From: Thermoplasmata archaeon
GTDB lineage: Archaea > Thermoplasmatota > E2 > DHVEG-1
Reading direction: 5' to 3'
Length of the DNA stretch: 34,903 bases
Assembly (NCBI GenBank): GCA_003649715.1
Contig: QMSS01000001.1
Coordinates: 1 to 34,903 of the forward strand
Shown here: one piece after another, positions 1 to 34,903 of the stretch
Layout of the letters: each line of letters begins with the position of its first letter
Numbering within the stretch: the first letter of the stretch is position 1
The notes under the pieces: generated by a model
The model's input: the letters and a program-made list of their open reading frames with translations, nothing else
Databases searched by the model: none
Told to the model about the DNA's origin: nothing
Program-made: the position numbers and the translations under genes

Positions 1-8110: not shown

Positions 8111-9286
8111 CTATTCTTGTTTTTTCCATAGTGGGGAGATTTTTCTAAGTCGATTGATGATCTCTGGTAATACGTCTGTGACATAGGATATTTCTTCTTG
8201 TGTGTTTTCTCTTCCCAGTGACAGACGGAGGGATCCATGTGCCTCGATTGGTGTTAATCCTATGGCTATTAGTACATGTGATGGTTGTAGTTTTTTTGAG
8301 GAGCATGCTGAGCCTGTGGATGCGGCTATGCCCTTGTCATCTAGGCTTAGAAGTAGTGATTCACCTTCTATGCCGGTGAATCGGAAGTGGGCGTTGTTTA
8401 TAAGTCTTTTTTGTGGGTGTCCATTTAGATAGCTTTCTTCGATTTCTAATATGTTTTTGATTAGTTTGTCTCTCATTTTTTTGATGTGTTTTGTGTCTTT
8501 TTCCATTCTCTTTTTCGCTAGCTCGCATGCTTTTCCTAGTCCGACGATTCCTGGTATGTTTTCTGTGCTGCTTCTTATTCCTCTTTCATGTCCACCTCCA
8601 TGTATGATGGGCTGTATGCTGAGTCCTTCTCTTATGTATAGTGCTCCTACTCCTTTGGGTCCATACATTTTGTGGGATGATATAGAGAGTAGGTCAACGT
8701 TTATTTTGTTGGGATCTATGGGTGTTTTACCAATGGCTTGTACTGCGTCTGTGTGGAAGATGATGTTGTTTTCTCTCGCTATTTGCCCTATTTCTTTGAT
8801 GGGCTGTATGGTTCCGATTTCGTTGTTGGCATACATTATGGTTATGAGAAATGTGTTTTTAGAAATCGTTTTTTCAAGTTCATCAATGTTTATAATGCCA
8901 TGTTTGTCTACAGGTAGGTATTTGATTTTGTAGCCTTGCATTTCAAGGTGTTTGCATGTTTCTAGCACAGCAGGGTGTTCGATGGAGGATGTGATTATGT
9001 GTGGTCCTTTTGTGTATCTTTTTTCTCTGTTTTTGTATGCTATTCCCTTGATGGCTATGTTGTCTGATTCTGTTCCACCTGCTGTGAATATGATTTCTTT
9101 TTCTTTGACGTTTAGTAGACTTGCAACTTTTTTTCTTGATTCTTCTAGTGCTTCGTGTGCTTTTCTTCCAAATGAGTGAAGTGAGGAAGCGTTTCCATAG
9201 TGTTTGTAAAAGTATGGTAGCATTGCCTCCACTACTTTTTTGTCAACTGGTGTGGTTGCAGCATGGTCTAAATATATTTTTTTCAT
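8111..9286 (-). CDS. iscS: Cysteine desulfurase (NifS/IscS, class V aminotransferase)
   Basis: SSHKMYGPKGVGALY (PLP lysine) and STGSACSS (catalytic Cys loop). Confidence 0.93.
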   Translation of the reverse strand: MKKIYLDHAATTPVDKKVVEAMLPYFYKHYGNASSLHSFGRKAHEALEESRKKVASLLNVKEKEIIFTAGGTESDNIAIKGIAYKNREKRYTKGPHIITSSIEHPAVLETCKHLEMQGYKIKYLPVDKHGIINIDELEKTISKNTFLITIMYANNEIGTIQPIKEIGQIARENNIIFHTDAVQAIGKTPIDPNKINVDLLSISSHKMYGPKGVGALYIREGLSIQPIIHGGGHERGIRSSTENIPGIVGLGKACELAKKRMEKDTKHIKKMRDKLIKNILEIEESYLNGHPQKRLINNAHFRFTGIEGESLLLSLDDKGIAASTGSACSSKKLQPSHVLIAIGLTPIEAHGSLRLSLGRENTQEEISYVTDVLPEIINRLRKISPLWKKQE

Positions 9287-9293
9287 AGTTTTT

Positions 9294-10214
9294 TTAGTCT
9301 CCCCGGCCTATCTGCATCATTTTCTGCAGAGGTTTTTTTGCTTTTTCTATTGTTTCTTGTGATAATGTTATTTTTGGTTCTAAACTTTTTAGGCTTTTTA
9401 ACACTTTTTCTAGGTTGATTTTTTTCATGTTTGGGCAAACAGCTGTTTTTAGCGGATAGAATTTTTTGTCAGGTTTTTCTTTTTGCAGTCTATGGCAGAG
9501 ACCTTTTTCTGTTCCGATAATGAATTCCTTTTTGTTGGATTGCAAGACATGTTTCACCATGCCATTAGTGGAGAAAACATGGTCTGCAATGTCTATTACC
9601 TCAGGTTTACATTCTGGATGTACGAGTATCTCTGCCTTTGGATGTCTGTTCTTTATCTCAAGTATCTCCTTTGTCTCTATCTTGTGATGTGTGGGGCATA
9701 TACCAGGCCAGAGAATCAGCTTTCTATCATGTATAAACCGTTTTATATACAGCCCCAGGTTTTGATCTGGAACGAAGATAACATCTCTATCCGCAGGAAG
9801 GTTTTTTATAACCTTGGCGCCATTGGAGGATGTACAACATATATCCGATATTGCCTTTACCTCCGCAGGAGTATTGATGTAGGACACTGTTACTGCGGTG
9901 GGATGATCCTCTTTCAGCCAAGTTAGACTTTCTGCATCTACCATACCAGCCATGGGACATTTTGCCTCTATGTCCGGTATTATAACATTCTTGTCTGGGT
10001 TTAGTATTTTAGCGGATTCTGCCATGAAGTCTACACCGCAAAATATAATGTTTTCTACATCTGCCTTAGTGGCTTTCATCGCTAGGTCTAAGGAGTCTCC
10101 CACAAAATCAGCTATGTCCTGTACCTCTGGGATTTGATAGTTATGAGCCAGGATAATGGCATTTTGTTTTCTCTTTAGCTCATCTATTTCTTTCTGAATC
10201 CTTTCTCTTCTCAT
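9294..10214 (-). CDS. nadA: Quinolinate synthase
   Basis: MRRERIQKEIDELKRKQNAIILAHNYQ matches the canonical NadA N-terminus, with ATG at 10214. The track ORF extends to a TTG at 10325, adding 37 non-conserved residues that I regard as over-extension. Confidence 0.88.
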   Translation of the reverse strand: MRRERIQKEIDELKRKQNAIILAHNYQIPEVQDIADFVGDSLDLAMKATKADVENIIFCGVDFMAESAKILNPDKNVIIPDIEAKCPMAGMVDAESLTWLKEDHPTAVTVSYINTPAEVKAISDICCTSSNGAKVIKNLPADRDVIFVPDQNLGLYIKRFIHDRKLILWPGICPTHHKIETKEILEIKNRHPKAEILVHPECKPEVIDIADHVFSTNGMVKHVLQSNKKEFIIGTEKGLCHRLQKEKPDKKFYPLKTAVCPNMKKINLEKVLKSLKSLEPKITLSQETIEKAKKPLQKMMQIGRGD

Positions 10215-10397
10215 AAGAAAAAACCACGTACTCCCAAAAACTGGGTTGTATTGTCTTTGTGGATAAACAAAAAGGTTGGAAATAAAGATTACTCCTCCAC
10301 CACCCAATATATGTTTTTTAGCCAAACCTATTTATCCATGATACTGGATATCCAAATCTCAGTGGAAAAAATATTTGGTAGGTGGTGTATCTAGTAT

Positions 10398-10835
10398 ATG
10401 TTTGACTTGGTGGCGTTTACCATAGGATTTGTCATAGGAGTAGTATGTGTCGGACTCGCTATTGAGTTAGGTATAAAGAAAACATCTAAAACGGAGCCTG
10501 CATCAAGATCTACACATAGCTGGAGTATATCAGAAATCGTAAATCCTAGGGTTGTAGCTGAGTATCTGGGTGATGTGGAGATCCCGAAAAACGCAAAAAT
10601 TGTTGTAAATCAATATAAAAACAGGGATGTGCTTGAGGGGGTAGATGCCCGTGAAAACCCTAGTATAAAAGGTAATTTTATTATAGGTGATGACCGAGCG
10701 CTTATACTATCTGGTCCAGTGAAAAAAGATGAAATGGGTATATGGACTGTGGAAAAGGAGATTATCAGCAGGCTAAACAGATATTTTGAGGAGGCATGGT
10801 CTAAGGGAACAAAAATCAAGCAGCAGAAACAATGA
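10398..10835 (+). CDS. Hypothetical membrane-anchored protein (one N-terminal TM helix plus a ~110 aa soluble domain)
   Basis: FTIGFVIGVVCVGLAIELGI TM segment. I recognise no family motif. Coding-like composition; lies immediately upstream of mtaD. Confidence 0.5.
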   Translation: MFDLVAFTIGFVIGVVCVGLAIELGIKKTSKTEPASRSTHSWSISEIVNPRVVAEYLGDVEIPKNAKIVVNQYKNRDVLEGVDARENPSIKGNFIIGDDRALILSGPVKKDEMGIWTVEKEIISRLNRYFEEAWSKGTKIKQQKQ

Positions 10836-10847
10836 GGAACACATAGT

Positions 10848-12140
10848 ATGAGTGTGCTGATCAAAAACACTGTTATCATTACTCAGAATAAAAAAAGAGA
10901 GCAGATCCATGGAGATATCTACATAGAGGACCAGGAAATCATTCAGATATCAAAAAAACCAATCACCATCGAGGCGGACTATAAAATAGATGGTAGAAAA
11001 AAACTTGTTCTACCTGGATTGATAAACACCCATACACATATTCCAATGACTTTGCTTAGAGGATACGGAGATGACATGGTTTTAAAGAGATGGCTGGAGG
11101 AGAGGATATGGCCTGTGGAAAAAAAGCTTGACAGCAGATCGGTTGAGATTGGCACAAGGCTTGGTCTGCTTGAAATGATTTCTTCAGGCACAACAACATT
11201 TTTAGACATGTATTTTTTTGAGGAAACAATAGGTAAAACCACAAAGGAAGCAGGATTACGTGCCTTTCTAGGATTCCCATTGATTGATTTTGGAACTCCT
11301 GAATACCCATATGATGAGCTTTTTCCCAGATGCGAGAGTTTTATAAGAAAATGGAGAAAACACAATCTTGTAAGACCTGTTGTGGCTCCACATGCAACAT
11401 ACACATGTGGCCCAGAGACATTACATCGTTCTCTTGAGATGGCAGACAAATATGATGTACTCCTACACATACATTGCTCTGAGACAAGAGAGGAGGTATA
11501 TGATGTCCAAAAAAGATATGGACTGCGACCTATCGGAATACTTAAAAAACATGGTTTGTTATGCGACAAAATAGTTCTTGCCCACTGCGGCTGGATAACA
11601 AAAAATGAGGTTTTCGACATAAAAAACAGTGGATCAAAGGTTGTTCACTGTCCTGTTAGCAACATGAAGATAGCAACCGGTGGATACACTCCCCTTCCAG
11701 AGCTGCTCCATTCCAACATAGCTGTTGGTCTGGGAACAGATGGAGCAGCAAGCAACAACACATTAGACATGTTTGAGACAATGAAATTTTGCTCACTCAT
11801 ACATAAACATCATAGATGGGATCCCAGTATTCTGCCAGCACAAACAGTACTTGATCTCGCAACCATAGGTGGTGCAAAATGTCTAAGGATGGAAGACAAA
11901 ATAGGTTCTATTGAGGAGGGGAAAAAAGCAGATATTATAATGGTGGATCTAAAAAAACCGCGTCTAACACCACAACATGATTTTGTTTCACACCTAGTCT
12001 ATGCCATGCGTGGATGTGATGTGATTGCTACGATTGTAAATGGAAAACCTCTGATGCTTGAAAACAGAATACTGACACTTGACATGGATGCTATACTGGA
12101 AGATGCTGAAAAATGCGCCTATGAGCTAACAGCGGCATAG
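10848..12140 (+). CDS. mtaD: 5-methylthioadenosine/S-adenosylhomocysteine (5'-deoxyadenosine) deaminase, amidohydrolase superfamily
   Basis: HTHIPMTLLRG, HCSET and GTDGAASNNTLD metal and substrate motifs of the MtaD/DadD group. Confidence 0.85.
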   Translation: MSVLIKNTVIITQNKKREQIHGDIYIEDQEIIQISKKPITIEADYKIDGRKKLVLPGLINTHTHIPMTLLRGYGDDMVLKRWLEERIWPVEKKLDSRSVEIGTRLGLLEMISSGTTTFLDMYFFEETIGKTTKEAGLRAFLGFPLIDFGTPEYPYDELFPRCESFIRKWRKHNLVRPVVAPHATYTCGPETLHRSLEMADKYDVLLHIHCSETREEVYDVQKRYGLRPIGILKKHGLLCDKIVLAHCGWITKNEVFDIKNSGSKVVHCPVSNMKIATGGYTPLPELLHSNIAVGLGTDGAASNNTLDMFETMKFCSLIHKHHRWDPSILPAQTVLDLATIGGAKCLRMEDKIGSIEEGKKADIIMVDLKKPRLTPQHDFVSHLVYAMRGCDVIATIVNGKPLMLENRILTLDMDAILEDAEKCAYELTAA

Positions 12141-12175
12141 AGCCAAAAAAACCTGGAGGATATCTCTTCTCCCAG

Positions 12176-13444
12176 GTGATGCCTCTTATGTTGAATCTAA
12201 TTGGAGTTGCAATAGCATTTGCCGTGATAATAGTTCTGATACATAAAAGACTCAACTTTGGCATATCACTCATAATTGGATCCATAGTCGTGGGGATATT
12301 TTCCCTACAAAAAGTAGAGCCTATAGAGATCCCAATGGCTATGATAGAAGCCTCTTTTTACTCATTTGATACAAACAAAATCAATACTCAGACCATCGAG
12401 CTTGCGTTGTTGATGCTTGGAATCTATGTACTGGCGAAAACTATGCAGGAAACAGGGGCGATAAAAAAACTAGTGAAAAGCCTTAGAACAATTTTTTCGC
12501 AAGGTGGAACCTTGGCTCTGATACCCGCCGTATATGGTTTAATGCCTGTTCCCGGTGGTGCGCTGCTCTCTGCGCCAATGATAGATGAGGAAGGAAACAA
12601 ATATCATCTCACCAAGGATCAAAAAAATTTTTTGAACGTATGGTTCCGGCACATATGGTTCCCAATATATCCTGTTTCCCTAGCTATGATCCTTATATGT
12701 AGCACAGAGTTTTCTAACATAAACATATACAGTCTTGTTCTTGTCAACATACCCGCCTTCATAACATCGATCATAATCGGCATGGTTATGCTTAAAAAAA
12801 TAGTAGCTCATAGCACAGAAAAAACAGCTACTTCAGAAAAGGATTACACTGGAATAGTATATCTACTGCCACCAACTGTTCCCCTGCTTTTCTACGCAAT
12901 TCTTCAACAACTTGGGATATCTCAGATACAATCCTTTCTCATAGGGGTGTTTTTCAGCATCATACTCCTGTATTATCTAACAAAAACTCAGCGTACCACC
13001 TATATCAGTATCATCAAAAAATCCTTGTCCTGGAGACTTCCTCTCGCAATATTTGGAATAATGATTTTCCGTAAAATGTTTGAACTCTCAGATGCAAGCA
13101 CTGTTATAACCAACGTGATAGGTATGCTTCCTCTACCAGCAGTCTTCATGATAGTCATGATACCTCTGCTGCTGGGAACATTAACAGGCTATAACCTAGG
13201 CGCAATAGCATTATCCTATCCCCTTGTAGAACCGTTTTTCCATTTTGTAGAAATCAATATCGTGGGGCTAACCAGTATAATATTCATAAGCTCACTTGTA
13301 GGATATCTTGTTTCCCCAATTCATCTCTGCAATGTTCTGAGCAGTGAGTACTTCAAAACAGATGTCACACGGATGTACAAAATGTTTATTCCATCAGCAT
13401 TTATACTCCTGTTGATCAACACCTCTATTATGATGATCCTATGA
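12176..13444 (+). CDS. Polytopic membrane protein, DUF401-like putative permease
   Basis: About 10 or more hydrophobic segments over 422 aa. Family assignment is from memory of DUF401-type sequences only. Start may be ATG 12179. Confidence 0.5.
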   Translation: MMPLMLNLIGVAIAFAVIIVLIHKRLNFGISLIIGSIVVGIFSLQKVEPIEIPMAMIEASFYSFDTNKINTQTIELALLMLGIYVLAKTMQETGAIKKLVKSLRTIFSQGGTLALIPAVYGLMPVPGGALLSAPMIDEEGNKYHLTKDQKNFLNVWFRHIWFPIYPVSLAMILICSTEFSNINIYSLVLVNIPAFITSIIIGMVMLKKIVAHSTEKTATSEKDYTGIVYLLPPTVPLLFYAILQQLGISQIQSFLIGVFFSIILLYYLTKTQRTTYISIIKKSLSWRLPLAIFGIMIFRKMFELSDASTVITNVIGMLPLPAVFMIVMIPLLLGTLTGYNLGAIALSYPLVEPFFHFVEINIVGLTSIIFISSLVGYLVSPIHLCNVLSSEYFKTDVTRMYKMFIPSAFILLLINTSIMMIL

Positions 13445-14367
13445 ATGTTCTGGCAACTGTTAAAAAACTCGTGTCAAACCTCACATTCGTCATCACACTC
13501 GGTATAGTAATTGGTTTTCTAACAGAGGGATACCCAAGTGAATATCTCAGTGACATATCAACAGTTTTACTTGTCATCGCCATGACATTATCACTAAGTC
13601 ATCTCTCCATCAGAAATATAGACATCAGGCTAGAAACAAAAAACTTCCTCATCTCCCTGCTACTATGCTATGGAATGTTATCCACAGTTGCTATCCTTAT
13701 AGGCATATCTTTTTTCAGACAGCCAGACATACAAAATGGTTTTGTTGTCATTGCAGCGGTTCCACCGGCTGTGATGATCATCCCTATAACAAGGATACTA
13801 AATGGGAACATCAAACTATCGCTTTTCTCGCTATCTCTCCTTTATCTCATATCTATTATTTTGACACCACTGGTGATACTACTGTTCTCGAATGCAAACA
13901 TACCCATGGTAGAGTTGTTTAAAAGCATAATACTATACATAGTAACTCCGCTTCTGGTATCACGACTTGTTAAAAAAACACGTTTTCCATCAGAGATCAG
14001 TACCATAATCATCAACCTATGTTTTCTACTGATAATTATAGGCATGATTGGTGGAAACAAACATTTTATTTTTTCAAACATGAAAATCATGCCCTTTTTA
14101 TCGCTAGCATTATTTATCAGAACATTTGGAACAGGAGGCATAACACTATGGGCTGCTAACAAACTTCATGTACCAAAGGATGATCAAATCCCATTTGCCC
14201 TTTTTGCCTCTGTGAAAAACGAGGGGCTAGCAATGATATTTGCTCTCTCTATGTTTTGCTGTGCAGCCACACTACCTGCTGTATTATCCATGTTTTTTGA
14301 ACTAATCTGGATAGGTGTTCTAGTTCGGATAAAAAAGGCAAAGAACACTATGAAAACCATAGGCTGA
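13441..14367 (+). CDS. Polytopic membrane transporter, bile acid:Na+ symporter (BASS)/AEC-like
   Basis: 308 aa and about 9-10 TM segments, with AAVPPAVMIIP and ASVKNEGLAMIFAL motifs. ATGA overlap with the upstream permease gene. Confidence 0.45.
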   Translation: MNVLATVKKLVSNLTFVITLGIVIGFLTEGYPSEYLSDISTVLLVIAMTLSLSHLSIRNIDIRLETKNFLISLLLCYGMLSTVAILIGISFFRQPDIQNGFVVIAAVPPAVMIIPITRILNGNIKLSLFSLSLLYLISIILTPLVILLFSNANIPMVELFKSIILYIVTPLLVSRLVKKTRFPSEISTIIINLCFLLIIIGMIGGNKHFIFSNMKIMPFLSLALFIRTFGTGGITLWAANKLHVPKDDQIPFALFASVKNEGLAMIFALSMFCCAATLPAVLSMFFELIWIGVLVRIKKAKNTMKTIG

Positions 14368-14630
14368 AACAACAAAAAAACATTTTGTCATACTTCCTGT
14401 ATGTTTTCTCCTGGAAAAAATGAATATCAGGAATCAAATAAAAAACATGTGTTTTTTTGTTCTGTAAATTTTTTTTCAATCAAAAACATAAATATTTTCT
14501 GTACAGAGAAGGTTGATCCGAAAAAGTTTTTTTAGAAACTATCAGACATATCTAAAAACAAAAATGGTTTTTTTAAAAGTTTTTTCGAAATGTTTAATAC
14601 CCTTGGTTCCTTCTTGGAGTCTTCAGCAAA

Positions 14631-16265
14631 ATGAAAGATACAGAAAATAATCTCTACAGATTGTTGAAAAAACCTTCATTGTATGGTCTAAACATAAAAC
14701 ATGTAAAGGTTTTACAGACACACATATCCTTTGTCGTGTTAACTGGAGAATATGCATACAAAGTGAAAAAACCTGTGGATTTTGGTTTTCTAGACTATTC
14801 AACTCTTGAAAAACGTAGACATTACTGTGATGAAGAAATAAGGCTTAACAGGAGACTATGTCCAGATATATATCTGGGGGTTGTATCATTTACAAAGAAA
14901 AACGATGATGAGATAGAGATAAATGGAGATGGACCTGTTGTTGAGTATGCTGTAAAAATGAAGGAATTTCCACAAAACCGTATCATGACTCATCTACTTA
15001 GAGATGGAAAAATCGATGAAGACATAATAGACAACATATGCAGTATCCTAGTTGATTTCTACAAATCTGAGAAAACCTACTCCTCTACAGGTATAGAAAA
15101 ATATGGTGGGATGGAATCTGTTAAACATAATGTAGATGAAAACTTTGAGCAGACAAAAGAAATGATAGGCGTCACAATCCCCCAGGAAACATATAGGTTT
15201 ATTAGAAAAGCTACCGGCAGATTTTTTGAACAAAAGAAAAATGTTTTTAAAAAACGTGTGCAACAGGGCATGATCCGAGATTGCCATGGAGATCTCCACT
15301 CCGGTAACATAGTGGTATTACCCCACAAGATCTGTATTTTCGACTGTATAGAGTTCAACGAGAGATTTCGTTACATCGATGTTGCATCAGACATAGGATT
15401 CCTGGCTATGGACCTCGACTTCCTAAACCATCCATTTCTATCAAGCTATCTTATAAAACAATATGTTGAGAAAAGCAATGACCACAATGTTTTTGATGTA
15501 CTCAATTTTTATAAATGCTATCGAGCATATGTCAGAGGAAAGGTACTAGGATTCCAACTACATGATCCTCATGTAGATAAAAACAAAGAGAAAAACATCA
15601 TTAGTACTGCAAGGAAATATTTTGACCTATCACATTACTATGCATCACTCTTCTCCATGGAACTAAATAGGAAAAAACCAGTTTTGTTTATCATATGCGG
15701 GCTAACTGGTACTGGTAAATCCACAATAGCATCAAAAATCGCTATTGACCATCATGCGCAACTAATCAGCACCGACGTGGTACGTAAAGAACTACAGGGC
15801 ATCAGCAGGTTTGAAAAACACTACAATGGATATGAAAAGGGTCTGTACACACCAGAAAAAATAGATCTTACATACAAAGTGGTCCTAGAAAAAGCCGACA
15901 GTTTTCTTAAAAAAAGAGAAAATGTTGTCCTAGATGCGACATTCCAGAAAAAAATATATCGAGACAGGGCACACAATATAGCCAAAAAAAACCATGCTGT
16001 TTTCCTAATAATACAATGCATCTGCTCCGAAGATGAAGTCAAAAAACGTCTAGATGAAAGACTAAAAAAAAGATCCATATCAGATGGAAGATGGGAAATC
16101 TACCTTCAGCAAAAAAAGACATTCCAGGCAATAAAACAGGATGAAAAACAACATGTTGTTGTTATAGACACAGGAAACACCTCATATGAGTATCGGATGA
16201 ACATGTTTAGAAAAATCCTTAAAAAAATAGAGGAACTAGAAAAACAGGAGAAACAAAACAGATGA
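14631..16265 (+). CDS. Two-domain fusion: N-terminal aminoglycoside-phosphotransferase-like (APH/choline-kinase fold) kinase plus C-terminal P-loop (AAA_33-type) kinase. Function unknown.
   Basis: THISFVVLTGEYAYKVKKPV, catalytic HGDLHSGNI, and DCIEF...IDVASDIGFLAMDL in the N-terminal part. Walker A CGLTGTGKST and VVLDATF in the C-terminal part. Confidence 0.75.
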   Translation: MKDTENNLYRLLKKPSLYGLNIKHVKVLQTHISFVVLTGEYAYKVKKPVDFGFLDYSTLEKRRHYCDEEIRLNRRLCPDIYLGVVSFTKKNDDEIEINGDGPVVEYAVKMKEFPQNRIMTHLLRDGKIDEDIIDNICSILVDFYKSEKTYSSTGIEKYGGMESVKHNVDENFEQTKEMIGVTIPQETYRFIRKATGRFFEQKKNVFKKRVQQGMIRDCHGDLHSGNIVVLPHKICIFDCIEFNERFRYIDVASDIGFLAMDLDFLNHPFLSSYLIKQYVEKSNDHNVFDVLNFYKCYRAYVRGKVLGFQLHDPHVDKNKEKNIISTARKYFDLSHYYASLFSMELNRKKPVLFIICGLTGTGKSTIASKIAIDHHAQLISTDVVRKELQGISRFEKHYNGYEKGLYTPEKIDLTYKVVLEKADSFLKKRENVVLDATFQKKIYRDRAHNIAKKNHAVFLIIQCICSEDEVKKRLDERLKKRSISDGRWEIYLQQKKTFQAIKQDEKQHVVVIDTGNTSYEYRMNMFRKILKKIEELEKQEKQNR

Positions 16266-17293
16266 ACAAACTGAGGATACCCGGGTATCATATCGATATA
16301 GAAAAAGCAGCTCAGCTCATTAACCGAAAAGGATACAAAAAAGTGATGCTGCAGATTCCAGAGGGACTAAAAACACATGCATCAAAAATCGCAGATATTA
16401 TAGAAAAAGCAACACAGGCCACAACACTCATCTCCGCAGATCCATGCTTCGGAGCATGCGATCTCCTCAACCACGAAATACATAGCCTAAACATGGATCT
16501 TATAATACACATAGGACATCTTCCCATCCCAGAGATAAAAAACCCAGGTACTCCAACACTATTTATCAACGCTAAATCCACTAGACCAATAAAAAATGTT
16601 GTAGAAAAAGCCATGCCTCTGCTAGAAGGAAAAAAAATTGGATTAACTACAACAGCACAACACATACACACACTAAACAAGATCAAAAAAATACTATTAG
16701 AAAAAAACTTCAAACCAGTAATAGGAACAGGAGACAAACGCATAGCAGAAAAAGGACAGATACTAGGATGTAACTTTTCTACAGCCACAGTGATACGCGA
16801 CAAGGTAGACTCGTTTTTATTCATTGGAAGTGGAAATTTCCATCCACTAGGACTCATGCTAACCACTAAAAAGACAGTGATTGCAGCTGATCCATACACA
16901 AATACTGTTAAAAAAGAAGAGCTAAAAATGCTAAAAGACAAAATATTAAGACAAAGATATGCCGCCATCATACAATCAAAAGAAGCAAAACAATTCGCCA
17001 TCCTAATAACCACTAAAACTGGACAACAACGCATAGAGCTGGCATACACAATAAAAAAGATGCTAAACAAACAAAACAAAAAAGCCTACATACTAGTTTT
17101 AGACAACCTCTCATCAACCAAACTACAGGGATTCAGCCAAATAGACTGCTTCATATCAACTGCATGCCCCAGAATCGCTATCGATGATCACATGCAATAC
17201 AAAAAACCAATCATAACACCCCCTGAGCTAGAAATTATACTGGGAAAAAGAACATGGGATGAATACATACTTGATCAGATCCTATCAAAATAA
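16262..17293 (+). CDS. dph2: 2-(3-amino-3-carboxypropyl)histidine synthase (diphthamide biosynthesis, non-canonical radical SAM)
   Basis: MLQIPEGLK, SADPCFGACD and ISTACPRIAIDD, which are Dph2 family hallmarks. ATGA overlap with the upstream kinase gene. Confidence 0.9.
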   Translation: MNKLRIPGYHIDIEKAAQLINRKGYKKVMLQIPEGLKTHASKIADIIEKATQATTLISADPCFGACDLLNHEIHSLNMDLIIHIGHLPIPEIKNPGTPTLFINAKSTRPIKNVVEKAMPLLEGKKIGLTTTAQHIHTLNKIKKILLEKNFKPVIGTGDKRIAEKGQILGCNFSTATVIRDKVDSFLFIGSGNFHPLGLMLTTKKTVIAADPYTNTVKKEELKMLKDKILRQRYAAIIQSKEAKQFAILITTKTGQQRIELAYTIKKMLNKQNKKAYILVLDNLSSTKLQGFSQIDCFISTACPRIAIDDHMQYKKPIITPPELEIILGKRTWDEYILDQILSK

Positions 17294-17343
17294 AAAAATC
17301 TTTTTATCAACCATGTTACATCTATTTTAGATTGAAAAAAGAA

Positions 17344-17994
17344 ATGAGAAAACTGATGCTAAGATGTAAACCACTCGACAAACTATTGGATGGAGGAATC
17401 GAAAGCTCATCCATCACAGAAATATATGGCGAGGCTGGAAGCGGAAAAACAAATCTATGCCTACAAGCGGCTAGAGAATGTGTACTCAACAACAGCAAAA
17501 AGGTGGCATACATAGACACAGAAGGCATCTCAATAGAAAGACTAAAACAAATATGCCACGGTTTCGACTACAAAAAAATACTAAACAACATACTATTCTT
17601 CAGCCCAACATCACTAAGAGAACAAGAAAAAACAGTCGAAGATATCATAAAAATAGACAACATCGATCTAATCATAATAGACACGATAAACATGCTCTAT
17701 AGACTAGATGCAGAAGAAAAAACTGCATCCCGTTCACTCATAAGACAAATAACAGACCTACAGCTAACCGCAAGAAAAAAAGACCTATATGTATTATTAA
17801 CGGCACAAGTCTATACAGATGAAAATGGAAACATAAAACCCTTTGCAGTAAAAGACATAGAACACATGATAAAAACAATAATAAAACTCGAAAGAATCAA
17901 AAAAGGAGAAAGACAGGCAACAATAATAAAGCATAGTTCACAGCTTGAAGGAAAAAAAACTATGTTCACTATAACGACAGATGGTTTAAAATGA
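17344..17994 (+). CDS. radB: DNA repair and recombination protein RadB (RecA/RadA paralog)
   Basis: LLDGGIESSSITEIYGEAGSGKTNLCLQ Walker A and LIIIDT Walker B; ~217 aa. The track ORF starts at TTG 17332, but ATG 17344 is more likely. Confidence 0.88.
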   Translation: MRKLMLRCKPLDKLLDGGIESSSITEIYGEAGSGKTNLCLQAARECVLNNSKKVAYIDTEGISIERLKQICHGFDYKKILNNILFFSPTSLREQEKTVEDIIKIDNIDLIIIDTINMLYRLDAEEKTASRSLIRQITDLQLTARKKDLYVLLTAQVYTDENGNIKPFAVKDIEHMIKTIIKLERIKKGERQATIIKHSSQLEGKKTMFTITTDGLK

Positions 17995-18358
17995 ATAATA
18001 AATAGGACATTAAAATTTAGCTTTTTTAAGCTTGATAATAGAAAGAAATAAGTAAAATGTCAATTGTATACATTTTATCTATATTCCTTCTTAAACTTCC
18101 CAACACAACTCATGTTAAATTATGTTGATATCTGATAAGCGATAATCCCATAAAGATGGTCAAATCCCAGAAGAAACCTTTAAAGCTTCTATGGAGTCAA
18201 ACTGATTACACTGCCTAAAAAAACTTCCTATTTATGTTTAGATTACTATTTTTTCTTCAATAATATTCTTTTCATTCTTTTTCCTCTTTTTTTGTTTTGT
18301 ATCCTCAACATAAAACTATTTAATCTGGCAAACTATGTTAGGTCGATAGACATAAAAA

Positions 18359-18976
18359 ATGGATGAAAATGAGATAAACTACAGAAATCTTAGACATATT
18401 CAGCAGTTAGAAAAAAAATCGCCCTTACTTACAAGGATAGATCCAGATTTTTATTCAAAACTAGCTAGATATCTTGACAGACTCGACAAAACATTAAGGG
18501 AGGCAGAGGCCCAGAAAAGTAGTATTTTGATAGATGAGATCCAAAACACTAGAAGGATAGCAAATAGCATATATGAGTTTAGAGAAAAAAAAATAGTTCA
18601 GGCTGCTCTCTCAACAGCACGTGGAGGAAAACCGGATCTAAAAAACTTGTTGGATGAAGAAAAAACATTGTATAATGCACTTGTAGATATTATAATGGAG
18701 GCGCGTAAAAAAATTTTCAACAAAGAAAAAATGGAAACAGCAGATTCCAATGAAACAGTTACAGGAAATAAAAATCATGATAGCATCGATAACAAATATG
18801 ATTATGTAAATGTAAAAAATGTCAATCCTATTGTGAGGATCACACAAGATATACCAGAGTTTATAGGGATAGATACGAAAAAATATTTACTAAAAAAGGA
18901 AGATGTTTTGACCCTACCTAAGGAGATGAGTAAAACTCTTATAGAGCGAGGGGTGGCAAAACAGATAAAACAATAA
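18359..18976 (+). CDS. Archaeal GINS subunit (Gins51/Sld5-Psf1-like)
   Basis: The N-terminal helical A-domain pattern (LLTRIDPDFYSKLARYL ... IYEFREKKIVQAAL) and the C-terminal B-domain (VRITQDIPEFIGIDTKKYLLKKEDVLTLPKEMSKTLIERGVAKQI) resemble archaeal Gins51. Confidence 0.65.
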   Translation: MDENEINYRNLRHIQQLEKKSPLLTRIDPDFYSKLARYLDRLDKTLREAEAQKSSILIDEIQNTRRIANSIYEFREKKIVQAALSTARGGKPDLKNLLDEEKTLYNALVDIIMEARKKIFNKEKMETADSNETVTGNKNHDSIDNKYDYVNVKNVNPIVRITQDIPEFIGIDTKKYLLKKEDVLTLPKEMSKTLIERGVAKQIKQ

Positions 18977-19078
18977 AAAAAATAGAATGATGACACCTTA
19001 CATTTTTATATCACCTCCATGTTTACCCCCAATAAATACCCACAAAATAAAAAATCAAAAACAGGAGTAAAACCAGCT

Positions 19079-19357
19079 ATGTTACGACCACGTAAAATCA
19101 AAAGATACTGCCCCTACTGCGAAAAACATACCATGCATGAAATAGAAAAGGTGAAAAGGAAAAAAGCTAGTGAGCTAAAACAAGGGCAACGTAGATTTAG
19201 ACGAGTACTCCGCGGATACGGCGGTTTTCCAAGACCCAAACCTGAGGGAAGAGAAAAAACTAGTAAAAGAATAGCATTACGATACAGATGCGTTGAATGT
19301 AACAAAATGCATCAATCACCAAATATTAGAACAAAAAGACTGGAAATAGGAGAATAA
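19079..19357 (+). CDS. rpl44e: 50S ribosomal protein L44e
   Basis: MLRPRKIKRYCPYCEKHTMHE ... GQRRFRRVLRGYGGFPRP ... CVECNK. AGGAG lies upstream of ATG 19079. The track ORF start at 19019 looks over-extended. Confidence 0.9.
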   Translation: MLRPRKIKRYCPYCEKHTMHEIEKVKRKKASELKQGQRRFRRVLRGYGGFPRPKPEGREKTSKRIALRYRCVECNKMHQSPNIRTKRLEIGE

Positions 19358-19362
19358 AGAGT

Positions 19363-19545
19363 ATGGAGAAACCTCGGAGTAGATTTATCAAAGTAAGATG
19401 CGAGGACTGCGAAAACGAACAAGTCATATTCGATAGAGCCTCCACCGTGGTGTCATGTCATATATGTGGTAGCAAACTTGCTGTTCCCAGTGGCGGGAAA
19501 GCAAAGATAAAAGGCAAGATTTTAGAAACAATGGAAGAAAAATAG
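19363..19545 (+). CDS. rps27e: 30S ribosomal protein S27e
   Basis: FIKVRCEDCENEQVIFDRASTVVSCHICG zinc ribbon. Confidence 0.92.
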   Translation: MEKPRSRFIKVRCEDCENEQVIFDRASTVVSCHICGSKLAVPSGGKAKIKGKILETMEEK

Positions 19546-19549
19546 GGTT

Positions 19550-20341
19550 ATGATAAAAAAGGATTTCCCAGAAGAAGGAGAATTAATTGTTGGAACTGTT
19601 ACAAAAGTACAAAACTTTGGAGCATTTGTATCACTCGATGAATATCCCGGCAAAGAAGGATTCATACACATCTCTGAAATCGCAACAGGCTGGGTTAAAA
19701 GAATACGTAATCATGTAAGAGAAAAACAAAAAGTTGTATGCAAAGTAATGCATGTAGACAAAGCAAAAAAACACATAGATCTCTCACTTAAGAGAGTCAA
19801 CGAGCATCAACGACGAGATAAAATACAGGAATGGAAAAACAATCAGAAAGCAGAGAAACTATTTGAAATGCTGGCAGACAGCCTCGGTAAAACCGTTGAA
19901 CAATGCTACAAAGAATTCGGCAGCGACTTAATAAAAAAATACGGATCACTATACGAAGCATTTGAGGAATGCGCTTATGATATCAACACCCTAAAAAACG
20001 ATGGATTCACTGGGGAATGGCTAAAAAAATTTGAAAAAATAGCAAAAGAAAACATAGTCATACCATTCGTTGAAATAAAGGGACTGCTGATACTAAAATC
20101 ATGGCTCCCAGATGGCATCGAACACATACGTCAGGCATTAATAAATGCTGAAAAAAGTGAATATGAAGACGTGACCATACAAGTAAAATACATCGCAGCA
20201 CCACGATACCTAATCACAGTTAAGGCACCTGACTACAAGATAGCTGAAGATCAGATAAAAAAAGCCGTAGAACGGGCATGCGAATACATAAAAAAATACA
20301 AAGGCGAATGCGAATTCCAACGTGAAATAGGAGAAAAATAG
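19550..20341 (+). CDS. eif2a: Translation initiation factor aIF2 alpha subunit
   Basis: S1 domain GELIVGTVTKVQNFGAFVSLDEYPGKEGFIHISEIATGWV, followed by alpha-helical and alpha-beta domains. Confidence 0.92.
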   Translation: MIKKDFPEEGELIVGTVTKVQNFGAFVSLDEYPGKEGFIHISEIATGWVKRIRNHVREKQKVVCKVMHVDKAKKHIDLSLKRVNEHQRRDKIQEWKNNQKAEKLFEMLADSLGKTVEQCYKEFGSDLIKKYGSLYEAFEECAYDINTLKNDGFTGEWLKKFEKIAKENIVIPFVEIKGLLILKSWLPDGIEHIRQALINAEKSEYEDVTIQVKYIAAPRYLITVKAPDYKIAEDQIKKAVERACEYIKKYKGECEFQREIGEK

Positions 20342-20366
20342 ACATCACTGGGTGGTAGCAATATAG

Positions 20367-20561
20367 ATGTCAGACATACTATTCTGCCCCACCTGCAAAA
20401 CATACACACTCAACAACATCTGCATCAGATGTAAGAAAAAAACAATAACCAAAAAACCTCCTAAGTTCTCACCTCAAGACCACTACGGAGAATACAGAAG
20501 AAAACTAAAGAAAAGAATTAAAAAAGAAAAAAAACCTGACAAAGAAAAAGAGAATGTGTGA
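20367..20561 (+). CDS. nop10: H/ACA RNP protein Nop10, with a Lys-rich C-terminal tail
   Basis: CPTCKTYTL...CIRCKKKT zinc ribbon and PPKFSPQDHYGEYRR. Confidence 0.85.
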   Translation: MSDILFCPTCKTYTLNNICIRCKKKTITKKPPKFSPQDHYGEYRRKLKKRIKKEKKPDKEKENV

Positions 20562-21330
20562 AAAAATGAAATACGTCACTCTAAAGTATGTTACAAAAAA
20601 ACCTAAGCTAAAAAATCCTATACTAATAGAAGGATTACCAGGAATTGGAAACGTAGGAAAACTAGCTGTAGAGCATCTTATAGAAATGATTCATGCCAAA
20701 AAATTTGCTGAGCTTTACAGCAAAGATTTTCCACCGCAGGTATTTATAAACACAGATGGGACAATAAAACTGGTAAACAATGAATTCTACTACTGGAAGG
20801 CAAAGAAAAAAAATCAGCAGGACCTCATACTACTAACTGGAGACTACCAAGGATTATCTGCGCATGGTCAATATGAGCTAGTAGAGGCCATACTTGACTT
20901 AGCAGAAGACTTAGGTGTGAGACAAATGTTCACACTTGGTGGATATGGTCTTGGACACGAGGTAAAAGACCCAAAGGTTTTATTTGCAACCACTGACAAA
21001 AAGTTTGTAAAAAAAATGGTGAAGCATGGAGCTGTTTTCAAAAAAAACGAGCCAGGTGGTGGAATAATAGGTGCCAGTGGATTACTACTAGGATTAGGGA
21101 AGCTTCGAGGATTACAAGGTGTATGCTTCATGGGGGAAACACCAGGATACCTAGTAGATCCTAAAAGTGCAAAGGCTGTGTTGAAGATCTTAACTAGAGT
21201 TACAAACATTGACATAGACCTATCAAGATTAGAACAAAAAGCAAAGGAGATAGAGCTGATTGCTCAGCAGATCAGAGAAATAGAGGGTCTTTCCAAAGAA
21301 AAATCAGAGGAGCTAAGATACATAGGATAA
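20554..21330 (+). CDS. PAC2-family proteasome assembly chaperone-like protein
   Basis: PILIEGLPGIGNVGKLAVEHL, LILLTGD and GGGIIGASGLLLG, typical of the archaeal PAC2/COG1938 family. Start is at 20554 or 20566. Confidence 0.75.
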   Translation: MCEKMKYVTLKYVTKKPKLKNPILIEGLPGIGNVGKLAVEHLIEMIHAKKFAELYSKDFPPQVFINTDGTIKLVNNEFYYWKAKKKNQQDLILLTGDYQGLSAHGQYELVEAILDLAEDLGVRQMFTLGGYGLGHEVKDPKVLFATTDKKFVKKMVKHGAVFKKNEPGGGIIGASGLLLGLGKLRGLQGVCFMGETPGYLVDPKSAKAVLKILTRVTNIDIDLSRLEQKAKEIELIAQQIREIEGLSKEKSEELRYIG

Positions 21331-21399
21331 ATGACACAAAAAAACTTTTTTAGGATAAAAAAGTAGGTGGAATATTCATAAAACAATTCTTTTATGTTC

Positions 21400-21441
21400 T
21401 TTTTATCTCCAGTCAACTCAAATGAGGAGAGGAGATAAAAA
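21400..21441. terminator. 11-bp inverted repeat (TTTTTATCTCC / GGAGATAAAAA, 20-nt loop) between convergent genes. It presents T-runs on both strands.
   Basis: Arms 21400-21410 and 21431-21441 are exact reverse complements. They lie between the PAC2 gene stop (21330) and the C25 gene stop (21527). Confidence 0.3.
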
Positions 21442-21526
21442 TGGTAAAGAGGAAAAAATTGTGTGCACAGTTAACCCTATTATATTATGTTGAATCTTCT
21501 TTCCCATCCATTTTTTTTAGTATAAA

Positions 21527-23806
21527 TCAAAAAATGGAGAATAAATTTGGAAAAAGGGTTTTTAGAAGATTAAGCAGGGCTGATAGCCACTGTCTGAAAA
21601 ATACTTTATCTACTGGCATGTTAACAACAAGTGGATCAGACCATTCACTTTCAGCTTTGTGGATGTCCCTACTTTTTACTTTAACTTCATATCTACCTTT
21701 TTTACTCCAGCTATAGGAAACATTTACAGTTTCGCCAGAGTTGTATGGTCCCAACCAGTTGCTCATGTTGCCGTCGCCCCATGACCATTTATAGTATATT
21801 TGATCGCCATCAGGATCAATAGTTACTGTTGTGAATGTATAGCTTTCACCGACTCTTCCGCGTTTTTTACCTGTAGGTCTATCTGGTTTTTCCGGTGGGT
21901 TATTAATGTCTTCATTGTAGAAAGTAACGGCGGGATCTCCAAGTAGGTTTGTTTCATAGTAGCACCATCTCATACATGCCTGGTTTATACGGTATAGATT
22001 GTCTTCCTTTGAATCCTGATTTGCTTTTCCAATAGAAAATATTTTTTCTCCAAATACTGCATCCCAGAACTCTCGGTTAAAACGATGTGATGCCCCATCT
22101 GTGCCACCAGTTACACCCCAGCCGTAGCGTGCATTCATTACAACAGCAAAGGCGCCATGATCTGTTTTGACTGTAAAATATTCAGCTATACAGTCATAGC
22201 CATATGGGTTGTCGAATCCACCAGCCATACAGCCCTGGGAATAGATAAAACAGTATTGATCATTTGTCAGATAGGAGAGAACATCATTGTTTGTCATCTT
22301 CATGTTGTAGTCATACCAGGAGTGACCTAGATGGTTTATGATGTATAGTCCATTGTTTATATGACCTATAATCTCTGAGGTAGGCCAGTTGTTTCCAGGC
22401 CAGTCTCGGTCATAAAGAGTAGTAATATTGTAATCACTGGATGGTATTCCTACAGTGGTATATCCATTGGCGTTTGATCCATTTATTAGTTCATCCATAT
22501 AGTCACCACCCCATGTTGGTGGGTCGCTCCATAATAGTTCTCCTACTAACAAAACTCTATCATTGTATGTAGATGATCTTGATTCATTGTTTTCCATATA
22601 TGCTATGGTTTTGTCAACAAAATTATTTACTTCGTTGGAGTTACCAACACATGCTCTGCCGACATATACTTCAGCTATTAGATCGACATCTCCGCCACCG
22701 GGTCCATCATTTGGCTCACCCCATTTGTCATCACCATCATAATTATAGGTGCCATCTAGACATGCATAGTAGATATCTGAAGGCATATAGGTTGTCTCAC
22801 CGCCTATCCATGCCCTCACATAAAGTTCCTGCGCAGGGATTACATCTTCGTCTCCACCAATAAGAACATACTCGATGCCATTCTCTAGATAGATGTTTCT
22901 GATAAAAGTTCGGATTTCTCCAGGGGTTACATCCCCCCGGTTATTATTAATATCGGAAAGTGTTTTGATTATTGTTTTAACTCCTTTGTTGTTATGTGCT
23001 TCCTTCAGAGGCTCAAAATCATCTTTAAATTGATCAGTGGTTATTATAAGGAGATCATAGTGGCTGCTAAATGTATTATTTTTTCCTCCTGTGATATTTT
23101 TGGGGTACATTGAGACAACCTCTGGGTTGTCTATCATTTTTATTATTTCGGATCTATCTTTTTCTAAACCGCGGAATAAACTATTGGTATGAGTATCATC
23201 CCTGACAACTTCTACAGAAACTTTCATTTCTTTGAAATAAAAGAGTTCGCCAGTAGAAGTATTATATTCCATGGGGTATAACGTTAGAACTAGTATATCA
23301 TATCCTCTGAAGCTGTAAATACCGATTTTGTCAAATAATTTACCTGGAATGGTCTCGTTGTCATTATTATGGTTGTATTCCCTGTTCATTCCATGTTTTA
23401 GTATAGGAAAACCATTTATAGCTAGTGGGATAGGGTCACCGACAGGTGTGATTCTAAATCCTGATCCTAGATATATTCTATTTCTGGTATGAATTTTTAT
23501 ATCTATTACTCTACAATTTGGTGGCAGTAGTATGTATGCTCCTTTTGCAGGAAGGCTTGGTTCACCGGGGTTACCGATGCAGGGTGCGTTTTTCATGAAA
23601 ATTCTGTCATAAACAGTGTTATGTATTTGTATGCTGCTAATTGTTGGCTCGTCAAACAGATAGGTGACAGAAATTTCTCTAGGTATTTCATCATTATTAT
23701 TGTTGGCTGTGGTGATGGAAATAGCGGCTGAGGTGGACATCAAAATAGTTATAGTGAGAAAAACTTGGTACCATAAAATATGATTTTTAATCTTTTTTTC
23801 TATCAT
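21527..23806 (-). CDS. Secreted peptidase C25 (gingipain-like, clan CD) family protein with a C-terminal PKD-like domain and a short hydrophobic tail
   Basis: Signal peptide ILWYQVFLTITILMSTSAA. Propeptide-like GNPGEPSLPAKGAYILLPP. YVLIGGDEDVIP, candidate catalytic His in YIINHLGHSWY and Cys in CFIYSQGCMAGGFD. PKD-like DPDGDQIYYKWSWGDG...YEVKVKSRD...WSDPL. Confidence 0.8.
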   Translation of the reverse strand: MIEKKIKNHILWYQVFLTITILMSTSAAISITTANNNNDEIPREISVTYLFDEPTISSIQIHNTVYDRIFMKNAPCIGNPGEPSLPAKGAYILLPPNCRVIDIKIHTRNRIYLGSGFRITPVGDPIPLAINGFPILKHGMNREYNHNNDNETIPGKLFDKIGIYSFRGYDILVLTLYPMEYNTSTGELFYFKEMKVSVEVVRDDTHTNSLFRGLEKDRSEIIKMIDNPEVVSMYPKNITGGKNNTFSSHYDLLIITTDQFKDDFEPLKEAHNNKGVKTIIKTLSDINNNRGDVTPGEIRTFIRNIYLENGIEYVLIGGDEDVIPAQELYVRAWIGGETTYMPSDIYYACLDGTYNYDGDDKWGEPNDGPGGGDVDLIAEVYVGRACVGNSNEVNNFVDKTIAYMENNESRSSTYNDRVLLVGELLWSDPPTWGGDYMDELINGSNANGYTTVGIPSSDYNITTLYDRDWPGNNWPTSEIIGHINNGLYIINHLGHSWYDYNMKMTNNDVLSYLTNDQYCFIYSQGCMAGGFDNPYGYDCIAEYFTVKTDHGAFAVVMNARYGWGVTGGTDGASHRFNREFWDAVFGEKIFSIGKANQDSKEDNLYRINQACMRWCYYETNLLGDPAVTFYNEDINNPPEKPDRPTGKKRGRVGESYTFTTVTIDPDGDQIYYKWSWGDGNMSNWLGPYNSGETVNVSYSWSKKGRYEVKVKSRDIHKAESEWSDPLVVNMPVDKVFFRQWLSALLNLLKTLFPNLFSIF

Positions 23807-24025
23807 TTTAAATTAGCCTCAATTAATATTTTTATGGTTGTCTACTTTAAAAACTTATCTATATTTATAGTGATCTAATTATAAATAACCTTTTGAATAA
23901 AAATATCTGATTCGGATGAATTGGATTTTAGGTGGGTTAAATAGATTGATTTTAAATATTCGAAAATACATTACATGTGTTAGCATGTATTACAAAAAAT
24001 TGGTTTGATGCAGAGGGATATTTTG

Positions 24026-24343
24026 ATGAGAGAGGGGAAAAAAAGATGTGTTCTTACGAATGTTATTGAAACAGAGTTAGATATTCTAAAAAGACATATT
24101 TATGTGCTTAAAACCCTGCAAGAAAACGAACCATCTGGTATTATAAAATTATCTGAGTTGACAAAACATCCTCAGCACATGGTACGGTATTCTCTGAGGA
24201 TATTGGAACAGGAGGGATTGATTGAGCCATCGCCGCATGGTGCTGTTACTACAGATCAGGTTTCTAAGACTATTGATATGCTAAAAGTAAAGTTGAGGGA
24301 GATGAGAAAAACTATAGATGAGTTGATAGAAAAACTTGAATAG
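24026..24343 (+). CDS. Small winged-helix (wHTH) transcriptional regulator, archaeal family
   Basis: IIKLSELTKHPQHMVRYSLRILEQEGLIEPSPHG has a wHTH pattern, followed by a C-terminal coiled-coil-like helix. GAGGG lies 8 nt upstream of ATG 24026. The ORF is open back to TTG 24005 and ATG 24008. Confidence 0.55.
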   Translation: MREGKKRCVLTNVIETELDILKRHIYVLKTLQENEPSGIIKLSELTKHPQHMVRYSLRILEQEGLIEPSPHGAVTTDQVSKTIDMLKVKLREMRKTIDELIEKLE

Positions 24344-24401
24344 AAAGACAGTATAGCAATATGATGTTTTTTTAGCTGGGAAAAGAGGATGTTTTGTTGT
24401 T

Positions 24402-24474
24402 GCCGCGGTAACTCAGTTGGGAGAGTGCACGGCTGAAGACCGTGATGTCGAGGGTTCGATCCCCTCCCGCGGCA
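24402..24474 (+). tRNA. tRNA-Phe (anticodon GAA), 73 nt, no intron, CCA not encoded
   Basis: Complete cloverleaf by hand: acceptor GCCGCGG/CCGCGGC, D stem ACTC/GAGT, anticodon stem CACGG/CCGTG with loop CTGAAGA (GAA at 24435-24437), variable loop ATGTC, T arm GAGGG-TTCGATC-CCCTC, discriminator A. It is followed by TAAAAG. Confidence 0.93.
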
Positions 24475-24570
24475 TAAAAGGGTATACAAAAAATCTCCAA
24501 AATTTTATATACACTCATTTGTTTATGAAAAATGGGATGCACATTCCTGATATGAGTGATGTTACACGTG

Positions 24571-24601
24571 GAGTAAATCCAGCTGGTTTATGGATTTACT
24601 C
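24571..24601 (+). other. Perfect 10-bp hairpin (GAGTAAATCC, 11-nt loop, GGATTTACTC) followed by a T-rich stretch. It lies between tRNA-Phe and smc.
   Basis: Arms 24571-24580 and 24592-24601 are exact reverse complements. TATTCTTTG follows. Confidence 0.3.
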
Positions 24602-24644
24602 TATTCTTTGAAAAAAATGGATTTGGATAGGATGGGATGAAAGG

Positions 24645-27600
24645 TTGTATCTTAAAGAGATTCAGATGGAAAACTTCAAATCCTTTGGCAGAAAGCTGAG
24701 GATACCTTTTTTCCCAGGTTTCACCGCTATTACAGGTCCTAATGGCTCAGGTAAGAGCAATATTGTTGATGCTATTTTATTTGTTTTGGGTCCTAAAAGC
24801 TCAAAGGTTATGCGCGCTGGGCGTCTGACTGATCTAATATTTAATGGTGGTAAAAAGCATAAGAAACCTGCTAGTTACTGCAAGGTTTCATTGGTTTTTG
24901 ATAATTCTGACAGAAAGATGCCAGTCGACTCAGATGAAGTAGTGCTGACACGTATGATCAAACGTGCTCCATTGAAAAACGATCCAGATAATTACTACAG
25001 CTATTTTTATATAAACAGTCACGCTGCTTCTTTTTCAGATTTTGTAGATCTTCTCACGCATGCCAGGATTTCAGGTGATGGATACAACATTGTTAAGCAG
25101 GGTGATGTCACTTGGTTGGTGGAAATGGGTTCTGTTGAGCGGAGAAGGATTATAGATGAGATAGCAGGCATAAGTACATTTGATAATGATATCAAAAGAG
25201 CTGAGAAAGAAAAAAATGAGGTGGAGGAGAACCTTGAGAGGATCAAAATCATTTTGAATGAGATTTCAGGACAGATACGTCAGCTTAAAAAGGACAGAGA
25301 TGAGGCCTATCGGTACAAGGAACTTCAAGAAAAACTATATGAGACAAAAGCAAAAATAGTTTACAAGAAAAAACAGGATGTCGAAGGGCAGATAGCAGAG
25401 ATCAATAACCAGATGATGTCCTATGAAAAGGAACGAGAGAAATTGATAGAAAGGAGAGAAAAACTGAAAAAGGAGTATACTCAACTGCAGCAGCATCTAA
25501 AAGAGGTGGAGAATAAAATCAGTGAGGCAGGTAGTGATGAGGCAAGAGAAATAAAAGAAAAAATAGAGTTGTTACGAACCGATGAGATCAAAATTGAGGA
25601 GAAGATCAACTATTCAAATGATGAGATCCTAGCTCTTAAGAGGGAACAGAAAGAGTTTGAAAACAGTTTAGAAAAACTGAGAAAAGAGATAGAAGATCTA
25701 AACACACAGCATGCTGCTCTCCTGAATGAGATAGAAGAAAAAGAAAACATTCTCAGAGAGAAGGAGAAAAAACTCTCAGAACTAAAGGATAGCATTGCAG
25801 AGTCTGATGATCGATCCATAGAGCTCACAAGAGAGTTAGCTAAGATGCGTGAGGAATACAATGAGAAGCAGAGTGAGATACATGAACTGAAACTAAAAAG
25901 AGACAGATTTGTTGAGAAAATAGATGCAATGGATCATCAGATAGCTGAGATGGAGGAAACAAAATCTACATATGAGTTTGAGATCAGAGACATAGAATGG
26001 CAGTTCAGCGAGTACAAAAAAAATAGGCATGATAGAGATAAAAAGCTGAAAGATCTGGAAAAAAAACTTTTTGATAAAAAGAAAAGAGAATCTGATCTGA
26101 CAAAACAATTAGTAGATATCGAAAATCTGATAAGAAAACTCCAGCGTGAGAAAACACAGCTGCAGGCTGAGATAGATGCTATCCAGTCTATAGAGAGCAG
26201 GTACAATCCTGCGGTTAATGCTATCCTGACAGCTCGAGATTCAGGAGAACTAAAAGGTATATGTGGAACTGTTGCAGAACTAGCCGATGTCGATAAAAAA
26301 TATGAAACAGCTATAGAGATCGCAGCTGGCTCACGTATACAGTCCATCGTGGTTGATGATGACCAGGCTGCTGCAGCTGCTATAGAGTATCTACGTAAGA
26401 AAAAACTTGGTAGAGCCACCTTTTTACCTCTGAACAAGATGATCACGGGCAAACCACGAGGCAAAGCCCTCATGGCGGTTAGAGATCCAAGCTCACATGG
26501 CTTTGCCATTGATCTTGTGCGGTTCAAAGATAAATATAGAGGTGCGTTTTGGTATGTATTTGGCGACACAGTCATTGTTGATACCCTAAGCGATGCACGT
26601 CGTCTCATGGGTGGTGTACGTCTCGTCGACATGAAGGGCGATCTCATTGAAGCAAGTGGTGCGATAACAGGTGGAAGTAAACCAGATGTACATATATCCT
26701 TTGGAGGCATAGATCACAGACAGCTAGAAGAGATAACACAGAAACTACAGGAAACCATTGATAAACAGGAGACAATGTCTAATGAATTATCCAATCTTAA
26801 AAGAGAAATAGCAGAGTTAGAAAGAGAAATTGTGTCACTCAAAAACGAAGTTGATGCTGATACACAGATACAAAACCTTGAGGTTAGAAAAAAAGAGTTT
26901 GTCAACAAACTCAAAATTTTAACAGAGGAGCTAGAAAAAAAGGTAAAGGAAAAAGAGGAGTTTGAGAAAAAAAAGAATGATGTTGTATCTGCAATAGAGA
27001 TCTGCGAAAAACGGATAAAAGAACTTGATCTTCTCAGAGAAGAAAAAGGCAGAAATCTGCTAAGTGGAGCTAAAAAAGAGCTGGCGCAGCAGGCTAGAAC
27101 CCTGGAGGGGGAGGTATCTGATCTACAAAGTTCTCTTCGTGATCTCTACTCTAAGCAGGAGACGCTCAGTAAAAAAATTGATCTCACTGAGGAAAGGAAA
27201 AAAGAGATTCTCTCAAAGATAGAGGAAATAAAAAGTGAGATAAAAAAACTTAGATCAACAGTTGAAGAACTTAAAAAATCTAGATCACAATGTCAGAATG
27301 AGCTAAAGGCTCTCATGAATGTTGAAAAACAGATGACTGACAAAGTGAAGGATTTAACAGCTGATAGAGATGATATCTATAAAAAGACGGTTAATGTTGA
27401 AAATGAGCTCGACAAAATAAATACACGAATAGAGTCATATCTTGATCTAGTCACAAGAGCAAAATATAGATTGTCTACACTTGAGGAAACCATACGGGAG
27501 TTGGAGCAAGAACTGTCTTTATACAATGTAGAGATCAAAGATAAAAAACTTCCGAACATAGAATCCCTGAAGGAAACAGTTAGAGTAATCGAAGAGAACA

Positions 27601-28268
27601 TGCGGGAGCTGGAGCCTGTAAACATGCGTGCCCTCGAAGAATACGAGCATCAGATGGAGAGGAAAAAAAGATTCGATGAGGATGTTAAGCATCTCAAAGA
27701 TCAGAGGAAAAACCTAATCAAACTTGTAGATGAGATAACAGCTAAGAAAAAGGAGAGATTTTTTGAAGTATTTGATGAAATCAACAAAAACTTCAAAGAA
27801 ATATATGCACAGTTATCTGAGGGGGGAGAGGCAGAGCTGCTGCTTGAGGATGAGGAAAATGTTTTTGATAGCGGTCTCACAATACGTGCAAGACCACGTG
27901 GTAAAAAGATTCTACGTCTATCCGCGTTGTCTGGAGGAGAAAAAAGCATTGCCTCCCTGGCATTCATATTTGCAATACAGCAATATGATCCAAGTCCATT
28001 CTATGTCTTGGATGAGATCGACATGTTTTTAGATGGTGTAAATGCGGAGACAGTTTCCCGTATGATCAAACAAAACTCGGAGCATTCACAGTTCATCACT
28101 GTTTCTCTTAGAAAAGTGGTGCTTAAAGAGGCAAATCACATATATGGTGTTACCATGCAGGACACAGGTATTTCAGAGATGATTGGAAACATCGACCCTG
28201 AATCTGTTGGGCCAAAAGGAGAAATACATATGGAGGAGAGAAACGTAGCATGGAACAAAATCGGATAG
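24645..28268 (+). CDS. smc: Chromosome segregation ATPase SMC, TTG start
   Basis: MYLKEIQMENFKSFG, Walker A GPNGSGKSN, long coiled coils, hinge GTVAELADVDKKYETAIEIAAGSRIQSIVVDD, signature LSGGEKS, Walker B FYVLDEIDMFLD. Confidence 0.95.
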   Translation: MYLKEIQMENFKSFGRKLRIPFFPGFTAITGPNGSGKSNIVDAILFVLGPKSSKVMRAGRLTDLIFNGGKKHKKPASYCKVSLVFDNSDRKMPVDSDEVVLTRMIKRAPLKNDPDNYYSYFYINSHAASFSDFVDLLTHARISGDGYNIVKQGDVTWLVEMGSVERRRIIDEIAGISTFDNDIKRAEKEKNEVEENLERIKIILNEISGQIRQLKKDRDEAYRYKELQEKLYETKAKIVYKKKQDVEGQIAEINNQMMSYEKEREKLIERREKLKKEYTQLQQHLKEVENKISEAGSDEAREIKEKIELLRTDEIKIEEKINYSNDEILALKREQKEFENSLEKLRKEIEDLNTQHAALLNEIEEKENILREKEKKLSELKDSIAESDDRSIELTRELAKMREEYNEKQSEIHELKLKRDRFVEKIDAMDHQIAEMEETKSTYEFEIRDIEWQFSEYKKNRHDRDKKLKDLEKKLFDKKKRESDLTKQLVDIENLIRKLQREKTQLQAEIDAIQSIESRYNPAVNAILTARDSGELKGICGTVAELADVDKKYETAIEIAAGSRIQSIVVDDDQAAAAAIEYLRKKKLGRATFLPLNKMITGKPRGKALMAVRDPSSHGFAIDLVRFKDKYRGAFWYVFGDTVIVDTLSDARRLMGGVRLVDMKGDLIEASGAITGGSKPDVHISFGGIDHRQLEEITQKLQETIDKQETMSNELSNLKREIAELEREIVSLKNEVDADTQIQNLEVRKKEFVNKLKILTEELEKKVKEKEEFEKKKNDVVSAIEICEKRIKELDLLREEKGRNLLSGAKKELAQQARTLEGEVSDLQSSLRDLYSKQETLSKKIDLTEERKKEILSKIEEIKSEIKKLRSTVEELKKSRSQCQNELKALMNVEKQMTDKVKDLTADRDDIYKKTVNVENELDKINTRIESYLDLVTRAKYRLSTLEETIRELEQELSLYNVEIKDKKLPNIESLKETVRVIEENMRELEPVNMRALEEYEHQMERKKRFDEDVKHLKDQRKNLIKLVDEITAKKKERFFEVFDEINKNFKEIYAQLSEGGEAELLLEDEENVFDSGLTIRARPRGKKILRLSALSGGEKSIASLAFIFAIQQYDPSPFYVLDEIDMFLDGVNAETVSRMIKQNSEHSQFITVSLRKVVLKEANHIYGVTMQDTGISEMIGNIDPESVGPKGEIHMEERNVAWNKIG

Positions 28269-29134
28269 ACAACAATGTGCTTAGCCATCTACTATTCCAT
28301 AAAGCACTTGTCGATGAAAAAGAAGATAAGTCGCGTATCAACAAATATATCGAGATGGTTGAAAAAACAGGTCGAGGGGGGCATCTCTCAATAGAAAATC
28401 CTTTTGATAGATCCATTGCCATTGCATTTGAATTGGTTATAAAACAACATCTAAATCCGTGGGACATTGATCTTGTAAGTTTCTCCACCATGTATCTTAA
28501 AAGGGCAAGGGAGGAAAAAATCGATCTTATGACAGCTGGACGTATCATATACATGGCATGGAGGATACTCAAACTTCAAAGCGATGATCTGGTGATAAAT
28601 ATAGAGACACATCAGGAAAACATTGATGAGAACTCATCTGTTTTCAACTGGGATGATATACCAACAGGAGCATGGTGTGAAAGCGATGATGGGTATTCAT
28701 ACACAAATCTTGTTATGAAGATGCCTCAGCCACCTATTGAGGAGCCGATTCGACGTCAGGCGGAGAGACCAGTTACGCTGATGGAACTCCTAGATGCATT
28801 TGATCAGGCGAGAAAAGAGGCAGAGGAATATCAGCTCCTGGACAAGATAAGAAGACAAGAGCGGGAGAGGATTCAGCGGGAGGCACGTGAGCATATGAGA
28901 GGCACGGCGCATGAGGACCATATTGAGGAGGATGTCATGAGTGTCTGGGAAAAAATCAATCGTTTTCCTACAAAATCCATGACAATCAATGATCTCTGCG
29001 ACACAAACAATCATGAGGAGTTCATAAAAACATTGATGTCCATCCTATTCTTAGCATATGATAACAAAATAAAGGTTTATCAACGTAGATTTCCATATGG
29101 AAAGATATATATCAAAAACATAGGATATACCTAA
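28250..29134 (+). CDS. scpA: Segregation and condensation protein A (kleisin)
   Basis: NPWDIDLVSFSTMYLKRAREEKIDLMTAGRIIYMAWRILKLQS is an ScpA N-terminal pattern. Overlaps the smc 3' end by 19 nt. Confidence 0.82.
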   Translation: MEQNRIDNNVLSHLLFHKALVDEKEDKSRINKYIEMVEKTGRGGHLSIENPFDRSIAIAFELVIKQHLNPWDIDLVSFSTMYLKRAREEKIDLMTAGRIIYMAWRILKLQSDDLVINIETHQENIDENSSVFNWDDIPTGAWCESDDGYSYTNLVMKMPQPPIEEPIRRQAERPVTLMELLDAFDQARKEAEEYQLLDKIRRQERERIQREAREHMRGTAHEDHIEEDVMSVWEKINRFPTKSMTINDLCDTNNHEEFIKTLMSILFLAYDNKIKVYQRRFPYGKIYIKNIGYT

Positions 29135-29150
29135 AAAATGGGTTTTTCCT

Positions 29151-29684
29151 ATGGGTGTGAAAGAAGAACGTTTGGTAGAATCAGTGTTGTTCTCTGCAAC
29201 CAAACCTGTTTCTATAGAGGATATCAAAGAAGCCACTGGTCTATCTACCAAAAAAGTTTCTGAGGCGTTAAATGCTTTGATTGAGAACTACAATGTTAAA
29301 CGAAGGAATGAGACTTCTATTGAGATTGTAAAGGCGGGTAACAAGTATGCTATGCAGGTTAAGAAAAAGTTTATTGAGCACTCTGTCATGGTTGCAAAAC
29401 CTGAGATAAAAACTCATCTTCTAAAAACACTTTCTCTAATAGCTTTTCATCAACCTATAAAGCAATCTGATCTTAGACGAATGATAGGACCAAGGGTATA
29501 TGAGCATGTTGATGAGCTTGTTGCTATGAAGCTTGTTCATGCAAAAAAACATGGATCAACAGAGATGTTGACAACAACTCGTCTGTTCCCTGAATATTTT
29601 GGTATAGATACAACGAAGCCTGAGGAGATAAGGGAGTTTTTAGCTAAGAAGGTTATGGGTTTGATGGAAAACAGGGACAAATAA
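29151..29684 (+). CDS. scpB: Segregation and condensation protein B
   Basis: VESVLFSATKPVSIEDIKEATGLS ... LSLIAFHQPIKQSDLRRMIG ... LVAMKLV, tandem wHTH pattern of ScpB. Confidence 0.86.
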   Translation: MGVKEERLVESVLFSATKPVSIEDIKEATGLSTKKVSEALNALIENYNVKRRNETSIEIVKAGNKYAMQVKKKFIEHSVMVAKPEIKTHLLKTLSLIAFHQPIKQSDLRRMIGPRVYEHVDELVAMKLVHAKKHGSTEMLTTTRLFPEYFGIDTTKPEEIREFLAKKVMGLMENRDK

Positions 29685-29757
29685 AAAAACCTTTTTACCT
29701 TAAGTTTCTCTGGGGAATTGAACATTTAAACTAAAAATAGAAAAAATGGTGTTTTTT

Positions 29758-30456
29758 TTATCTGGCTATCATTGCTCTTAGCCAGTCTGCAACATTTTCC
29801 GAGTGATCAGCTATGTCATCCACCCAGTCTGCTATTTTGAGGAGATGATAGACATCCATAGGGTTTAGTTTCTTTTCAAGCCTGTATATTCCCTCTGTTA
29901 TCTTGTATTTCTCGTTATCAGCTTTCCATTCATAGTCATGCACTTTATGGATCAGTTTTTTGGTTTGTTCCCGCTCTCGTTTGACAAAACTGGTTTCAAG
30001 TAGGTCTCTTATGCTTTCAACTGCATCCTCCATGGCCTTTACTGTTTTCATAACAACCTTTGCATGGTTGATGAAGCTTTTCTGAAGTTCTTTAGGTATT
30101 TTTGTGTGACGTTGATCTAGCAGACGCACTAGGTTTTCTGCATGGTCCAGTATAGCGTCTTGCTCTCTTAGAGCCCATAGAAACTTGCCTTTTTCTACAG
30201 GCATAAAAAGTGATGATGGTAGATGGTTTCTGATGCTTCTTTTGATTAGATCTGCTTCGTGTTCAATTTTAGATACTTTTTTTGCTATTTCTGAAAAATT
30301 TTTGTAGTCTCCCTGGTAGTATCTGATTAGTCCATCTCCAAGTATGTTGATACATTCTCGTACTTTTCCCATGTGGTCAAGTAGTTGATCAAACGGGGAT
30401 TTTCTTCTATATGTGTATGATATTGGTGTTCTGAAGTGGTTTTTCTCCTTCACCAT
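29758..30456 (-). CDS. DUF47/TIGR00153 family phosphate-transport regulator (distant PhoU relative)
   Basis: ~230 aa helical protein with EHEADLIKRSIRNHL and VHDYEWKADN repeats. Lies immediately downstream of a PiT gene, the classic pairing. Confidence 0.82.
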   Translation of the reverse strand: MVKEKNHFRTPISYTYRRKSPFDQLLDHMGKVRECINILGDGLIRYYQGDYKNFSEIAKKVSKIEHEADLIKRSIRNHLPSSLFMPVEKGKFLWALREQDAILDHAENLVRLLDQRHTKIPKELQKSFINHAKVVMKTVKAMEDAVESIRDLLETSFVKREREQTKKLIHKVHDYEWKADNEKYKITEGIYRLEKKLNPMDVYHLLKIADWVDDIADHSENVADWLRAMIAR

Positions 30457-30490
30457 TTTTATTCCTTCAAACCATATTTTTTTGTGTTGT

Positions 30491-31774
30491 TTATACTATC
30501 CATGTTAGGCATATAAAAATTGTTGCTGATGTTGCTGCGGCAACTGGTACTGTTAATAGCCATGAGTAAATAATTTTTTTGATAACTCCTAGGTCGACGG
30601 CGTCTAATCCACGTGCTAGTCCAACTCCTATTACTGCTCCAACTACTGTATGTGATGTGGATATTGGTAGTCCTAGTTTGGATGCGATTAGTACTGTTGT
30701 GGCTGCTCCGAAGTCAACTGAGAAGCCACGTGTGTTTGTTAGCCGGGTTATACGTCCCCCGACGGTTTTCATAACTCGGTGTCCCCATGTGAGGCATCCA
30801 ACGGATATTCCTGCTCCTCCGATTGCTAGTAGATAGGTGGGTATCTCGGCGTATATGCCTAGGGTGTTGCTGCTTAGGAGTGAGCTGATAGCTGCGACAG
30901 GTGCTATGGCATTGGCTACATCGTTTGCTCCATGGGAAAATGCTACGTAGCAGGATGTGATGATCTGAAGTTTTCTGAAGATATTTTCAACCAGGGTGTA
31001 GTCCTTGTCTGTTTTTGCTTCTATGTTTCTTAGTAAAAATATGGATATTCCGATGACAGCTATGGATATTATGGCTGAGATGGTGAGGATGTTTGTTAGG
31101 TCTGTGATTCCTAGTATCTCGCTGAGTAGTGTTTTGAGTAATAATGAGGATGTTATTAGAAAGGCGGTTATTCCTATTATGATTGGTCCAACTATTTTAG
31201 CGGATGCTACTGGGTTGTCCTGCTCGAAGATTGTTTTAACAATTGTTTTGAACACGATGAATGCCAGTATGCATCCGAATACTGGTGATAGAACCCAACT
31301 TGATGCAACAAAACCTAGTTCTTTCCAGTTGACGCAGCTTGTTCCGCAGGTTATCAGTCCAAATCCTACTAGTGCTCCTATGACAGAATGAGTGGTTGAT
31401 ATAGGCATTTCCTTCCATGTGGAGAGTGTCACCCATATGGCGGCGGCTAGGAGTGATGCAGCAAATCCTAGTATCAGTGTTTTTGGTTCTCCTATTATGA
31501 CTGGGTTTATTATATGGCCTTTTATTATTTCTGTAACATGTTTTCCAACTGTTACAGCACCTATGAAGTTTAGTATGCCTGCTATGAGCACTGCCTGTCT
31601 AAATGTTATTGCTTTGGCTCCAACTGCTGTGGCCATGGAGTTGGCTACATCATTAGCGCCTATGCTCCATGCCATGTAGAAGCTGATAGCAAGTGTGCCT
31701 CCTCCTATGAGCAGTAGGGTGGTGTCCAATAGAAGCCTCCGTTCACCCAGTATATTTTGTCTGGTAAAAAGCAT
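30491..31774 (-). CDS. Inorganic phosphate transporter, PiT family
   Basis: Duplicated GANDVAN signature (WSIGANDVANSMATAVG and SHGANDVANAIAPV), polytopic. Confidence 0.92.
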   Translation of the reverse strand: MLFTRQNILGERRLLLDTTLLLIGGGTLAISFYMAWSIGANDVANSMATAVGAKAITFRQAVLIAGILNFIGAVTVGKHVTEIIKGHIINPVIIGEPKTLILGFAASLLAAAIWVTLSTWKEMPISTTHSVIGALVGFGLITCGTSCVNWKELGFVASSWVLSPVFGCILAFIVFKTIVKTIFEQDNPVASAKIVGPIIIGITAFLITSSLLLKTLLSEILGITDLTNILTISAIISIAVIGISIFLLRNIEAKTDKDYTLVENIFRKLQIITSCYVAFSHGANDVANAIAPVAAISSLLSSNTLGIYAEIPTYLLAIGGAGISVGCLTWGHRVMKTVGGRITRLTNTRGFSVDFGAATTVLIASKLGLPISTSHTVVGAVIGVGLARGLDAVDLGVIKKIIYSWLLTVPVAAATSATIFICLTWIV

Positions 31775-31902
31775 TGCGGAAAAAAACCAAAAGATGATTT
31801 GTTTTGCTCTGTTCTTTTTTTCTAAGGCAGAACTAAAACAATGTTTTTTTTGAGAAAGAAGAGCATGATCAAAAGAGGGAGGACGGGGGGGTTATGTGTT
31901 TT

Positions 31903-32679
31903 TTATTGTATTTTAAGTCCGAAATCGTAGTATCTATTGATGTATTGGTTGTTGGTTGGATTGAATTTTATCATTTTTTTCTGTTTTTCTTTTTCAATGT
32001 TTACAACAGTGATCACAATGTTTTGTTCCTCCAGGTCTATGATGTTGAATGTGTTTCCAAAGTGTGCTCGTGTTCTGTTGCATGAGAATGTTCCAGCGTT
32101 TACCAGCAGGGTTTTATGTATTTTTACCCCGTAGGGGACATGTCTGTGTCCCATTAGAACTAGGGGAACCCTGTTTTTTAGGATGATGTCTAGTGTTTCA
32201 CCGGCATCCTCAATAATGTTTTTTTCTCTCCCTGAGTTTGGCACTGGTATTAGATGGTGATGGAATCCAATGATGGTCGCATCCTTGTTTCTTTTTATAG
32301 CTTTTTCTATTAGTTCATGTCTTTTTCTACCAAGTCTTCCGTCATCTTTATCTGGCTCACTTGATGCAAGTCCTACCAGTGTTATGTTTTGGTGTTGATG
32401 TATGAAGTTTGTTTTTCCGAAAAACTCTGGAAACAATTTGAATCCTAGATTGCGTTCATCATGGTTTCCTGGTACAACTATTTGCTCCTCATTTATCATG
32501 CTGAGTTTTTCTTCTGCTAGCTCGTATTCTCTTAGTAGTCCATCTGTTGTTATGTCGCCTGATATGAAGACAAGATCTGGTTTTGTTTTGTTTAGTATTT
32601 TGACTGCTTTTTCGAATATTTTGTTGTTGAAGTCTGTTCCATAGTTTACATGTATGTCTGATATGTGTGCTATTCTCAA
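31903..32679 (-). CDS. Calcineurin-like metallophosphoesterase, TTG start
   Basis: HISDIH, SGDITTDG, PGNHD, GFHHH and GHRH metal-binding motifs in canonical order. Confidence 0.85.
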   Translation of the reverse strand: MRIAHISDIHVNYGTDFNNKIFEKAVKILNKTKPDLVFISGDITTDGLLREYELAEEKLSMINEEQIVVPGNHDERNLGFKLFPEFFGKTNFIHQHQNITLVGLASSEPDKDDGRLGRKRHELIEKAIKRNKDATIIGFHHHLIPVPNSGREKNIIEDAGETLDIILKNRVPLVLMGHRHVPYGVKIHKTLLVNAGTFSCNRTRAHFGNTFNIIDLEEQNIVITVVNIEKEKQKKMIKFNPTNNQYINRYYDFGLKIQ

Positions 32680-32883
32680 AAGTAAAAAGCCTCCTTTTTT
32701 CTTTTTTTTGTTGATGGATTGATATGGGGGTTAATACTTGTTTTGGTTCTGTTATCTTGTGTCTTTTTTGTTTTTTTCTCTTATTTTTTTGGGATGGAGT
32801 TGGGATGAGGATGAGACGGGAGGTGTAGTGGGGGTGTGTTAAAGTTTGTAGGATAGTGGTGTGAGTTTTGGATGATGACGGGT

Positions 32884-33435
32884 TTATAGTAGGTTGTATA
32901 TGCAGAGGTTGATGAATAGATTTGAGATTGAATGAGCGATTATAGGAGGAATAAGATTTCTTTTTCCATACCAGTAGGAGATAGCCAGTATGAATCCGGT
33001 TGTTGATCTGGAGATGAATCCTTCGATTTGAAAGGTTGAGGTGTTGAAGATGTGCCAAAGTGAGAAGATGATGGGGTTTATGGTTAGTAATATTGTAGCT
33101 GTGTGTTTTTTGTTAAATCCCTTCTCTTTTAGTATTAGATAGATTGAGCCTAGGAGTATGCCTCTGAATGTTATTTCTTCAAATATTGGTGCTATGATTA
33201 TTGATAGTATCAGGAAGGATATTATTTCGATTCTTTGGCATTTGATGAATAGGAAGAAAATATAATCTGCTAGTAGTATAAATGTTAGAGAGAGAATGAT
33301 GTTTTTTGTGTCTATAAAGAATCTTAGGCTTTCTTTGAAGACAGGTTTTTGTTTTCTGATTTTTAAGATTGCGAAGGTTGTTATTATTTCTATGACTTCT
33401 ATTATTTGGATTTGTAGATCGAATGAGGTGGTCAT
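32884..33435 (-). CDS. CPBP family intramembrane glutamic endopeptidase (CAAX protease/Abi family)
   Basis: FEEITFRG (EExxxR), FSLWH (FxxxH) and IIAHSISN (HxxxN) motifs within a polytopic 183 aa protein. Confidence 0.8.
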   Translation of the reverse strand: MTTSFDLQIQIIEVIEIITTFAILKIRKQKPVFKESLRFFIDTKNIILSLTFILLADYIFFLFIKCQRIEIISFLILSIIIAPIFEEITFRGILLGSIYLILKEKGFNKKHTATILLTINPIIFSLWHIFNTSTFQIEGFISRSTTGFILAISYWYGKRNLIPPIIAHSISNLFINLCIYNLL

Positions 33436-33529
33436 CTGGAAGGCTGGTATTTAGGCTTGTCTTTAATATTTTTGTTTTTTGGAAATTTTTCGGCAGGGGG
33501 GTAGAGATTTTTTTTGCTGAGAATTTTTT

Positions 33530-34795
33530 TTAAATGTAATATGCTGGTATTTTATAGACTCTGCAGGAGTTAATGTTTTTCATATCAAATTCATTTAATG
33601 TTACTACAAAGGCAGTTTCTGGTTTGTAGATGTTTAGGAAACTATGGAATCCTCTTCCCAGTTTTCCTCCAGTTAGTTTAACTTCTATTGGGATTACTTT
33701 ATCCTCCCTGCTTAGTATAAAATCTATTTCTGCTTTTCCTGTTGTACGCCAATAGTTTATCTTGTAGTTGTTCAGGTTGAGTAGTTCTCTTAATGTAAAA
33801 TTTTCTAGGAGTGTACCTGCATCGGTGCGGTTGTCAAGGGGAACGAAGTTGTTTATTATGGAGTTTCTTAACCCTGTGTCTAGGAAGTAAAACTTTGGTG
33901 TTTTTCTAAGCTCTGTTACAAGGTTACTGTGGAATGGACGAAGGAAATGTATTATATAAGTGTGATTGAGTATATCTAGATACTCCTCCACTTTTTTGAA
34001 AGATGCTTTTAAAGTCTCTGCTATACTAGATACAGCTAATAGAGAGCCTGCTCTAAAGGAGAGGAATCTAAGTAGATCTTCAAACTTTGAGGTATCTCTT
34101 ATACCAAAGAAGTTTGTTACATCTTTCTCCATATATAGAGAAGCTATGTTACTTAAGATCATTTTTTTTGTTTCCTCATCACTAGTTTTTATCACCTCTG
34201 GGTATCCTCCAAAGACAAGGTATTCCTTCAACATGCTAAGAAATTCTTCTTGGAAAGATGGAGGTTGTGGTTCATCATTTCCATCTAAAGTTTTTTCAAA
34301 AATTCTTTTCCTGTCTAGGAATACTTTTGTCAGACCTTTGTCTCTTGTAGAGAGGAACTCTTCGAAATCAAATGGATATAATTCAAAGATAAATGCTCTT
34401 CCAACTAGAAATGGGAGGATGTCTGTTTTTATTTCAAGGGAGGATGAACCTGAGAACAGGATTTTTGCATCAGGGAATTCATCATATATTATCTTTAACT
34501 TTTCACCAGCGTCTCTAACACGTTGAATCTCATCTAGGAATAGAAATAGTTTCTTTCCCTCCTTTTTATATCTCTTGATTATGTCAAGAGGATTCTCCTC
34601 AAGGGTTCTCCTCATATCTGGTAGATCTAGATTTATAAAAGCCTTCTCCTCCTTTACTTTATCATAAATTATTTTCATAAGAGTTGTTTTACCAACCTGT
34701 CTAGCGCCTTTTATCCCAATCATCTCTCTTCTATTAAGATATTTAGAAACCTTATCCTCCAATTTTCGTCTATAAATTTTATTTTGCTCTGACAT
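33530..34795 (-). CDS. AAA+ ATPase fused to a DUF4143 PD-(D/E)xK nuclease-like domain (COG1373-type)
   Basis: Walker A GARQVGKTTL and Walker B LFLDEIQ. C-terminal YWRTTGKAEIDFIL...VIPIEVK matches the D...ExK restriction-endonuclease-like signature of this family. Confidence 0.85.
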   Translation of the reverse strand: MSEQNKIYRRKLEDKVSKYLNRREMIGIKGARQVGKTTLMKIIYDKVKEEKAFINLDLPDMRRTLEENPLDIIKRYKKEGKKLFLFLDEIQRVRDAGEKLKIIYDEFPDAKILFSGSSSLEIKTDILPFLVGRAFIFELYPFDFEEFLSTRDKGLTKVFLDRKRIFEKTLDGNDEPQPPSFQEEFLSMLKEYLVFGGYPEVIKTSDEETKKMILSNIASLYMEKDVTNFFGIRDTSKFEDLLRFLSFRAGSLLAVSSIAETLKASFKKVEEYLDILNHTYIIHFLRPFHSNLVTELRKTPKFYFLDTGLRNSIINNFVPLDNRTDAGTLLENFTLRELLNLNNYKINYWRTTGKAEIDFILSREDKVIPIEVKLTGGKLGRGFHSFLNIYKPETAFVVTLNEFDMKNINSCRVYKIPAYYI

Positions 34796-34903
34796 ATAAC
34801 TCTATAATTTTTTCCACATATTTAAAAATTATGCTATAATTTTTATTGGAATTATATGTCTTGTCTTTAATAACTTAACTTTACAATGCAAGTTTGAAAA
34901 AAT

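What the first reader, a model, noticed from the sequence alone, without database searches (positions are those of the whole stretch)
21527..23806. Two divergent secreted clan-CD (gingipain-like) proteases share a front end but carry different display modules
ORF 21527..23806 and the hidden ORF 1..3289 share the same N-terminal order: signal peptide, propeptide-like G.PG.P.LP....ILLPP segment, then C25 core. Collinear motifs are [IL]I[AG]GD.[DE]D, IY[WY]..LDGT[FY]N.D.D..WGE, hydrophobic strand-x-H, and hydrophobic strand-GC. They differ in what follows. This copy has one PKD-like domain and a short hydrophobic tail. The other has CARDB-like plus NosD beta-helix modules and a huge low-complexity N-terminal region. 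C25 peptidases are well characterised only in Porphyromonas, where secretion depends on the T9SS and its C-terminal domain. An archaeon has no T9SS, so the export, anchoring and activation route of these paralogs is undescribed. A Sec11-type signal peptidase gene also lies in this window (5591..6427). The pair is the best candidate here for an uncharacterised extracellular proteolysis or surface-remodelling module.
Basis: partly seen in the sequence, partly recalled or inferred. Interest (0 to 1): 0.65.

Follow-up and report, generated by a model that had tools for sequence, protein, structure and literature searches.

The report
Two secreted archaeal C25 cysteine peptidases
The window encodes two distantly related secreted gingipain-family (C25) cysteine protease precursors from a sediment Thermoplasmata archaeon; this kind of enzyme is already known from such archaea, so the pair is a well-verified but ordinary finding, with an unannotated C-terminal tail and an odd base composition as side observations.

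Summary
ORF 21527..23806 (minus strand, 759 aa, "A") and the edge-truncated ORF 1..3289 (minus strand, at least 1096 aa, "B") are both family C25, clan CD peptidase precursors. Both have an N-terminal hydrophobic signal segment, a gingipain-type prodomain and a catalytic domain. The His/Cys dyad is His495/Cys526 in A and His579/Cys608 in B. A ends in one PKD domain and a 29-residue helical tail. B continues with CARDB and a NosD beta-helix.

An AlphaFold model of A (pLDDT 90.7) matches Kgp and RgpB best (Foldseek E 1e-19 to 1e-22).

- The two genes lie 18 kb apart and share 22-24% identity. They belong to two large, separate subfamilies and do not form a module.
- Exported C25 peptidases of MBG-D/Thermoprofundales archaea have been reported since 2013 and are highly expressed. 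A Sec signal peptide explains export, so no T9SS puzzle arises.
- The A-type front end also occurs at 44-50% identity in bacteria, with other C-terminal modules.

Two side observations seem new. A's tail is a divergent copy of a conserved C-terminal motif (…ERFPNAFPILRHLLGY) that follows a PKD domain in over 1,300 protein clusters; no Pfam or NCBIfam model covers it. The first 990 nt of gene B are almost free of G and T on the coding strand.

The parts
21527..23806 (-). Gene A: 759-aa C25 peptidase precursor (signal segment, prodomain, catalytic domain, PKD, tail)
   Evidence: ORF. Pfam C25 2.7e-60. 1720 homologues at E<=1e-5; the best 120 are about 690-840 aa (mostly about 740) with the same architecture. 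AF2 pLDDT 90.7. Foldseek best hits Kgp/RgpB.
23723..23806 (-). A residues 1-28: Sec-type signal peptide MIEKKIKNHILWYQVFLTITILMSTSAA. The cleavage site after SAA is inferred, not predicted by a tool.
   Evidence: Only hydrophobic 19-mer with KD >=1.6 in the protein. AF2 helix 2-25. Basic n-region and small residues at -1/-3 are read from the sequence.
23195..23671 (-). A residues 46-204: gingipain-type N-terminal prodomain
   Evidence: Pfam Propeptide_C25 2.5e-8. Family profile vs Kgp prodomain 5mun 1.9e-16 and RgpB prodomain 4ief_A 4e-5. Foldseek vs 4ief prodomain chains E about 1e-10, TM 0.70.
21926..23050 (-). A residues 253-627: C25 catalytic domain (clan CD)
   Evidence: Pfam positions 2-372 of 374. 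Foldseek Kgp 6i9a 8e-22, RgpB 1cvr 1.5e-19.
22322..22324 (-). A His495 codon (catalytic His candidate)
   Evidence: Aligned to RgpB His211. Invariant in 149/149 sequences. Codon checked.
22229..22231 (-). A Cys526 codon (catalytic Cys candidate)
   Evidence: Aligned to RgpB Cys244. Cys in 143/149 sequences. Codon checked.
21617..21874 (-). A residues 645-730: PKD / Ig-like domain, in the position of the gingipain IgSF domain
   Evidence: Pfam PKD_4 / PKD. PDB 4xed (PKD of an M14 peptidase from an MBG-D single-cell genome) 1.1e-22 by sequence. Foldseek vs 4xed: TM 0.93, rmsd 1.1, 48% identity.
21530..21616 (-). A residues 731-759: C-terminal helical tail PVDKVFFRQWLSALLNLLKTLFPNLFSIF, a divergent copy of a widespread FP-tail motif
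   Evidence: Conserved in archaeal orthologues. Aligns on the invariant FP. AF2 helices 734-751 and 753-758. KD maximum 1.39. The motif family has 1353 clusters. This copy scores only 7.4 bits against a tail HMM.
1..3289 (-). Gene B: second C25 peptidase precursor of a different subfamily. 1096 codons lie in the window; the C-terminus runs off the left edge.
   Evidence: Translation. BLASTP to A 4e-25. Family search: nearest relatives are 1474-1641 aa.
3200..3289 (-). B residues 1-30: basic n-region plus hydrophobic segment. This is a signal peptide or an uncleaved signal anchor.
   Evidence: Only hydrophobic 19-mer with KD >=1.6. A purine-rich stretch lies just upstream of the ATG.
2960..3199 (-). 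B residues 31-110: Thr/Lys/Pro/Asn/Gln-rich low-complexity linker. A role as a glycosylated stalk is inferred only.
   Evidence: Composition of residues 1-110: T 38%, K 16%. Coding strand of the first 330 nt: 2% G and 7% T.
2459..2950 (-). B residues 114-277: gingipain-type prodomain, with strongly shifted composition
   Evidence: Pfam Propeptide_C25 1.4e-5. Collinear with A's prodomain. D->N, E->K and V->T/I replacements against the family consensus.
1166..2296 (-). B residues 332-708: C25 catalytic domain
   Evidence: Pfam Peptidase_C25 1.3e-22, profile positions 3-372 of 374, when scanned without the N-terminus.
1553..1555 (-). B His579 codon
   Evidence: Same alignment column as A His495, which is invariant. 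Codon checked.
1466..1468 (-). B Cys608 codon
   Evidence: Same alignment column as A Cys526. Codon checked.
890..1123 (-). B residues 723-800: CARDB domain
   Evidence: Pfam CARDB 9.4e-7.
113..706 (-). B residues 862-1059: NosD / right-handed beta-helix
   Evidence: Pfam NosD 6.9e-18, Beta_helix 6e-12. TIGR04247 6.8e-16, below its cutoff.
5591..6427 (+). Context only: divergent Sec11/S26B-type signal peptidase I candidate. It is the generic enzyme that would cleave both signal peptides and is not specifically linked to them.
   Evidence: TIGR02228 4.5e-7, 29.9 bits against a cutoff of 51.85. SGSM, IIHR and KGDNN motifs. Best PDB hits SEC11A/C, E 0.035. No Pfam hit.

Best explanation
Genes A and B are two independent, Sec-exported zymogens of family-C25 (clan CD) cysteine endopeptidases. 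The organism is a Thermoplasmata archaeon related to marine-sediment MBG-D/Thermoprofundales.

Proposed route, with shown and inferred steps marked:
1. The N-terminal signal segment takes the unfolded chain through Sec. This is inferred from the sequence.
2. A type-I signal peptidase removes the signal peptide. This is inferred. For B, the segment may instead stay in place as an N-terminal anchor followed by a Thr-rich stalk.
3. The gingipain-type prodomain assists folding and keeps the enzyme latent until it is cut off. This is inferred from RgpB/Kgp structures. The homology of the prodomain is shown.
4. The caspase-fold catalytic domain cleaves peptide bonds with a His/Cys dyad (A: His495/Cys526; B: His579/Cys608). 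Fold and residue conservation are shown. Activity and P1 preference are not.
5. The C-terminal modules keep the enzyme at or near the cell surface or bind substrate. A carries PKD plus a helical FP-tail. B carries CARDB plus a NosD beta-helix and further sequence beyond the window. This step is inferred.

The likely physiological role is extracellular breakdown of detrital protein into peptides for uptake. This is the role already proposed for C25 enzymes of these archaea.
For: Family assignment:
- Pfam C25 in A at 2.7e-60 and in B's core at 1.3e-22.
- Propeptide_C25 in both.
- A combined 149-sequence profile hits the Kgp prodomain at 1.9e-16 and RgpB at 3.5e-13. Its alignment places the His and Cys on RgpB His211/Cys244.
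- His is invariant in 149/149 sequences and Cys is present in 143/149.

Structure:
- AF2 model of A: pLDDT 90.7, pTM 0.84.
- The best Foldseek PDB hits are Kgp and RgpB catalytic+IgSF chains (E 8e-22 to 6e-19), RgpB/Kgp prodomains (E 1e-10 to 1e-7) and an MBG-D PKD domain (TM 0.93).

Export: each protein has one N-terminal hydrophobic segment.

Lineage and context:
- Homologues are named Thermoplasmata/Thermoplasmatota MAG proteins, and some are annotated 'C25 family cysteine peptidase'.
- The orthologue in the complete chromosome CP070798.1 (53% identity) sits next to the same PAC2-eIF2alpha-L44e-RadB-Dph2 block as in the window. A is therefore a resident, vertically kept gene.

Role: the literature reports exported, highly expressed C25 peptidases in these archaea and matching Arg-endopeptidase activity in sediments.
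Against: - No activity data exist for any archaeal C25 in the papers I found.
- The residue aligned with the RgpB S1 Asp163 is Asn/Ser/Thr in the A family, in a poorly aligned stretch. Arg/Lys specificity therefore cannot be assumed.
- I had no access to model coordinates, so the dyad geometry itself was not measured.
- No signal-peptide predictor was available. The cleavage sites and the signal-peptide versus signal-anchor status of B are guesses.
- The best NCBIfam hit of A is the PorU sortase model. At 68 bits against a cutoff of 420 it only shows the shared C25 domain, but it is a reminder that C25 domains can act as transpeptidases.
Confidence: 0.78

Rival explanations
1. One or both enzymes are PorU-like processing peptidases or transpeptidases. 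They would cut C-terminal cassettes, for example the PKD+FP-tail, off other secreted proteins and fix those proteins to the envelope. They would not be bulk protein degraders.
For: - PorU is a C25 member, and the PorU model is A's best NCBIfam hit (3.1e-19).
- More than 1,300 clusters of diverse secreted proteins carry a conserved Ig-like domain plus C-terminal tail. This is formally analogous to the T9SS CTD.
- A carries such a cassette itself, as PorU carries a CTD. That comparison rests on my own knowledge of PorU.
Against: - The score is far below the PorU cutoff (68 against 420).
- Archaea have no T9SS or A-LPS.
- The best structural matches are gingipains.
- No co-occurrence or neighbourhood evidence links C25 genes to tail-bearing genes.
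- There are several C25 paralogues per genome and high expression. Both fit nutrition better than a single sorting enzyme.
Confidence: 0.07
2. They are envelope-maturation or surface-remodelling proteases. They would process S-layer or other surface proteins of the cell itself.
For: - Surface-display-type modules are present: PKD, CARDB, beta-helix.
- Gene A keeps a conserved position among housekeeping genes.
- Gene B has codon usage like highly expressed housekeeping genes: third-position A+C 0.84, against IscS 0.82 and eIF2alpha 0.74.
Against: - No substrate gene or S-layer gene is linked.
- The family shows rampant swapping of C-terminal modules and spread across bacteria and archaea. This is typical of nutritional exoenzymes.
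- Sediment activity and expression data support extracellular protein degradation.
Confidence: 0.1
3. Gene B is a decaying pseudogene or an assembly/sequence artefact, because the first 990 nt of its coding strand are almost free of G and T.
For: - Coding strand: 2% G and 7% T in the first 330 nt, 6% and 9% in the next 660 nt.
- A T-poor sequence stays open by chance, because every stop codon needs a T.
- No second assembly contains this protein.
Against: - The normally composed core (19% G, 19% T) is also open. It keeps the dyad and all twelve family-invariant residues checked.
- The prodomain keeps the G.PG.P.LP…ILLPP and GY.IL motifs, and 69 of 134 consensus positions.
- The bias stops exactly at the start codon.
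- Third positions are the most biased, and several other genes of the contig share the preference. This points to a real coding-strand or codon bias rather than noise.
Confidence: 0.05

Closest known systems
Gingipains RgpB and Kgp of Porphyromonas gingivalis (MEROPS C25; PDB 1cvr, 4ief, 4rbm, 6i9a, 5mun)
   Same: Same domain order: signal peptide, N-terminal prodomain, caspase-fold catalytic domain with His then Cys, Ig-like domain, C-terminal localisation element. Sequence-profile and fold matches cover the prodomain, the catalytic domain and the Ig position.
   Different: - Only 15-17% identity in the structural alignment.
- The Ig-like domain is a PKD domain.
- There is no T9SS CTD (no PF18962 hit). 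A 29-residue helical tail (A) or CARDB plus beta-helix (B) stands in its place.
- There are no haemagglutinin/adhesin domains.
- The S1 Asp is not recognisably conserved.
- The host is an archaeon.
Exported C25 'gingipain-like' peptidases of MBG-D/Thermoprofundales and other sediment archaea (Lloyd et al. 2013, pmid 23535597; Zhou et al. 2019, PMC6461988; Steen et al. 2019, PMC6752024)
   Same: Same lineage, same family and same predicted extracellular location. The PKD domain of A is 48% identical to the PKD of an M14 peptidase from the MBG-D single-cell genome studied by that group (4xed). A and B are members of this known set.
   Different: Those papers treat C25 genes as one annotation class. 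In the passages I searched (term look-ups in two papers) I found no description of the following points shown here: two deep subfamilies, the exchange of C-terminal modules, the FP-tail, and the close bacterial relatives.
Bacterial A-type C25 homologues in Ignavibacteriales, Zixibacteria, Phycisphaerae, Omnitrophota and Desulfobacterales MAGs
   Same: Signal peptide, prodomain and catalytic domain are 44-50% identical to A over residues about 1-630. Archaeal orthologues are 50-57% identical, so the bacterial ones are nearly as close. Some lie on complete chromosomes: CP070796 and CP070718.
   Different: The C-terminal parts differ: TSP3 repeats, Big_9/cadherin-like, FG-GAP propellers and dockerin-like Cys-Pro-ended repeats instead of PKD plus FP-tail. 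In a rough NJ tree the archaeal A clade is sister to one bacterial clade, and other archaeal and bacterial lineages interleave deeper. This suggests inter-domain transfer.
PorU, the T9SS C-terminal signal peptidase/sortase (NF033707)
   Same: C25 catalytic domain. It is the best NCBIfam hit of A, over model positions 360-732.
   Different: The score of 68 bits is far below the cutoff of 420. The PorU-specific N- and C-terminal regions are absent, and there is no T9SS context.

Membership tests
Peptidase family C25 (Pfam PF01364, MEROPS clan CD) | Match to the family HMM above the curated gathering score, over the full domain | tested here: met
   A: 205 bits against a cutoff of 23, profile positions 2-372 of 374. 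B core alone: 81 bits, profile positions 3-372 of 374. The full-length B scan gave no hit.
Peptidase family C25 (Pfam PF01364, MEROPS clan CD) | Catalytic His followed by catalytic Cys, each just after a beta-strand, alignable with RgpB His211/Cys244 | tested here: met
   Alignments. His in 149/149 and Cys in 143/149 sequences across both subfamilies; B has both. AF2 strands 489-493 and 519-523 precede His495 and Cys526.
Peptidase family C25 (Pfam PF01364, MEROPS clan CD) | Caspase-haemoglobinase fold like the gingipain catalytic domain | tested here: met
   A only: Foldseek best hits Kgp 6i9a/4rbm and RgpB 1cvr/4ief_B, E 8e-22 to 6e-19, probability 1.00, TM (target) 0.57-0.66. B was not modelled.
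Peptidase family C25 (Pfam PF01364, MEROPS clan CD) | Gingipain-type N-terminal prodomain (PF08126) | tested here: met
   A 2.5e-8 and B 1.4e-5. Profile vs 5mun 1.9e-16. Foldseek vs 4ief prodomain chains, TM 0.70.
Peptidase family C25 (Pfam PF01364, MEROPS clan CD) | Demonstrated endopeptidase activity | not testable with these tools
   Needs expression and assay. I found no characterised archaeal member in the paper library.
Gingipains in the strict sense (Arg- or Lys-specific T9SS cargo) | S1 pocket Asp giving Arg/Lys specificity (RgpB Asp163) | tested here: inconclusive
   In the phmmer alignment Asp163 falls opposite Asn445 of A, in a gapped stretch. Orthologues have N/S/T there, and Asp appears only in some at the next positions.
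Gingipains in the strict sense (Arg- or Lys-specific T9SS cargo) | T9SS C-terminal sorting domain (PF18962) | tested here: not met
   No such hit in A or in the part of B inside the window. It is present only in some bacterial members of the B subfamily, P0146 and P0148.
PorU-type T9SS sortase (NF033707) | Score above the equivalog cutoff over the whole model | tested here: not met
   68.2 bits against a cutoff of 420. Only the C25 domain part of the model is matched.
Known archaeal/bacterial C-terminal sorting signals (PGF-CTERM, PEF-CTERM, PEP-CTERM, LPXTG and similar) | Signature motif, then a hydrophobic TM helix, then a basic cluster; match to an NCBIfam CTERM model | tested here: not met
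   No CTERM model hits A or canonical tail carriers and the isolated tail at E<=10. The tail's KD maximum is 1.39 and it has no basic end.
PKD domain (PF00801/PF18911) | HMM match above cutoff and Ig-like fold | tested here: met
   31.7 and 30.3 bits against cutoffs of 27 and 23.5. 4xed TM 0.93, rmsd 1.1.
Signal peptidase I, archaeal/Sec11 type (TIGR02228), for ORF 5591..6427 | Score above the equivalog cutoff; Ser, His and GDNN boxes | tested here: inconclusive
   29.9 bits against a cutoff of 51.85. SGSM, IIHR and KGDNN are present. Best PDB hits are SEC11A/C at E 0.035. No Pfam hit.

The most novel reading that the evidence does not exclude
A's C-terminal end (PKD domain plus a helical tail with an invariant Phe-Pro) would belong to an undescribed archaeal surface-retention or sorting cassette. 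The canonical form ends …[FL][LF][EQ]xLF[EQ]R-FP-[NH]A-FP-[IL]LRxL[LM]G[YL]-COOH.

This cassette caps more than 1,300 clusters of otherwise unrelated signal-peptide-bearing proteins (beta-helix, propeller, papain-type, arylsulfotransferase, CBM and other domains). It stands where bacterial C25 enzymes carry a T9SS CTD or dockerin-like repeats.

The near-invariant residues and the lack of a TM helix would imply recognition by a dedicated receptor or processing enzyme that has not been identified.

The 0.25 is for this reading only. A more speculative extension, which I put near 0.05, is that a C25 paralogue is that enzyme, in analogy to PorU.
Probability: 0.25. Interest if true: 0.65.

Novelty: new member of a known kind. 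Interest (0 to 1): 0.3.

Why it matters
Exported C25 peptidases are thought to be the main tools with which abundant, uncultured sediment archaea attack buried protein. Their enzymology bears on carbon burial.

This window adds two well-delimited, intact examples with mapped domains and catalytic residues, and one high-confidence model. These could serve as expression constructs. It does not change what is known about the family.

Two side observations have more potential:
- A conserved, unannotated C-terminal tail on over a thousand clusters of secreted proteins could explain how these archaea keep exoenzymes at the cell surface.
- The 5' 1.2 kb of gene B is written almost entirely in A and C. 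This is an unusually clean case of coding-strand compositional pressure overriding amino-acid conservation in a folded domain.

Tried and rejected
1. AF2 with a 27-sequence alignment of orthologues sharing 49-58% identity with A gave a poor model: pLDDT 63, with the dyad region below 50. I discarded it and re-ran with 149 sequences from both subfamilies.
2. The full-length Pfam and NCBIfam scans of B missed the C25 domain. Scanning the core alone resolved this.
The 44-residue version returned only short contig-edge fragments without domain information. It was superseded by the representative search.
4. A local tail HMM against all ORFs of the window and 79 loci found only C25 orthologues. The window's own tail scored just 7.4 bits.
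5. The listing of cluster members gave no organism names for tail carriers. The taxonomic range of the tail therefore rests on the few named hits.
6. tblastn of window proteins against the genome-contig loci found synteny only in L032, because most of those loci are bacterial or short. The look-up of encoding contigs then showed clear synteny with CP070798.1 and none for P0102.
7. Literature searches for the tail as a named sorting signal or as a sequence string found nothing.
8. I considered that bacterial homologues might be binning errors. I rejected this because several lie on complete bacterial chromosomes or contigs over 200 kb.
9. I considered a functional link between the Sec11-like gene, or the Rce1-like CPBP protease at 32884..33435, and the C25 genes. 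I found no support.


Full report
**What is there**

The window is a stretch of an archaeal chromosome full of housekeeping genes: HisRS, QueC, IscS/NifU, NadA, Dph2, RadB, GINS51, L44e, eIF2alpha, PAC2, SMC-ScpAB and PhoU/PHO4.

Two long minus-strand ORFs stand out. ORF A runs from 21527 to 23806 (759 aa). ORF B runs from the ATG at 3289 to the left edge of the window (1096 codons, C-terminus missing).

A protein 100% identical to A over 97% of its length is deposited as a partial hypothetical protein of a Thermoplasmata archaeon MAG.

**Check of the observation**

Pfam finds the following in A:
- Peptidase_C25 at E 2.7e-60, residues 253-627.
- Propeptide_C25 at 2.5e-8, residues 46-204.
- One PKD domain, residues 645-720.

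Pfam finds the following in B:
- Propeptide_C25, residues 114-277.
- CARDB, residues 723-800.
- NosD/beta-helix, residues 862-1059.
- No C25 hit in the full-length scan.

Scanning B's core alone (window 1130..2302) gives Peptidase_C25 at 1.3e-22 over the whole profile. The miss is a filter artefact of the low-complexity N-terminus. The precomputed annotation of this protein has the same gap.

A and B align collinearly from the start of the prodomain to the end of the catalytic domain at 22-24% identity, E 4e-25.

**Catalytic machinery and fold**

phmmer and a 149-sequence profile of both subfamilies align A to RgpB. His495 falls on His211 and Cys526 on Cys244. In that alignment His is invariant (149/149) and Cys is present in 143/149 sequences. 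B has His579 and Cys608 in the same columns.

A first AF2 run on a shallow alignment was poor. The second run, on the 149-sequence alignment, gave pLDDT 90.7 and pTM 0.84. Its best PDB neighbours are:
- Kgp and RgpB catalytic+IgSF chains, E 8e-22 to 6e-19.
- RgpB and Kgp prodomains, E about 1e-10 to 1e-7, TM about 0.6-0.7.
- The PKD domain of an M14 peptidase from an MBG-D single-cell genome, TM 0.93.

A is therefore collinear with RgpB domain by domain. The PKD domain stands in the IgSF position and a 29-residue helical tail stands in the CTD position.

**Family placement**

A belongs to a very large orthologue group. There are 1720 hits at E<=1e-5. The best 120 are about 690-840 aa (mostly about 740), 49-57% identical and share the same architecture. 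The named ones are Thermoplasmata/Thermoplasmatota, and some are annotated as C25 family cysteine peptidase.

B belongs to a different subfamily. Its members are 37-52% identical to it and mostly carry PF01364 and PF08126. They end in many different modules: CARDB, NosD, FG-GAP/VCBS, PKD and, in some bacterial members, the T9SS CTD PF18962.

A scan of species-representative genomes found several C25 loci per archaeal MAG. It also found A-type front ends at 44-50% identity in Ignavibacteriales, Zixibacteria, Phycisphaerae, Omnitrophota and Desulfobacterales, including complete chromosomes. Their C-terminal parts are TSP3, Big_9, FG-GAP or dockerin-like repeats.

A rough NJ tree puts the archaeal A clade next to one bacterial clade, with other archaeal and bacterial branches interleaved deeper. 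A fixed front end with exchangeable display modules is thus a family-wide trait. The family has crossed the domain boundary.

**Genomic context**

A and B are 18 kb apart and unlinked.

A's position is conserved. In the complete chromosome CP070798.1 the orthologue (53% identity) sits next to the same PAC2-Nop10-eIF2alpha-S27e-L44e-…-RadB-…-Dph2-AAA_33 block. The closest species representative, L032, keeps L44e and eIF2alpha beside it. A more distant orthologue has other neighbours.

No secretion, maturation or anchoring gene is consistently adjacent. The ORF at 5591..6427 is a plausible but sub-threshold Sec11-type signal peptidase. That is a general housekeeping function.

**Comparison with the literature**

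Exported gingipain-like C25 peptidases in MBG-D/Thermoprofundales and Bathyarchaeota were reported by Lloyd et al. 2013 (pmid 23535597, cited in PMC6461988). They were confirmed in MAGs, where C25 genes rank among the most highly expressed extracellular peptidases (PMC6461988). They account for 41-45% of signal-peptide-bearing peptidase genes in White Oak River sediment, where Arg-endopeptidase substrates are hydrolysed fastest (PMC6752024).

I found no biochemical characterisation of an archaeal C25 enzyme.

The finding is therefore a new member of a known kind.

**Most likely mechanism**

1. Export through Sec by the N-terminal signal segment (inferred).
2. Removal of the signal peptide by signal peptidase I (inferred). 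In B the segment may instead stay as an anchor followed by a Thr/Lys/Pro-rich stalk.
3. Latency and folding assistance by the prodomain until it is removed (homology shown, function inferred from gingipains).
4. Hydrolysis by the His/Cys dyad (residues and fold shown, activity not shown).
5. Surface retention or substrate binding through the C-terminal modules (inferred).

P1 specificity is open. The residue opposite the RgpB S1 Asp is not conserved as Asp in a poorly aligned stretch.

**Side observation 1: the tail**

A's last 29 residues are conserved among its archaeal orthologues. They align, on an invariant Phe-Pro, with a sharper motif found at the end of PKD-bearing members of both subfamilies.

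A profile of the last 44 residues was searched against 1.84 billion representatives. It found 1353 clusters at E<=1e-3 and 264 at E<=1e-10.

Further properties of the motif:
- In 140 of the 148 best hits read back from the session file, the match ends within 3 residues of the C-terminus.
- 76 of 92 full-length proteins have an N-terminal hydrophobic segment.
- The consensus is …SYxxPxxxFL[EQ]xLF[EQ]R-FP-[NH]A-FP-[IL]LRxL[LM]G[YL]-COOH.
- The carriers are diverse: NosD/beta-helix, PQQ and FG-GAP propellers, papain C1, arylsulfotransferase, CBM96, disaggregatase repeats, pectinesterase and LRR.
- No Pfam or NCBIfam model covers the tail, and the motif strings occur in no paper of the library.
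- The few named sources are Thermoplasmatota/Euryarchaeota MAGs.
- The tail is too polar for a TM helix.

A receptor-binding peptide, an in-plane anchor or a cleaved sorting signal all remain possible. The query included the last PKD strand, so the search is biased toward PKD+tail cassettes. The window's own copy is divergent, at 7.4 bits against a tail HMM.

**Side observation 2: composition of gene B**

The coding strand of B's first 330 nt is 59% A, 33% C, 2% G and 7% T. The next 660 nt are 53/32/6/9. The catalytic core is near normal at 36/26/19/19.

The bias covers window 2101-3300 and stops at the start codon. Third codon positions of codons 1-330 are 93-98% A or C. GNN-encoded residues (G, A, V, D, E) make up 8% of residues 1-330, against 24% in the matching part of A.

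Against the consensus of 78 relatives, the prodomain shows D->N, E->K, V->T/I, M->I and G->N/K replacements. The core does not. The homologues have ordinary composition.

A weaker preference for A/C-ending codons marks IscS, RadB, PHO4, NifU, eIF2alpha, L44e and a CPBP protease in the same contig. It does not mark SMC, ScpAB or gene A. B therefore looks like the extreme of an expression-linked or gene-specific coding-strand bias. The cause is unknown, and I could not exclude an assembly problem without reads.

**Verdict**

The enzymes are ordinary members of a known and ecologically important class. Interest is modest at 0.3. The tail motif is the most promising lead.

Noticed in passing
window 21530..21616 (tail of A); proteins P0307-P0454: A's C-terminal tail is a divergent copy of a sharply conserved C-terminal motif (…LFERFPNAFPILRHLLGY-COOH). 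The motif follows a PKD domain in at least 1353 clusters of otherwise unrelated secreted proteins. No Pfam or NCBIfam model covers it, and no paper in the library contains the motif strings.
   Followed up: partly
window 2101..3300 (5' part of gene B, minus strand): The coding strand is almost free of G and T (2-6% G, 7-9% T), and third codon positions are 93-98% A/C. D->N, E->K and V->T/I replacements occur inside a folded prodomain. The bias ends exactly at the start codon, and homologues have normal composition.
   Followed up: partly
whole window, per gene: Third-position A+C varies from 0.35 (wHTH, ScpB) to 0.82-0.84 (IscS, CPBP, gene B), on the coding strand whichever DNA strand carries the gene. 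Translation and Fe-S genes are high. Gene A is average at 0.56.
   Followed up: partly
loci L010-L064 (bacterial MAGs and chromosomes CP070796, CP070718): The A-type signal, prodomain and catalytic front end occurs at 44-50% identity in Ignavibacteria, Zixibacteria, Phycisphaerae and other bacteria, with different C-terminal modules including dockerin-like Cys-Pro-ended repeats. A rough tree interleaves archaea and bacteria, which suggests inter-domain transfer.
   Followed up: partly
window 1..3289; protein P0121: The full-length Pfam scan, and the precomputed annotation, miss the C25 domain of B. It appears at 1.3e-22 once the low-complexity N-terminus is removed. This is an annotation pitfall for such proteins.
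   Followed up: yes
window 5591..6427 (+): A 278-aa membrane protein has SGSM, IIHR and KGDNN motifs and an insertion. It gives only sub-threshold matches to archaeal signal peptidase I and SEC11A/C, and no Pfam hit. It is probably a divergent Sec11-type signal peptidase.
   Followed up: partly
window 32884..33435 (-): An Rce1-like CPBP intramembrane protease (Pfam 8.8e-16), with weak similarity to the MrtJ/MroQ type enzymes that process C-terminal sorting signals in bacteria. Its third-position G is only 4%. No link to the C25 genes was found.
   Followed up: no
window 24005..24343 (+): A small gene with weak winged-helix (Lrs14/ArsR-like) matches is transcribed divergently from gene A, about 200 bp away. 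It is not found next to A orthologues in other loci.
   Followed up: partly
proteins P0055, P0061, P0077, P0087 (A family); P0161, P0165, P0173 and others (B family): Some members of both subfamilies carry a different C-terminal module of about 85 residues instead of the FP-tail. It reads …G[FL]GK..IT..AE…DAFV[FL]LFFI… and ends in a hydrophobic strand. It was not identified.
   Followed up: no
locus L080 (CP070798.1, Thermoplasmatales archaeon chromosome) 8001..17361: The A orthologue keeps the same neighbours as in the window (PAC2, Nop10, eIF2alpha, S27e, L44e, RadB, Dph2, AAA_33). The gene is therefore an old resident at this position despite the family's inter-domain spread.
   Followed up: yes
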